Of a DNA stretch of 64,000 nucleotides, positions 1 through 64,000 are shown piece after piece (position 1 is the stretch's first letter; every line of letters starts with the position of its first letter). Under the pieces are notes generated by a model, which worked only from the letters and a program-made list of their open reading frames with translations, had not been told where the DNA came from and searched no databases. A program made the translations under genes and the position numbers. Source of the DNA: an uncultured bacterium (GTDB lineage: Bacteria; Patescibacteriota; CPR2; UBA1875; CAIMLA01). The stretch lies in contig CAIMLA010000050.1 in assembly GCA_903842085.1 (NCBI GenBank), positions 5,133 to 69,132 on the forward strand, read 5' to 3'.

Positions 1-597
1 TTCAGAAGTTCTAAAGTCATCTTGATATTTATTTAACGATTTCATGTATATCCAACTTATAATAATAAAAAGTGGGATACCGATTAATATTAGGAAGCCA
101 AACAAATAATTTATTTTGAATAAAAAGTACATTGCCACAATAATATAAATTATTTGAGGTACAATATCGTAAAAAAGACCATCGGCAATATCAATCAACT
201 CTTGGATCCCTCTCTCCATTCTTTCTTTGACTTTTCCAGTAGGATTCTTTTCAAAAAAGCTTAAGGACAAAGTTTCAGTATGGTTAAAAACCATATAGGC
301 GAGTTTATTTCTTGTTTTGTTTGACCACACGCTCGCAATATAATCCATTACCGAGTTAAAGATGGACTGTACAAAAATGACCACAATAAACAAAATAAGA
401 TAAAACCAATACTGGTTAGAAACACTTTGAAAGGACAATCCAGTCTTAAGTTGTTTTTCAATCAGATCAAAAAAAAGCTTTATTATCTGTGGTTGTATCA
501 GCTCTATTAAGGCAGAGATGATGCAAAAGATAAATAAAAAAATAGTTAGGCCTCGATAGACGCTCGCAAATTTGATGACACGCCAAAAATTTTTCAC
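1..597 (-). CDS. ABC transporter permease/ATP-binding protein (MsbA/Sav1866-like exporter), N-terminal membrane domain; runs off window edge
   Basis: Not in the ORF track. Manual translation from GTG at 597 (GGAG SD upstream) gives MKNFWRVIKFASVYRGLTIFLFIFCIISALIELIQPQIIKLFFD...LSLSFFEKNPTGKVKERM..., open to position 1. Several TM helices and the 'L(S)xxFF..xxTG' exporter pattern. Confidence 0.8.
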   Translation of the reverse strand, partial: MKNFWRVIKFASVYRGLTIFLFIFCIISALIELIQPQIIKLFFDLIEKQLKTGLSFQSVSNQYWFYLILFIVVIFVQSIFNSVMDYIASVWSNKTRNKLAYMVFNHTETLSLSFFEKNPTGKVKERMERGIQELIDIADGLFYDIVPQIIYIIVAMYFLFKINYLFGFLILIGIPLFIIISWIYMKSLNKYQDDFRTSE

Positions 598-664
598 TTT
601 CGCTCCAGGTAAATATAAAACACAAGATATATTATAGGATTAAATCTAAGATAGGTGAACTATT

Positions 665-1261
665 TTAGTATTCACGTCTTCCCTCGAGGGATCTAGTTAA
701 GGTGACTTCGTCGGCATATTCGAGGTCTCCACCGACAGGTAGACCTCGCGCGATCCTGGTTATCTTTACTAGTTGAGGTTGGATTAGTTTTTGGATATAG
801 AGAGCCGTGGTCTCACCCTCAAGGTCAGGGTTCATGGCCAAGATCACCTCTTTTGGTTTGGCGTTTTTTATCCGTAGCAACAATTCTTTAATAAATAAAT
901 CATCCGGTCCGATCCCTTCAACTGGTGAAATAATGCCACCGAGCACATGGTAAGAGCCTTTGTAGCCTGTTTTCTCAAAGGCAACAACGTCTAGCGGCTC
1001 ACTGACAACACAGATTATTTCAGGATCACGACTCTTATCTTGGCAGACTCGACAAATCTCTTCATCAGTTAGATTACAACAAAGAGCGCAATATTTGATC
1101 GCTTTCTTTAAATTCAAGACTGCCTCTCCGAGCCCTCTGATGTTTTCATCCGATCCTCTCAAAAGATAAAAAGTAAGCCTCTGGGCTGTTTTTGGTCCGA
1201 CACCAGGTAATTTAGCCAGTTCGTCTATAAGGTCTTGAACACTTTTTGGTATGACGTTCAT
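665..1261 (-). CDS. recR: Recombination mediator RecR
   Basis: LPGVGPKTAQRL HhH, C4 zinc finger, Toprim domain, RIARGLPVGGDLEYAD. Confidence 0.97.
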   Translation of the reverse strand: MNVIPKSVQDLIDELAKLPGVGPKTAQRLTFYLLRGSDENIRGLGEAVLNLKKAIKYCALCCNLTDEEICRVCQDKSRDPEIICVVSEPLDVVAFEKTGYKGSYHVLGGIISPVEGIGPDDLFIKELLLRIKNAKPKEVILAMNPDLEGETTALYIQKLIQPQLVKITRIARGLPVGGDLEYADEVTLTRSLEGRREY

Positions 1262-1270
1262 TAATCGGTC

Positions 1271-1564
1271 CTACATTCCAGGGAATCCGCCTAATCCACC
1301 CATTTCTTTCATCAGGTTGGCCGCCACATCCTGAGACCGCTTAATAGCGCTTTCAATTGCGGTTTTAATATCTTTTTCCAAAACATCCAGCTTTTCAACA
1401 TTAACATCGTCTTCATTGATGCTAACTTTTTGTATTTTCTGCTCTCCATTGATCACAATTGTAACTGCTCCTGATTCGACTGTAATCACTTCATTTTTAA
1501 GCTTCTTTTGAATTTCTCTCGCTTTTTTTACAAAATCTAGTTGTTCTTTTGCTTTTCCAAACAT
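1271..1564 (-). CDS. ybaB: YbaB/EbfC nucleoid-associated protein
   Basis: ~97 aa directly upstream of recR; GAVTIVINGEQKI pattern, GGLGGFPGM tail; start set to ATG 1564 by AAAGGA SD. Confidence 0.88.
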   Translation of the reverse strand: MFGKAKEQLDFVKKAREIQKKLKNEVITVESGAVTIVINGEQKIQKVSINEDDVNVEKLDVLEKDIKTAIESAIKRSQDVAANLMKEMGGLGGFPGM

Positions 1565-1621
1565 AATCAAATCCTTTCATTAACAAAATCTATATTATAA
1601 TACTGCCACCTTATATTCAAG

Positions 1622-3376
1622 CTAATTTAGCTTGTATATAAGAATTGAGCCACCAATATTTTCAATCGGTTTGATGTTATCTAGCCATGAATAATCCATG
1701 CCCCCATTTGCTTCTTTTTTGAGTTTTGAATTTTGATAGAAAGTGGCACTCACAGCAAAATAGCCCGTCGGTTTGCCATTTTGAACATGCCATTCGATGG
1801 CTTTATCGCCAAGATAATACTTGGCCGGAAAAGCCCCAGGAAAGACGTCAACCTTAATTTTGTTAATATTGTTTTTTTCGGTCCATTCATTAAGCCTTTT
1901 AATATCTTGGCCCCAGTCTGTATTTGAATCTGTCAAATATTTATAGCCATTCTTGTAACCGCCAATAAACTCGTTGTAGTAGGCCAGATAATGAGGGTAG
2001 ATCATAATCGCCTCAGTGATATACCAGATTGTGAGTAAAATAATTATCATCGGGAGAAGGGTTATTTTCTTTCTTAAGGCTTTAAAGTCAACGAGGCAAG
2101 CTAATCTTGAAATAAATAAGAAAATAAAGGCATAAAGTGGGAGCATATATCTAATGCCGAGGTTAATTTTACCCTGCATCCCCATAATCATTAAGACGAC
2201 AGGTATAATCCAGATGTATATTTCCGTAAACCAATCTTTCTTCGGCAGTTTTTTCCAAAATACGATAATCAATAAAAGGAAGATAAATATTGGAATCGCT
2301 GTTTTGAGGGCAAAGGTAACCGGGTAATAATACCACCAACCCTGGTTTGACACCTTTCCGAGTAAAAACGCGTCATGACCGCCCTCTACGTGGCTTGTAA
2401 CCATAAAAAATCCTAACAGCCACTGACCTAATGGCTTTGTGATGGCATGTTCTGATAAAGGCATAAGAATATTTTTAGCTTGTTTTGAGATCCCTGCATT
2501 ACCCGGCAAGGATTCAGTAATCAAGCCCTTTTGCACCGTTTCAGACATATTGATCGTGTGAGGAATGTAAAAAATCCACATTGCGGCTATCCCGATCAGA
2601 CCAATCGCGACAAAGGAGACAAAACCAGATAAAAACCTTTTACTCAATTTTTTATCGTTGATTCTGGAGAAAAATGTATTTTCATCCTTTCTCCCTTTTT
2701 TGATTAACATTAGAATAAAAACAATTACAAAGGCTGGCCCTAGGATGGCTGCTGAAAACTTGGTAATTAAAGTTAAACCGAAGCCAAGACCGGCTATGAG
2801 GAGATTAATTTTTGTCGGCTTTTGTAAATATCGATAGAGCGAATACATGGCTAAAAATAGAGCCAAAGAAATCCCTAAATCAGTCGTCACGAACCTGGAA
2901 TGAGCGATTATGTTAGCATTAAAGACGAAAAGAACTAAAGCGAAGAGACCGGCCTTGGTCCCAAAAAGCTCTCTTGCCCATCGGTAAATAAAATATCCAA
3001 AGATTAACGCTAACAGCATTATTGGGATCCTCGCTAACAAGATCAAAGTATTTGGATCATTACCAAATCTATAAATGAAATCCCAGCCAATTTCCCATTG
3101 ATTGTTAATGACCGGTGTATTTGATCTCCAATAGTCATAGGGGAATTTTGCCCCCCACAAAACCAAGGGTAGAGCCGAAAGATCCTTAATCAGAGGTGGA
3201 TGTTCTGGGTTCAGCCGATAATCACCGGTCGTGACATAAGAGAAACCTGAAGGGATGTGGGCGATCTCATCAACAATCGGGGAATCGCCTTTAGCGGAAA
3301 AAAACATTAAACCAAGCATAATCAGAAGTAATGAGCCCACGATTAATTTACGTAAATTTTTATTAGTTATTTTCAT
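1622..3376 (-). CDS. GT-C fold glycosyltransferase (ArnT/PMT-like, GT39/GT83-type) membrane protein
   Basis: DE motif (IVDEIAH) after TM1, EHPPL, TTD, many TM helices, IRY and DSNxDWGQD C-terminal motifs. Confidence 0.85.
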   Translation of the reverse strand: MKITNKNLRKLIVGSLLLIMLGLMFFSAKGDSPIVDEIAHIPSGFSYVTTGDYRLNPEHPPLIKDLSALPLVLWGAKFPYDYWRSNTPVINNQWEIGWDFIYRFGNDPNTLILLARIPIMLLALIFGYFIYRWARELFGTKAGLFALVLFVFNANIIAHSRFVTTDLGISLALFLAMYSLYRYLQKPTKINLLIAGLGFGLTLITKFSAAILGPAFVIVFILMLIKKGRKDENTFFSRINDKKLSKRFLSGFVSFVAIGLIGIAAMWIFYIPHTINMSETVQKGLITESLPGNAGISKQAKNILMPLSEHAITKPLGQWLLGFFMVTSHVEGGHDAFLLGKVSNQGWWYYYPVTFALKTAIPIFIFLLLIIVFWKKLPKKDWFTEIYIWIIPVVLMIMGMQGKINLGIRYMLPLYAFIFLFISRLACLVDFKALRKKITLLPMIIILLTIWYITEAIMIYPHYLAYYNEFIGGYKNGYKYLTDSNTDWGQDIKRLNEWTEKNNINKIKVDVFPGAFPAKYYLGDKAIEWHVQNGKPTGYFAVSATFYQNSKLKKEANGGMDYSWLDNIKPIENIGGSILIYKLN

Positions 3377-3402
3377 TTTCTCTCAATCGATAGAATCAAA
3401 CC

Positions 3403-4284
3403 TTATTTAATGATTACTTCTTCGAAAAGGGCATCGATCTTCCTGCGAGCATTCTTCTTATTATATTTACCGCTTATTATGTTCCATTGTACTTTAAATA
3501 TATCTTTAAATGAATTGATTGAGTCTTTAACCGGGTCAACGGTTGCTCCTTCTGCTACATCGTTCCACTCGACTGGTATTTCGATAGTTTTAAATTTGTA
3601 TTTTTGAGCGATGGCAAGATATTCGGTATCAAAGCCAAAGCCATAGACAACTTGAAGGCTCGCAATAAACTGTGCCACCGATGTTTTGTAAAGTTTAAAC
3701 CCACACCGTTGATCAACATAGCTTTGATTTAAAAGGACTGAAAAAGCCAGATTGCCACCCCGGCTGATAAATTGACGTAAACGACCTTGCTTGCCTTTAG
3801 CGGTATAATCTTTTGAGTGTCCAAAAATTAAAACTTCAAATAAGCTTTTAAGGCCATGAAATAAGGCCATGAAATAGTTTGGATGATATGGCCTTGGACT
3901 TTTTATATAGCGAGAGCCCATAATAATTTGATATTCATCTAGATATGGTAGTAGTTTAGTGATCTCTGAAATCTTTGTTGAGCTATCCGCATCCATAAAA
4001 ATAAGATATTTCCCCCGAGAAGCTAGGATACCATCTTGAATTGCCTGTCCCTTCCCTTTTCTGCTATCTTTCGGCTCGGTGTATTCAATATGCTCAAATT
4101 GCTTGGCGTATTTTCTCGCGATTTCAAGTGAGTGATCAGTACTATGCGAGTCCGCTAAGATAACCTGCGTTTTAAATTTTTGATGGCTAGTATATTCTAA
4201 AATTTGTTTTATCGTTTTGTCAAAGCGCTTCTCTTCATTAAGAAAAGGAATGATTATCGATAAGTAAATATTTTCTTCTGTCAT
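3403..4284 (-). CDS. GT2 polyprenol-phosphate glycosyltransferase (DPM1/ALG5-like)
   Basis: LSIIIPFLNEE, DxxSTD, GKG, FMDAD (DxD), GSR, DQRCGFKLY, FGFDTE, EIPVEW. Confidence 0.9.
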   Translation of the reverse strand: MTEENIYLSIIIPFLNEEKRFDKTIKQILEYTSHQKFKTQVILADSHSTDHSLEIARKYAKQFEHIEYTEPKDSRKGKGQAIQDGILASRGKYLIFMDADSSTKISEITKLLPYLDEYQIIMGSRYIKSPRPYHPNYFMALFHGLKSLFEVLIFGHSKDYTAKGKQGRLRQFISRGGNLAFSVLLNQSYVDQRCGFKLYKTSVAQFIASLQVVYGFGFDTEYLAIAQKYKFKTIEIPVEWNDVAEGATVDPVKDSINSFKDIFKVQWNIISGKYNKKNARRKIDALFEEVIIK

Positions 4285-4296
4285 TAAGCTCCTTGT

Positions 4297-5511
4297 CTAT
4301 TTTTTATAAATGAATTTTTGATCAAATTGTTGCTGGATATAATCATTTTTACCCCAAGCATAAAAAAACTTTTCATAGTTGTAGTACACAGACAGAAAGA
4401 TAAAGAAAGATAAGATAATAGTCAAAACAAGCTTGGCGTTTTTATTTAAGGGAAAGGTCTTAAACCAAACAGTTAAGAGATAATCCAAGATCACTGAAGA
4501 GAGAATTAAGACAATCGGCACGATAAATATCAGACTGAAGGCATTCTGATTATTTAACAAAGCCAACGCTGTCATGGATAATAATAGAAAAGCAGTCAAG
4601 AAAAAGTACTTTCGTCTTTCTAGATGAGCCACAGCGTAAGCCAAACCACACAAAAACGTTATCGCGATAAACGGTCCAAGAATTGGCTCAAGGCCGATGG
4701 TTCCATAGCCAGCATAATCAGATTGATAAATTAACGAGCGCCAAATATCGCCAAAATTTATTAGATAATTACCGAATGATCCCGGGTTGAAGTAACTTAC
4801 AAGAGAATTGATGTTTTGCGGTAAATGATATAAGTAAGGAAGACTTATAATGATTGCAGAGAGAGCCATCAATAGATACTGTTTCCAGTAAGAATTTAAA
4901 ATCAGATGATTCTTCTGATAGAAGGAGACAAAAGATATGGCGATCACAATCGGGATTAAAACAAAGATTTGGTTAACATACAAAGACAAACCGACTAATG
5001 ACCCAAGCAATATAAACCAAGCGCTCTTTTTGCTCCGAAGAGCAAGTGTCGTCACTAGAAGTAAGGAGATAAGGGTGGTTGGGATTAATAAACTGGAGTT
5101 GATTGTTCGAGTCATAATTAAATCCAAGACATCAATTGAAATAAATAAAACACCCAGTAAGGCTATTTTTTTATTAAACCAATTCTTAATAAAAACATAA
5201 AATAAAATTATGGTTGAAACACTGATTAATATTTGAAAAATCTTAATTACAATAATGTTAAAGCTGGAAAGATAGCCTAGTCCAGCCACGAGGTAGAGAT
5301 AGATTAAATCAAAAAATTGATTAGACTTAGGAATCCAACCATTGCTAATGAGGGTTTTTGCTTCTTTAAGGATCTCAATCTCATTGAAAGACAGATTCTT
5401 TGGCATTGAAGCCAAATTATAGAAACGCAAAATTATTGCAAATAAAATGATTAACGAAAAAAATATTTGATTTTGGTATCTGTCTAATGATGTTCTTATT
5501 TTTTTTATCAT
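4297..5511 (-). CDS. Second GT-C-like (ArnT/PMT-like) membrane protein, degenerate motifs
   Basis: AIILRFYNL-xx-P...FNE N-terminal pattern typical of GT-C proteins, many TM helices; start moved to ATG 5511 to remove the overlap with the GtrA gene. Confidence 0.7.
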   Translation of the reverse strand: MIKKIRTSLDRYQNQIFFSLIILFAIILRFYNLASMPKNLSFNEIEILKEAKTLISNGWIPKSNQFFDLIYLYLVAGLGYLSSFNIIVIKIFQILISVSTIILFYVFIKNWFNKKIALLGVLFISIDVLDLIMTRTINSSLLIPTTLISLLLVTTLALRSKKSAWFILLGSLVGLSLYVNQIFVLIPIVIAISFVSFYQKNHLILNSYWKQYLLMALSAIIISLPYLYHLPQNINSLVSYFNPGSFGNYLINFGDIWRSLIYQSDYAGYGTIGLEPILGPFIAITFLCGLAYAVAHLERRKYFFLTAFLLLSMTALALLNNQNAFSLIFIVPIVLILSSVILDYLLTVWFKTFPLNKNAKLVLTIILSFFIFLSVYYNYEKFFYAWGKNDYIQQQFDQKFIYKK

Positions 5512-5515
5512 AGTT

Positions 5516-5971
5516 TTATGAGCTAAATACCCAAAATTTATATAACATGAAGTTCCAAAGTAAAGAAAAAAAGATGGCACAAAATTTAGCGAAGTTATCT
5601 GTGATAAAGGAATCAGATAGAAACTTTAGTGATTTAAAAAGACGACATAATTTTAACACGAAATTACCAGGCCACAAAAATTTATTGGTTAATATCCAAA
5701 CAATTCCATTGTGAATTACATAAATACCGATGACCGTTGATAGAAAAAATTTTACAAATTCAAAGCCACTCCCATTGCTGGAGCCACCGAATGTCCAATA
5801 TCGATTAAGAAGGTAGCTATTAATCATCGCAATCGAGCTTGAAATGTAGCTCGCTACGGTAGCGCTAATCCTTTTGAATCTTCTGAATATATTAAATAAA
5901 AATAGGTCAAGGAGCGTGTTTATGACCCCGACAATAACAAATCTTGATACCTGAAAACCAAGCGCGTTCAT
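5516..5971 (-). CDS. GtrA-family polyprenol-sugar flippase
   Basis: RFVIVGVINTLLD, NSYLLNRYWTF, WNFMLYKFWVF GtrA signatures. Confidence 0.9.
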   Translation of the reverse strand: MNALGFQVSRFVIVGVINTLLDLFLFNIFRRFKRISATVASYISSSIAMINSYLLNRYWTFGGSSNGSGFEFVKFFLSTVIGIYVIHNGIVWILTNKFLWPGNFVLKLCRLFKSLKFLSDSFITDNFAKFCAIFFSLLWNFMLYKFWVFSS

Positions 5972-6029
5972 TAATCTCCTTAAAGTATAGTTACATTATA
6001 AGTGCTTTTTGACCTTCAAAACAAGGAAT

Positions 6030-7391
6030 TTAGAGGAGGGACTCTCGTTTTTTATCAACAGAACTAAATTTCATTTGCTCTGGTTTGAAGTGAAGTTCGA
6101 TTTGTCCCGTTGGGCCATTGCGATGTTTTTTTATCAAAATATCAGCGACATTCTTTCGTTCGGTTTCTTGCTCATAGTAGTCCTCACGATAGATAAAGAC
6201 AACGACGTCAGCGTCTTGTTCAATTGAGCCAGACTCTCGAAGATCGGCTAGTTGAGGAATCCTTGATGGCCTATTTTCGACAGCTCTCGATAGTTGAGAT
6301 AGAGCTAAGACCGGGAGATTTAACTCCCGCGATAAACCCTTTAACGATCGTGATATATCAGAGACTTCTTCAACCCGATTGGAAGAATTATTCCCTTGGA
6401 TAAGTTGGATATAATCTACCACAACCAAACCAAGTCCATGTTCAGCTTGCAGTCGACGGGCCTTTGTTCTCATCTCAAGAACGCTGACCCCGCTCGAGTC
6501 GTCAATCCAAAGTGGCGCTTCAGCAAGAGTGGCCATGGCCTGCCCAATTCTGGGAAAATCATCATCATCTAGGTTGCCCGTTCTGAGCTTCCATGAGTCA
6601 ATTCTGGCCTCGTTACAAATTAATCGATCGACTAGTTGTTCTTTGCTCATTTCAAGAGAAAAGATTAAAACCGGAAGTCCCTCAACCGCAGCCACACTCT
6701 GCGCTATGTTTAAAGCCAGGCTTGTCTTCCCCATAGAAGGCCTCGCCGCTAAAATGATCAGGTCAGAGGGCTGCAGTCCAGCCAATAAGTTATCCAGGTC
6801 CTTAAAGCCGGTTGGAACGCCCCGAATCGAGCCCTTATCTTTATGAAGTTCGTCAATCCGATCAAAACTTTCAGTTAGAACGTCCTTAAGAGCAACAAAG
6901 TCCTCTTTAAGGTGCTTTTGAGAAACCTTAAAAACCTTTTGTTCTGCCTTATCGAGGATGCTTGTAATCTCTTCGTTTTCCTCCATGGCTAAATTGTTTA
7001 TTTCATTTGCGGCTTTTATGAGCCGTCTTAAAGTGGCTTTATCTGAAACAATTTTTCCGTAATTAATAACATGAGCGGCCGTTGGGACCGAACTGGCCAA
7101 GGTGGCAATATAGCTACTGCCACCGATCATTTCAAGTTTCTTATTGTCTTCAAGCTTACTTGTCAGAGTGATAACATCGATCGGTTCTCTCTTTTCATAA
7201 AGTTGAATCATCGCTTTATAGACGACCGCGTGAGTTTCCTTATAGAAATCTATCTCTGAAACAATGTCAGCTACTTTGACGATCGCCTCTTTGTCTAGAA
7301 GGATTGCCCCCAGGAGTGATATCTCAGCATCAATGTTTTGAGGTGGAATATTAATTTTTTCATCTAACATATGTAACCTTTCCGCCCTCAC
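6030..7391 (-). CDS. dnaB: Replicative DNA helicase DnaB
   Basis: AARPSMGKT Walker A, FSLEM, VVDYIQL, SQLSR, DLRESGSIEQDAD, KHRNGPTG; true start may be ATG 7370. Confidence 0.98.
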   Translation of the reverse strand: MRAERLHMLDEKINIPPQNIDAEISLLGAILLDKEAIVKVADIVSEIDFYKETHAVVYKAMIQLYEKREPIDVITLTSKLEDNKKLEMIGGSSYIATLASSVPTAAHVINYGKIVSDKATLRRLIKAANEINNLAMEENEEITSILDKAEQKVFKVSQKHLKEDFVALKDVLTESFDRIDELHKDKGSIRGVPTGFKDLDNLLAGLQPSDLIILAARPSMGKTSLALNIAQSVAAVEGLPVLIFSLEMSKEQLVDRLICNEARIDSWKLRTGNLDDDDFPRIGQAMATLAEAPLWIDDSSGVSVLEMRTKARRLQAEHGLGLVVVDYIQLIQGNNSSNRVEEVSDISRSLKGLSRELNLPVLALSQLSRAVENRPSRIPQLADLRESGSIEQDADVVVFIYREDYYEQETERKNVADILIKKHRNGPTGQIELHFKPEQMKFSSVDKKRESLL

Positions 7392-7394
7392 CGA

Positions 7395-8900
7395 TTAATC
7401 AACAACTTCTCCACCAAATATCTCTAGAGCGTCGGCTAATAGATCATCATTTTCAACTTTTTTCTGACCGATATTATTTGCTCTAATAAAACACTCAATT
7501 CTTAGATTTTGACCATATATTCTCTTAATTGACGCTTCGATTAACTCTCTGTTTTTGCTATCTTCTATTCTCTCTTTATGAAATTTATATGGAAAGTATA
7601 GGCATAATTTATCGTTACCTAATTCTGGATCACAGACTTTCAAAAACGCATGGATTGAGTTGTTGCGAGACTTGATATCCATTAGGAGTTGTTGCCACAA
7701 AGCCGTGTTATTCGTCGGCTTCTTTTTGGAAGTTATTACTTCTTGGTCACTTGATGATGCCACCTTCTCAGTTTTATGGTCACTTTCTTCGGCTATTTTT
7801 GTTATTTTCTTGTCTTCCCTATTCAGGCAAATTTTTATTGTGGCCACTTCAATTCCCAGCTGAGGTAAAGAAGAGTATTTATATATTTGTTCATGCAAAA
7901 GAATGGTTTCGATCGTCTCGATAATCTTTTCTTGATCTGTCTCTTTTGCAATCTTCCTTAAGTTTTGAGATATTTCAACCTCTAATTCAGATCTCCCCTT
8001 CCCCGATATTTTAGCCAATAAAAGCTTATGAAGCGTATTCACTAAACTTTTATTAAACATTCTAAAGTCCTGACCTTCGTTATCAAGAGCCTTTATAATG
8101 ATAAGCGCTTCATTAACCTTAGAAGAGAAGATGGCAGATAAATAGTCTTCAATCTTAGTTTCATCTGATAAACCCAATATTAATTCAACATCGCCGGCTT
8201 CAAGTTGGTCTTTTCCATTTGAAGAAATTTGATCCAATAAAGAGATCGCGTCTCTAAAACCACCATCACTGTGTTTGGCTATAAGTTGAGTTGCTTCCTT
8301 AGTAATCTTGATCTTCTCTTTATCAGCGATAAAACTAATATGGTTGATGATCGTATCTTGATCGATCTTTTTAAAGTCGAACCGTTGGCAGCGGGAAACG
8401 ATTGTCGTCGGTATTTTGCTTATTTCAGTCGTTGCAAAAATAAAAATAGTATGCTTGGGCGGATCCTCAATAATTTTAAGAAGCGCATTAAAAGAAGACT
8501 TGGAGAGCATATGGGCTTCATCAATGATGTAAATCTTGTATTTTAGGTTAACCGGAGCAAAGTTTGCCCTCTCAATTATAACCTCCCTAATATTGTCTAC
8601 CTGGGTATGAGAAGCGGCATCTATCTCAATAATGTCTAACGATTTGTTGTCCATGACTGATAGACAATTCGGGCAGCTATTGTCAGGGTTACCTGTCATA
8701 TTGCTAAGACAATTGACCGATTTTGCGAAAACTCTTGCCGCCGAAGTTTTTCCCGTTCCCCTAGGACCGCAAAAAATATACGCATGGGAGATCGTATCAT
8801 TAGCCACAGAATTTTTCAGAATCTTTGTAATGTATTTTTGTCCGTAGATTTCATCAAATGTCTTGGGACGATATAAGCGATACAGAGCTTGTTGTGACAT
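7395..8900 (-). CDS. dnaX: DNA polymerase III subunit gamma/tau
   Basis: ALYRLYRP, GPRGTGKT, EIDAAS, IIDEAHML, SRCQRF. Confidence 0.97.
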   Translation of the reverse strand: MSQQALYRLYRPKTFDEIYGQKYITKILKNSVANDTISHAYIFCGPRGTGKTSAARVFAKSVNCLSNMTGNPDNSCPNCLSVMDNKSLDIIEIDAASHTQVDNIREVIIERANFAPVNLKYKIYIIDEAHMLSKSSFNALLKIIEDPPKHTIFIFATTEISKIPTTIVSRCQRFDFKKIDQDTIINHISFIADKEKIKITKEATQLIAKHSDGGFRDAISLLDQISSNGKDQLEAGDVELILGLSDETKIEDYLSAIFSSKVNEALIIIKALDNEGQDFRMFNKSLVNTLHKLLLAKISGKGRSELEVEISQNLRKIAKETDQEKIIETIETILLHEQIYKYSSLPQLGIEVATIKICLNREDKKITKIAEESDHKTEKVASSSDQEVITSKKKPTNNTALWQQLLMDIKSRNNSIHAFLKVCDPELGNDKLCLYFPYKFHKERIEDSKNRELIEASIKRIYGQNLRIECFIRANNIGQKKVENDDLLADALEIFGGEVVD

Positions 8901-9021
8901 TCTTTCCCTTTTTTATCAAACTAACTATTCTATTTTAAGCTTTTTGCAGCCTCAATTTAAGTACAAAATCAGCAAATTTAGTGGATATCGTTGCCCATAG
9001 AGTGGATAAACTGTGTATTGA

Positions 9022-9882
9022 CTATATCTCAAGCTCTTTTACTTCATCATCATCATTATTAATTGGCGTTGATTTAGTTTCAATCTTCACCGCGCTATCC
9101 TCCGGTTGAGCTTTTTCTTGCTGAGTTGGAAAAACAATTGCTGGAGTCTCTTCACTTCTCACCTCCTCAGCTGGAAGAGGGGCACTCCCTTGTTCTAAAG
9201 GCTTTTCTGCCACATTTTGAGCTGGGTTTGGTTCAAGTTCGTTTGGAGCCTCTTGATTAGACTCATTTGCAACCGCCGTTTGTGGGCTAGCCGGGGAAAC
9301 GGGTGCGATCGGTCCCTGAGGACTAAGTGGATTTTCTGCAGTCGTTGCATTTGTCAGAGCTCCCTTTTTCACTATATTGTCTATCGCTGCCCATTCACTA
9401 TCATGTTCTTTAGGAATGATTATTGAAACTTGGTCGCCAGGTTCCCCTTTATAATAGGTGACGCTTGCTTGCAAGACCTTGTATGCCTTCCCTTCGCAAT
9501 TAACATAAAGAAAGCCCTCGCCATAAACTAACGTTCCTAATGACTTCCTTCTCTCGACTGGTCGAATTTGTTTAAAGATAAAACTGCCATCCTCGGCGAT
9601 CGTTAGTTTTAGAATATCACCTTCAACCAATTTCGACTTAGAGGCATAATTTGCCGGTACTGGGTATTCTTTACCGTCGGCGCCATGCATGTATTCTCCC
9701 ATGTAAGTGCCTTCTACTACTTTACCCTCATCGACAACTCCCAGTTCCTTTGCCTTTTTAACAGGATCAATCTGTTTAAGTTCTTTTTGCCCTAAGGCAG
9801 ATCTCAGCAAAATTCGAGCAGAGTGAACATCCGCCTCGGCTGCGTCTAAGAGTTTCTGTATTTTTTCTAATTCATAATCCAT
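9022..9882 (-). CDS. Conserved hypothetical protein (CPR-type, VPANYASKSKLVEGD motif) with disordered Pro/Glu-rich tail
   Basis: Long ORF with AAGGAG SD; motif recalled from Patescibacteria hypotheticals; function unknown. Confidence 0.75.
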   Translation of the reverse strand: MDYELEKIQKLLDAAEADVHSARILLRSALGQKELKQIDPVKKAKELGVVDEGKVVEGTYMGEYMHGADGKEYPVPANYASKSKLVEGDILKLTIAEDGSFIFKQIRPVERRKSLGTLVYGEGFLYVNCEGKAYKVLQASVTYYKGEPGDQVSIIIPKEHDSEWAAIDNIVKKGALTNATTAENPLSPQGPIAPVSPASPQTAVANESNQEAPNELEPNPAQNVAEKPLEQGSAPLPAEEVRSEETPAIVFPTQQEKAQPEDSAVKIETKSTPINNDDDEVKELEI

Positions 9883-9940
9883 GGTCGTCTCCTTTTGTTT
9901 TTGTTCATTTATATTCTATCACAAAGTAAAAAATTATAAA

Positions 9941-11092
9941 CTATTTTTCAAAATTATGCAAAAACTCTTCTTTAAATTTTTTAAATCTTTTCTCTCGAAT
10001 GGCCACTCTAACCTGCTCCATAAGCTTCATCAAAAATCTTAGGTTATGCAAGGTAGTTAATCTAATCCCTAATATTTCCTTCTCCCGGATCAAATGCGAA
10101 ATATAGGCCCGGGAAAATTGTTGACAAGCAGAGCAATCACACTCCAACTCAATTGGCTTAAAATCAGATGAATACTTGGCGTTATTAAGATTTAATCGAC
10201 CAAGCTTAGTCCAGACTGTTCCATTCCTAGCAATCCTAGTGGCCAAGACACAATCGAACATATCGATACCTCTCTCAACCCCCTCCAGCAGATCTTCAGG
10301 CGAGCCAACGCCCATCAAATATCTTGGCTTTTCCCTTGGTAAAGACGGTTCTATCAGATCAAGCGTCCGATGCATATCAATTTTTTCTTCACCAACAGAT
10401 AGACCGCCAATCGCGATCCCATCAAAGGGCAGGCTGCTGATGTATTTAGCCGATTCTAACCTGAGCTTGTCAAAAATTACACCCTGAATAATTCCGAATA
10501 GTGCTTGATAATGGCCGTATTCGGATAATCTTCCTTGTTTTTCATGGAAACTTAAGGCTTGTTTTGCCCAGCCGTGGGTCCTCTCCATTGCCCTTTGAGC
10601 ATATTCAAAAGTTGAATCATGGGGAGCACATTCATCGAAGCACATTATTATGTCGGCACCGATCGTTTCCTGCATTTTTATAACACCTTCAGGGGTGAAT
10701 AAATGCTTTGTCCCATCTAAGTGAGATCGAAATTCGACCCCGTCGTCTTTTATTTTTACTAAATTGTGATCGCCTTTATTCCCCTTACCTAAAGAAAATA
10801 CCTGAAATCCGCCTGAATCAGTCAGAATCGGTTTTTCCCAGGACATGAAATTATGGATCCCTTTGGCTTGCCTTATAATCTCAAGACCTGGTCTTAAGTA
10901 GAGGTGGTAGTTGTTCGCTAGTATTATCTGTACTTTAAGTTCGGCTAATTCTGCAGGTGAAACCGTTTTAACTGAACCCAAAGTTCCAACTGGCATAAAG
11001 ACAGGAGTGTCTATTTTTCCATGAGGGGTGGTGATTTGACCAACCCGGGCCTTGCCCTCTTCGGCTTCAATAGTAAAGGTAAATTTGTCCAT
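9941..11092 (-). CDS. tgt: tRNA-guanine transglycosylase
   Basis: TPVFMPVGT, LTDSGGFQVFSL, GGLSVGE, DMFDCV, CxCxxC...H zinc site. Confidence 0.97.
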   Translation of the reverse strand: MDKFTFTIEAEEGKARVGQITTPHGKIDTPVFMPVGTLGSVKTVSPAELAELKVQIILANNYHLYLRPGLEIIRQAKGIHNFMSWEKPILTDSGGFQVFSLGKGNKGDHNLVKIKDDGVEFRSHLDGTKHLFTPEGVIKMQETIGADIIMCFDECAPHDSTFEYAQRAMERTHGWAKQALSFHEKQGRLSEYGHYQALFGIIQGVIFDKLRLESAKYISSLPFDGIAIGGLSVGEEKIDMHRTLDLIEPSLPREKPRYLMGVGSPEDLLEGVERGIDMFDCVLATRIARNGTVWTKLGRLNLNNAKYSSDFKPIELECDCSACQQFSRAYISHLIREKEILGIRLTTLHNLRFLMKLMEQVRVAIREKRFKKFKEEFLHNFEK

Positions 11093-11131
11093 TGGTTTTT
11101 ATTATATGTAATAACACTTCGTTTTTATATA

Positions 11132-11161
11132 ACAAAAGAGGTCGTTTCCAACCTCTTTTGT
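11132..11161 (-). terminator. Intrinsic terminator after rplL
   Basis: Inverted repeat ACAAAAGAGGT / ACCTCTTTTGT. Confidence 0.75.
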
Positions 11162-11180
11162 AACTAATATATTCTTTAGC

Positions 11181-11741
11181 TTATTGTAGCTCAACCGTTG
11201 CTCCAGCAGCAACCAATTTTTCTTTAGCTGTCTCAGCTTCTTCCTTTTTTACGTTTTCCTTCACGGCGATGGGCGCTCCTTCAGCCATATCTTTCGCTTC
11301 TTTAAGCCCTAAATCAGGCAATACTTCGCGGATTGCCTTAATTACACCAATTTTATTACTACCTGCAGAAGTAAGAACTACATTGAAAAAACTTTTTTCT
11401 TCCTCGCTAGAATCAGGACCGGCAGCAGAAGCAACTCCTGCAGCAGCAACTGGCGCAGCCGCGCTGACACCGAATCGATCTTCTAGGGTTTTGACTAGGT
11501 CTGAAAGCTCAATCACGCTCAAGTCTTCGATCTGCTTAATAAGATCCTTAAATTTACCAGTTGGGGCTGGCTTTTCTTCTGATTTTACTTCCTTGGCCGT
11601 TTCTTTAATTTCCTCAACCGCGACCTCTATTTTTTCGACCGCTTCGATTACTTCTGTGGCTTCTTCTTTTGCTTCTTCAACTGCCTCAGAGGCTTTTTCT
11701 ACTTCTTCTTTTATTTCGTCTTTTTTTTCTTCGTCAGCCAT
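11181..11741 (-). CDS. rplL: 50S ribosomal protein L7/L12 with long acidic N-terminal extension
   Basis: [10 protein letters not shown] hinge, [24 protein letters not shown]; follows rplJ. Confidence 0.96.
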
Positions 11742-11787
11742 ATTTCTCCTTCTAAACAGTTAATCCATTGACGCTGGTTTAACTTAA

Positions 11788-12321
11788 TTAATTAATTACA
11801 CACCTTTTTTCTTTATAAGCATTTAAAACGTTTATTAAGCCACGAGTATTACCCGACATGACATTTAGTAATCCAGACATCGGCGCCGCTAAAGAGCCGA
11901 CTATTCTCGAATACAGCTCTTCTCGGCCAGGGATTTGGGCCAGGGATTTGACCGAAAAGGCATTTATTTCAGCGCCTTCGAGAATGCCTCCTAGAATCTC
12001 TAGCTTTTCATTTTTTTTACTAAAATCATAAGTAATTTTTGCGGGAGCAACCTCATCTATATAGCTAAAAGCTGCCGCAATCGGATGCCCATCAAGCGTT
12101 TTAGCTTCGATGTCTAAGCTTGATTCCTGAATGGCCAGTTTAAGCAAAGTATTTTTGATAATTTTGTATTCAATGTTCTGTTTTCTTAATTCGTCTCTCA
12201 CCGTATCGATATCTTCTACAGTTAAGCCTCGATAGTCAGTAAAAATCACGGACTTAGACTTCTCCAGTTTTATAACTAAATCATTTACTAATGATTCTTT
12301 TTTCTCTCTTGTAATGGCCAT
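11788..12321 (-). CDS. rplJ: 50S ribosomal protein L10
   Basis: DYRGLTV, KNTLLKLA; start set to ATG 12321 by AGGAG SD. Confidence 0.96.
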   Translation of the reverse strand: MAITREKKESLVNDLVIKLEKSKSVIFTDYRGLTVEDIDTVRDELRKQNIEYKIIKNTLLKLAIQESSLDIEAKTLDGHPIAAAFSYIDEVAPAKITYDFSKKNEKLEILGGILEGAEINAFSVKSLAQIPGREELYSRIVGSLAAPMSGLLNVMSGNTRGLINVLNAYKEKRCVIN

Positions 12322-12351
12322 GTTTCTCCTAAACAATAAATATTCTTTATC

Positions 12352-12445
12352 AAAAAATCTTCGGTTTCCCGAAGACAGCTAAAAACGAATTCAGCTCCTA
12401 GGTAGCGCATTAAGGCTTGGGCCTGCTACTGTCTCCGGATCTATT
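12352..12445 (-). promoter_or_regulatory. L10 leader (autogenous rplJ-rplL control) with attenuator hairpin
   Basis: Minus strand reads CCGGAGACAGTAGC...TTAAT..GCTACCTAGG, like the L10-leader core, then the hairpin TCTTCGG-GAAA-CCGAAGA plus a U-tract (12352-12376) ahead of rplJ. Confidence 0.75.
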
Positions 12446-12453
12446 GTTCCTAA

Positions 12454-12482
12454 ATCCTATCAAAAGTCACGGTCTTTGTCAA
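12454..12482 (-). promoter_or_regulatory. sigma70 promoter of rplJ-rplL
   Basis: TTGACA (12477-12482), 17 bp, TAGGAT (12454-12459) on the minus strand. Confidence 0.75.
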
Positions 12483-12613
12483 TTAAAATATTGTAATTTC
12501 GAGACGCTTTAATCTGGTTCTTAAAAATCTTGTCTTAGTGAAAGAAGATAATTATCAAGCCTGACCTTATCTAGTGTTCTTCTCCTCTGGGGATCTGCAT
12601 TTATTAGGGCTTA

Positions 12614-13123
12614 TTATTCAAAAAATGTAATATCGAGATTAGGCTTTTTGAGGAAACGAACTTTAATGTCCAACTCCTCAAAAAGTTTTTTAAATGAATC
12701 ATCACTATACTTTTCAAAAACAATAACTTCTTTTATCCCTGCGTTTGCGATCATCTTAGCACAAATATTACATGGAGTATGAGTGCAATACATCTTTGAA
12801 TTATTGAGGCTAATTCCCTTGCTCGAAGCTTGTATAATCGCATTTTGTTCAGCATGAATCGCTCGACAAATCTCATGCTTTTCACCGCTCTTTATCCCCA
12901 TTTCGTCTCTAAGACAACCTAATTCGAGACAATCTCGGGCTCCTCTTGCTGCGCCATTATAGCCAGTAGAAATTACAATTTTATCTTTAACTATAACGGC
13001 CCCAACACTATGTCTCCTACAAGTTGCTCTCTCTGATACGATTAAAGCCATCTTTAAAAAATAGCTATCGATATCTGGACGAGTCGTTTTTCTTTTGCGA
13101 TTGTTTGTTAAGTCGTGAGCCAT
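12614..13123 (-). CDS. dCMP deaminase (ComEB family)
   Basis: TGYNG, HAEQNAI and PCNIC zinc-deaminase motifs. Confidence 0.92.
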   Translation of the reverse strand: MAHDLTNNRKRKTTRPDIDSYFLKMALIVSERATCRRHSVGAVIVKDKIVISTGYNGAARGARDCLELGCLRDEMGIKSGEKHEICRAIHAEQNAIIQASSKGISLNNSKMYCTHTPCNICAKMIANAGIKEVIVFEKYSDDSFKKLFEELDIKVRFLKKPNLDITFFE

Positions 13124-13129
13124 TTTAAG

Positions 13130-15058
13130 CTACCTCGTAAAATAATAATTATAAAAATCAGCCGCCACTGGCACTGCATAGACGTCTCCTCCGCCCGCCC
13201 CTTCCAACAAGACTGTTAACACGACCTGGGGTTGACTGTAAGGCGCAAAAGAGGTAAACCAAGCATGTTGTTTTGAGTTATTAGGTCCGTATTGGGCCGT
13301 TCCAGTTTTACCCGCAATTTCACCGGGGAGATTCTTTAGCGCCGCCCCACTTCCACTAGTCACTGTTTGTCTCATCCCCGCTCGAACAATGGCAAGATTT
13401 TTTTCAGATATAATATTTTTATCTAGAGGTTCAGCCGGAACTTGACTTATCATTTTTCCATTTTGATCTAAGACAGAATCTGCTAATTTCGGCTTATAGA
13501 GGGTTCCTCCATTTGCAATCGCGCTTGTGGCATTTGCAATTTGGAGTGGTGTCACCAAGATATCACCTTGTCCAATGGCCATATGATAGGTATCCCCAAG
13601 ATACCATGGCTGGGCTTGAGTTCGTTCCTTCCACTCTGGGTCAGGAAGTGAGCCCTTGGCTTCGCCCAAGATATCAATTCCGGTGTATTTTGCAAAGCCA
13701 AATTTTTCCAGATAGGATTTCATTTTTTCTGGTCCTAAGCCTTTTATGTTTTGATAGCCGCCGCCAATTGCATAAAAAAACGTATTCACTGATTCAGCAA
13801 TGGCCTTCGTGACATTTGTCACACCGTGGCCACCCGCTTTCCAATCCGGAAAACTAAATTCACCAATCTTGATTCCTCCGGTCGAATTCACGGTACTACT
13901 TTCATTGATTGTCCCTTCTTCTAAGGCTGCTGCCGCTAAAAAAGGCTTAATCGATGAACCTGAAGGATATTCACCCCCAGTGGCTCTGAAGATTAAGGGC
14001 TGATCTTCATTTTTTAATAATAAATCATAGTCAGCATCACTGATTCCTTTTGCAAATAGGTTGTTATCATAACTAGGGAGTGAGACTAGAGCTAATATTT
14101 TGCCCGTATTCGGATCCATGGCGATAGCAGACGCTTTGCTAATCTTGGCAAGCTTCATCTGTTTCTGAAGGGCTTCAGTTAAAACTCTTTGTAAATTGAG
14201 ATCAATCGATAGTTTCACATTGTCCCCTGGTATTGGTTCAATTAATCCAAGCACTTTCTCATTCTGTCCCTCGGAATTTACTTCAATTCTTTCCTTGCCA
14301 TTAATGCCCTTTAACTGATTTTCGTACGTTTTCTCTATTCCTGACTTTCCGATAAAATCTGTCAATAAATAGTTTTTATTACCCTTAAGCTCTTCTTCTG
14401 AGATTCTGCCAACATAACCCAGTGCGTGGGAGAGCAAGCCTCCATCTAGGTATTCTCTGATCGGATTAACCTCGATCGAAATTCCTTTTAGCTCTTTTAT
14501 CTGAGAAGATATTATGATGGCCGTGTCTTTAGTCAGGTTTTTACTAATGAGCACCGGTTGGGTATATTGCGAGCCCTTTTCAATGATCTTTTTATTTATG
14601 TCTTCGACGCTACTATTCGTAATTTTAGCAAGATTTGAGATTACAAGATCCCGCTCTTTTTGTTCAGCAGGAAGGTTGCTTGGCGTAATGACGAGGTCGT
14701 AATTTGGCACATTCTTGACTAAAGGGGTCCCATTTTTATCATAAATGATTCCCCGAGGGGCTCTCACGATTCGTTCCTTGAGCCTATTAAGTTCCGCGCT
14801 ATTAAAGTTTGCTTTTCCCTTGACTATCTGAAGGTCGAAAAGCTTACCCGAAATTAAAATAAAAGTTAAAATGATAAATCCAAAAAAAATCAGAAAGTAA
14901 TAATTCTTCTTCTCATTCTCTATGTTAGGCGCATCGACATCGGCGGTTAAAACATGGTTAATCCATTTTTCTGATTCAGCGGTTTTGCTCGTTTGAATCT
15001 TCCATTTTTTCTCCCCTTCAAGCCCTATTAAATTTTTAAATATATTCTTTTTACTCAT
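13130..15058 (-). CDS. mrdA: Penicillin-binding protein 2
   Basis: PRGIIYD dimerisation domain, SxxK (GSSIK), SVN, KTGTAQ; after mreBCD. Confidence 0.95.
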   Translation of the reverse strand: MSKKNIFKNLIGLEGEKKWKIQTSKTAESEKWINHVLTADVDAPNIENEKKNYYFLIFFGFIILTFILISGKLFDLQIVKGKANFNSAELNRLKERIVRAPRGIIYDKNGTPLVKNVPNYDLVITPSNLPAEQKERDLVISNLAKITNSSVEDINKKIIEKGSQYTQPVLISKNLTKDTAIIISSQIKELKGISIEVNPIREYLDGGLLSHALGYVGRISEEELKGNKNYLLTDFIGKSGIEKTYENQLKGINGKERIEVNSEGQNEKVLGLIEPIPGDNVKLSIDLNLQRVLTEALQKQMKLAKISKASAIAMDPNTGKILALVSLPSYDNNLFAKGISDADYDLLLKNEDQPLIFRATGGEYPSGSSIKPFLAAAALEEGTINESSTVNSTGGIKIGEFSFPDWKAGGHGVTNVTKAIAESVNTFFYAIGGGYQNIKGLGPEKMKSYLEKFGFAKYTGIDILGEAKGSLPDPEWKERTQAQPWYLGDTYHMAIGQGDILVTPLQIANATSAIANGGTLYKPKLADSVLDQNGKMISQVPAEPLDKNIISEKNLAIVRAGMRQTVTSGSGAALKNLPGEIAGKTGTAQYGPNNSKQHAWFTSFAPYSQPQVVLTVLLEGAGGGDVYAVPVAADFYNYYFTR

Positions 15059-15546
15059 TTATCCATTTTTTCTTCTAACCATAAAAAATACTTCTCTAAA
15101 ACCCGATCAATTATAACAGCAAAGGTCAAAGATAATAAAATGCAAATAAGATACGAGAATAAATAGGTTTGCCAAGAATCCCAATTATTAATCAGTATCC
15201 TCGTCTTAAATAAATAAACGATTGTAATTGAAATTGTGACAAGACCAAGAAAAGTGAATTTATTTGAGTAATTACTTTTACGATAAAAAAAGAAACGATC
15301 AACCAAGGTAATCGCTATAAATAGAATTGTATAAAATGGATAACTATTATTTGAGGCGAAATCAAATAACATGCCTGCGAGGGTTGCTATAATTGGAATA
15401 AAATTATTCCGGCTTTTTAAAGATAGGTCGATAAGAAAAGGCAGAAACAGAAAAGGGGTGACCTCGAATATAACAAAATAGGGCATAAAAGAAAGTTCTA
15501 GAAAAACCAAAGCCATCGATATTAAAAAAGTCACAAGAAATGGCAT
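15055..15546 (-). CDS. mreD: Rod shape-determining protein MreD (divergent)
   Basis: Hydrophobic 163 aa with AGMLFD motif, between mreC and mrdA. Confidence 0.7.
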   Translation of the reverse strand: MPFLVTFLISMALVFLELSFMPYFVIFEVTPFLFLPFLIDLSLKSRNNFIPIIATLAGMLFDFASNNSYPFYTILFIAITLVDRFFFYRKSNYSNKFTFLGLVTISITIVYLFKTRILINNWDSWQTYLFSYLICILLSLTFAVIIDRVLEKYFLWLEEKMDK

Positions 15547-16337
15547 TAGCTCCTCTTTATTACCATGACATTATCTAATGTATTAAAGTCTAAGAAGGGT
15601 TGGATATCTATGGCTTGAAAGATTGACCCAGATATCTGTTGGACGTTTTCAACCTCCCCGATTAGTAAGCCTTTGGGGAAAGTTCCTCCAAGACCACTAG
15701 TTGAGACAATATCTCCTTTTATCACCTTTTCATTTTGGGGAACTTGGTCCATAGAGAGACCATTCCCAATTTTGCCTTTTGTCGTCCCTGAGATATTCTT
15801 GTTTACAACTGTGGCCGCGATCGTACTCTCAGGATCGGTAATCAATATTACTTTGGCTGTTTTTGTTTCAACGACATTTACTCGACCAACTAGATAGCCG
15901 CTTGCCACAACAATGTCGCCAAGCTTAACTCCATCGTCTGTACCGACCCCAATTACAACTGAACTGGTAATATTTGAAGGGTCGAAATAAACAACCTTTG
16001 TCCCGATCAGATTATATTGAGAGGCTTTTTTAAAGTTAAGATCGTTTCGTAATTGGTTGTTTTCTTTTTGTAACGAATCTAGCTTGCTTACTTCATTAAG
16101 GGCGACGTCTAATTTGTTTTGGAGGCTTTTATTATCCTTCTGCAGACTTCCAACGTTAATAATATTTCTAAAGAATCCCGAGACACCTGAGCCTAGGTCC
16201 GTAAAGACCGTCCCCACTGGCTTAGTATAAGACAAGACACTTCTAGTGATGCCGAATCTCCCCACATTATCAATCGTCACAAATGCTAGCAAGATCACCA
16301 CAATAATAATAAATGTGAATGACTTCTTTCTCTTCAT
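15546..16337 (-). CDS. mreC: Rod shape-determining protein MreC
   Basis: TM plus coiled coil (ENNQLR), LVGRV, TSGLGGTFPKGLLIG. Confidence 0.94.
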   Translation of the reverse strand: MKRKKSFTFIIIVVILLAFVTIDNVGRFGITRSVLSYTKPVGTVFTDLGSGVSGFFRNIINVGSLQKDNKSLQNKLDVALNEVSKLDSLQKENNQLRNDLNFKKASQYNLIGTKVVYFDPSNITSSVVIGVGTDDGVKLGDIVVASGYLVGRVNVVETKTAKVILITDPESTIAATVVNKNISGTTKGKIGNGLSMDQVPQNEKVIKGDIVSTSGLGGTFPKGLLIGEVENVQQISGSIFQAIDIQPFLDFNTLDNVMVIKRS

Positions 16338-17396
16338 CTAGCCTACTTTTGGCGATTTTTCATATTGAGTTGTAACTAAAACTTCCTTTAGAACATCAAT
16401 ATCTTCTAAGACCAAACCGGCGCCCCTGACCACACAGGTTAAAGGATCTTCAGCTATCTGGACAGGCATTTTTGTATTAACGCTAATCAATTTATCAAGA
16501 CCCCTTAAGAGGGCTCCACCGCCAGCTAAAATAATCCCTTTGTCCATGATATCAGCGACCAACTCGGGTGGAGTTTCTTCGATCGTCATCTTCACTGAAT
16601 CAACAATTTCCATTATTGAACGAGACAAAGCTTGTCTGACTTGATCGCTATCAACGGTGATTGCTTTAGGCAGCCCTGTCACTAAATCGCGACCTCTCAT
16701 AATCGATTCCAGGCGGTCCTTCATCGGATAGGCTGAACCAATGTCAATTTTGATATCTTCAGCGGTTCTCTCGCCCAGCAAAAGATTATATTCGTCCTTT
16801 GCAAACTGAATGATATCTTCATTCAGTTCATCTCCGGCAATTCTCATGGACCGAGATGCAACAATCCCACCAAGTGAAATAACGGCCACTTCTGTTGTGC
16901 CTCCGCCGATATCAACAATCATCGACCCAGAAGCATTTTGGACCGGCAGTCTCGCCCCTATGGCCGCGGCCATTGGCTCTTCAATCAGATACGCTTTTCT
17001 AGCGCCAGCATTAGTTGTGGCATCTTCGACGGCTCTTTTTTCCACCTCCGTCACACCAGATGGAATCCCGATTACGACTCTAGGACGTGGTAAAATCGAG
17101 AATTTTTCTTTGTGTACTTTTTCAATAAAATATTTCAACATCTGTTCCGTTACTTCAAAATCACTAACCACACCATCGACGAGTGGTCTTCTAGCGACAA
17201 TGTTGGCCGGTGTTTTGCCAACCATCTTCTTTGCGTCTTCGCCTATGGCCAGGATTTGCTTAGTTTTTGTGTTCAGAGCAACGACTGAGGGTTCATTTAT
17301 AACAATGCCTCTTCCTTTAACATAGACAAGGGTATTTGCTGTCCCTAGATCAATCCCGATATCATGAGAAAAGTATCCAAATATCTTATTTAACAT
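16338..17396 (-). CDS. mreB: Rod shape-determining protein MreB
   Basis: IGIDLGTANT, EPMAAAIGA, DIGGGTT, GGGALL. Confidence 0.98.
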   Translation of the reverse strand: MLNKIFGYFSHDIGIDLGTANTLVYVKGRGIVINEPSVVALNTKTKQILAIGEDAKKMVGKTPANIVARRPLVDGVVSDFEVTEQMLKYFIEKVHKEKFSILPRPRVVIGIPSGVTEVEKRAVEDATTNAGARKAYLIEEPMAAAIGARLPVQNASGSMIVDIGGGTTEVAVISLGGIVASRSMRIAGDELNEDIIQFAKDEYNLLLGERTAEDIKIDIGSAYPMKDRLESIMRGRDLVTGLPKAITVDSDQVRQALSRSIMEIVDSVKMTIEETPPELVADIMDKGIILAGGGALLRGLDKLISVNTKMPVQIAEDPLTCVVRGAGLVLEDIDVLKEVLVTTQYEKSPKVG

Positions 17397-18645
17397 CTAC
17401 TATTTCCTTTATTCTAGTTAAGATATTATCATATTGAATCATTTCGCTATTGTCACGAGCTCGTTCTTTTAACTCAATGGCCTTACTTTCTAGGGTTTTA
17501 TTACTAATAATGAGTCTAATTGGAATGCCGATTAAATCCGCATCAGTTAGCTTGACGCCGTTGCTCTCGCTTCGATCATCCCAGATAACCTCAATCTTCT
17601 TTTTCATTAACTTCTCATAAAGACGCTTCGTCTCAGTCAAAACTTCCCTGTTATCCCCCATATTTATCAGATGAACTTTAAAGGGAGCAATTTCGATTGG
17701 CCAAATAAGGCCATCCTTATCATGAGAGACCTCAACGATGGCCCCCATTAATCTCCCTAGCCCAATTCCGTAGCAACCCATTAGGATAGGCTTATCTTCA
17801 CCTAGTCGGTCTCTATAAGTCAGCCCAAAAGGGGCAGAAAATTTAGACATCAATTTAAATATATTTCCAACCTCAATGGCCTTTATTTCCGTCAGTTTCG
17901 GGTTACCGCATTCTGGGCAGGTGCTTTGCTCGTTAATAATTTCCTTATTTACCGCCACCTTACATTTTTTACATAGATAGATTAAATCCTCTCCTGAATC
18001 AGACTCAGTTTGAAATTCATGTGAATATTTTGAGAAACTTCCACCAGAAGCGAAGGTTTTATAGGTTTTGCTTCCGATCCCAACCTTATTAAAAATGTTC
18101 TTATAGGCGTTTGAGGCCTTCTCGTAGTAGTCGTCTAGGTCTTCTTTACTTGAGTGAAAAGAATATAGATCCTTCATTATAAATTCTCGACCACGCAGTA
18201 AGCCTCCCTTAGCTCGTTTTTCGTCTCTAAACTTATTTTGAATTTGGTAGAGATACTTTGGCAAGTCCTTATAGGAAAAAATAAATTTTTTTGCTAAGGG
18301 CACGACTACTTCTTCATGAGTTGGCCCTAAAACTAAGTCAGTCTTACTGTAATAGCTGGTAAATTTATACAAATTATCTTCCGTCTCCCAACGACCAGTT
18401 TTCTGCCAATTTTCCTTGGGCTGTAAAACCGGCATTAATATTTCTTGACCTTGGATCTTATTTATTTCATCTCTGATTACAGAAGATATTTTTTCAATCG
18501 TTTTTAATCCTAGTGGCAAGTATGTATAGACACCCGAGGCAAGTTGATCGATATAGCTTCCCCGTATCAATAAGTCAGCATTTATACTATCCGCTTCTTT
18601 TACTTTTTCTCGACGAGTTTTTATTAAGCTTTCTGAAAATTTCAT
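17386..18645 (-). CDS. proS: Proline--tRNA ligase (short form, no INS editing domain)
   Basis: LGPTHEE, FRDEKRAKGGLLRGREFIMKD, EVGNIFKL, MGCYGIG, anticodon-binding domain. Confidence 0.95.
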   Translation of the reverse strand: MKFSESLIKTRREKVKEADSINADLLIRGSYIDQLASGVYTYLPLGLKTIEKISSVIRDEINKIQGQEILMPVLQPKENWQKTGRWETEDNLYKFTSYYSKTDLVLGPTHEEVVVPLAKKFIFSYKDLPKYLYQIQNKFRDEKRAKGGLLRGREFIMKDLYSFHSSKEDLDDYYEKASNAYKNIFNKVGIGSKTYKTFASGGSFSKYSHEFQTESDSGEDLIYLCKKCKVAVNKEIINEQSTCPECGNPKLTEIKAIEVGNIFKLMSKFSAPFGLTYRDRLGEDKPILMGCYGIGLGRLMGAIVEVSHDKDGLIWPIEIAPFKVHLINMGDNREVLTETKRLYEKLMKKKIEVIWDDRSESNGVKLTDADLIGIPIRLIISNKTLESKAIELKERARDNSEMIQYDNILTRIKEIVDVK

Positions 18646-18646
18646 A

Positions 18647-19858
18647 TTACTTCCCCACTAATTTTAAAATATATTGCCAGACTTCAAAAGTGAAGAAATC
18701 TCTAAAAGTAACAATTATCATGAGCGACATTAAGGCGACAAAACCCACCAGGTTCACGATGCTTTTAAGCTTTAGGGATATCTTTTTTCTTGTTAGAAGC
18801 TCAATCAGGGTAAAGGCGATGAAGCCTCCGTCCAGCGCTGGGATGGGTAAGATATTGAATAAAGCGACACTGATACTCAAGATGATTGCAAATTGGATTA
18901 TCGCTTCTACTCCAAGATGGGAGAAATAATCAGTAACCACAACTAGTCCGATTGGACCAACCATATTCTCTGACAGTTTAAATTGGGTAAATATCTTACT
19001 AAAGAAATCATATATTCCGATAATCGTATATTTAGCGATACCGACCTCTGAGACAATAGCTGCCTTGATTGAGGTAAAAACGTTGCCTTTTAGTTCACCG
19101 GTCGTTTCAGGAATAATCCCAATCCTATTTACTTCTACTTCTTTTTTGTTAGCTATCTGAACCTTCGATTTGTAGGTCGTCAAACTTTTGTTTAAAGTTT
19201 CGTTACCTCGTAATATTTCCAAATCTACTTTTGCTCCACTTGCTCCAATTTTAGAACGAATTTGAGTTATCAACTCGTCAGAAAAATAAACACTTTGTCC
19301 ATCAACTTTCTTGATAATGTCACCGCTTTTAATTCCTTCCGTTTCTGCTGGGGTGTTTTTCTCGACTTCAGCCACCATGACTGAGACAGTACTTTTAATC
19401 CCGTCACTCCCGTCTACGCTTGGAAAGATTTTACGACTATAATCGCCTAATTCTATCGGTTTGAAACCAATTAGGAATAGAAAATATAACATGATAAAAG
19501 CCGTTAATAAGTTCATGATGACCCCAGCAGAAAATATCAATAACAAAGTCGCTGCGTTTTGATCATATAATTTCTTTGATGATTTAGTTTTATTCTTAGT
19601 GTGTTCCTTTTCAATAATGATCGTCTCAACTTCTTCTGTTTCTTCGTCGTCTCCTTCGAGCTTTACATAGCCCCCAAAGGGAATAAGATTTATTTTATAC
19701 TCTGTATCGCCGATCTTTTTTGACCATAATTTAAAAAAGAAACCAAAAGCAAAGACCTTTACGCCAACTTTTGCATATTTTGCCGCTAAGAAGTGGCCGA
19801 GTTCATGAAAAAAAACGATCAAACCAAATACTAAAATAAATGTAATTGCGGTAATCAA
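18647..19858 (-). CDS. rseP: RIP metalloprotease RseP
   Basis: HELGH, PFGGYV, PDZ domain, NILPIPALDGG. Confidence 0.95.
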   Translation of the reverse strand: MITAITFILVFGLIVFFHELGHFLAAKYAKVGVKVFAFGFFFKLWSKKIGDTEYKINLIPFGGYVKLEGDDEETEEVETIIIEKEHTKNKTKSSKKLYDQNAATLLLIFSAGVIMNLLTAFIMLYFLFLIGFKPIELGDYSRKIFPSVDGSDGIKSTVSVMVAEVEKNTPAETEGIKSGDIIKKVDGQSVYFSDELITQIRSKIGASGAKVDLEILRGNETLNKSLTTYKSKVQIANKKEVEVNRIGIIPETTGELKGNVFTSIKAAIVSEVGIAKYTIIGIYDFFSKIFTQFKLSENMVGPIGLVVVTDYFSHLGVEAIIQFAIILSISVALFNILPIPALDGGFIAFTLIELLTRKKISLKLKSIVNLVGFVALMSLMIIVTFRDFFTFEVWQYILKLVGK

Positions 19859-20554
19859 TTATGCTCCAAAGTTTCTATTAATATTTTTATACCAAGATAT
19901 CGCTTTGTCTAGGTCTGCTTCCTCAAATTCTGGCCAATATTTTTCGGTAAAATATAGCTCCGAGTAAGCTGATTGCCAAAGTAAAAAATTTGAAAGTCTA
20001 TGTTGACCTCCACAGCGGATAATTAAGTTCGGATCAGGCAACCCCGCCGTATCAAGATTTTTTTCAATTGTCGCTTCGCAAATATCTTCTTTTCCTATAT
20101 CACTCTCTATAATTTTCTTTATTGATTCGACGATCTCATTTCTGCCACCATAAGACAAGGCGACATTAAAAAAACCTTCTTTATTATTTTTGGTCAAATT
20201 TTCTGTCTTGATAATTATTTGTTGTAAATTTTTCCCTAAGTCTTCGGTCTTACCGATGGCTCTGAATTTTATGCCTTCGTCGTGAAGTGTTTTGGCGTCT
20301 TTTTTAAGGCCAAATTGTAATATTTTCATGATACTATCAATCTCTTTATTATCTCTTTTCCAATTTTCTGTTGAAAACGCATAAACAGTTAAGTACTTTA
20401 TGCCTTTACTTTTAAATAATTTAACCGTCTCTATGATTCTTCTATATCCTGCCCGATGACCATATTCTGAATTTTTTCCTATATTCTTTGCCCAACGTCT
20501 GTTACCATCCATTATTATACCAATATGTAGAGGCAGATCGTTAGTATTGCTCAT
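19859..20554 (-). CDS. uppS: Undecaprenyl diphosphate synthase
   Basis: IIMDGNRRWA, YAFSTENW, YGGR, RLSNFLLWQ. Confidence 0.97.
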   Translation of the reverse strand: MSNTNDLPLHIGIIMDGNRRWAKNIGKNSEYGHRAGYRRIIETVKLFKSKGIKYLTVYAFSTENWKRDNKEIDSIMKILQFGLKKDAKTLHDEGIKFRAIGKTEDLGKNLQQIIIKTENLTKNNKEGFFNVALSYGGRNEIVESIKKIIESDIGKEDICEATIEKNLDTAGLPDPNLIIRCGGQHRLSNFLLWQSAYSELYFTEKYWPEFEEADLDKAISWYKNINRNFGA

Positions 20555-20558
20555 ATGT

Positions 20559-21119
20559 CTATATCTCCATCAACTCTTTTTCTTTTTTCGCCAGAATCTC
20601 TTCAATTTTATGATTTGCTTTATCGACTTCCTCTTGTATCCGATGTTCGCCTCGATACATTTCGTCTTCTCCGATAACGCCGTCAACCTTTAGTTTTTTT
20701 ATTATGTTCCATGATTCTGTCCGTGAAGTTCTAATTGAAACCTTGGCTTCTTCGGCTTTTTCCTTGGTCACTTTGATAATATCTTTCCGTCTTTCTTCTG
20801 TTAGTTCAGGAATGATCACTCTAACTGAATCGCCATTGTTCACTGGACTAAAGCCTAAATTAGAATTTCTGATGGCGGACTCGATTTGTCCCGTCGCGCC
20901 CTTGTCCCATGGCTGAATTAGAATCTGTCTTGGCTCTGGGATTGTGATACTTGCGATTTGCTTGATTGATTGCTTTGAACCGTACAAGTCTACCAAGATG
21001 GTGTCTACTAAATTAGCAGAAGCTCTACCCGTATGAATGGTCGCGAGCTCATCTTCAAAATGGTTAATAGAACCTTCAAGCTTGGGACCCAGATCCTTTA
21101 GTATATTCTCAACTGACAT
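20559..21119 (-). CDS. frr: Ribosome recycling factor
   Basis: TGRAS, IQPWD, PELTEERR, KEKELM. Confidence 0.96.
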   Translation of the reverse strand: MSVENILKDLGPKLEGSINHFEDELATIHTGRASANLVDTILVDLYGSKQSIKQIASITIPEPRQILIQPWDKGATGQIESAIRNSNLGFSPVNNGDSVRVIIPELTEERRKDIIKVTKEKAEEAKVSIRTSRTESWNIIKKLKVDGVIGEDEMYRGEHRIQEEVDKANHKIEEILAKKEKELMEI

Positions 21120-21128
21120 ATTTCCTCC

Positions 21129-21719
21129 TTAGTTACCTAATTCAAATCTAGAGAACCTTCGAATCGATATTTTTTCACCAATCGCGGCTGTTTTTTCATT
21201 AAGCATATCTTGAATCGTGATGCTAGAGTCTTTGATATATGGTTGTTCCAATAGACAAACTGTCGCAAAATACTTGTCTATCTTTCCTTTTAGAATTTTT
21301 TCGGTGATCTCTTGTGACTTCTGCTCTCCCCCTAGCTTCGCTAGCTCAATCTCTTTTTCTTTCTCGATGATGTCAGCCGGGACGTCTTTTCTCGAAATGT
21401 AGAGTGGTGCGGCGGCGACAACATGCATAACTAGTTCTTGAGCTAATTCCTTAAACTTGTCGTTCCTGGCCACAAAATCAGTTTCAGAATTTAATTCTAG
21501 TAAGGCCCCTATTCTTTCTCCATGGATGTAGGAGACGATTAAACCTTGTTTTGCTTCCCGGTCCGCCCTTTTAGCAGCGGTAGCTGCGCCTTTTTTTCTT
21601 AAAACCTCAATGGCCTTATCAAAATTACCCTTTGTTTCTTCAAGAGCATTTTTACAGTCCATCATCCCCACCCCAGTCATATCTCTTAATTTTGCAATGT
21701 CTTTCATGTTAGCTGGCAT
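21129..21719 (-). CDS. tsf: Elongation factor Ts (short form)
   Basis: LRDMTGVGMMDCK, ETDFVAR, LLEQPYIKD, IGEKISIRRF; start 21719 by AAGGAG SD. Confidence 0.96.
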   Translation of the reverse strand: MPANMKDIAKLRDMTGVGMMDCKNALEETKGNFDKAIEVLRKKGAATAAKRADREAKQGLIVSYIHGERIGALLELNSETDFVARNDKFKELAQELVMHVVAAAPLYISRKDVPADIIEKEKEIELAKLGGEQKSQEITEKILKGKIDKYFATVCLLEQPYIKDSSITIQDMLNEKTAAIGEKISIRRFSRFELGN

Positions 21720-22416
21720 TGTCATTCTCCTTATTATCTTTTATTATTGGCTTTGCCTTATTAATGACCTCTGCCATTTCTGTCGCAAAAAATTGGATTG
21801 ATTTAAGAGCATCGTCGTTTCCTGGTATCACGTAGTCTATATTGCTGGGATTCCCGTTGGTATCGACCACAGCCACAATTGGAATGCCAAGCTTATTGGC
21901 TTCCTTAACCGCGGTATTTTCTTTAATAACATCGATTATAAAAATTGCTTCAGGCTGTTTTTCAAGCTTACTAATTCCACCGAGGTTTTCGGATATTTTG
22001 TCCGCCTTTTTACTCGCCACAAGTAATTGTTTTTTAGTGGCAAAGGCCTTTTTTTCAATCTGGTCTTGGATCGCTTTTAGGGTTTTAATCCTCTTAAAAA
22101 AGGTATCAAAATTAGTAAGCATTCCTCCTAACCATCGCTCCGTCACATATGGCATGCCGCATGACTCAGCGGCTTCCTTGACTATTGCCTGTGCTTGCTT
22201 TTTTGTCCCGACAAATAAAATTAATCCATTTTTTTCGATGACACTTTCAACAAACTTTTCTGCAATTGTCAGCTGTTCATCCGTTTTTACCAAATCAAAA
22301 ATATGGACATTGCCTCTTTCCGTAAAAATAAAAGGGTCCATTTTTGGATTCCACCGTGATTTCTGATGGCCAAAATGAACACCTGCCTCGAGCATTTTTT
22401 TTATTCTAGATTCCAT
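21709..22416 (-). CDS. rpsB: 30S ribosomal protein S2
   Basis: EAGVHFGH, RWLGGMLTNF, IPGNDD. Confidence 0.98.
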   Translation of the reverse strand: MESRIKKMLEAGVHFGHQKSRWNPKMDPFIFTERGNVHIFDLVKTDEQLTIAEKFVESVIEKNGLILFVGTKKQAQAIVKEAAESCGMPYVTERWLGGMLTNFDTFFKRIKTLKAIQDQIEKKAFATKKQLLVASKKADKISENLGGISKLEKQPEAIFIIDVIKENTAVKEANKLGIPIVAVVDTNGNPSNIDYVIPGNDDALKSIQFFATEMAEVINKAKPIIKDNKENDNAS

Positions 22417-22419
22417 TTA

Positions 22420-22502
22420 ACTCCTTTTCTCCGTTTAGACGGACCGCCGTTTCTATCTGTCTTGACTTTCTGTCAGGAGTAACTAAGTTAGAAACGTGTG
22501 AA
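22420..22502 (-). promoter_or_regulatory. Structured rpsB 5' leader (putative S2 autoregulatory element)
   Basis: Minus strand CACAC, then a stem CGTTTCTA/TAGAAACG enclosing TGAC-AGAAA-GTCA, then TCCGT-CTAA-ACGGA next to the AAGGAG SD. Confidence 0.55.
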
Positions 22503-22612
22503 TTTATTTTGCGAATCTAATCTTACCAAATGAACAATAAACAGTCAATCTTAATTTACTATTGAAAATATTTTATTTTTAGGATAGAATTACTTTACTT
22601 AAGGATAATGAT

Positions 22613-22960
22613 ATGAAAGATAAGATTCATCCAAAATACGAAAAATCGATTGTCAGCTGCTCCTGCGGCAACACTTTTGAGACAAAATCTACAGTACCAG
22701 AGATCAGTATTGATATTTGTTCTGTGTGTCATCCATTTTACACTGGCAAGCAAAAGCTCGTCGATACGGCTGGCAGAGTCGATAAGTTTAGGTCAAGATT
22801 ACAGAAGATGGAAGAACTTAAAAACTCTTCTCCTAAGCAGAAAGCAACTCCAAAAAAAGACTTATCAGTCAAAAAAGAGAAGAAGATTGAAACCATCGCT
22901 GATATAAAAAAAGAACTTGAAGTAGAAACTATCGACGCCGACGTCCTGAATAATAAGTAA
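22613..22960 (+). CDS. rpmE: 50S ribosomal protein L31 (zinc-binding type) with C-terminal extension
   Basis: [29 protein letters not shown]. Confidence 0.96.
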
Positions 22961-23010
22961 CAAACCACTAGCGCTCGCAATTTGTTATGATTGAGCGCTA
23001 TAATTGTTTT

Positions 23011-24087
23011 ATGGATATAGAAAAAAAATACAGCGCCATTAAAGAAGATTTAAGGGAAACCGAGCAATTGCTTGCTGATCCCAATATTTTTAGTAACACA
23101 AAAAAGCTGACCGACCTAAACCGACATCGAAATTCTCTAACTAGTCAATTAAAACTTTTCTCTGATCTTGAAATTGTCGAAAGAGAACTAAGCGAAGCTC
23201 AATCTATTGCTGAGGATGCAGGTGACCCTGGACTAGTGGCCATGGCAAATGAGGAACTTAGGGTCAAGAAAGAACAAAGGGAATTATTAATAAAAAATAT
23301 TGAGATCGAACTTTTACCAAAGGATGAGAAAGACTCAAAAAATATTATTCTAGAAATACGAGCGGGTGCGGGCGGTGATGAAGCCGCTTTGTTCGCTGCT
23401 GAATTATTCAGAATGTACGTCAGTTATGCTGAAAATAGAAAATGGAAGGTCAATATTCTAGATTCACACCAAAATGAAATTGGGGGCTATAAAGAAGTAA
23501 TTTTTGAGATCATCGGTGAGAATGTTTATCATTATTTAAAATATGAAAGTGGCGTCCATAGAGTTCAACGGATTCCCGAAACCGAATCAGGTGGGCGAAT
23601 TCACACTTCAACCGTTACCGTTGCCGTTCTCCCTGAAGCCGAAGAGATTGATCTAAAGATAGAACAAAATGAAATCAGAATCGATGTCTTCCGATCTAGC
23701 GGACCAGGCGGGCAAAGCGTCAATACCACTGATTCAGCCGTAAGAATAACCCATCTTCCAAGTGGTCTCATTGTTTCATGCCAAGATGAAAAATCACAAA
23801 TCAAGAACAGAGATAAGGCGATGAACATCCTGCGATCACGATTACTCGCCCTTAAGGAGGAAGAAGAAGCAAAAAAACGAGGTGACGCTAGACGACTTCA
23901 GATCGGGACTGGTGACAGAAGCGAGAAAATCCGAACCTATAACTTTCCTCAGGATCGAATAACCGATCACAGAATAACTTTTTCGCTTCATAATTTACCC
24001 AATTTTATGTCTGGCGATATCGATGAGATGATTAACCGATTGATCGAAGTTGATCGCGACGAGGCCTTGAAAAATTTAGATAAATAA
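23011..24087 (+). CDS. prfA: Peptide chain release factor 1
   Basis: PET anticodon-mimic motif (RIPETE), [12 protein letters not shown]; likely start ATG 23011, 6 nt after TATAAT. Confidence 0.96.
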
Positions 24088-24125
24088 TCAATCAGTCTCT
24101 CTTTAGTGACGGCTCGATTAAAGTT

Positions 24126-25289
24126 TTATTTTGCTTCGGTTAAAGTAACTTCGGTTGTTTCTGGTTTATTGTCTCTTAAATAACTAATTTTTACTTTATC
24201 GCCAACCTTATATTTAGCAATAATGCTTGATAACGACTGACTACTGGTTATCTTGTTATCACCAATTTTGGTCACAATGTCATCATTCTTAAGCCCAGCT
24301 TTAGCCGCCGGACTTCCGGGGATCACTCCAAGCTCAGTTCTGCTACCGTAAATGTAGGCCCCTTCTGTAACTGGTAAGTTATTGCTGGCCGCAAATTCTT
24401 TTGTGATCGGGATGTATCTAATGCCAAGCATGGGTCTTGTTATTTTTCCTTTACTAATCACACTCTCGACATCTGCCTTGGCGGTATTTATTGGGATGGC
24501 AAAACCGATTGACTGGCCATTTTGATCAATGGCCGTATTAATTCCAATCACCTGCCCCGCTAGATTCACTAAGGGACCGCCTGAATTTCCCGGGTTAATG
24601 GCCGCATCGGTTTGAATAACATTTTCTAGGGATTCAGAACTGCCGCTTGAGCTATCCCCTGCTTCGATTGCTCTTCCAACCGCGCTAACGACTCCTGTCG
24701 TCACCGTATTTTGGTATTGACCAAGAGCATTCCCAATTGCAACCACTGATTGTCCAACCTGAATATTGTCAGAGTTACCAAGTTCGGCGATAGGCAAATT
24801 ATTGGCCTCAATTTTCAAAAACGCAATATCATTAGTCGGATCGATTGCTTTGATGACCGCTTTGTATTCTTTTCCATCATTCGTAAAAACACTATAGGCC
24901 GAATTTTCTGAGCTCACGACATGCTTATTTGTAATAATTAAGCCATCTTTCTCAATAATAAAGCCCGTTCCAGAGCTTTTCGAATTGCCCGTATTCCCAA
25001 AAAAATCCACTGTCTTAGTCTCCCCGGTGATACTGACGACGGCTGGTCCGACTTTTTTTACGGCATCTATTATGGCCGAATTCTCAACAACATTTTGTCT
25101 AATTGTCTTGTTCAAAACGCTTCCGCCATTTTGACTTCTATAGTCCAGATAAACAAAAGAGCCGAAGACTCCTCCCATTACCCCGACCAAAAAAATTATT
25201 ATTACATACAAAATTCGATTGTCTTTGTTTTTTTTATCGACTTTTTTTAGGGTTTTTTCAGCCTGAGACTTTTCATTTGTTTCTTCCAT
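24126..25289 (-). CDS. htrA: HtrA/DegP-family serine protease with one PDZ domain
   Basis: TM anchor, TNKHVV, DIA, GNSGGPL, PDZ. Confidence 0.95.
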   Translation of the reverse strand: MEETNEKSQAEKTLKKVDKKNKDNRILYVIIIFLVGVMGGVFGSFVYLDYRSQNGGSVLNKTIRQNVVENSAIIDAVKKVGPAVVSITGETKTVDFFGNTGNSKSSGTGFIIEKDGLIITNKHVVSSENSAYSVFTNDGKEYKAVIKAIDPTNDIAFLKIEANNLPIAELGNSDNIQVGQSVVAIGNALGQYQNTVTTGVVSAVGRAIEAGDSSSGSSESLENVIQTDAAINPGNSGGPLVNLAGQVIGINTAIDQNGQSIGFAIPINTAKADVESVISKGKITRPMLGIRYIPITKEFAASNNLPVTEGAYIYGSRTELGVIPGSPAAKAGLKNDDIVTKIGDNKITSSQSLSSIIAKYKVGDKVKISYLRDNKPETTEVTLTEAK

Positions 25290-25296
25290 TTTCCTC

Positions 25297-26133
25297 CTAA
25301 ATTTGTGGTAGCCACTTAGCTGATACGAAAAGTATTGTTAAAAACAATACGGTAAATACGATATATTCTATAATAACATTTTTTGTCAAACTTTTTTCGG
25401 CCTTGTGCGAAACTATTCCCCAGGAAAAATAAAAGATTATGGAAAGAATAACCGCCGGTAATGGTGTTCCCAGTAAAGAGGCTTTCTCAAAATTTACGTA
25501 AATTGGATAATTAATAATCCAGATAGAAGAGACCCAGGCTATTTCCATCCCCAACAAGGCGATTACGATATTATAAGGTAAAAATTTCTTTTGATTTATC
25601 CCGTTTTCCCAGGCTAGAAAATATGATATTAAGAAAAATATACCACCGGTAATCAAAACAACGGCGGACAAGGGTAAACTGATTTTGGAGTCAACACTGC
25701 TCGTAATGTACAATTTAAAAAGAACCGATAAATTGAAGAAAATAGACAAAATTGAGACGCTCACTAACAAATTTCTTTGAGTTTTGGCGGCCCTGTCTTC
25801 CAAATTAAAGACCCGTCTTAAGGCAACAAATAGCAAGTAGTTTATAATGCCGAAGATAACTAATATGGCAAACCTGACGATATCGACAGAGAGTGATTGA
25901 ATGTATAGAATCCCCCCGAAATTAAACAGGACTGGTAGCAACAAAAATTTCAGGCTTTCTACGATTTCTTTTTTGACGTATTTGACTTTAAAAAAATAAC
26001 GCAGGGTGGCAATTATAGTTATCAGCATCGTCATTAGTAGCCAACCTAACAAATTAGGATAGATGACTACTAAAAGTTGTTGAAGGGAAAGTATTAAAGC
26101 AATTACAAGAGATTTTTTTTGGATTGAATTCAT
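25297..26133 (-). CDS. Multi-pass membrane hypothetical protein
   Basis: About 8 hydrophobic segments; overlaps the LCP stop by 4 nt (translational coupling). Confidence 0.75.
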   Translation of the reverse strand: MNSIQKKSLVIALILSLQQLLVVIYPNLLGWLLMTMLITIIATLRYFFKVKYVKKEIVESLKFLLLPVLFNFGGILYIQSLSVDIVRFAILVIFGIINYLLFVALRRVFNLEDRAAKTQRNLLVSVSILSIFFNLSVLFKLYITSSVDSKISLPLSAVVLITGGIFFLISYFLAWENGINQKKFLPYNIVIALLGMEIAWVSSIWIINYPIYVNFEKASLLGTPLPAVILSIIFYFSWGIVSHKAEKSLTKNVIIEYIVFTVLFLTILFVSAKWLPQI

Positions 26134-27503
26134 TTTACCTTGTAATCATTACCGATAATCACTTCTATATCATTATCGCTATATTCACCCGTCTTTTTTT
26201 CTGATTTGACGTTAAAGTATTTTTCTAAGGCCGCAATGGTCTTGGGTTTGGCTCCATTAGTGTAATCATAGATGACGGTGGTGGGATAGGTTAGGGTCTG
26301 TGCCGAACCAACATATTGAATATTATAATCAAGCGCTTTTAAGCTTTCCGAGGCCTTCGTGGCTAAGCCAGCCGTTGTGGTGCCGTTATAAACCGCCAGC
26401 GAAGCCGCTTCATTGGCGATAGATTGATCTTTAAAAATATTTTTTGCCATCGCTCTGATGGCAGTATATTCACCTAGCCCTAGTTTTGGAATCAAAGTAT
26501 AGCCGGCCTGTGGGTAGCTCCCCGCAATTAATAACCCATTGGCTGAGTTATCTAGGACGCGGTTCACGATTTTGCTACTATCAATCGTTTTCCCTATTTC
26601 AACCAATCTTTGAATTTCATTTGTTTTGAAATCAGTTTTGATATGATCTCCAGTAATCTGGATGATTTCTGCAATTTTCTTTGGATTAGTCAGGGTCGAG
26701 GTCGTTAAGAGTTTTTCTTTAAGCGCAACCAAAACTTGTTGCTGTCTCTTCGCTCTATCAAAGTCGCTTGTAGTCTCTCGAGATCGCGCATATTTCAAGG
26801 CCAAGGCCCCATCCATGTGGTGAACCCCCTGGGTGATGCTGAGTGTTCCGTCCGGATACAATGGATCATAGAGGTCTTTCTCTACATTAATGTCAACACC
26901 CCCGACAGCGTCGATGAGCTTAGAAAAACCCGTGAAATCAGCTCTAACGTAATAATGGATTGGCAAGTCCAGGACAGTACTGATTGTCTCGCTGGCAAGC
27001 TGTGGTCCACCCCCAGGATACTTATTTTGTTCACCATAGGCATGGGCGGCATTTATTTTTGAATAACCATTATCGCCAATTTTTACGTATAAGTCTCTTG
27101 GGATTGAGATCATGGCCACATTTTTTGTGGCAACATCATAACTCATAACCATGATTGTATCAGACAACGTCGCCCCATCATGGCCTTCGTCACCAACACC
27201 TAAAACTAAAATGTTGACTCTGCCCGAGCTCTCACCTTTTAACGGTTTTTTATCCAGTAGGCCCAATAAGCCCGGCGCACTTTCAACCGCAAAGATATTC
27301 TTCATCGCTTGATAAGAAATCCAACCAAAATAACCAATAATTCCTAGGACAATTACCAGGATTGATAGAATAATTATTCTCTTGATTTTTCTTTTCTTTC
27401 TTTTCTTCTTGAAATTAACAGTTGTCTTATCTGATTTTGTCTTCATTGGTTCACTCACCGTCTTGACACTGCTTTCTATTTCTTCGATTGATAATTTCTT
27501 CAT
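26130..27503 (-). CDS. LCP (LytR-CpsA-Psr) family glycopolymer transferase with LytR_C domain
   Basis: NILVLG, SDTIMV, SIPRDLYV, KINAAH, ARSR, DFDRAKRQQ, VYNGT...GLA; likely start ATG 27503. Confidence 0.93.
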   Translation of the reverse strand: MKKLSIEEIESSVKTVSEPMKTKSDKTTVNFKKKRKKRKIKRIIILSILVIVLGIIGYFGWISYQAMKNIFAVESAPGLLGLLDKKPLKGESSGRVNILVLGVGDEGHDGATLSDTIMVMSYDVATKNVAMISIPRDLYVKIGDNGYSKINAAHAYGEQNKYPGGGPQLASETISTVLDLPIHYYVRADFTGFSKLIDAVGGVDINVEKDLYDPLYPDGTLSITQGVHHMDGALALKYARSRETTSDFDRAKRQQQVLVALKEKLLTTSTLTNPKKIAEIIQITGDHIKTDFKTNEIQRLVEIGKTIDSSKIVNRVLDNSANGLLIAGSYPQAGYTLIPKLGLGEYTAIRAMAKNIFKDQSIANEAASLAVYNGTTTAGLATKASESLKALDYNIQYVGSAQTLTYPTTVIYDYTNGAKPKTIAALEKYFNVKSEKKTGEYSDNDIEVIIGNDYKVK

Positions 27504-27585
27504 ACCTTTTTTTATTAACCAAATAAAATTATATACGAAAAAGTGATTGTCAGCCAAGGGTTTTTTTCGTTATAATACTTTTACT

Positions 27586-28233
27586 GTGACAGATAGCCCA
27601 AAAGATACAAAATCGAATATAGTAGAAACCCTTAATCTAGGTTACTGGCTGGACATCTTAAAAACAATCCTAATCGTGGGTTTCTTTGTTCTGTTTTTTC
27701 GTTTTTTTATTATTCAACCATATTATATTTTAGGTTCTAGCATGGAGCCTGATTATCACAATGGTGAATATTTGTTTATTGACGAAATCAGTTATCGTTT
27801 TGCTCAGCCTTCAAGGGGTGATGTTATTGTCTTGCGCCATCCTGATGATGCTTGTATCTCCTATATTGAATCTAGCCAAATAATGAAAACTTTTTTCCAA
27901 GGTCCTTGCAAGAATTATATAAAAAGAATCGTCGGTCTACCTGGTGAAACCGTTAAAATAGAGTCAGGGAAAGTTTATATTATCAACAAAGAAAACCCTA
28001 AAGGTTTTGTCTTAAATGAATCATATATTGAACCCGGGACGCCAACTCTTGGTGATCAAACGGTGACCGTTGGAGAAAATGAATACTTTGTTTTAGGTGA
28101 TAACCGAAAACCCAATGCTAGCTCTGATTCCCGAGATTGGGGTTTACTGAATAAAAAATATATTGTCGGCAAGGGTTGGTTGATGGTCTTACCTTTAAGT
28201 GACTTTGGTTTAATTAAAAATCCGAGTTATTAA
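27586..28233 (+). CDS. lepB: Signal peptidase I
   Basis: GSSMEP (catalytic Ser), RGDVIV, YIKRIVGLPGE (Lys), GDNR..SSDSR; likely start GTG 27586 after TTGTCA-18-TATAAT. Confidence 0.95.
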   Translation: MTDSPKDTKSNIVETLNLGYWLDILKTILIVGFFVLFFRFFIIQPYYILGSSMEPDYHNGEYLFIDEISYRFAQPSRGDVIVLRHPDDACISYIESSQIMKTFFQGPCKNYIKRIVGLPGETVKIESGKVYIINKENPKGFVLNESYIEPGTPTLGDQTVTVGENEYFVLGDNRKPNASSDSRDWGLLNKKYIVGKGWLMVLPLSDFGLIKNPSY

Positions 28234-29096
28234 TGGCCCAGAAGTCTTCTGTAAATTCTTTCTAAATCCTCAAAGTTATAATAATCGATGATAATTTGGC
28301 CACCGTGCTTTTTATTTTTTATGGTCACTTTTGTTCCCATCTTTTCAGAAATTCTTTTCTCGGCGGCCGCAAAATTAGGATCTTTGGGACGATCATTGTT
28401 CTCCCCTGTTTTTTCGTTAAACTTCTTTTTTTCGGCTTGACGAACCGTTATTTTGCCTGACTTTATTTCACGAAACAAGGCCAGCTGTTGGTCCTTGTTC
28501 TCAATATTAAGTAACGTCCTGGCGTGACCTTCTGAAATTTCATTATTAATGAGAGCTTGTTTTATCTCTCCAGGTAACAAGAGCAGTCTGATTGTATTAG
28601 CGATCGTTGGTCTGGCTTTTCCGACTTTTTTAGCCACCTCTTCTTGGGTAAGAGAAAATTCATCCGTTAGCCTCTTATAAGAAACTGCCGCCTCAATCGG
28701 ATTAAGGTTTTCTCTTTGAACGTTCTCAATTAAAGCCACCTCGAGCTTTGATTGTTCATCCATTGATCGAATAATGACTGGCACTGTTTTTAGTCCAGCG
28801 ATCCTGGCCGCTCGGTATCTTCGTTCACCTGCGATCAATTGGAACCCATCATTGAAGGGCGCGACCAGTAATGGTTGCAAGATCCCATGTTCCCGAATCG
28901 ATGAGGCCAATTCAGCGAGGGCGACTTCATCAAAGTTTTGTCGAGGTTGATTCGGGTTTTGAACTATCTGGTCAATTGAAATTTCATTATTTGTTTTTTG
29001 TTGACCAGCCTCATCCTGTCCGGTTGGTATTAATGAGTCCAAGCCTCTTCCTAGACCATGCTTTATGATATTCTTGTCATCTTTTACGGTTTGCAT
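28230..29096 (-). CDS. parB: Chromosome partitioning protein ParB/Spo0J
   Basis: GLGRGL, NPNQPR, GERRYRA, ENVQRE, HTH, GHAR. Confidence 0.97.
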   Translation of the reverse strand: MQTVKDDKNIIKHGLGRGLDSLIPTGQDEAGQQKTNNEISIDQIVQNPNQPRQNFDEVALAELASSIREHGILQPLLVAPFNDGFQLIAGERRYRAARIAGLKTVPVIIRSMDEQSKLEVALIENVQRENLNPIEAAVSYKRLTDEFSLTQEEVAKKVGKARPTIANTIRLLLLPGEIKQALINNEISEGHARTLLNIENKDQQLALFREIKSGKITVRQAEKKKFNEKTGENNDRPKDPNFAAAEKRISEKMGTKVTIKNKKHGGQIIIDYYNFEDLERIYRRLLGH

Positions 29097-29851
29097 TTCT
29101 TATGAACCTCCTTCGCGAGTGATTTATAGGCATTAGCGCCCTTTCCAAAGCGGTCATATTGGTAAATGACCTTTCCATATGATGGGGCTTCTGCCAGTCT
29201 TATATTCCTTGGTATTATTGTCTCGAAAACTTTATTCGGGAAGTGCTTCTTTACTTCCTCTTCAACTTGCCTGGAGAGAAGTGTATTTTTATTATACATT
29301 GTTAGAAGCACGCCGAGTAATGATAGTTTTGGATTGAGACTAACTCTAATCCTCTGAACGGTGTGCAGCAGTTGACTCAGTCCTTCAAGGGCATAAAACT
29401 CAGTCTGGACTGGTATGAGGATGTAGTCAGACCCAACCAAACCATTGACCGTCAATATGCCTAGAGAAGGTGGGCAATCGATAATAATGTAGTCATACTC
29501 ATGCTTAATTTTTTCTATTGATTGTTTTAAGCGGTGTTCTCTCGCTAAATGGCTAACCAGCTCGACCTCTGCGGCGGCTAAAACCATACTCGCCGGGGCT
29601 AGGTGTAATCGATCTGTGCTAGTCTCTAGCCTAATCTCCTGGATCGGAACCTCTCTTATCAAGACATCATACATGCTCTTCTCAACTAAATTTTTATCGA
29701 TACCCAGACCACTCGTTGAATTACCTTGTGGGTCGAGGTCAATCAATAAAACTTTCATGCCTTCACGAGCCAAATATCCGGAAAGATTGACTGTAGTGGT
29801 TGTTTTACCAACCCCGCCTTTTTGATTTGTTATTACAATTACTTGAGCCAT
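29084..29851 (-). CDS. parA: Chromosome partitioning ATPase ParA/Soj
   Basis: NQKGGVGKTT, DLDPQGN, DCPPSLG, EAPSYG. Confidence 0.97.
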   Translation of the reverse strand: MAQVIVITNQKGGVGKTTTTVNLSGYLAREGMKVLLIDLDPQGNSTSGLGIDKNLVEKSMYDVLIREVPIQEIRLETSTDRLHLAPASMVLAAAEVELVSHLAREHRLKQSIEKIKHEYDYIIIDCPPSLGILTVNGLVGSDYILIPVQTEFYALEGLSQLLHTVQRIRVSLNPKLSLLGVLLTMYNKNTLLSRQVEEEVKKHFPNKVFETIIPRNIRLAEAPSYGKVIYQYDRFGKGANAYKSLAKEVHKKCKP

Positions 29852-29916
29852 TAAGTGTAGTTTAGCAAAAAAATTGTTCTAGGACCATAAATAAATTATC
29901 TCCGTTAGGAGATAAT

Positions 29917-30276
29917 TTATTTCTTTTCAATTTTGACTATTTTTATTTGAGTGTATTTTTGTCTATGCCCAGTTTTAACCCGATAGTTTTTCTTAGCCTT
30001 ATACTTAAAAATTATCTGTTTATCCCCCTTGACAATATTATTGTAGATGGCCCGGACTTTTACATTTTCTAAAATAGGTTTACCAACTTCAATCTTCTCT
30101 CCGTCGGCGTATAATAAAACCTCGGAAAAAATGATTTCTTTGCCCTCTTCTCCTTCTACCAATTCTATTTCTAAGACATCATCTTCACTGACAATATACT
30201 GCTTACCACCAGTTTTTATGACTGCTAGTTTTTTATTCGCTTCTTTTTTAATTGTCGGTTGGGTTTCTTTTGCCAT
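29917..30276 (-). CDS. rplU: 50S ribosomal protein L21
   Basis: AVIKTGGKQY, GHRQKYT. Confidence 0.96.
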   Translation of the reverse strand: MAKETQPTIKKEANKKLAVIKTGGKQYIVSEDDVLEIELVEGEEGKEIIFSEVLLYADGEKIEVGKPILENVKVRAIYNNIVKGDKQIIFKYKAKKNYRVKTGHRQKYTQIKIVKIEKK

Positions 30277-30334
30277 AATATAATTTTAATAACGTTTTAG
30301 ATTTTATCATTTCTGCGAGTAATAATCAATAATA

Positions 30335-31435
30335 TTAGAAATCTATTTTTTTGTAACGAATAATTATGCTTTCCAAGATCCCTATCGCGACGAGGGTTAT
30401 GACAATTGACGTTCCCCCAGAACTGACTAAGGGAAGAGGAATCCCCGTGACTGGCATTAGCCCAATATTCATGCCGATATTAATAAAAACGTGGAAAAAA
30501 AGCATAGCAAAAATCCCGGTCGCAAGATAGGTTCCAAAGTAATCTCTGGCCAGCATGGCCGTTCTGGCGGCCCGATACAGGATTACACCAAAAAGAACGA
30601 GGACCGCCAACGCGCCGACGAAGCCCATTTCTTCTGCCAAGGCCGCAAAAACAAAATCCGTATGTTTAAATGGCAGGAAGTTTAATTGTGATTGGGGTCC
30701 ATGGCCCAAGCCTCGACCAAGCCACCTTCCAGATCCAATCGCTATTATTGCTTGATTCACATTCCAGCCAGTCCCCATTGGATCTGCCGTCGGGTTAAAA
30801 AAAGTAAGAATTCTTTTCTTTTGGTACTCTTGGAGGAATTGATAGATGATCGGAGCTGAGGCCAGCCCGACGAGACCAATCAATAGTAAATATATTTTTT
30901 TAGCATTACTGACAAAAACCATCGCGACCCAGATAACAATGAAGGTCATCGCCGTCCCTAAGTCCGGTTGCATTAAGACAAGTCCGGTTGGTATCGCCAT
31001 ATACAGCAATGACAGGAGTAAAGTTTTCATTTTATATAGATCTCCGGATCTTTCAGCAAAAAACTTTGCCATGACTATAATCATAAATATTTTTGCAAGT
31101 TCTGAGGGCTGAAATTGAAAGAAGCCAAGGCTAATCCAACGCGTCGCCCCTAGAGAGGTTTTTCCCAAAAACTCCACAGCTAGTAACATTATTATTGTCA
31201 GTAGATATAATATGCCAGAAAAGTTTTTAAAGCTTCTGTAGTCAGTTCTTGCAATTAGAAACAAAAGAACTAAGCCGATTAAAGCATTGAACATTTGTTG
31301 CAAGGCTTCTTTCCCACCTCCAGAAATAGAAAAAGTGGTGGAATAGATAATGGCAACACTAAAACCAAGTAACAATAATGTTGCCAGTAGGATTACCCAA
31401 TCAAAATTTTTTGCAAATCGGAGATAACGTTTCAA
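30335..31435 (-). CDS. rodA: Rod shape-determining SEDS protein RodA
   Basis: GATRW, QPSELAK, QPDLGT, FLPFKHTDF, GIPLPLVSSGG. Confidence 0.92.
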   Translation of the reverse strand: MKRYLRFAKNFDWVILLATLLLLGFSVAIIYSTTFSISGGGKEALQQMFNALIGLVLLFLIARTDYRSFKNFSGILYLLTIIMLLAVEFLGKTSLGATRWISLGFFQFQPSELAKIFMIIVMAKFFAERSGDLYKMKTLLLSLLYMAIPTGLVLMQPDLGTAMTFIVIWVAMVFVSNAKKIYLLLIGLVGLASAPIIYQFLQEYQKKRILTFFNPTADPMGTGWNVNQAIIAIGSGRWLGRGLGHGPQSQLNFLPFKHTDFVFAALAEEMGFVGALAVLVLFGVILYRAARTAMLARDYFGTYLATGIFAMLFFHVFINIGMNIGLMPVTGIPLPLVSSGGTSIVITLVAIGILESIIIRYKKIDF

Positions 31436-31437
31436 GA

Positions 31438-34332
31438 TTATTTAACTCTTTTTAAACCAATCCATATTTTTTTTCCTTCAATCTCGGCCTCTTCGCTATA
31501 ATCCATATTCTCATCAATACTTGAAGCTATTCTTTGACAGAGGGTCTCCCTAGTCAGATAATCGTTCCAAGTTTTCAATATGACTGCTTCTAGATTACTA
31601 TCTTTAGTCTTGAAGGCTATTTCAATTCTATCAGAAACATTGAAATTTGCTTTTTTCCTCATATCTTGGATCTTTCGAACTAGCTCACGGGCTAAACCTT
31701 CATCGGCTAATTCTTTAGTAATCTGTCTATCGATTACCACCTTCTCCGTCAGGCCAGAATCAAAGGTAATTGCTTTAATGTTTGTTTCTTCCCGAATTAT
31801 TTCTTCAAGCTCAGAGTCAAGTGACTTAAGATTATATTTCAGTAATGAAAGTGGCTGACGGACCTTGATCCCAAATTGTTTCCTTTGTGATAACCCCTCT
31901 TCAACTATCTCGCGAGTCTGGGCCATATTTACCAGAATTTCTTGATTAAGCTGCCTTGAACGAGGATATTCGCATAAATGAACAGAGGGTGGGTCTTGAG
32001 GCTGTTTTAAGCCGGCGTACAGTCTTTCCGCAAACATTGGCGTAAAAGGGGCTAATAAGATCGAAAGCTGTTTTAAAACGTCATACAGAGTCTCATAGGC
32101 CGAATTCTTGTCGACATCATTCTCGCTCTTCCAAAATCTTCTTCGAGACCGTCTAACATACCAGGTTGACAACTCTTGAACAAACTCAGTAATTAAATTT
32201 GACGGCTTATATGGGTCATAGTGATCAAGCCCCTTTACAATATTATGAGTAAGCTCGTTAAGCTTTTCTAAAATCCACTTATCCAAGATATTGTTAGAAA
32301 GATTTTTTCCTTTTGGTTTAAAATCGTCAATTTCGGCATAAAGCATAAAAAACGAGTAAACATTCCAAAGTGTCATAAATAAGTTTCGTGAAACCGAAAG
32401 GACTTCTTTTTCAATGAAAAGTTTAGGTTCCTCTGGCTTGTTAACCGAATACATGAAGAACCTGACCACGTCAGCCCCAAATTTCTCTAAAGCTTCGTCC
32501 GGAACGATCACGTTTCCTTTTGATTTAGACATTTTCTGACCTTTAGCATCTAAAACGTGACCGGTAGATATAACATTTTTATAAGCTGGTTCACCGCTAA
32601 CGATGGTCGAAATTGCAAGCAAAGTATAGAACCAGCCCCTAGTTTGATCGATTGCTTCACAGATAAAATCAGCGGGAAATTGATTATTGAATAATTCTTG
32701 ATTCTCAAATGGGTAATGATACTGCGCATATGGCATTGATCCAGAGTCAAACCAACAGTCAATCACTTCTGGAGTTCTTTTCATTTTGCCGCCACAGTGA
32801 CATTCAAACTCTATTGTATCAACGTAAGGCCGATGTGGTTCGACGTTATCTATTTGATCCAAAGTCGTGATAACCTTATACTCTTCACAATTTTCGCATT
32901 CCCAAATTGGTAGTGGTGTCCCCCAGTACCTGTCTCTTGACAGGGCCCAATCGATATTATTTTCTAGCCAGTTTCCAAATCTTCCGTCCCTGAGATGTTT
33001 GGGATTCCAATTGATTTTTTTATTATTTAAAATCATTTCCTGATTTATTTTGGTCGTCGCAACATACCAGCTATTTCTTGCATAATATAAAAGGGGGGAG
33101 TTACAGCGCCAGCAAAATGGGTAATCGTGAGTAAACTCTTCGGTTTTGAATAAAAGACCCCTGTCTTTAAGATTTGATTTGACCTCCTGATCGGCCTCTT
33201 TTACAAATTTTCCTTTACCTGCTCCAGCCAAAGCGATGCCTTGCTCGTCAACAGTCTTTAATATTTTAATTCCATTCTTTTCATAGCCCCACTCATAGTC
33301 TTCTTGTCCAAAGGCTGGAGCGATATGGACGATGCCAGTCCCATCTTTATCTGAGACATAGTCTGCCACGATTAATTTATAGGTTCTCTCTCCAGACTCA
33401 GCAAAATCTAATCCATCTGGATAAAGAGCTTGATAGTCCGCCGTCCCTTCTTCAAGACTATACTCAGAGATTAGTTCTTGACCTTTGAATTTTTTTAGCA
33501 CCTTAAAGCCATCTTCGAGAACTTGTCTCAACCGGCTTTCAGCGACTACGTACTTACTCTCATTTTTTTCGACTAAGACATAATCAAGATTCCCGCCAAA
33601 GGCTAAAGCCACATTCCCCGACAACGTCCAAGGGGTGGTGGTCCAAACTAAAAAGTTGAGATCTTCTTTGGTTGATTTAAAAAGGATATAGACCGATTCT
33701 TCCTTTAGACTTTGATAGCCTTGGGCAACTTCGTGTGATGATAGTGCCGTTCCACAGCGTGGGCAATAAGGGACAATTTTATAGCTTTTGTATAAAAGTC
33801 CTTTTTTATTAATCTCACCAATAATATTCCAGACACTTTCGATGTATTTAGGCTCATAGGTTACATAAGGATTTTTCATATCAACCCAATAGCCCATGCG
33901 TGTCGTCATCTCTTCCCACAGAGTTTTATTTTGCCAGACAGACTCTCGACAAAGTTTGTTAAATTTCTCTATCGAGTCATATTTGTTGCCTTCAACGATA
34001 TTTTCGATTTGTTGCTTTCCAGAAATTCCAAGCTCCTTTTCAACCTGTAACTCAACAGGCAAACCATGAGTATCCCAGCCGGCCTTTCTTTCAACATGAT
34101 AGCCTTCCATTGTTTTATATCTCGCAAAAAGATCCTTAAAGGCTCTGGCTAAGACATGGTGAAGACCTGGCTGACCATTGGCCGTTGGCGGTCCTTCATA
34201 AAAAACAAAGTTACCCTTCTTGGCTTTTTTCTCTAAGGTTTCTTTAAAAACATCGTCCTTCTTCCAAAAAGATAATATTTTTTTCTCTTCCTCGGCTAAA
34301 TTAAGTTTTGGATCAACTTTCTTAAAAGACAT
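31438..34332 (-). CDS. ileS: Isoleucine--tRNA ligase, type 2
   Basis: FYEGPPTANG, GWDTHGLP, WTTTPWT, QTRGWFY, KMSKS, type-2 C-terminus (EGLARELV..IQ.MRK). Confidence 0.97.
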   Translation of the reverse strand: MSFKKVDPKLNLAEEEKKILSFWKKDDVFKETLEKKAKKGNFVFYEGPPTANGQPGLHHVLARAFKDLFARYKTMEGYHVERKAGWDTHGLPVELQVEKELGISGKQQIENIVEGNKYDSIEKFNKLCRESVWQNKTLWEEMTTRMGYWVDMKNPYVTYEPKYIESVWNIIGEINKKGLLYKSYKIVPYCPRCGTALSSHEVAQGYQSLKEESVYILFKSTKEDLNFLVWTTTPWTLSGNVALAFGGNLDYVLVEKNESKYVVAESRLRQVLEDGFKVLKKFKGQELISEYSLEEGTADYQALYPDGLDFAESGERTYKLIVADYVSDKDGTGIVHIAPAFGQEDYEWGYEKNGIKILKTVDEQGIALAGAGKGKFVKEADQEVKSNLKDRGLLFKTEEFTHDYPFCWRCNSPLLYYARNSWYVATTKINQEMILNNKKINWNPKHLRDGRFGNWLENNIDWALSRDRYWGTPLPIWECENCEEYKVITTLDQIDNVEPHRPYVDTIEFECHCGGKMKRTPEVIDCWFDSGSMPYAQYHYPFENQELFNNQFPADFICEAIDQTRGWFYTLLAISTIVSGEPAYKNVISTGHVLDAKGQKMSKSKGNVIVPDEALEKFGADVVRFFMYSVNKPEEPKLFIEKEVLSVSRNLFMTLWNVYSFFMLYAEIDDFKPKGKNLSNNILDKWILEKLNELTHNIVKGLDHYDPYKPSNLITEFVQELSTWYVRRSRRRFWKSENDVDKNSAYETLYDVLKQLSILLAPFTPMFAERLYAGLKQPQDPPSVHLCEYPRSRQLNQEILVNMAQTREIVEEGLSQRKQFGIKVRQPLSLLKYNLKSLDSELEEIIREETNIKAITFDSGLTEKVVIDRQITKELADEGLARELVRKIQDMRKKANFNVSDRIEIAFKTKDSNLEAVILKTWNDYLTRETLCQRIASSIDENMDYSEEAEIEGKKIWIGLKRVK

Positions 34333-34388
34333 GATTATATTATACAGATTTTAGGCTTATCTGAACACACTTTTATTGTTATTTGGTA

Positions 34389-34420
34389 AAAGCGCCTGTA
34401 GCTGGAGCTACAAGCGCTTT
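34389..34420 (-). terminator. Intrinsic terminator after the radical SAM gene
   Basis: AAAGCGC-TGTAGCT / AGCTACA-GCGCTTT inverted repeat; U-tract on the minus strand. Confidence 0.75.
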
Positions 34421-34427
34421 ATGTCAT

Positions 34428-35810
34428 TCAGTCCTTTCTTTTGGGCAATCTTAGTTTTTTGAGTGATTTGACGTAAGCCTTATTTCTGATATCTTTACGC
34501 CAAGCCCTAACGGTTATATAGCCCCAACCTCTAAGAATAATTTTTACCTTTTGAAAGGTTAGAATTGACGTGAGAATTCTCTTGAATGCATAGAATCGGA
34601 CATAGCCTTTAATTATTTCACTTTGAAGCTCGTACGGTGACATATTCTTTGGCTTAAAGACAACATGATGAGCGTCGTAATGGCTCCAGTCTAAATCAAA
34701 GATTCGACCTTTACCTTCTAGCTCCTGGAATAATTCTGTCCCAGGTAGTGGCGTTAAAATATTTGGCATAATGGTGTCTATCTTATGCTTCAAGGCAAAA
34801 TCGATCGTCTCGCGAATAGTTGATTTTTGATCCGTGTCGGCCCCCAAAACAAACATTCCATGACTTCGTATATTATACTGGTGTAATATCCCAATGGCTT
34901 TAACGATTTCCTCTACTTGTTGTGACTTGTGAAAATTATCAAGAGTTTCTTGATTAATCGACTCTAACCCTAGATAGACTAGCCAGGCTCCACTTCTAGC
35001 CATTAGGTCAAGCATCTCAGGATCTTTTGCAACATCAACCCTCATCTGAGCACTCCACCGAATCTTAATTCTTTCTTTTAGAATCATTGAGAGAAGGATT
35101 TTCAGTCTGGCATGATTTGCGGCGAGGTTATCATCGTAAAAGAAAATGTTTGTTGCTTTTTTTTCTTTAATTTCTTCGATAACCTTTTCTGGAGATCGAT
35201 ACCGATATTTTTTGCCGAACATGGCCGTGACTGAGCAAAAGTTGCAGTCGAAAGGACAGCCCCAACTCGTCATTATGGGGGTTATCGTTATCTCTTGATG
35301 GTTTTTTATCAGGGTCAGGTCAGGAAAAGGTAAATCATCTAGATTTTGAACTCTTCTGCCAATCGGGTTATTTATCGTAATCCCTCTTTTTTTGTAAGAC
35401 AAGCCGGAAATTGCTTCCAAGGTCGCCTTACCTTCCAGGAAATTCACTAACTCTGACATGATTCTGTTGCCTTGCTCTCCGACTGCGACAAAATCACTAT
35501 GCCTTAAAGCTTCTTCTGTCATAAAGGTCACGTGTGGACCACCCATAATGACTGGAATGCCATTAAGACGCAGCCTATCTGCCATTTCATAAGCTTGATT
35601 GATGGTTGATGTCGTCGCCGAAAATCCAACCAAATCAGCCGCTAAAAGATCTTCCCAATCTATTGGTGCTAGATCGAGGACGTAGATAGAAACATCGTGA
35701 CCATCGCGAACTAACCCTGCCCCAATCATTGGCAAGCCGAGTCTCGGCATTTTAAACTTAGAAAATACGTGGACCCCTGCTGGTGCTGGTTCAACTAGTC
35801 TGATCTTCAT
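34428..35810 (-). CDS. Cobalamin-binding-domain radical SAM protein
   Basis: N-terminal B12-binding-like domain (GGPHVT), CPFDCNFC, DDN, GLES, TPLPGT. Confidence 0.92.
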   Translation of the reverse strand: MKIRLVEPAPAGVHVFSKFKMPRLGLPMIGAGLVRDGHDVSIYVLDLAPIDWEDLLAADLVGFSATTSTINQAYEMADRLRLNGIPVIMGGPHVTFMTEEALRHSDFVAVGEQGNRIMSELVNFLEGKATLEAISGLSYKKRGITINNPIGRRVQNLDDLPFPDLTLIKNHQEITITPIMTSWGCPFDCNFCSVTAMFGKKYRYRSPEKVIEEIKEKKATNIFFYDDNLAANHARLKILLSMILKERIKIRWSAQMRVDVAKDPEMLDLMARSGAWLVYLGLESINQETLDNFHKSQQVEEIVKAIGILHQYNIRSHGMFVLGADTDQKSTIRETIDFALKHKIDTIMPNILTPLPGTELFQELEGKGRIFDLDWSHYDAHHVVFKPKNMSPYELQSEIIKGYVRFYAFKRILTSILTFQKVKIILRGWGYITVRAWRKDIRNKAYVKSLKKLRLPKRKD

Positions 35811-35885
35811 CTCAAGCCTCCGATAAGATGCTTTTCAAGGAACTGCCTATTATTATACAGACATCGACAAACCTTAGATATTGTC

Positions 35886-36413
35886 TTATTTTAGGCCAAA
35901 GGTAAATGTTTCTGGATCCATAAAAACTGGAGACATTGGAGGACTGTAAGTTGCCACCACGAAAAATATTAGAATAATAACCAAACCACCTAAATAAAAA
36001 TATCCAGGGAGCTTTGGTGCATAATTATCTTTTATTATTTTATAGCTTAAGCCGTAACTGGCCATCATCACGACCGCGAAGATCAAGATATCGATCACGA
36101 CATTTTCGACTCCGAAAGCACCAGTATAAAAATAAAATATCATTAAGATCGCGAGCATGCCAACGACAGTTTGAGCTAATTTTGCAAAATAAAAGGTTTT
36201 TTTATTTTTTATAAAAAAAATCTCAAAACCCATATAAATCAAGATTGGGAAAAACAAAAGCTTCAAATGCTCCCAAGGACTTTCATTAATTGCACTAAAC
36301 CAAGCAAAGGCCGCGATACTAGTTTTGTCGTATAAAAAATGAAGGCCTGCCCCAAAGAATACGCCAAAAATAGCTCCAATCGTTTCAACTTTTTTAATTG
36401 TTAGATTTTTCAT
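35886..36413 (-). CDS. Membrane protein, DUF6512-like
   Basis: HFLYD...NESPWEHLKL motif, ~5 TM helices. Confidence 0.7.
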   Translation of the reverse strand: MKNLTIKKVETIGAIFGVFFGAGLHFLYDKTSIAAFAWFSAINESPWEHLKLLFFPILIYMGFEIFFIKNKKTFYFAKLAQTVVGMLAILMIFYFYTGAFGVENVVIDILIFAVVMMASYGLSYKIIKDNYAPKLPGYFYLGGLVIILIFFVVATYSPPMSPVFMDPETFTFGLK

Positions 36414-36532
36414 CTTCCTCCTTTGCCCTGCTTCCTTGAAATTGTTAGCTTAAGGTGACTCAATTCTTTAATTATCTTAAATTTCTTCGACAAATCTTGC
36501 TCTTCGCTATTTTACTACAATCAAGATCCAAA

Positions 36533-36754
36533 TTATTTATTTATTTCAAATATTTTATGTCTTGATGTTTTACCTGCAATCAATACCACTTTATGCTTTG
36601 GTAGATTTAGAAATTGGCAAAGAACTTCTCTGACTTTTTTATTTGCCTCTCCTTTGATTGGTTTTGCTTTAACATAAACTTGGTATTCTTTTTCCGATAT
36701 TTGCACAACCCTTGATTGAGAAGAACTAGGCTTAACTCTAATATTTATTTTCAT
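36533..36754 (-). CDS. DUF167/YggU family protein
   Basis: VKPSS...P..GEAN...GKTSRHK pattern. Confidence 0.88.
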   Translation of the reverse strand: MKINIRVKPSSSQSRVVQISEKEYQVYVKAKPIKGEANKKVREVLCQFLNLPKHKVVLIAGKTSRHKIFEINK

Positions 36755-36821
36755 TGTTTTTCTGGCTCGCTGTTAAATAATAACTAGTTAAAACATCCTT
36801 CATTAAAAAATCTTGAGTTAA

Positions 36822-39548
36822 TTATCCAGAAGTTTTTTCTGAAAAGTTCGCTTTATTTTGATATTCTTGATGACTAAACTTTTTAAATAGTTCAAGGATT
36901 ATCATGTAAACAAAGGCCAGACTTGCGGCAATCCCCCAGCCAAGAAAAGAGATACTAGCCATGCTGGCAAAATCTTCTAAAAGAGGAACATAGATTAGTA
37001 AATTTATAAAAACAAAAGAAAGACTGATTGAAATCCAAATTCTTTTACTGCCAAAGAGCCGCCAAATCGGTTTCTTACTCGAACGAATCGAGAAAGCTTG
37101 CACATATTCACACAATGCCATCGTTGCATAAGTGACTGTTGTCGCCATAAAATATAATTTTTCGTTCGGAAATTGATCTCCCCAATGCCAGCCATTTAAA
37201 TACCCAAAAATACAGAAACCTAGTGTTGCAAGTAGTCCCAAAATCAAACCACTTCGTAAAAAATAAAAAATGGTTTCTTTCCCAAATAAGATATCTGATC
37301 TCGATCTTGGTGGTTTTAACATGACATCATCCTCTTGCTCGTCTCCTGCCAGGGCCAGCGCGGGAAATACTTCAGCCCCCAAATCGACTAATAATATCTG
37401 GATGACCGTAATCGGAGGCATCCCAATGATTAGACCGAATGTAATGGCCGTAAATTCAGCAAAGTTTGAAGTGAAAACAAATTTGGTTACTTTTTTAATG
37501 TTCTCATAGACGATTCTGCCTTCTCTTATGGCCCAGACAATCGAAGAAAAACTATCATTTAATGAGACCATCTCAGCTGCTTCTTTTGTAACGTCGGTTC
37601 CACTTAGACCCATTGCGACCCCAATATCGGATGTTTTTAAGGCTGGAGCATCGTTAACCCCATCTCCGGTTACAGACACAATGCAACCGTGGGTCTGTAA
37701 GACTTTAACTAATCTTAATTTATGCGTCGGCTCAACCCGAGAAAAAAGAACATCTTCACGCTCTAGGATATCATAAAGATCTTTATCGTTAATTTTGTTC
37801 AGTTCGTTGCCTTCAATTATTCTTGGATTTTCGTTTAGCTTAATCCTTTTTCCAACCGCGGCAGCAGTAATCCCATAATCTCCTGTGGCCATGATAATCT
37901 TGATCCCAGCATTTTTTGCCATCCTGATTGTTTCCGCCACATCTTCACGGGGCGGATCGATAATACCAAAAAGGCCTAAAAAAATTAGCTCAGAATCGAT
38001 TGTTGTTTTTCCTACTTCTTTATACGCGATAGCCATGACCCGAAGTGCATCCTGAGAATATCGATCTTCAACTTGATTTATGTTTTGAAGGTCCTCACTT
38101 GTGAGTCGCTCCACCTTCCCTTTCTTGTAAATTTTTGTGCATTTATTAATGACGGTATTGGTCGCCCCTTTTACAAAAACTAAATCTTTTCCATCTATCT
38201 TGACGGCCTTGGCCATAAACTTCCGCTCTGAAGTGAACGGTATTTCTTCGAGCTCCTTCGCCTCTTCCTTTATTTTATATGTGTCGAGACCAGCCTTTTC
38301 GGCGGCCACTAGCAAGGCGATCTCGGTTGAATCACCGCTATAGTCAGGCTTATTGTGATTTTTTGTGTCAATTTCTGCTTCATTGGCGATAGTTGCGCCT
38401 TGAAACAATAAGTTGGCCTTTGCTAATTTTTCTTTATCACAAAATTTTCCTTCACACGTAATCTCTCCGATGAGATTATAGCCAACGCCTTTGATATGAA
38501 AATTTTCTCCGTCAAAGTACATTTCTTTAGCAGTCATCTCATTTTTGGTTAAGGTCCCAGTTTTGTCCGTAATGATATAGTTTGCTTCTCCGAGTGTTTC
38601 GACGGCTGATAACCTTCTAATAGCCGCTTTTCGCCGCGCCATTTTCTGTATTCCTATCGCCAGCGCAATTGAAACTGTAGCCGGTAAGCCTTCGGGCACA
38701 AGAGACGACGCGACTCCAATCGCAAACCTAAAAGACCCTAGTAAGTCAAAATATCCTTTTGAGATTGTATATATGATTAAAAGCAGAATTACCACCCCGA
38801 GCGTTGCTTTAGCGACTACTTTGGCAATTCGATCGACTTCTATTTGAAGTGGTGACTTGGAAAACTTTTGCTCATCTGTCGCTTTGGCAATTTTTCCAAA
38901 ATGGGTTTCCATCCCAGTTGCGACCACAACTCCGATCCCATTTCCTGAGATGATATTTGTACCCATAAATACAGTTCCAGCGATATCAACAATATTCTTC
39001 TTGCTATCTTCAGTTTTTAGGGCTTCCTTTCTTTGTGATTCAGATTCGCCCGTTAAGGCAGCCTCATTTGTCTCTAACTCATTTGCAGAGATTAACCTAA
39101 TGTCCGCTGGCACCTTCATTCCTTCTGACAATATGATAATGTCACCCGGCACAAGTTCAACTGCGTTAATAATTTTCCGATCATTGCCTCTAAGAGCTGT
39201 GGCAGTCTGGGCGACATATTCTTTAAGTGCATCAATCGCTTTGTCTGCTTTAAACTCCTGGAAAAAACCGATCGTGCTATTAGCCACAACAACTAAGAAA
39301 ATAATTAAAGCATCCTTTGGTGCTCCTAATAATAAAGCTAGGACAGACGCAATCAATAGGATAATCGCCAAAAGATCGGTAAATTGCAACAAATATTTAA
39401 ATATATAAGGTGTCTTTTTTTGTTCTTTTAGCTTATTGGAACCATATTGTTTTCTTTTTTCCTCAATTTCAATATCACTGAGACCGTCTTCGCTAGTCTC
39501 AAGTTTCTTCATTACCTCATAAATGTCGGCGTAATAGAAGGTTGACAT
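36822..39548 (-). CDS. P-type (P2-like) cation-transporting ATPase
   Basis: LTGES, VPEGLP, DKTGTLT, KGA, DPPR, TGD, GDGVND. Confidence 0.95.
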   Translation of the reverse strand: MSTFYYADIYEVMKKLETSEDGLSDIEIEEKRKQYGSNKLKEQKKTPYIFKYLLQFTDLLAIILLIASVLALLLGAPKDALIIFLVVVANSTIGFFQEFKADKAIDALKEYVAQTATALRGNDRKIINAVELVPGDIIILSEGMKVPADIRLISANELETNEAALTGESESQRKEALKTEDSKKNIVDIAGTVFMGTNIISGNGIGVVVATGMETHFGKIAKATDEQKFSKSPLQIEVDRIAKVVAKATLGVVILLLIIYTISKGYFDLLGSFRFAIGVASSLVPEGLPATVSIALAIGIQKMARRKAAIRRLSAVETLGEANYIITDKTGTLTKNEMTAKEMYFDGENFHIKGVGYNLIGEITCEGKFCDKEKLAKANLLFQGATIANEAEIDTKNHNKPDYSGDSTEIALLVAAEKAGLDTYKIKEEAKELEEIPFTSERKFMAKAVKIDGKDLVFVKGATNTVINKCTKIYKKGKVERLTSEDLQNINQVEDRYSQDALRVMAIAYKEVGKTTIDSELIFLGLFGIIDPPREDVAETIRMAKNAGIKIIMATGDYGITAAAVGKRIKLNENPRIIEGNELNKINDKDLYDILEREDVLFSRVEPTHKLRLVKVLQTHGCIVSVTGDGVNDAPALKTSDIGVAMGLSGTDVTKEAAEMVSLNDSFSSIVWAIREGRIVYENIKKVTKFVFTSNFAEFTAITFGLIIGMPPITVIQILLVDLGAEVFPALALAGDEQEDDVMLKPPRSRSDILFGKETIFYFLRSGLILGLLATLGFCIFGYLNGWHWGDQFPNEKLYFMATTVTYATMALCEYVQAFSIRSSKKPIWRLFGSKRIWISISLSFVFINLLIYVPLLEDFASMASISFLGWGIAASLAFVYMIILELFKKFSHQEYQNKANFSEKTSG

Positions 39549-39663
39549 CTATTAGCATTCTAAGCTAATTTAAGTAAATTTAAAAATATTTTCTTTTATC
39601 AAGAAAGTTTTGTATAGTGGATGTGTTCATGCATAGTTTATAAATACTCCTAAAAGGAGACCA

Positions 39664-40866
39664 ATGAAAAAAGTTATCATCGCGTTTGTTGTCATAATAA
39701 TATTTATTTCTTCACTTGCTGCCTTAAGTGTCTATTTTTATAAAGAAAGGAAAAATAAGGAATTAGATGAAAAGCTTTCTACTGAGCAAGATTTACTGCT
39801 CGACTCTCTTGGTAATGGCAAACTTTCCCTCAATGATCCTTATTTAAATAAAACCTTGGATTTAAATTTTAAGGACAACTTATCTGAAATCAATAACAGC
39901 AGTGACAAAGCTAAATATCAGATTATTGATGCTATCCAGCCCTACAACATGGACAATAGCCCAGAAAAAGAATATCCGTTTATTGTCAAGGCCGAATATA
40001 CAGATAAATCTTTTGTTTACTTATTAATCTCACATATTAGTGGCAATAAGAAGACAACCGTAGACCTAGTCAATATCGGCAAGTCATCCCAAATTGAAGA
40101 CATTCATCGACAGGGTCAAGAGGTTTTGGTCGACGCAAACATCCCAACTGATCAGGGTACAACCGAACAAGCAATTCTATCTTACACCTTAAACAATGAT
40201 AAAATTATTCCAGATAACAATAATATTGATATCTCAAAAACAATTATTGTTCAAAAACCAGCGCCTGTTAATGTCCCAGTTAAGCAAACTGATAATTCTG
40301 GATCTAGTGGGAATATCGCCTTAACCTTCGATGATGGCCCCGGTACATATACACCTCAAATATTAGCGGCCTTAAATCAATACGGAGTCAAAGCGACGTT
40401 TTTTGAGATTGGTCAAAACGCCGATGCCCATCCGGACTACGTTAAACAAATACTAGCCAGTGGTCATATTCTAAGTGATCATACCTACACCCACCCAGAT
40501 TTGACAAAACTAAGCATAGACGCTCAACAAGATGAGATCTCCAAAGCAAAACAAGCGATTCAAAATATTGCCGGAACGGCCATTACTTTCTTTCGGCCAC
40601 CATATGGAGCCTATAACTCCGATACAGACACTATAATGCCCTCTCTGTCCCTCCAAAAAGTCTTATGGAACGTCGATCCAAGAGATTGGTCAGGAATTCC
40701 TGCTAGCTCAATCTCTCAGAACGTCTTAGCTAATACCAAAAGTGGTTCCGTCGTCTTAATGCATGATGGCGTGGCAAATTCGGTTGAAACAGCAAAAGCC
40801 TTACCTACTATCATTGAAGGACTTAGGGCGAGCGGTTTTAAGTTTGTAACGCTAAAGGAGCTTTAA
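39664..40866 (+). CDS. Membrane-anchored polysaccharide/peptidoglycan deacetylase (CE4/NodB)
   Basis: TFDDGP, HTYTH, FRPPYG, DPRDW, LMHD; N-terminal TM and an uncharacterised domain. Confidence 0.92.
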   Translation: MKKVIIAFVVIIIFISSLAALSVYFYKERKNKELDEKLSTEQDLLLDSLGNGKLSLNDPYLNKTLDLNFKDNLSEINNSSDKAKYQIIDAIQPYNMDNSPEKEYPFIVKAEYTDKSFVYLLISHISGNKKTTVDLVNIGKSSQIEDIHRQGQEVLVDANIPTDQGTTEQAILSYTLNNDKIIPDNNNIDISKTIIVQKPAPVNVPVKQTDNSGSSGNIALTFDDGPGTYTPQILAALNQYGVKATFFEIGQNADAHPDYVKQILASGHILSDHTYTHPDLTKLSIDAQQDEISKAKQAIQNIAGTAITFFRPPYGAYNSDTDTIMPSLSLQKVLWNVDPRDWSGIPASSISQNVLANTKSGSVVLMHDGVANSVETAKALPTIIEGLRASGFKFVTLKEL

Positions 40867-40871
40867 ACCCG

Positions 40872-42101
40872 CTAGTGCGCTTCGACAAAGGTCAGGGCTT
40901 TACCTAGTTTATCGCCCCGACCAGTTCTTCCGATACGATGAATATAGTCCTCATATGTTTTTGGGATAGTATAGTTAATTACATGACTTACATCTTTGAT
41001 ATCAAGACCGCGGGCAGCAACGTCTGTCGCGACCAGAATATCCACTTGGTTATTCTTGAAAGAAGCCAGAGCACGAGTCCTTTGACCTTGACGCTTATCA
41101 CCATGAATTGATTCAGCCCTAAAGCCTCCTCGATTTAAATCTATAGTAAGCTTTTCGACGTCTCTTTTTGTTTCTGAAAAAATTAATACTTTTTCAAGTT
41201 CTGGATCATTGAGTAATTTACTGAGGGTGTCAAATTTTGCACCTCTATGCTCAACCTTGACAATATCCTGTTCAACACTATCCGCGGTTTGTCCATTTGA
41301 TACCGATATCGTGATCGGATCTCTAGAAAAGGTCGCGACCAAATCTCGAATTTTAGAAGGGATAGTCGCTGAAAAAAATAAGGATTGTCGGTTTTCTGGT
41401 AACTGGTCTAGAAACCCTCTAATCTCATCAACGAACCCCATATCTAGCATTCTATCGACTTCATCCAATACTATATTGTTGAAGGTTGATAGATCTATTA
41501 GTTTCCGCTGACACATATCCTTTAGCCGTCCTGGTGTTCCAATAATAAAATTAGGATTACGTCGAAGTGCTCCAATCTGTTTCCCCATAGGCATACCACC
41601 GACCACTGTTGCAAAATAAATCTTCATTCCCCAACTAAATTGATGAAGTTCTGTTTCTATCTGGAGAGCCAATTCCCTCGTCGGTGCGATGATTAACACT
41701 TTTTGGTTTCGGTCTTTTTGGACTTTATCAATTAAGGGTAACAAAAAAGCAGCCGTTTTGCCCGTTCCTGTATTAGCAAGCCCGACTAAGTCCCTTCCTT
41801 GCAAAATATAATTTATTGCCTGGTCCTGAATTGGCATTGGCGTTTTGTAATTTCTTTTGTCCAGGTTTTCTTTTAGTTCTTTACACAAATCAAAATCAGA
41901 AAAACTGTGCTTTATTTCTACTTTTGGGATTGTTGTATCGATTGCCTTCCGGACAAATTTAGTTGGATCAATAAATTCACCCTTGTTAACACTTCTAAAA
42001 TTGCTTTTTCTTGGACCAAAAGACTTATGGCCAGAACGAGGCTGAAAACTACTCGAGTTTCTTCTACTAAAACTACCTTTGGTAGTTCTTACATTGTGCA
42101 T
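40872..42101 (-). CDS. DEAD/DEAH-box RNA helicase (DEVD variant)
   Basis: Q motif, TGTGKT, PTRELA, DEVD, SAT, ARGLD, HRIGRTGR. Confidence 0.95.
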   Translation of the reverse strand: MHNVRTTKGSFSRRNSSSFQPRSGHKSFGPRKSNFRSVNKGEFIDPTKFVRKAIDTTIPKVEIKHSFSDFDLCKELKENLDKRNYKTPMPIQDQAINYILQGRDLVGLANTGTGKTAAFLLPLIDKVQKDRNQKVLIIAPTRELALQIETELHQFSWGMKIYFATVVGGMPMGKQIGALRRNPNFIIGTPGRLKDMCQRKLIDLSTFNNIVLDEVDRMLDMGFVDEIRGFLDQLPENRQSLFFSATIPSKIRDLVATFSRDPITISVSNGQTADSVEQDIVKVEHRGAKFDTLSKLLNDPELEKVLIFSETKRDVEKLTIDLNRGGFRAESIHGDKRQGQRTRALASFKNNQVDILVATDVAARGLDIKDVSHVINYTIPKTYEDYIHRIGRTGRGDKLGKALTFVEAH

Positions 42102-42277
42102 TTTTTTCTTTCCGTGTCGCTTAGTGCGACAATTAAATTATTTTTCAATCGAGATAATAGAACATCGAAAAATAATTTCCGGAAATCTATTAAACTAGTT
42201 TGATTTATTAAATAATAACATATTTTTTGACAGTAGTAAATATCTTTATCTTTCATGTCTTTATCTTTCAGTGAAAA

Positions 42278-42312
42278 GCGGGGATGACCTATTGAGGTCA
42301 GTTCATCCCCGC
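42278..42312. terminator. Terminator-like hairpin after the STAS gene
   Basis: GCGGGGATGA / TCATCCCCGC inverted repeat, with AAAA before and TTTT shortly after. Confidence 0.7.
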
Positions 42313-42319
42313 CATTTTG

Positions 42320-42697
42320 TTAGATGCTAGTCTTTTGAGTGTCCAGGAAGCCCTTCGCGGCCTCTTCTATTGTGGGATAAATTCTAAGGAGTTGACTAAG
42401 GTTTGTGACGCGAATTATGTCTATTATATCCTTTCGTTTAACCACTAACACGATCTGACCATTGTAGGCTCTTAAGTGTTTTAAGGCGTGAATCAGCAGT
42501 CCCAATCCAGAAGAATCAACAAAAGAGACTTCCGTCATGTCGACGATAATCTTTTTATGTTTTTCTGATATTGCTTCATGCAATGGTATTTTGAGTTCAA
42601 CCGCTGTGTAGACATCAAATTCACCAGAAATCCTAAAAATGATAATATCTTCTTCTTGTGCTTTCTCAATGGTGAAATACTTTCCGGGAAAGCTCAT
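42320..42697 (-). CDS. STAS-domain anti-sigma factor antagonist (RsbV/SpoIIAA-like)
   Basis: GEFDVYTA, DMTEVSFVDSSGLG (phosphorylatable Ser); start set to ATG 42697 (GAGG SD; TTGACT-17-TATCCT promoter upstream). Confidence 0.88.
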   Translation of the reverse strand: MSFPGKYFTIEKAQEEDIIIFRISGEFDVYTAVELKIPLHEAISEKHKKIIVDMTEVSFVDSSGLGLLIHALKHLRAYNGQIVLVVKRKDIIDIIRVTNLSQLLRIYPTIEEAAKGFLDTQKTSI

Positions 42698-42985
42698 AAC
42701 TAGCCTCGTTTCTGAGGATTTGCTTTCTAACAAGGTACTAATCGGATAGGATAGCACTCGATATTTATTTAGTCAACATATCGTTTCTTCTGTGTTAACG
42801 CAAATTAGAAAGGTCCCCTTACTCCTGTCAGCCTTAATTAATAATACTGACCCAAAGTAAAAAGATCTTGCTTAGGTGAAAGGCTTTCGAAGAAACAACT
42901 CGAAAAAATTCAGAGTATTTATGTGTTATTATGTTCTTGTAAATAGAGAAGTGCCTGTTTCTCGGTGTAAACTAGGAGGTGTCAC

Positions 42986-43171
42986 GTGTCTATAAGTGCA
43001 TCAAAATGCCCCCTAAAGAATAGCTGCCCTTGTCAGCAAGATAATAATTGCTGCGACAGATGCCCAAACAGTGTGACCGCCTTTGGCTTAATCTATATAA
43101 ACTCTGAAGTAGAGCCATTTTTTAGGACTAGCGATGGTGGTTTTGTCCACGTCAAAAGACACATTCATTGA
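42986..43171 (+). CDS. Small Cys-rich hypothetical protein (61 aa)
   Basis: AGGAGGT SD (42974-42980) 5 nt before GTG; 6 Cys in 19 residues; strong hairpin directly downstream. Confidence 0.6.
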   Translation: MSISASKCPLKNSCPCQQDNNCCDRCPNSVTAFGLIYINSEVEPFFRTSDGGFVHVKRHIH

Positions 43172-43190
43172 ACTTCTCTTTTACACAAAC

Positions 43191-43217
43191 CCCGCTTGTG
43201 CATTTAGCACAAGCGGG
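43191..43217. terminator. Perfect 11-bp hairpin between the convergent small ORF and yggT
   Basis: CCCGCTTGTGC-ATTTA-GCACAAGCGGG. Confidence 0.65.
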
Positions 43218-43287
43218 AACTTCTGATAAATCGGAGTTGAATATTTAGCTTTTATCTTTTCTTGTCTCGGCTGTTTTAAATATGTCG

Positions 43288-43545
43288 CTATATTCTGCTC
43301 ATAATCTCTTGGATTAAAAACAAGGCCAAATAAGCGATGATCGGTGAGAGGTCCATCATTCCGCCCAAAGGCGGTACAACCTTGCGGATTGGTCCTAAAA
43401 TTGGTTCGGTAATACTGTAGATAAATCTTTGAAGTTTTTCAGCTTTCTGCGGAATCCAACTCAATATAACCCTAATAAAGATCAGAAGCATTAACAAGTT
43501 AGTTAATAAATTAACAAAATTTACAATTAGTTCTTTTGTGTTCAT
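43288..43545 (-). CDS. yggT: YggT family membrane protein
   Basis: RVILSWI...TEPILGPIRKVVPPLGGMMDLSPI. Confidence 0.93.
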   Translation of the reverse strand: MNTKELIVNFVNLLTNLLMLLIFIRVILSWIPQKAEKLQRFIYSITEPILGPIRKVVPPLGGMMDLSPIIAYLALFLIQEIMSRI

Positions 43546-43796
43546 CTATTTAAGGCTAATTTTACAACCGAAAGCATCGGCAGAGAGCCTCTCCAACACT
43601 CAGTTTCGGTGCCATCATCTCGAACAACTAGGAGCGTTGGGGTACTGTAAATATTATAGATGTCAGCATCAGCTGCCGCTTCTTTGCCATCAAGGTTGAT
43701 AAGTTCAACGTCGTAATGCTTCTTTATCTCTTCGACAAACTCCAGCGTTTCTCTTTTATTCTCGTCAAATTCCTTTGTGTATACCTTTAATTTCAT
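43542..43796 (-). CDS. Thioredoxin/glutaredoxin-like fold protein lacking CxxC
   Basis: Beta-alpha-beta pattern, 'YNIYSTPTLLVV..DG' cis-Pro motif; YTKEFDEN sits where CxxC would be; coupled to yggT. Confidence 0.65.
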   Translation of the reverse strand: MKLKVYTKEFDENKRETLEFVEEIKKHYDVELINLDGKEAAADADIYNIYSTPTLLVVRDDGTETECWRGSLPMLSVVKLALNR

Positions 43797-43839
43797 GTTT
43801 ATAATATATCAAATTTCCGATTAATTTTAAAGTCATAAA

Positions 43840-44419
43840 TGGGAAAGCCCCAGCTCCATACCAGTCTCGACAGTGTCGAGGAAAGGATACGTTGCTGGGG
43901 CTTATGCCCTCGTTCGGTGTCCCGAGATGTTTATCATCTGCGAGACTGAGTGGGGCTTTATAGCTCCACGAGGGTGGGCCTCTCGGCCCTGGGTGCGGGG
44001 TGTCTCCCAAATTTCACTTTCGTGATCGAAGGAGAGCACCCGCGCGGCAATAGTCCGTTTTTTTGCCCCGGACTAGGGCAGATCTACTTCGGCATTCCGT
44101 TCCTTCCTGCCCTAACTCAGAGAGTAGGGCAATAGATGATGCCGAGATCCGCTCCAGCTCTGGTCACTGGTCACCAAAGACGAAGCTTGCTAGTCATCTT
44201 TCTCCTTTTAAAGAGAAAGATGATTTGAGATGTTAAGCCCCTGAGAGCCTTACCATCTTGAGGTCGCCACGCCTCATTTTTTTTCACCGGTTTAACGCAT
44301 CGCTTTTTTTAAATTGCGATACCGGTACCAGTATACTTCTCTACATTAGAAACCCGAGAAGTGGATGGCCCAAATTTTTCGGCCCAGGCTAAAAATATAT
44401 TGCCTGTTCTAACTCAGTT
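43840..44419 (-). ncRNA. Putative large (~580 nt) highly structured non-coding RNA of unknown family
   Basis: GC-rich island with no credible ORF; a dozen or more adjacent stem-loops, two GNRA tetraloops and G-U pairs that work on the minus strand, a candidate H-type pseudoknot, and its own promoter. Confidence 0.75.
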
Positions 44420-44424
44420 GCAAT

Positions 44425-44453
44425 ATATTAGCATATTAGTTATATATTGTCAA
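44425..44453 (-). promoter_or_regulatory. Strong sigma70 promoter driving the structured RNA
   Basis: TTGACA (44448-44453), 17 bp, TG-C-TAATAT extended -10 (44425-44430); predicted TSS ~44418. Confidence 0.8.
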
Positions 44454-44504
44454 GTCTTTTATCGGAAGGTGAATTTCATAACTTTTAATTTGAGCCAAAC
44501 AGAG

Positions 44505-44741
44505 TCATTTACGTCCTTTGATTATCAAGAGCAAACCAATAAATATTATTAAAAATGGCCAGAACATCTCCCATATTTCTATGCCAAGATAGTTTTGGAT
44601 AAAAAACATTAAGCCAACAAATACTAAGATCAAGCCCCAGAAAATCCTGCCATTCATCATCGACCTCCGTTTAATATTATTAATTACAACTTTTTCTTCA
44701 ACAAATTCTTCTACTATTTCTTCTTTATTTTCCTTAATCAT
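44505..44741 (-). CDS. Small two-TM membrane protein (LiaI/LiaF-TM/DUF5668-like)
   Basis: FWGLILVFVG...FWPFLIIFIGL pattern. Confidence 0.75.
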   Translation of the reverse strand: MIKENKEEIVEEFVEEKVVINNIKRRSMMNGRIFWGLILVFVGLMFFIQNYLGIEIWEMFWPFLIIFIGLLLIIKGRK

Positions 44742-44766
44742 CTTTTCTCATATTGTAATAATCTTT

Positions 44767-45456
44767 TTATATATTATCACGTATAATTACTTCTTTGACA
44801 TATTTTTGCATTATTTCCTTGATTGATGAAAGCTCTTCTTTAGTGAATGATGGCCTTGTTTTTAAGCTCTTATCAAGGGTTATTTCTGGCCGAAATCCTT
44901 GGATAGCGTAACGCTGTGATCCGGCAATCATCTTCCCTATTTCATCGAAATCTGATAGCTCATGATAGCTTGGAAGGACGGTTGTTCGGAATTCATAATC
45001 CAACCCACTTGATTTAATTATTCTTACACTTTCTTGAATAACTTTTTTATTCAAATACTTCGATATGGCCGGATATTCTTCTAAGGGTCCTTTGATGTCC
45101 ATAGCAATATAGTCAATCATCTTTTTATCTAATAACAATTGCAATCTCACTGGATTACTCCCATTGGTATCAAGCTTAACCTTAAATCCCATTTTTTTGA
45201 CTTTTTCTATAAAGAGCTCTAGCCCGTCTTGGATAATAGGCTCGCCTCCGGTAATAACTACCCCGTCGAGCTTGCCAACTCTTTTTGATAAATATTGATA
45301 AACTGTTTGTTCCTTTATTTGCCCTTTTTTTATTTCAATTAAGTCAGGGTTGTGGCAAAAGCCACATTGAAAATTGCAGCCTTGCGTGAAGATCACGGCT
45401 GCAATTTTGCCCGGGTAATCGATTAGTGAGGTTTTGACTAAACCTGATATTTCCAT
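44767..45456 (-). CDS. nrdG: Anaerobic ribonucleotide reductase activating radical SAM enzyme
   Basis: SLIDYPG, GCNFQCGFCHN, TGGEP, KLDTNG, YEFRTT; follows nrdD. Confidence 0.93.
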   Translation of the reverse strand: MEISGLVKTSLIDYPGKIAAVIFTQGCNFQCGFCHNPDLIEIKKGQIKEQTVYQYLSKRVGKLDGVVITGGEPIIQDGLELFIEKVKKMGFKVKLDTNGSNPVRLQLLLDKKMIDYIAMDIKGPLEEYPAISKYLNKKVIQESVRIIKSSGLDYEFRTTVLPSYHELSDFDEIGKMIAGSQRYAIQGFRPEITLDKSLKTRPSFTKEELSSIKEIMQKYVKEVIIRDNI

Positions 45457-45458
45457 CT

Positions 45459-45620
45459 TTAACAGTTACTTGAATCCAGATCAAAGGTAACCCGATCGCC
45501 ATATTCTGCTTTTTTGCCATCATTCCATTGGTTGATTGGCCTAATGTAGCCGACTACTCTTGAATAAACTTCACATTCTGTTCTTCGTCCTTCTAAATTT
45601 TCTCTTTCTTCTAAAGTCAT
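45459..45620 (-). CDS. Stand-alone glycyl-radical domain of class III RNR (53 aa)
   Basis: Missed by the ORF track. Manual translation MTLEERENLEGRRTECEVYSRVVGYIRPINQWNDGKKAEYGDRVTFDLDSSNC*; AGGAGG SD at 45625-45630; contains the RVxGY glycyl-radical motif and WNxGK..E. Confidence 0.9.
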   Translation of the reverse strand: MTLEERENLEGRRTECEVYSRVVGYIRPINQWNDGKKAEYGDRVTFDLDSSNC

Positions 45621-45630
45621 TTTTCCTCCT

Positions 45631-47754
45631 TTAAACTTTTACTTTTTGTTTTATATTTAAATTAATTGATGTCTGGGGTAAATATCCAATTTCTTGGTCA
45701 CACACTGGGCAATATTTATGCTCTCCTTTTAGATAGCCGTGCTTCGGACAGACAGAGAAAGTCGGAGATAGGGTAAAATAAGGTAAATGATAATTCTCGG
45801 CTATTTTTTTAACAAGATTTTTGACTGAACTGATATTATCTAGCCTCTCTCCAATAAAGATATGCAAGACTGTTCCACCGGTATACATCGTTTGTAATCC
45901 ATCCTGTAGATCAAGGGCTTCAAAAATATCATCAGTATAATTGACTGGTAGTTGTGTCGAGTTGGTGTAATATGGGTTGGCTCCCATCCCCTTAAACGCT
46001 TCTTCATTTGCGACCAAGATATCTGAGTATTGCGCCTTGTCTCTTTTTGCAAATCTGGTTGTCGTCCCCTCTCCAGGGGTTGCTTCGAGGTTGTACATAT
46101 TCCCCGTCTCTTCTTGGTATTGACTCATTCTTTCTCTCATGTGATTCATCACTGAAATGGCAAAGGCATGGCCCTTCTTGGTCGTTATGTTTTCTTTGTC
46201 CTTATAGAAGTTCCTAATTGATTCATTCATCCCTAAAAGTCCGATGGTTGAAAAGTGATTAGCCCAATATCGACCAAATCTCTTTTTCACATCGGCTAGA
46301 TAGAATTTTGCAAAAGGATAGAGCCCTTGATCCATAAATCGCTCGATCACCTTTCTCTTGATTTCTAGTGACTCCTTGGCTAAATCCATCAGATGGTCTA
46401 ATCTTTCCAAATACTCTTTTTCATTTTTTGCCCCGTAACCAAGCCTGGCCATATTAATCGTCACGACCCCAATACTCCCCGTTAATGGATTTGATCCGAA
46501 TAAACCGCCACCTCTTTTTCTGAGCTCTCTGTTATCAAGTCTTAATCGACAGCACATACTCCTGGCATCATCTGGAGACATGTCAGAGTTAACAAAATTA
46601 GAAAAGTATGGAATGCCATACTTTGCTGTCATCTCCCACACAGAGTCAAGCTTCTCGTTGTCCCAACTAAAATCTTTTGTAATGTTATAAGTAGGGATTG
46701 GGAAAGAAAAGATTCTGCCATTAGCATCTCCTTCTAACATGACCTCAGCGAAGGCCTGGTTTATCATGTCCATCTCAGGCTGAAAATCTTTGTATTTCTC
46801 CTTTTGAAGCTTCCCTCCGATTATGACATTTTCCTCACCTAACTGCCCGGTTGGATTTAAGTCCATCGTGATGTTAGTGAAAGGTGTTTGAAACCCAACT
46901 CTGGTCGGAATATTCATGCCATAGACAAACTCTTGCATCGCTTGTTTTACCTGTTTATACTCCAACTCATCGTATCGTACAAACGGGGCGATTAAAGTGT
47001 CAAAATTTGAGAAAGCAACAGCCCCAGCACTTTCCCCCTGAACGGTGTACATGAAGTTTACGATCTGGTTCAACAAAGCCTTAAGATGTTTTGCTGGACG
47101 GCTCTGGATTTTTCCAGGAACCCCGCCAAAGCCACGCATTAAAAGATCCTTTAGGTCCCAGCCACAACAATAAACGGCAAGAAAGCCTAGATCATGAATA
47201 TGAAAGTCGGCATTTTCGTGAGCTTCCTTGATCTCAGTCGGGTATAATTTATTTAGCCAGTATTTTTCTGTTATTTTGTCCGAAATAAAGTTTCGTAATC
47301 CTTGCAAACTGTAACTCATGTTCGCATTCTCACGAACATACCAAGTCTCTTCTCCTATGTAATCATCCATCAGTGATTCTGTATCCACTAGCCTAATTGT
47401 TCTTAGTTCTTCATGCTGCTTCCGATAAACAATATAGGCCTTGGCCGTTTCTTCAAAGACTGAGTCCATCAAGACATGCTCAACAACGTTTTGAATGTTC
47501 TCAACTGCCGGTAAATGATCAGCGTCATATTGCTTTTGAAGATGTTCGACAACCTGCTTCGTTAATTTTTCAGCAATCGCTTGTCCAAACTCTCCCGTTG
47601 CTTCGCCGGCTTTGCATAAAGCCTTCGCAATCCGACTATCATCGAATTTAGCTATCCTACCATCTCTTTTGATGACCTTATTAAACGGTTTCTTTTTCAG
47701 ATCCTTCTTTGATAAGGACAATTGTTTTTGCTGAAATTCACTTTTTACTACCAT
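45631..47754 (-). CDS. nrdD: Anaerobic (class III) ribonucleoside-triphosphate reductase with ATP cone, lacking the C-terminal glycyl-radical segment
   Basis: VIKRDG ATP cone, HIHDL, YCCGW, SMCCRL, NLEATPGE, YTGGTV, ends after the CPKH..CPVC metal site. Confidence 0.95.
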   Translation of the reverse strand: MVVKSEFQQKQLSLSKKDLKKKPFNKVIKRDGRIAKFDDSRIAKALCKAGEATGEFGQAIAEKLTKQVVEHLQKQYDADHLPAVENIQNVVEHVLMDSVFEETAKAYIVYRKQHEELRTIRLVDTESLMDDYIGEETWYVRENANMSYSLQGLRNFISDKITEKYWLNKLYPTEIKEAHENADFHIHDLGFLAVYCCGWDLKDLLMRGFGGVPGKIQSRPAKHLKALLNQIVNFMYTVQGESAGAVAFSNFDTLIAPFVRYDELEYKQVKQAMQEFVYGMNIPTRVGFQTPFTNITMDLNPTGQLGEENVIIGGKLQKEKYKDFQPEMDMINQAFAEVMLEGDANGRIFSFPIPTYNITKDFSWDNEKLDSVWEMTAKYGIPYFSNFVNSDMSPDDARSMCCRLRLDNRELRKRGGGLFGSNPLTGSIGVVTINMARLGYGAKNEKEYLERLDHLMDLAKESLEIKRKVIERFMDQGLYPFAKFYLADVKKRFGRYWANHFSTIGLLGMNESIRNFYKDKENITTKKGHAFAISVMNHMRERMSQYQEETGNMYNLEATPGEGTTTRFAKRDKAQYSDILVANEEAFKGMGANPYYTNSTQLPVNYTDDIFEALDLQDGLQTMYTGGTVLHIFIGERLDNISSVKNLVKKIAENYHLPYFTLSPTFSVCPKHGYLKGEHKYCPVCDQEIGYLPQTSINLNIKQKVKV

Positions 47755-47790
47755 CTCTCCCCCTTCGTCTCCCGTTAAGGACTTATGTTT

Positions 47791-48246
47791 TTATTTAACC
47801 TTTTCTAGCTTTTCCACTTCTTCTTTGAAGTTTGATAAATCATCAAATGATTTGTAGACGCTGGCAAATCTGAGGTAGGCGACTTCATCGACCGTTCTCA
47901 GTTTCTGTAATATGTAGTCTCCAATTTCTTTACTATTTACTTCTTTCTCGCCTTGCGAATATATCTCTTTTTCAATTTCATCTAATATCTTCTCAACCGC
48001 TGGCTCGGTGATGGGCCTTTTTTCTAGTGCTTTTAAGACTCCTTTTGCCATCTTCTCCCTAGAATAAACTTCTTTTCTGCCATCCTTTTTGATTACCGCC
48101 ATATTTAGGACCTCTGGCCTTTCATAGGTCGTAAACCTAAACCCACAGTCGATGCACTCGCGTCTTCGTCTAATCGCTTCTTCTCCCTCGATATCTCTTT
48201 TCTCTAACACTTTTAGGTTTTCTTTGTGACAATTCGGACAATTCAC
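47791..48246 (-). CDS. nrdR: Transcriptional repressor NrdR
   Basis: CPNC, IRRRRECIDCGFRFTTYE, ATP cone, VAYLRFASVY. Confidence 0.97.
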   Translation of the reverse strand: MNCPNCHKENLKVLEKRDIEGEEAIRRRRECIDCGFRFTTYERPEVLNMAVIKKDGRKEVYSREKMAKGVLKALEKRPITEPAVEKILDEIEKEIYSQGEKEVNSKEIGDYILQKLRTVDEVAYLRFASVYKSFDDLSNFKEEVEKLEKVK

Positions 48247-48268
48247 TCTTACCCCTTTTAGCTTAATA

Positions 48269-48322
48269 ACACAACATATAGTGTATTAAACATATAGTAT
48301 GACGCTATATGTAAGGTGTCAA
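48269..48322 (-). promoter_or_regulatory. nrdR-nrdD promoter overlapped by NrdR boxes
   Basis: ACACAACATATAGTGT (48269-48284) matches the NrdR box acaCwAtATaTwGtgt with one mismatch; weaker copies at 48285-48300 and 48302-48317; TTGACA (48317-48322)-17-TACTAT (48294-48299). Confidence 0.8.
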
Positions 48323-48330
48323 CCATTTTC

Positions 48331-48394
48331 TTTTCCACACTTTTTTTGCTTTTTAAATCAACAAAATTTTACTTTTCCACATTACATATTCACA
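48331..48394 (+). promoter_or_regulatory. DnaA boxes upstream of the nrd promoter
   Basis: TTTTCCACA at 48331-48339 and 48373-48381 (fit TTWTNCACA); ATATTCACA at 48386-48394 (1 mismatch). Confidence 0.55.
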
Positions 48395-48422
48395 AAAAAA
48401 AGGAGTCATTTCTGACTCCTTT
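48394..48422 (-). terminator. Intrinsic terminator after ftsZ
   Basis: AAAGGAGTCA-TTTC-TGACTCCTTT; the A-run gives a U-tract on the minus strand. Confidence 0.8.
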
Positions 48423-48440
48423 AAATATATATTTTAAAAA

Positions 48441-49538
48441 TTATTCCATTCTTTTTCTGATAAATGTCGGGATTTCCCAATCTTCGTCGTTTTCTTCTTC
48501 TTTTTCATCCTTTTCTGGCTCTAGACTAGCGACACTTTTTCTGGTCTCAAAGTCAATATGATTATGGGCTTGGATTGGATTATGAACACCTTCAAAGCCA
48601 GTCGCAATGACCGTTATCCTTATTTCTCCACTAATGTTTGGATCTATAACTGCTCCAAAGATGATGTTTGCTTCTGGGTCTACGGCATTGGTGATAACTT
48701 TTGCCGCCTCATCAATTTCATGCATCCCTAGATCAGCTCCACCTGTAACATTGAACAAAACCCCTTTTGCCCCATTAATAGATAATTCCAATAATGGCGA
48801 GTTAATTGCCTGCTTGGCCGCTTCAACAGCTCTATTTTCTCCACTTCCTTTGCCAATCCCCATTAAGGCTGATCCGGCATTTTGCATCACGGTTTTAACG
48901 TCAGCAAAATCGACGTTGATCAAACCACTATCTGTAATCAAATCTGAGATACCTTGGACACCTTGTCGAAGGACATCATCCACGACTTGGAAAGCGTCCA
49001 GCAAAGAAGTTTTTTTATCTACCACTTGGAGTAACCGATCATTTGGAATCGTAATTAAAGCATCTAGCTTATCGCGGAGTTCGTCGGCCCCTTCTTCGGC
49101 GACTCTTTTTCTCTTCTCACCCTCAAAGCCAAAAGGCTTAGTAATCACTCCGACCGTTAAAGCTCCGACTTCTTTTGCAATATTGGCAATAATTGGTCCA
49201 GCCCCTGTTCCTGTTCCACCACCAGCCCCATAAGTGACAAAGACCATATCTGCTCCCTTAAGCGACTCATAAACATTTTCGCTATCTTCTTCTGCAGATT
49301 TCTTGCCGACTTCAGGGTCACTCCCAGCTCCTAGACCTTTTGTTAAGGCCTTCCCGATATGAATTTTTTTGTCTGCCTTTGAGGCATGTAATGCCTGGGC
49401 GTCCGTGTTTACCGCAATAAATTCTACACCCTGCAAACCCGCCTCAATCATACGATTGACAGCGTTGTTACCAGAACCACCCACACCAACTACTTTGATG
49501 CGAGCGAACGTTTCCATACTTGGTTTTATTTCAGCCAC
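48441..49538 (-). CDS. ftsZ: Cell division protein FtsZ
   Basis: [25 protein letters not shown]-terminal EIPTFIR. Confidence 0.98.
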
Positions 49539-49687
49539 TTTAGCCTCCTAATTCAAGCTAATGATGCTAGTTATTTAGTCGCATATAATTGTATATATTT
49601 TTTATTCATATGTAAATAGTTTTCTTATTATTGAACAAATTACTTATTCATATTTGTATATAATAAAGAAATTCGTTTCTGTGATGT

Positions 49688-50920
49688 CTATGGTAAAAAG
49701 ATCTTAACAAATTTCTTAAATTTTCCGGAGATATTTATACTAGGAGAGGTTCCGCCAGTCCCGATATTTTCCTCATAACCATAAAGCATCAACCCGACAG
49801 CAACAGAAAATTGGGGATCATATATTTTTTCTGTTAAGCCTGTTAACGAATGAGGTTTGCCTAAATCGACTGGCAGATTAAAACACTCTTTTGCTAATAA
49901 ATCTATTCCCTGTAATTTCGAGCCGCCGCCAGTGATGATAATGCCGGCCGGGAGTAAAGTATCTTTGTTTATTCGTCTCAGTTCATCTCTAATAATTTTA
50001 AGGATCTCTTCCATCCTGGCTTCACAGATTTCTGAGATGTGACGTTTTGAAAAAACCCCTTCTTCTTTCATATCGATTGAAGATAGATCAATTTTATCTT
50101 TTTCAGGAACTTCTTTGTGAAATGAATGTCCATACTTAATTTTTACTTTTTCGGCCACGTCAATCGAAGTTCTAAGCCCTATTGCAATATCGTTAGTAAT
50201 CGCGTTCGCCCCAATCGGGAAAACTTTTGTGTACAAAATGCTATCTTCTTCAAAAATGACCAAACTCGTTGTTTCAGCGCCAATGTCGATTACAGCACAG
50301 CCTAATTCTTTTTGTCTTTTGTTTAAGACCGCTTTTGCGGCTGCAAGAGGCGTGGCAATTGTATCGTCTGCTTTAATCCCTGTCTGAGTAACACACTTGC
50401 TAAGGTTTTTCAATATTTGTTGAGAAGCGACGACTAAATGGGTTTCTACTTCTAGCCTAATACCCGTCATCCCGATTGGATCTTTTATTCTTTCGTCCGA
50501 GTTATCAATCATAAAAAACCGGGGAATAACATGAATAATATCTTTGTTTGGCGGAATCTGCACGGCCTGCGCCGCGTCCTCGGCTCGCCCAAGATCATTT
50601 TTGGATATCTCTTGGTCTGCCCGACCAACTGCAATCGTCCCTCTCGAGTTCATAGAGCTGATATGACCGCCGTTAAGGTTAATATTGGAGTGATCCAAGG
50701 GAAACCCACAACTTCTCTCAGCAAGCTCGACCGCCTCTGATATTCCGCTCACAGTTTCTTCAATCTCGGTGACAACGCCTTTTCTGATTCCAGTTAACCG
50801 AGAGGTTCCCATTCCGACAATCCTCAGTCCATCTTCTTCATTGTTTGGGACACCAACTACAGCACAAATTTTGCTTGAGCCAATATCCAAACCGACATAG
50901 AATTCTTCTTTTTTTATCAT
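49688..50920 (-). CDS. ftsA: Cell division protein FtsA
   Basis: GLDIGSSKI, DIGAETT, AEKVKIKYG, TGGGSKL; upstream of ftsZ. Confidence 0.96.
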   Translation of the reverse strand: MIKKEEFYVGLDIGSSKICAVVGVPNNEEDGLRIVGMGTSRLTGIRKGVVTEIEETVSGISEAVELAERSCGFPLDHSNINLNGGHISSMNSRGTIAVGRADQEISKNDLGRAEDAAQAVQIPPNKDIIHVIPRFFMIDNSDERIKDPIGMTGIRLEVETHLVVASQQILKNLSKCVTQTGIKADDTIATPLAAAKAVLNKRQKELGCAVIDIGAETTSLVIFEEDSILYTKVFPIGANAITNDIAIGLRTSIDVAEKVKIKYGHSFHKEVPEKDKIDLSSIDMKEEGVFSKRHISEICEARMEEILKIIRDELRRINKDTLLPAGIIITGGGSKLQGIDLLAKECFNLPVDLGKPHSLTGLTEKIYDPQFSVAVGLMLYGYEENIGTGGTSPSINISGKFKKFVKIFLP

Positions 50921-50976
50921 TAATTTTTTCTTTTACGTATTATCATTATAAAATTTTTTCTGCTATGAATTCAAGG

Positions 50977-51717
50977 CTATTCAGGTAATACCGTTAAAAT
51001 TGTCGCATTATTATCATCAATATAGATTGTGTGCTCATAATGCGAGGATAATGAATGATCACAGGTTTTATAAGTCCAGCCATCACTTTCTTGATAGACT
51101 TCATAGTCTCCATTTGTAATCATTGGCTCTATGGCGAGGGTCATTCCTTTCTTAAGGATTGTGCCAGTATTTTTTTGACCAAAGTTTGGAATCAAAGGGT
51201 TCTCATGTAATTCCTTCCCCACGCCATGACCAACAAGAGATCGAACGACACCAAACCCTTTTTGCTCAACATAATGCTGGATTACATACCCAATGTCACC
51301 TATCTTCATCCCTGGACTAATTTGATCGATTGCTAGATAAAGCGCATCTTTAGCGGTCTTGATCAACTTTTGCTTCGCCCAATCATTGTCATCGAAAGTA
51401 AAAGTAAAAGCCGCGTCGACGTGGTAGCCTTCATGAAAGACCCCAAAGTCCAGTGAAATTAAATCCGTACTGGCAATGACAGTTTCATTGGGAATACCAT
51501 GAACAACCTCATCATTTAAAGAAATACAGATCGCGCCAGGATAACCTTGATATCCTAGAAATGAAGGTTTGACCTTGTATTTTAAGCACAATCTTCTTGT
51601 AAGATCATCTAGGTCCCGCGTTGTAATCCCAGGCACAGCCGCCGTCCTGATTTCTGAAAGGATCACGCCTAATATTTGCCCGCCTTCTGTCATAATCTCT
51701 AATTTATCTTTAGGCAT
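50977..51717 (-). CDS. map: Methionine aminopeptidase type I
   Basis: SLNDEVVHGIP, DFG, GHGVG, HENP, AIEPM, HYEHT; likely start ATG 51717. Confidence 0.95.
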   Translation of the reverse strand: MPKDKLEIMTEGGQILGVILSEIRTAAVPGITTRDLDDLTRRLCLKYKVKPSFLGYQGYPGAICISLNDEVVHGIPNETVIASTDLISLDFGVFHEGYHVDAAFTFTFDDNDWAKQKLIKTAKDALYLAIDQISPGMKIGDIGYVIQHYVEQKGFGVVRSLVGHGVGKELHENPLIPNFGQKNTGTILKKGMTLAIEPMITNGDYEVYQESDGWTYKTCDHSLSSHYEHTIYIDDNNATILTVLPE

Positions 51718-52330
51718 TGGCCAAGGCCTCACTTATGTCGTTCCCGACCGCTTCGATTGTTTGCTTCCCGTCAATCTCTATTAATTTATTTTTTTCTTGA
51801 TAATATTTGACCAGCGGTAGGGTTTTATCTAAAAAAACTCTCATTCGGTTTCTAATCGTCTCTTCATTATCGTCCCTTCTAATAATTGGGCTGCCACCAC
51901 ATTTTGGACAAATTTCAGTATCAAAGAGTGGTTGTCCACATTGGCCACAAACCTTTCGGATTGAGAGCCTTTTGACCACCTCTTCTTCGTCTAACTCAAT
52001 GTACACTACTCCGCTTAAGCTTCTGTTATGCTCTGATAGAATCTGGTCTAGCTTAGTCGCTTGAGCAACATTTCTCGGGAAACCATCAAAGATCAAACCG
52101 GTTTCCGTCCTTTCTGTCTCTAATCTTTTACTTATCTCATGAAAAAGGATTTCATCACTAATCAACTCCCCCTTTTCCATTTTTTCCCTGTAGTCTTGGT
52201 TTTCTTTAGCCAAATTACGAACTATATCACCACTCGAAACAACTGCGAGTTGGTGTTTTTCTCTTAATCTTTCAATTTGGGTTCCTTTGCCTGATCCGGG
52301 TGGTCCTAAGAAAATTAAATTTTTAGTCAT
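51710..52330 (-). CDS. adk: Adenylate kinase (zinc LID)
   Basis: GPPGSGKGT, SSGD, FDGFPR, CxxC..CxxC LID, RRDD. Confidence 0.93.
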   Translation of the reverse strand: MTKNLIFLGPPGSGKGTQIERLREKHQLAVVSSGDIVRNLAKENQDYREKMEKGELISDEILFHEISKRLETERTETGLIFDGFPRNVAQATKLDQILSEHNRSLSGVVYIELDEEEVVKRLSIRKVCGQCGQPLFDTEICPKCGGSPIIRRDDNEETIRNRMRVFLDKTLPLVKYYQEKNKLIEIDGKQTIEAVGNDISEALANA

Positions 52331-52730
52331 TTTCCCCCTTTTTTATGATCGTCTCAACTTCTGTCATTTTTTTCAGATCTTTTTCGTTCTCGTGATCATG
52401 GCCTAACAAATGAGCTAGCCCATGGATAAATAAGCTTTGTATCTCATCGTTTACGTCAATATTACTCTGCTTAGCTTGTTCCTCGGCTCTATTATAACAA
52501 ATAAATATCTGCCCGATAAATGGTTTGTTTTCTATCTTAAAGCTTAAAACATCCGTAATACTATCGATTTTTCTATATTTAAGGTTTAGTTCTCGAATCT
52601 CAATTTCATCTACAAAGACAAGCTCAATTTGTGATTCCTTAGCTAAGTATTTTGAAAAAGCCGCTTTAGCTGCTTCTTTCAGCCTAGACTTATCGACAAC
52701 ATAGTTTTTTGTAAATATCTCAAAATTCAT
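52323..52730 (-). CDS. ybeY: rRNA maturation endoribonuclease YbeY
   Basis: TDVLSF, HGLAHLLGHDH. Confidence 0.93.
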   Translation of the reverse strand: MNFEIFTKNYVVDKSRLKEAAKAAFSKYLAKESQIELVFVDEIEIRELNLKYRKIDSITDVLSFKIENKPFIGQIFICYNRAEEQAKQSNIDVNDEIQSLFIHGLAHLLGHDHENEKDLKKMTEVETIIKKGEND

Positions 52731-53170
52731 ACCAATTTTAATTTGACTAGTTCGGAAACAGTTTTTCCATCGGCTTGATTTTTTGTAATAGTCATGACTT
52801 CTTTGATCACCTTTCCCATCTCCGCGCTTGAAGTCACCCCTAGACTAGTTATCGCCTCATCAATGATCGTCCCGATCTCTTCAGCCGAGAGCTTCTCTGG
52901 TAAATATTCTTCGATGATTATTAGCTCTTTTTCCTCTGTTTTTGCTAAATCTTCTCTGTTGCCAGCCCTATATTGAATTATTGAGTCTCGTCTCTGTTTG
53001 GCTTGTTTTTCTAAAATTTTAAGAAGGTCTTCATTAGAGACTTCCTGGCCAGTCTTTATTTCTTGATTTTTTAAAGAACTTTTTATCATCCTTAATAAAG
53101 AAACTCTAAAATCATCTCTTTCTTTGAGAGCGTTGATATAATCATTTTCAATTTGATCCTTTAGAGCCAC
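52727..53170 (-). CDS. yqeY: GatB/YqeY domain protein
   Basis: KQRRDSIIQY, YLPEKLS, MGKVIK, ADGK; follows rpsU. Confidence 0.92.
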   Translation of the reverse strand: MALKDQIENDYINALKERDDFRVSLLRMIKSSLKNQEIKTGQEVSNEDLLKILEKQAKQRRDSIIQYRAGNREDLAKTEEKELIIIEEYLPEKLSAEEIGTIIDEAITSLGVTSSAEMGKVIKEVMTITKNQADGKTVSELVKLKLV

Positions 53171-53382
53171 TAAAATCCTTTTATAAGTTGTTGTCGAATC
53201 TTGTTCTCTTTACGAGCTTTCTTCCTTATCGCTATTTCTCTGGCTTCGGTTTTTGAGAGTTCTTTCTCAAAATACATCTTTTTTCGAGCCAAAGACAAAG
53301 TACCGCTTTGCTGCACCTTCCGATTAAAGCGTCTGACTAGACTTTCAAATGGTTCACCGTCTTTTCTATTGACTGATTGCAA
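53170..53382 (-). CDS. rpsU: 30S ribosomal protein S21
   Basis: E.FESLVRRFNRKVQQSG, YFEK; AAGGAGGTG SD before TTG; upstream of yqeY. Confidence 0.9.
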   Translation of the reverse strand: MQSVNRKDGEPFESLVRRFNRKVQQSGTLSLARKKMYFEKELSKTEAREIAIRKKARKENKIRQQLIKGF

Positions 53383-53448
53383 TTAATTCACCTCCTTAGT
53401 AGAATTTTTGCTTTTTTATTATATAAAATATTTATCTTTTGGTAAAGC

Positions 53449-53904
53449 CTAATTTTTAGCATTTCGGATTTTTTTGGCAATTCGCTTCAACTCATCTTCG
53501 CTTTTTTCTGGTCCTAGCTGAGTAGATATATAACCTAAATATTCTTTATAATAAACAACTTCCTTTGACCAATTTTCAGTATATTTCTTTTCTAGACCCC
53601 ACAATGGGTACAACTTTAGGTGGACGTGGTTAACGCCCATCCCTTCCATCACGAGAGCGACTCTTTTTACCAATAGCCCTTGCTCGATTTTTTTTGCAAC
53701 TTTTTTTCCCGCTTTTACCAATTCACCCATTTCCTGATCATCCAGATCGAACATATATGAAGGAAAATGTTTTTTTGGGATAACGACCGTCATACCTTCA
53801 GTGTTGGGAAATATATCTAAGAAGGCCATAAAGTCTTTGTCTTCCCAAACCTGATGCGAAGGGATCCGGCCATTTGCAATCTCACAGAATAAACAACGTG
53901 CCAT
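53449..53904 (-). CDS. HIT family protein (HxHxK variant)
   Basis: CLFCEI, AFLDIFP, VIPKKH, HVHLK. Confidence 0.88.
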   Translation of the reverse strand: MARCLFCEIANGRIPSHQVWEDKDFMAFLDIFPNTEGMTVVIPKKHFPSYMFDLDDQEMGELVKAGKKVAKKIEQGLLVKRVALVMEGMGVNHVHLKLYPLWGLEKKYTENWSKEVVYYKEYLGYISTQLGPEKSEDELKRIAKKIRNAKN

Positions 53905-53939
53905 ATCGACTCCTTATGCTTTATATTATAGCACCATTT

Positions 53940-54025
53940 TATTATTGACAATGATTCTTTCGTGCTTTATAATCCCTTCTTGAGTATAAAATATTATTGA
54001 CAATTATAGTGTTTTATGCTATTAT
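53940..54025 (+). promoter_or_regulatory. Tandem sigma70 promoters of the lytic transglycosylase gene
   Basis: TTGACA(53945)-17-TATAAT(53968) and TTGACA(53997)-17-TGC-TATTAT(54020). Confidence 0.8.
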
Positions 54026-54108
54026 TAATTTATTCCCATTGTTATGGGAATTTTTAGTTGGCTTTAATTAGCAAACTTGGGGGAAGAAAGGAGTGTTTGT
54101 TCAATCAA

Positions 54109-54813
54109 ATGGGCAAAAACTTAATCTCAGCTATGCTACTTGCTTTCATGGCTGTTAAAAACCCTATGGGGTTACCAGAGGTTAAAATAGCGCAAGCTGA
54201 ACCTCAAAATAATCAAGCAAGCGCCGTCAGCGAGGTGGATATCGCTCAATCGATTAACAACCTAAACGTCGTTAATCGAGAAGAAACATCAATAGAAAAA
54301 GCTCAAAAAGAACTAGAAGGCTATCAAAAAGCTTTAGCCGAAGAAAAGAAAGCAGTAGAAGCCAAAATAAAAGCCGATGAGGAAGCACGACAAGCAGCCC
54401 AGGCATCATATCAAAATTCAATCCAGAGAGTTGCAGTCACAACCTCAGGTGGGTTTGATAGCATCTATGCTGAGGCTGAGAAGATATATGGTGTACCCAG
54501 ACAGATTATCGCTGCCGTCCACTATGTTGAGACAGGTCAGAGAGGCGATACAACTATTGCTAGTTATGCTGGGGCCCAAGGTCCGATGCAGTTTATGCCA
54601 AGCACCTTTAGTGCTTATGCTCAAGATGGAGATGGCGACGGCGTTGCCTTAATAAACGACGTTCACGATGCTATCTACACTGGGGCAAAATATCTGGCTG
54701 CAAACGGAGCCGCATCTGGTAATGTTAGTGGCGCGCTTTATCGCTATAATCACAGTTATAGTTATGTAGAGCAAGTCCTAGCAATCGCTCGATCTTTCGG
54801 TTACTCTGGCTAA
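54109..54813 (+). CDS. Secreted lytic transglycosylase (SLT/MltB-like) with coiled-coil stalk
   Basis: Signal-like N-terminus, coiled coil, VET (catalytic Glu), GAQGPMQFMPSTF, DGDGDG, YNHS..YV; start uncertain (54058/54097/54109). Confidence 0.9.
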   Translation: MGKNLISAMLLAFMAVKNPMGLPEVKIAQAEPQNNQASAVSEVDIAQSINNLNVVNREETSIEKAQKELEGYQKALAEEKKAVEAKIKADEEARQAAQASYQNSIQRVAVTTSGGFDSIYAEAEKIYGVPRQIIAAVHYVETGQRGDTTIASYAGAQGPMQFMPSTFSAYAQDGDGDGVALINDVHDAIYTGAKYLAANGAASGNVSGALYRYNHSYSYVEQVLAIARSFGYSG

Positions 54814-54833
54814 ATCAACACACAAATATAAGC

Positions 54834-54862
54834 AAAAAGCCCTCACTGAGTGGGGGCTTTTT
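54834..54862. terminator. Bidirectional terminator between the slt-like gene and hisS
   Basis: AAAAAGCCCTCAC-TGA-GTGGGGGCTTTTT. Confidence 0.85.
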
Positions 54863-56132
54863 ATTTTAGTTTCTTTTTCACTTCTTGGATTATTTTCTCG
54901 TGTGGGTATATTTCTTGATTCCCTGAGTCCATCTCCTTTATGATCACTGTTTCGTCAAAGGCTTCTTTCTGGCCAATGATCAAGGTTAATTTTGTTTTTA
55001 GTTTGTTGGCCATACTTAATTGTTCAGAAATACTTCCTTTATCTAAGCACCCTTCTGCTCTAATACCTTGATCCCAAAGCCCATTCAATAATTTCAGACA
55101 ACTTTTTCTTGCCTCTTCACCAATTTGAGCAACAAAAACATCAGCCGCACTCTCTTGGTTAATTACAATCTCTGGATGTTTCTTTAACTCCTCGACGATT
55201 CTATCTACTCCAGACGAAAAGCCCAGTGCTGGGGTTGGCTTGCCCCCCAAGATTTCGACTAGACGATCATATCTTCCGCCTCCACCGAGGGCGTAGCCGT
55301 CTGTTTGTGTCCAAAACTCATATACAGTTCTTGTGTAATAGTCAAAACCTCTAACTAATCTTGGATTTATCTCATAGTTAGTCCCGATCTCGTCAAGAAG
55401 CTCTAAGGTTTCTTTAAAATGTTTGTGGCAATCATCACATAAAAAATTTATCGATTGAGGCGCTTCTTCGATCAGGGGCTGACACTTCGCCTCTTTACAA
55501 TCTAAAAGCCTAAGTGGATTTGTTTCATATCGTCTCTTGCAGTCAACGCAGACTTTTTTTAAGTTTAAACCGTAATACTCTTTAAGCTCTTTTAAATATT
55601 TAGGTCTACAGTTTTGACAACCGATACTATTCAACTGAACGTTTACTTGATCGATTAAACCTAATTTTTTAAAGATACGACTTGCGGTTGATATTATGGC
55701 GACATCGGCAATTGGATCTTTATCACCAATCATTTCAAATCCAAATTGCCAGTGCTCTCGATATCGGCCAGCTTGTGGCCTTTCATAACGGTACATGGGC
55801 ATATAATAATATAATTTTACGGGCTGGGGCCAGGACTGCATGCCGTCCTCTAGATAAGCTCGAACGACCGGGGCGGTCCCTTCTGGACGAAGAGTCAATG
55901 AGTTGCCAGATTTATCATTAAAAGTGTACATCTCTTTTTCAACAACATCAGTCCCCTTGCCAACGCCCCTAACAAAAAGATTCGTATCCTCAAAGGCCGG
56001 TGTGTACAATTTTCTGAAACCAGCCGAATTAACCACCGATTCGAATATTTTTTCTATGTAACTAAAATAAACCTGCTCGTCTGGCAGGATATCCCTTGTT
56101 CCTCTTGGGGCTTGATTGATTTTCTTTGACAT
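54861..56132 (-). CDS. hisS: Histidine--tRNA ligase
   Basis: PRGTRD, LRPEGTA, RYERPQAGRYR, RGFDYY, GGGRYD. Confidence 0.98.
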   Translation of the reverse strand: MSKKINQAPRGTRDILPDEQVYFSYIEKIFESVVNSAGFRKLYTPAFEDTNLFVRGVGKGTDVVEKEMYTFNDKSGNSLTLRPEGTAPVVRAYLEDGMQSWPQPVKLYYYMPMYRYERPQAGRYREHWQFGFEMIGDKDPIADVAIISTASRIFKKLGLIDQVNVQLNSIGCQNCRPKYLKELKEYYGLNLKKVCVDCKRRYETNPLRLLDCKEAKCQPLIEEAPQSINFLCDDCHKHFKETLELLDEIGTNYEINPRLVRGFDYYTRTVYEFWTQTDGYALGGGGRYDRLVEILGGKPTPALGFSSGVDRIVEELKKHPEIVINQESAADVFVAQIGEEARKSCLKLLNGLWDQGIRAEGCLDKGSISEQLSMANKLKTKLTLIIGQKEAFDETVIIKEMDSGNQEIYPHEKIIQEVKKKLK

Positions 56133-56174
56133 TACCTATTAGTTTTAGCACACCGTCTTTTTATCTGCAAGTAA

Positions 56175-58355
56175 TTATTTCTTTCTGACTGACTGGACCC
56201 CTTCTATCCTTCCAATTTTTGGCAAGAGCTCTGTTAAAATATCGGGGTTTTCAATACTGAAAGAAAGGTCAATAAAACTAACATTTTTTTCCGAATTATA
56301 GGCCTTCAAATCTTCAATCACGATGTTTTCTCGTGCAATGAGTGCTGCAATATCTCGAACCAGACCGACTCTGTTTTTCCCTAATATCTCAACCCTTGTT
56401 CTTAGTTTAGACGGTATATCAAAGTCGATCTCGACTATTCTGTCTTGAGAACTAGTTAAGAGACTATGACAGTTTGATTTATGAATCGTTACCCCTTGTC
56501 CTTGGGTGATATAACCTTTTACTTTATCGCCTTTTTTGGGCTTGCAACATTCTCCATACCGGACCAATATGCCTGATAAATTTAGTCTTTTCTCTTCTGG
56601 TTCAACCGTCTTGGTTTGATTTTTTGTTTCTTTTTTAGCCTCAAGCTCATCATAAAGTCTCTGTCCTACAATTTTTCTTATAATTTGCTTGGCCGTGATC
56701 GTTCCATCGCCAATTGCTGATAAAAGATCGTCCCAACTCCTCCAATTTGTCTCATCAAGGATTTTTTTCTTTACTTCTTCGCTAATGTCTCCCCCGTCTA
56801 GACTGAATACTCTAAGATCAGAAAGTAGTATTTTACTGCCCTGCTCTATATTTTCCTCTCGATTGGATTGACGATACCAATTCTTGATCCGCTGTTTGGC
56901 TTTTGCCGTTTTTACATGTTCCAACCAATCACGTGCTGGTCCCGTCTTGTCATTCTTGGGAGCCAAGACTATCTCTACGACATCTCTATTATTGAGCTGA
57001 TAGTTAAGATTGACAATTTTTCCATTTACCTTTGCGCCTCGGCATCTATTGCCAACGGCTGAATGAAGTTCATAAGCAAAGTCTATCGGGGTTGCCCCTT
57101 CGGGCAAATCAAAGATATTCCCCTTTGGACTAAAGACAAAAATCCTATCATTAAAAAGATCAATTTGAAGCTCTTCCGCTAAGTTTGTGTTAATTGAGAC
57201 ATTTTTTTGCCAGTTCGCCAGTTTATTTACCCACCCTAGTTTTTCTTGTGGAGCAAAAGAGCTTACTCCTTTTTTGTAAACATTAAGCTTGCTTTCGTTA
57301 TAGTGCCAATGTGCGGCGATGCCATTTTCAGCTTCTTCGTGCATTTTTATTGTCCTAATTTGGATCTCAGTAATTTTTCCCTTTATGCCAAAAACTGTTG
57401 TGTGTAGGGACTGATATCCATTTGGCTTCGGCACGGCGATATAATCTTTAATCAAATATATCATCGGTTTGAACCGAGCGTGAATAATCCCCATCGCCTT
57501 ATAGCATTCCTCAATATTGTTAACAACCACTCTAATCGCTAATAAATCGTAGATCTTACTAAAATCATTATTGACCTTATTTAGTTTTTTATAGATAGAA
57601 TAGAGGTGCTTAACTCGACCATCGATTTTTGCCTTTATGGCTTCTTCTTCAAGATCATTTGTGATTATTCTGTTAATATGAGCTAGATAATTCTTCCGTT
57701 CCCTTTCATTTTTTGTCACCAACCCTTCAATAATCTTAAAATCTTCCGGGTTTGAAAATCGAAAGGCCAGATCCTCAAGTTCTGCTTTTATTTGGCCCAT
57801 ACTAAGCCTATCCGCCAAGGGGGCAAATATTTCTAAAGTCTCTCTTGAAATACGTTTTTGGTCGGCGATGGCCAAGAAATTAAGCGTTCTCATGTTGTGG
57901 AGTCGATCCGCGAGTTTTATAATCACCACTCGGACATCTTTTGCCATCGCCAGAAAAAATCGCCTTAAGTTCTCAATTTCGTGTTGAAATTTTATTTCTT
58001 GGATATTTTGATCAGGTAATTTTGAAAAGTCAATTTCACCCAGGATAGTGACGCCTTCAACTAAATCCTTTATTTTGCTACCAAAAAGTTTTTCTATTTC
58101 TTCTGGAGTGACGTCGCTGTCTTCGATTGTATCATGCAATAAAGCGGCGGCGATTGTGGTCTCGTCCAGTCCCATTTCCGCTAAAATCCCCGCCACGGCC
58201 AATGGATGGGTGATATAGTCATCACCGGACAGTCTTTTTTGATTTGCGTGCTTTTCTTTAGCAAACTCATAAGAGCTGATGATCAAATCTCGATCAAAAT
58301 CATTCTTATCTTTTTGGACTATCTCGATAACTTTTTCGATATCAATTTTGTACAA
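56175..58355 (-). CDS. relA: Long RelA/SpoT homolog, (p)ppGpp synthetase/hydrolase
   Basis: HD hydrolase (LLHDTIED), synthetase (YQSLHT, EIQIRT, AAHWHY), TGS, zinc-finger and ACT domains. Confidence 0.96.
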   Translation of the reverse strand: MYKIDIEKVIEIVQKDKNDFDRDLIISSYEFAKEKHANQKRLSGDDYITHPLAVAGILAEMGLDETTIAAALLHDTIEDSDVTPEEIEKLFGSKIKDLVEGVTILGEIDFSKLPDQNIQEIKFQHEIENLRRFFLAMAKDVRVVIIKLADRLHNMRTLNFLAIADQKRISRETLEIFAPLADRLSMGQIKAELEDLAFRFSNPEDFKIIEGLVTKNERERKNYLAHINRIITNDLEEEAIKAKIDGRVKHLYSIYKKLNKVNNDFSKIYDLLAIRVVVNNIEECYKAMGIIHARFKPMIYLIKDYIAVPKPNGYQSLHTTVFGIKGKITEIQIRTIKMHEEAENGIAAHWHYNESKLNVYKKGVSSFAPQEKLGWVNKLANWQKNVSINTNLAEELQIDLFNDRIFVFSPKGNIFDLPEGATPIDFAYELHSAVGNRCRGAKVNGKIVNLNYQLNNRDVVEIVLAPKNDKTGPARDWLEHVKTAKAKQRIKNWYRQSNREENIEQGSKILLSDLRVFSLDGGDISEEVKKKILDETNWRSWDDLLSAIGDGTITAKQIIRKIVGQRLYDELEAKKETKNQTKTVEPEEKRLNLSGILVRYGECCKPKKGDKVKGYITQGQGVTIHKSNCHSLLTSSQDRIVEIDFDIPSKLRTRVEILGKNRVGLVRDIAALIARENIVIEDLKAYNSEKNVSFIDLSFSIENPDILTELLPKIGRIEGVQSVRKK

Positions 58356-60084
58356 CTTCTTTACTCTCTTTCATATCAATAATATGGAGATCGATATTTT
58401 TAGTATTATTCCATTCGTTTAACTCAACAGTGTAGATAATGTCAACTATTTCTGATTTCAACTTCTCAAGATTAGGCCCAAAGTTAAAATACATTCCTGG
58501 GATTTTATAGCCTGCCCCGTCCTTTAAAACTAGTTTAAGGTGATTTTTTTCTTTTCCGACTAGCTTCTTCTCATAGACGTTGACCGCATAAGTCATAAAA
58601 CGAGGTTTGTTATTGCCACAACCAAAGGGTTCTAATTTTTCTAAATTATCGATTAATTCTTGATCAATATTTTTGAACGATAATCGACAATCAATTTTTA
58701 TTTCTGGAACCAAATCTTCCCAACTAATTAATTTGTCTGAGATCTTAATTAATTTAGCCTCTAATGCCTTGAAGTTAGTCTTCTTCATTGTAAAACCAGC
58801 CGCTTGGGAGTGGCCACCATATTTAATAAAGAGTTCACGACACTCATCTAGGGCCCTGATTAAATCGAATTCCTTTATTGATCGGGCTGATCCCTTCAAC
58901 ATTTCTTTTTCTTCTTCCATAATGAGAATTGGCCGATGATACCTATCGGCCAGCCTCGAAGCTGCAATACCGATAATGCCGGCGGGCCAATCCTTACTTT
59001 TTAACAAAAATATTTTTCTATTTTTTTCATACTTATTTTCTACTATCACTGCTTTGGCCTCACTAACAATCCGTTCTGTCTCTTTCTGGCGTAACTGATT
59101 TAGTTCGTTTAGTTCTATGGAAATTTCATTTAACTCGTGCTCATCTTTCTCTAACAATAACTGGAGGCTGAGACTAGCATTTTTTAACCTTCCGGCTGCG
59201 TTTAATCTCGGGCCCAAGCCAAAACCGACATTATAGCTATTAATCCTTTTGTTTTCGAGCCCAATTGACTGTATCAGTGCTTGTAAGCCAAGGTTCCTAC
59301 TCTTGCCAAGGACTTTTAGTCCATATTTGGCTAAGATTCTATTATCTCCAGACAAAGGCACGATGTCACAGATCGTTCCTAGTGCGACCAAATCAAGAAA
59401 CCACTTCTCTTGCCCCTCCGGCAGTGATTGAATAAGGTTTTTTTGTAACGCTCTAATCAAACAAAAAGCAACTCCGACACCAGCCAGTTCGTTTACTTTA
59501 TTTTCGTTACTTGTCCTTTTGGGATTGACGACGATGCAATCTGGCAGGATCTCTTTATCGTTTATTTTCGTTATTTCGTGATGATCAGTTACGACTACTT
59601 CAAGTCCTATTTTTTTGGCATAGGCGATCTCTTTGATCGAACTTGAGCCACAGTCAACCGTTATGACCAAATCAATTTGGTCTTTTTTCATTCTCTCAAT
59701 TGAACTCTTATTTAAACCATAACCTTCTTCTTGCCTTGAAGGGATATATGAGCTAACTTCAAGGCCGACTATTTCAAAAAACCGAACCAACAAAGCGGTT
59801 GCGCTAACACCGTCGACGTCATAATCTCCATAGATTGCGATTCTTTTCTTTTCGCTAATCGCTTTCTCGATAACCCCGACTGCCTCGTTCATCCCCTTAA
59901 TCTGACTGGGGAGAGAAAGGTTTTCATATTTTATATTTAAAAAATCTTCTGCTTCTTGCTCGCTCGTTAGGCCTCTCTGCGACAAGATACTTATTAAAAT
60001 TGGAGGGATCTTCCCCGACCTAAACTTGTCAGGAAGGGGCAATATCCAACTCTTATCGACCGGTGGGGTAGTCTCTTCTGCCAT
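58342..60084 (-). CDS. recJ: ssDNA exonuclease RecJ
   Basis: GDYDVDG, TVDCG, TDHH, PRLNAAGR, GSARS, GGHSQAAG. Confidence 0.97.
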   Translation of the reverse strand: MAEETTPPVDKSWILPLPDKFRSGKIPPILISILSQRGLTSEQEAEDFLNIKYENLSLPSQIKGMNEAVGVIEKAISEKKRIAIYGDYDVDGVSATALLVRFFEIVGLEVSSYIPSRQEEGYGLNKSSIERMKKDQIDLVITVDCGSSSIKEIAYAKKIGLEVVVTDHHEITKINDKEILPDCIVVNPKRTSNENKVNELAGVGVAFCLIRALQKNLIQSLPEGQEKWFLDLVALGTICDIVPLSGDNRILAKYGLKVLGKSRNLGLQALIQSIGLENKRINSYNVGFGLGPRLNAAGRLKNASLSLQLLLEKDEHELNEISIELNELNQLRQKETERIVSEAKAVIVENKYEKNRKIFLLKSKDWPAGIIGIAASRLADRYHRPILIMEEEKEMLKGSARSIKEFDLIRALDECRELFIKYGGHSQAAGFTMKKTNFKALEAKLIKISDKLISWEDLVPEIKIDCRLSFKNIDQELIDNLEKLEPFGCGNNKPRFMTYAVNVYEKKLVGKEKNHLKLVLKDGAGYKIPGMYFNFGPNLEKLKSEIVDIIYTVELNEWNNTKNIDLHIIDMKESKEVVQN

Positions 60085-60101
60085 AAATTTCTCGATTTAA
60101 T

Positions 60102-60995
60102 TTAAGATTTTAATTGCTTGGTTTTCTTATCTTTATAGTTTTGCCAGGTAACGAGTAATGAGGCTGAATTAAAGATTGAAGAGTAAGTCCCAAGAAGGAT
60201 CCCGATCACAAGAGTGAGGACGAAATATTTTATACTATCACCGCCGAATAGATATAAGATAAAGACTATGATAAAAGCGAGAAAAGAAGTACTGAGATCC
60301 CGTCCTAACATTTCGACAATGCTTCGATTAACCACCTCAGAAAAGTTTTCAGAGGTTCCTTTTATTAAGTTTTCCCTGATCCGGTCGTAGATAACAACCG
60401 TGTCATGAACCGAAAATCCAATGACGGTTAAGACTGCGGTAATAAATAATGGGTCAACTTCAATATTAAACAAGACGCCTAAAATAGAGAAGATTCCCAG
60501 TAGAGCCAAAGCGTCGTGCAATATGCCCGCGACGGCGGTCGTGCCAAAGGTCCACGAGTTTGCGGGTTTAGGCACCTTCCGAAACGTATAAGCCAGGTAG
60601 AGAACGATTAAGATCGATGACAAGAAAATCGAGATAAAAGCCCGTTGAGTGATTTCTTTAGAAATTGACGGTCCCACTGTTTCGATCCTGATTTCTTTAA
60701 CGTTTTTTATCTTATTCAAGTCCGTCTTGAATTTTTTGTGGTTTTCTTCCGTTACTACTTTAGACCGAATAACTAAATTATTGTTATTTTCTGTTATCGT
60801 TACATTTTCGAAGTTGGCCTTTTTTGTGATTTCTTCGATTTTTGTTTTGTCATTTGTGCCTTCAATTTCAATGATTGTTCCACCTGTGAAATCGACCGAC
60901 AGTCTGAGCCCATATAAGGCGAGCGATATTATCCCTGGTAGGATAATAATAAAAGAGAGGAGATACCACCATTTTCTGTATTTTATGATATTCAC
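60102..60995 (-). CDS. secF: Protein translocase subunit SecF
   Basis: DFTGG, VGPSI, HD, GFSVHDTVVIYDRIRE, GTYSSIF. Confidence 0.96.
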   Translation of the reverse strand: MNIIKYRKWWYLLSFIIILPGIISLALYGLRLSVDFTGGTIIEIEGTNDKTKIEEITKKANFENVTITENNNNLVIRSKVVTEENHKKFKTDLNKIKNVKEIRIETVGPSISKEITQRAFISIFLSSILIVLYLAYTFRKVPKPANSWTFGTTAVAGILHDALALLGIFSILGVLFNIEVDPLFITAVLTVIGFSVHDTVVIYDRIRENLIKGTSENFSEVVNRSIVEMLGRDLSTSFLAFIIVFILYLFGGDSIKYFVLTLVIGILLGTYSSIFNSASLLVTWQNYKDKKTKQLKS

Positions 60996-62347
60996 TTTTG
61001 TACTTCCTTCTCTACCCTAAACAACCAATTTCTTTTAGTGAATTTTCTTTTTGAGATTAAGTCGATCAATGTTTGCGTCCCTAGATAGGTCGTCACTAGT
61101 CCAACAACTATCCCAATCGCCAAGGTAATTGCAAACCCTCTAATCATCCCTCCGGCCGTATATAAAATGGCACAGATAATTAAGCTGACCGCGTTCGAAT
61201 CTCGGACGCTTGGCCAGGCTCTCTTAAAGCCTAGTTTTGAGGCGGCGATAAAAGCATGACCGTTTCTTAGCTCTTCCCTTATTCTTTCAAAGACGAGCAC
61301 ATCCGTTTCCATCGACATCCCAATCGATAAGATTAAGCCCGCCACTCCAGCCATCGTCAGCGTAACCCCAAAGACCTTAAATATCGCCAGCATAAATAAA
61401 AGATATAATCCAAGACCAATTGTAGAAAATATTCCCAAAAATCGGTAATAAATTATCATATAGATCGAAACCGCAATAATCCCCAAGACGGCGGCAATCA
61501 AACTTTTATTTATCGATTCTTGACCTAACGAAGCCCCAACCGTTCTTTGCTCGATCACTTTAATCGAAGCTGGTAACGCGCCTGCATTAAGTTGGATCGA
61601 AAGCGTCTTGGCTTCATTGAAAGTAAACTTCCCCGTTATCTGGGCATTTCCGCCAACAATTTTTTCATTTACTTTCGGCGCAGAAACAATTTTATCATCT
61701 AGATAGATCGCAATCGGTTGTCCAACATTTCTACCCGTTATCTCTTCAAACTTCTTTGCTCCATCAGCATTAAATTGAATTGAAACCTGTGGTTCGTTTG
61801 TGTTTGGGTCAAAAGTAACATCGGCTTTCTTTAAATCTTTTCCATTTAACCCAGTTCCCACAAATTCGCTATTTTTATATTCCTTAAATTCCAACTGAGC
61901 CGTCTTCCCAATTAAATCAAGGGCTTCATCGGTGTTTTTTATTCCTGCTAACTCAACAGAGACCCTGTATTCGTTACCACTTTTTGAAGTCCGAACAATT
62001 GGCTCGGTTAACCCAAAGGCGTTGACTCTATTTTCTATGACTTTTTTTAACGAATCCATAGCACTGGTCTTGTCTTTTTCCGGTATCTTTGAAAGGTCTG
62101 CAACATAGACAATTGAGCTTCCGCCTTGCAAGTCTAGTCCCTCTTTTATTTTATAATTAATTGTAAAATTAACCAGATCACCTTTTGTTTCTACTTTCAC
62201 AAAAGGTGCCTTTTTCTCAAAGCTTATATTTGGTTTAGGTATTTTGACCTTTATTTCATAAGGCCAACTAATAATCCCCGCCACAATCACGAGAATTATT
62301 AGAAAAGCTAAGCGCAACCATATTTTTTTCTTTCTTCTCATATTCAA
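60992..62347 (-). CDS. secD: Protein translocase subunit SecD
   Basis: GLDLQGG, RVNAFGLTEP, LNAGALP, VGASLG, FERIREE. Confidence 0.96.
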   Translation of the reverse strand: MNMRRKKKIWLRLAFLIILVIVAGIISWPYEIKVKIPKPNISFEKKAPFVKVETKGDLVNFTINYKIKEGLDLQGGSSIVYVADLSKIPEKDKTSAMDSLKKVIENRVNAFGLTEPIVRTSKSGNEYRVSVELAGIKNTDEALDLIGKTAQLEFKEYKNSEFVGTGLNGKDLKKADVTFDPNTNEPQVSIQFNADGAKKFEEITGRNVGQPIAIYLDDKIVSAPKVNEKIVGGNAQITGKFTFNEAKTLSIQLNAGALPASIKVIEQRTVGASLGQESINKSLIAAVLGIIAVSIYMIIYYRFLGIFSTIGLGLYLLFMLAIFKVFGVTLTMAGVAGLILSIGMSMETDVLVFERIREELRNGHAFIAASKLGFKRAWPSVRDSNAVSLIICAILYTAGGMIRGFAITLAIGIVVGLVTTYLGTQTLIDLISKRKFTKRNWLFRVEKEVQK

Positions 62348-62432
62348 CTCATTACTACGATATAATATACGATTTCTTCTTATCGGTAAAGATTCATTCG
62401 CTATATTCTATCATTACCGCTAAAATATTCTT

Positions 62433-64000
62433 ATGAATTATTATGAAATTGTGCCATTTTCTAATCTCGGTCGAAATCTATCTGTTTTGAGTTACGGCTT
62501 TGATGGAGATCTTATTCAAGGTCAGGCCGTTCTAATTCCTTTAAGACAAAAGGTCGCCGTTGGGATTGTTATAAAAAAAGTTGCTAAACCTCCCTTTGAG
62601 ACTAAGGTCATTACAAAATTAATCTACCAAAAGCCAGTTCTCGATCAAGATAGATTATCTTTGGCTTTCTGGATGAGCGAGTATTATGCTTGTTCATTAA
62701 CGACCGTCCTACAATCATTTCTACCCGCTGGTCTTGATAAAAAACGACGCTTAGTCACTCATAAAAAGCAAATTTTTTTAAAAGATTTATTACCAAAACT
62801 AACAAAAGACCAAACAACCGTCATTGATAGCATTTCTTTAAAAACTGACAAACCACATTTAATCCATGGCGTCACTGGCTCTGGGAAAACCGAGATATAT
62901 CTTAGATTGATAAGCGACAAGATTAAGGCTGGCCAACAAGCCCTAGTTCTAGTTCCAGAGATTTCATTGACACCACAAATGCTCCATGTTTTTCAAGATC
63001 GGTTTGGAGACCAGGTCGTCTTGATGCATAGCTATTTAAAAGATAGTGAACGTTTTAATAATTGGAGTTTAATTTTTGAGAACAAAGCAAAAATTGTCAT
63101 TGGCTCCCGCAGCGCTTTATTTGCCCCATTTTCAAATCTAGGCATAATCATCATCGATGAAGAGCACGAAAATACCTATAAACAAGATCAGACCCCAAGA
63201 TATAACACCATTAAAGTTGCCAGAAAATTAGCAGAAATCACAAAATGTGAGTTAGTCTTAGGCAGTGCGACTCCTTCTATCGAAAGTTTTTATGCCACAA
63301 GCATTGGTGAAATGTATCTTGATTCCTTGAGTAACAGAATTGTTCAAACAAACTTACCAAAGATTGATTTGGTTGATATGAGAACTGAATTTCAATTTGG
63401 AAACACCACCATTTTCTCCGGTTTATTAATCGACAAAATCAAACAAAATTTACAAGCGAAAAGACAAGTCCTCCTCTTTATCAATCGACGGGGCATGTCA
63501 ACTTTTATTAATTGTAGAGATTGTGGCTATGTCGCGAAATGTCCGAACTGTGATCTTTCTTTGACCTTTCACCTTAATAGCCTAAATTTGATTTGCCATC
63601 ATTGTAATTATCAAGAAAGAATACCGACCATTTGTCCTTCTTGTCAGAGCCTAGCCATCAAATATTTTGGCACCGGAACCCAAAGAGTCGAATCTGAATT
63701 AAAGAATGTTTTTGGCTTACCCTATACGATCGCTCGAATGGATCACGATAGCACAAAAAAAAGAGGTAGTCATGAAGATATTTTCTTAAAATTCAAGAAT
63801 AAAGATATCGATATCTTAATCGGGACTCAGATGATTACAAAAGGATGGGATCTACCAAATCTTGGCCTGGTGGGGATAATCTCTGCTGACACTTCCTTAA
63901 ATCTACCAGATTATAACTCCGCCGAGCAAACGTTTGATCTGATTACTCAGGTTTCAGGGCGAACTGGCCGAGGCGATCATCCAGGGGATGTCGTTTTGCA
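62433..64000 (+). CDS. priA: Primosomal protein N' (PriA), truncated by window end
   Basis: Not in the ORF track. Manual translation from ATG 62433 gives MNYYEIVPF..., HGVTGSGKTE, LVPEISLTPQ, IIDEEHE, GSATPS, tandem CxxC zinc motifs, GTQ, QVSGRTGR. Confidence 0.95.
   Translation, partial: MNYYEIVPFSNLGRNLSVLSYGFDGDLIQGQAVLIPLRQKVAVGIVIKKVAKPPFETKVITKLIYQKPVLDQDRLSLAFWMSEYYACSLTTVLQSFLPAGLDKKRRLVTHKKQIFLKDLLPKLTKDQTTVIDSISLKTDKPHLIHGVTGSGKTEIYLRLISDKIKAGQQALVLVPEISLTPQMLHVFQDRFGDQVVLMHSYLKDSERFNNWSLIFENKAKIVIGSRSALFAPFSNLGIIIIDEEHENTYKQDQTPRYNTIKVARKLAEITKCELVLGSATPSIESFYATSIGEMYLDSLSNRIVQTNLPKIDLVDMRTEFQFGNTTIFSGLLIDKIKQNLQAKRQVLLFINRRGMSTFINCRDCGYVAKCPNCDLSLTFHLNSLNLICHHCNYQERIPTICPSCQSLAIKYFGTGTQRVESELKNVFGLPYTIARMDHDSTKKRGSHEDIFLKFKNKDIDILIGTQMITKGWDLPNLGLVGIISADTSLNLPDYNSAEQTFDLITQVSGRTGRGDHPGDVVL

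Follow-up and report, generated by a model that had tools for sequence, protein, structure and literature searches.

What does the GC-rich island that precedes a small thioredoxin-like gene in this 64,000-nt stretch of DNA (the window) encode, and if the answer is an RNA, what would that RNA do? A first-pass annotation had proposed a stand-alone structured RNA read from its own promoter on the minus strand. Having compared the locus with related genomes, we regard a real structured RNA gene at 44418->~43838 as very probable. The locus is laid out as follows:

44505..44741 (-): small LiaF-like membrane protein, the upstream neighbour, which follows nrdR-nrdD-nrdG
44425..44453 (-): sigma-70-type promoter, with a -35 of TTGACA, 17 nt and an extended -10; predicted start near 44418
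43838..44418 (-): large structured non-coding RNA gene of ~580 nt, marked by its fold z and its homologs and without an Rfam match
43803..43811 (-): extended -10 of the downstream thioredoxin-like gene, outside the RNA; leaderless start
43542..43796 (-): downstream ORF of 84 aa, weakly thioredoxin-like (Pfam Thioredoxin, E 0.0077, below cut-off)
43545-43288 (-): yggT, after the thioredoxin-like ORF (YGGT, E 3e-21)

GC content per 200 nt was 0.475-0.575 across 43800-44300 compared with ~0.3-0.4 in the surroundings, which bears out the GC-rich island described earlier. The promoter, TTGACA-17-TAATAT with an upstream TG at 44453-44425, scored 10/12, the top value among 12 sites in 42700-44800, and in a comparison of the copy from this genome (G000) with those from two relatives (G001 and G004), the -35 was invariant and the -10 was kept in both relatives. 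Folded from 44418 to ~43838, the minus strand reached a minimum free energy of -246.9 kcal/mol (z -12.16), and none of 100 shuffled sequences was equally stable, a favourable outcome in a control that the annotation had named beforehand; the opposite (plus) strand folded with a z of -7.22. Among 94 GC-rich intergenic 300-nt segments scanned in the genome, the lowest folding energy was that of the RNA locus, and the RNA sequence is single-copy in this 966-kb genome, which is 95% complete. The earlier statement that the island has no credible ORF needs some qualification: ORFs of 81, 61 and 63 aa overlap the RNA region, but no ORF longer than three codons is common to all three homologs. Because no canonical intrinsic terminator was found at the RNA locus, we placed the 3′ end (~43838) at the limit of conservation and structure; the ends of the transcript, and likewise its high abundance, are what we infer.

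Diverged homologs, 620 nt long in G001 and 483 nt long in G004, occupy the same locus behind the same promoter. They fold with z values of -7.3 and -7.4, respectively, local-alignment z among the three copies is 6.4-12.5, and in all three the RNA lies directly upstream of the thioredoxin-like gene in the same orientation. Loci were found via the downstream protein in 32 of 41 genomes, and 30 loci were inspected. A covariance model of the 3′ half (R1) matched in 3/32 class genomes and 3/151 phylum genomes, while BLAST recovered the RNA in 2/61 genomes, including G000, and missed the G001 copy. A pattern search allowing three mismatches gave matches in 4/401 genomes, three of them true and the fourth inside a 357-codon frame; the exact pattern matched 25 times in wider genome contigs, two of these being known copies and the others being without the remaining motifs. 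Seven extra places in five genomes that were picked out by a class-wide pattern were all judged chance. Scanning 740.6 kb of G003 and 160 kb of G017 de novo revealed no homolog (top G003 candidates inspected), a metagenome scan keyed to the neighbour protein returned four loci, all unrelated, and BLAST with the RNA against phages and plasmids gave only a 33-nt chance match. A model of the 5′ half (R2, from G000 and G004) did not recover the G001 copy that had been kept out of it, and the two best additional matches it gave were in coding DNA; these searches therefore do not show that the RNA is absent from other genomes. The wide searches, of the kind that the annotation had called for, brought in no homologs beyond these two.

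Six other members of the family have psp/lia genes and glmS in the slot, and in G009, which belongs to the genus of G004, the liaF-like gene is followed directly by glmS. A NrdG tree grouped G000, G004 and G009 (92/91, unresolved within the group); G001 has no nrdG on its contig. As read from these sequences, the distribution fits a single gain in a small clade, and the RNA family looks accessory and clade-restricted, given search models of limited sensitivity. The idea that the RNA replaced glmS was dropped, since glmS is elsewhere in G000 and G001, and was not found in G004. The annotation had argued from retention in a streamlined genome to an important function. The comparison does not support this: relatives carry other genes in the slot, and because the family is narrow (3/32 class genomes, at limited sensitivity), an important housekeeping function is unsupported. 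Our literature search, which lay outside most subscription journals and supplementary motif tables, found no description of a comparable large structured Patescibacteria RNA.

Read from 5′ to 3′, the RNA is predicted to consist of the following elements:

44335..44406 (-): three 5′ hairpins, which vary between homologs
44327..44333 (-): 5′ strand of pseudoknot 1, whose partner is the loop at 44171-44165; 7, 7 and 8 bp in the three copies
44285..44327 (-): arm closed by an invariant CCGG/CCGG, with a variable tip
44259..44276 (-): hairpin with a conserved UGGCRA loop motif and a 4-bp stem in which one pair is altered on both sides
44151..44186 (-): hairpin whose 7-8 nt loop is the partner in pseudoknot 1, with a conserved UAGC linker before it; folds in three copies
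44084..44095 (-): conserved AUG-CCG-NNN-UAG motif, which doubles as the 3′ strand of the central helix
44051..44080 (-): pseudoknot 2, H-type, with an invariant S1 of 4 bp, an S2 of 6-7 bp and an A-rich loop 3
43905..44050 (-): variable multibranch domain with GNRA-capped hairpins
43845..43903 (-): conserved 3′ stem of 10 bp, then an AA/GR internal loop; one pair changed on both sides
43880-43866 (-): near-perfect palindrome, the tip of the 3′ stem; in all three copies an inverted repeat whose halves are 1-2 nt apart

All 13 helical regions mapped in the first-pass annotation hold pairs with a probability >0.5. Its map overlooked the two pseudoknots, and among the nested stems at 44081-44149 the GATCT stem has a different register in the homologs and its outer end competes with pseudoknot 2. 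In the order of conserved elements in the three copies, variable hairpins lie between the UGGCRA hairpin and the UAGC linker, and the central helix is irregular, with a conserved 3′ strand. In pseudoknot 1, the whole loop 44171-44165 is complementary to 44333-44327 in all three copies, with two pairs changed on both sides, two changed on one side and none broken; the hairpin bearing this loop (44151..44186) shows a 1-nt register shift in G004. Pseudoknot 2 is found at the same place in the three copies, and two of its S2 pairs are changed on both sides. H-type pseudoknots are common somewhere in a shuffled sequence (1-11 of 60), so the weight of pseudoknot 2 rests on its constant place and its compensatory changes. 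The 3′ tip is palindromic in each copy, yet its sequence is different each time, and the peripheral hairpins vary freely among the three copies.

Over 44 helix positions in the three sequences, 29 were invariant, three were changed on one side, seven on both sides and five were broken, four of these five because a single hairpin of G004 is out of register by 1 nt. Pairs form in 127 of 132 cells, compared with 31-69 once the partners are slid, the structure being derived from the same sequences. Motifs in these very sequences served to fix the registers, so the tally is to be read as a count rather than as a test of significance, and with three genomic copies the covariation, though counted, is statistically underpowered. 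Covariation among homologs, for which the annotation had asked, was seen as compensatory changes in each of the two pseudoknots and in the 3′ stem, in three copies only. From the modelled pairings we predict a conserved two-pseudoknot core with free side arms in all three. No end-to-end pairing of the 5′ and 3′ ends appeared in the folds. Separately, the 5′ end of the RNA (window 44417-44403) repeats 13/15 nt of an internal helix strand (44120-44106), in G000 only.

Five runs from two freshwater metatranscriptome studies contain part of 43300-44800. Four of the five were placed on 42500-45499, where all seven contig pieces fell within 43912-44405 and none over the flanking genes; two contigs of one study end at 44403 and 44405, a weak hint of the start. 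Metatranscriptome mapping, as the annotation had suggested, therefore put seven of seven pieces inside the RNA, as contigs of depth 2-3 that carry no strand, level or DNA-run control, and the empty flanking genes are no proof of their silence. One diverged contig has 13 listed substitutions, six at paired and seven at unpaired positions. Four of the paired changes make up two compensatory double changes, both in the multibranch domain (43905..44050), one turns a G-U into an A-U pair and one is a break in an indel-rich part; by reading, two of the seven unpaired changes create pairs. In another contig, three predicted pairs are broken among four listed changes (seven in all), which either speaks against those peripheral pairs or shows errors.

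As to what the RNA does, the reading we favour, at somewhat less than an even chance, is that of a stand-alone, trans-acting, protein-free scaffold that binds copies of itself, by analogy with ROOL, GOLLD and OLE. A stand-alone gene with a near-consensus promoter would give rise to the ~580-nt RNA, which would fold into its two-pseudoknot core and the side arms that vary freely around it, and the chains might then associate with one another via loop-strand pairing of pseudoknot 1 and the palindromic 3′ tip. We infer these two contacts from the modelled pairings, and there are precedents for both types: ROOL has a pairing that was initially classed as tertiary from covariation but is a kissing loop between chains, and palindromic loops are employed by OLE and GOLLD (10.1101/2024.12.08.627333). 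For pseudoknot 1, covariation fits a pairing within one chain as well as one between two. Short loops with complementary ends made up 12/21, against 29/154 in shuffles (Fisher p 4e-4), and 0/6 in tmRNA and RNase P RNA. Palindromes may also arise by template switching in DNA. Against self-association, the computed dimer gain of the 3′ tip, -6 to -9 kcal/mol, is no better than that of other hairpins in G001 and G004, and against the analogy with ROOL and GOLLD, this RNA is without a tRNA or phage context.

The main rival reading, which we consider unlikely, is that the RNA acts as a ribosome decoy or trap, which would offer an SD-like run and the three-codon frame AUG-CCG-NNN-UAG, with pseudoknot 2 beyond them, and would in this way hold or sense ribosomes. 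This is the sole AUG frame common to the three copies (MPK, MPI and MPK, each followed by a stop), and the strand that bears it is conserved despite differences in its pairing partner and register; however, most of the frame is taken up by base pairs in the predicted fold, and a chance AUG-stop frame in conserved motifs of the same total length would be expected about 1 time in 6 (rough estimate). Pairing of the purine-rich upstream run with the anti-SD gave -6.6, -3.5 and -8.4 kcal/mol against a genome median of -4.2, and is thus better than the median in two copies but weak in G001 (-3.5). G000 retains its anti-SD and uses SD sites. Pseudoknot 2 begins 16-17 nt from the A of the AUG, where an initiating ribosome, with its toeprint distance of +16, would have its edge. 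The combination of this reading with the self-associating scaffold, namely a new class of RNA machine in episymbiotic bacteria whose chains multimerise through the loop-strand pairing and the palindromic tips and whose SD-AUG-Pro-X-stop frame, backed by a pseudoknot at the mRNA entrance of the ribosome, captures or stores ribosomes, for example in a cell off its host, is a long shot.

Less likely again than the decoy on its own is a remnant of a ribozyme or selfish-element RNA (intron-, retron- or OMEGA-like) that was inserted in one clade and kept. Its patchy spread, its position in the slot of glmS and psp/lia genes in relatives, and two pseudoknots with invariant core bases would agree with such an origin, but there was no match to Rfam intron, HEARO or ribozyme models, the copies have no flanking direct repeats in common, no RT or nuclease ORF is adjacent, and the RNA is single-copy. 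A search for an IscB partner found the RRXRR domain in 0/32 genomes, and the control also gave none. The H-type motif of pseudoknot 2 also occurs in a 390-nt intergenic RNA of a jumbo phage, but the phage RNA resembles only the motif searched for (alignment z 0.9 or less). It came from a viral pattern search with 58 matches, 45 of them distinct and mostly a repeated plain hairpin or chance, in which only the jumbo-phage match forms the pseudoknot; what two other viral pattern searches had picked out was judged chance on inspection. The phage sequence has the motif plus four more Watson-Crick pairs than the pattern required, with ~1-3 chance matches of the bare pattern expected (estimate). As for the phage RNA itself (L089:882-1275 (+), ~390 nt, contigs of 395 and 236 kb), it folds with a z of -4.05 and lies behind a repeated phage promoter motif. 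By reading, its open frame begins D-N-D-E and stops in the pseudoknot loop; we take this beginning to recall the tmRNA tag, and 1.7 kb from the RNA there is a fragment resembling the 3′ part of a tmRNA (L158:4570-4614).

It is also improbable that the RNA is a cis-acting leader or switch for the thioredoxin-like gene and yggT, in which the purine run before the 3′ stem would have two alternative partners, the 3′ tail and the strand that follows pseudoknot 2. The constant orientation upstream of that gene and the missing terminator would be expected of a leader, and the folds of G001 and G004 show the alternative purine-run pairing. However, the downstream gene has an extended -10 of its own, as the annotation had noted, at 43811-43803: among 29 loci examined, this element lies at -15 of the gene in nine, three RNA-bearing and six RNA-less (11/29 at any distance). 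Moreover, the thioredoxin-like gene is class-wide whereas the RNA is not, and the RNA contigs never cover the gene. Leaderless starts are common in G000, and because the downstream gene has its own leaderless promoter, a stand-alone RNA is likely; the conserved promoter, the covarying helices and the confinement of the RNA contigs support the same claim, which the annotation had made, and the RNA would accordingly be independent of the gene that it precedes.

Control of the RNA promoter by NrdR was considered and dropped, since NrdR boxes lie upstream of nrdR and none lies here. The two tandem NrdR-box-like sites at 48269-48284 and 48302-48317 of the window match the consensus at 15/16 and 12/16 positions; the first is the best such site in the genome, and both are upstream of nrdR-nrdD-nrdG. 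At ~45460-45620 (-) of the window, a small separate ORF between nrdD and nrdG, also present in G020, resembles the C-terminal part of a class III ribonucleotide reductase that has been split, and at 12343-12456 (-) there is an Rfam match to the L10 leader (50.6 bits).

A role as a stand-in for 6S RNA, binding RNA polymerase, is very improbable: G000 has no 6S match, but 6S was found in only 1/32 class genomes (G028:C29:119-274 (-)), so its absence does not track the RNA, and the fold is a string of domains rather than a long rod with a central bubble. Least credible is inert palindrome-rich DNA that folds well by construction, for although near-perfect palindromes are enriched and peripheral arms turn over fast, the long-range and H-type pairings covary, the promoter is conserved, the minus strand is favoured and the RNA contigs are confined to the locus.

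Two relatives carry other promoter-led structured RNAs beside the same thioredoxin-like gene in the opposite orientation, one of 442 nt in G012 (L025:980-1420 (-), z -7.0) and one of 810 nt in G020 (L086:7500-8340 (+), z -11.8). These have no Rfam match, no similarity to each other or to the RNA described here, and no full-length relatives in 32 class genomes. The idea that our RNA is homologous to the reversed G012 and G020 RNAs was dropped, as alignment z did not exceed 1.9, neither R1 nor R2 matched them, and H-type pseudoknots turn up in 1-11 of 60 shuffles; we leave these two RNAs and the jumbo-phage RNA unassigned. An 8-nt loop of the G020 RNA is nearly identical to the pseudoknot-1 loop of G001, with the elements in a different order. 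G020 also has two RNase P RNA genes (G020:C90 and G020:C36) in an assembly with 4% contamination. In G000 itself, a second promoter-led, ORF-poor structured RNA candidate of ~565 nt lies on another contig (C18, L223:180-745), ~5 SD below shuffles and without an Rfam match.

Large complex bacterial RNAs are few, and those studied are ribozymes, ribosome-associated machines or RNA-only cages; the present one lies outside Rfam 15 and in a genome under 1 Mb. Because a minimal core can already be delineated from the three versions that occur in nature (483-620 nt), it is a ready target for cryo-EM and probing. Two unrelated-looking RNAs in the slot and one further candidate in G000 suggest that the lineage holds many such RNAs, while the narrow distribution limits the general importance of this one.

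Comparison with catalogued RNAs agreed with the annotation in placing the RNA outside Rfam. At the locus nothing in Rfam 15 reached gathering level, and with E up to 10 only implausible weak matches fell within the RNA; nine related loci gave nothing at E 0.5. Likewise, the signatures of RNase P RNA, tmRNA, SRP RNA and group I/II introns, reported as absent, gave no Rfam match, and the RNA lies between intact genes. Canonical tmRNA and RNase P RNA are found elsewhere in G000, G001 and G004 (in G000, the RNase P RNA, model RF00010, is on another contig), and the RNA has no sequence similarity to the G000 versions of either. Neither SRP54 nor large SRP RNA was found in G000 (95% complete), and no SRP model matched at the locus. 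ARAGORN detected no tRNA or tmRNA in the 64-kb window, and the copies share no tag frame; a tmRNA-like tag frame was rejected, being present in G001 only. We also dropped the idea that the 3′ tail replaces the anti-SD, because 16S rRNA has an intact one. The likeness to tmRNA, RNase P RNA and SRP RNA is one to large structured housekeeping RNAs, and the geometry of pseudoknot 2 resembles that of tmRNA pk1.

The annotation had likened the RNA to OLE, ROOL and GOLLD and reported no sequence match to them, and model searches agreed: ROOL (RF03087) gave no match at the locus in G000, G001 and G004 with E up to 10 (control genomes also gave none), GOLLD (RF02032) gave none at the locus in the three genomes, and the Rfam models of OLE and raiA gave none at the locus. 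The ole gene is linked to oapA, and no OapA-like gene lies downstream here, where the neighbours are the thioredoxin-like ORF and yggT. OLE RNA and the RNA described here are alike in being ~600 nt long, chromosomal and upstream of a membrane-protein gene, but this RNA is far less conserved in sequence and has no oapA-like neighbour. The raiA motif RNA is about half the size of ours. OLE dimerises through palindromic kissing loops, and GOLLD, large and ornate as well, has a better-conserved 3′ part and a variable 5′ part like our RNA (10.1101/2024.12.08.627333); unlike GOLLD, our RNA is shorter and not near tRNAs. The raiA motif RNA shares the compact two-pseudoknot core with dispensable peripheral stems, but its conserved P1 pairs the 5′ and 3′ ends (PMC12968392), which in our RNA are unpaired. 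ROOL averages 581 nt and is similar in size, in its several multistem junctions and pseudoknots, in its few invariant bases and in being accessory (PMC5737381); our RNA differs in having no tRNA or prophage context (no tRNA in 64 kb, housekeeping neighbours), in showing two pseudoknots rather than three, and in its phylum. With >400 nt, multistem junctions and covariation-supported pseudoknots (in three sequences only), it has the features of a large ornate ncRNA, and judged by its sequence it appears to represent a real, undescribed family of this kind, narrow in range.
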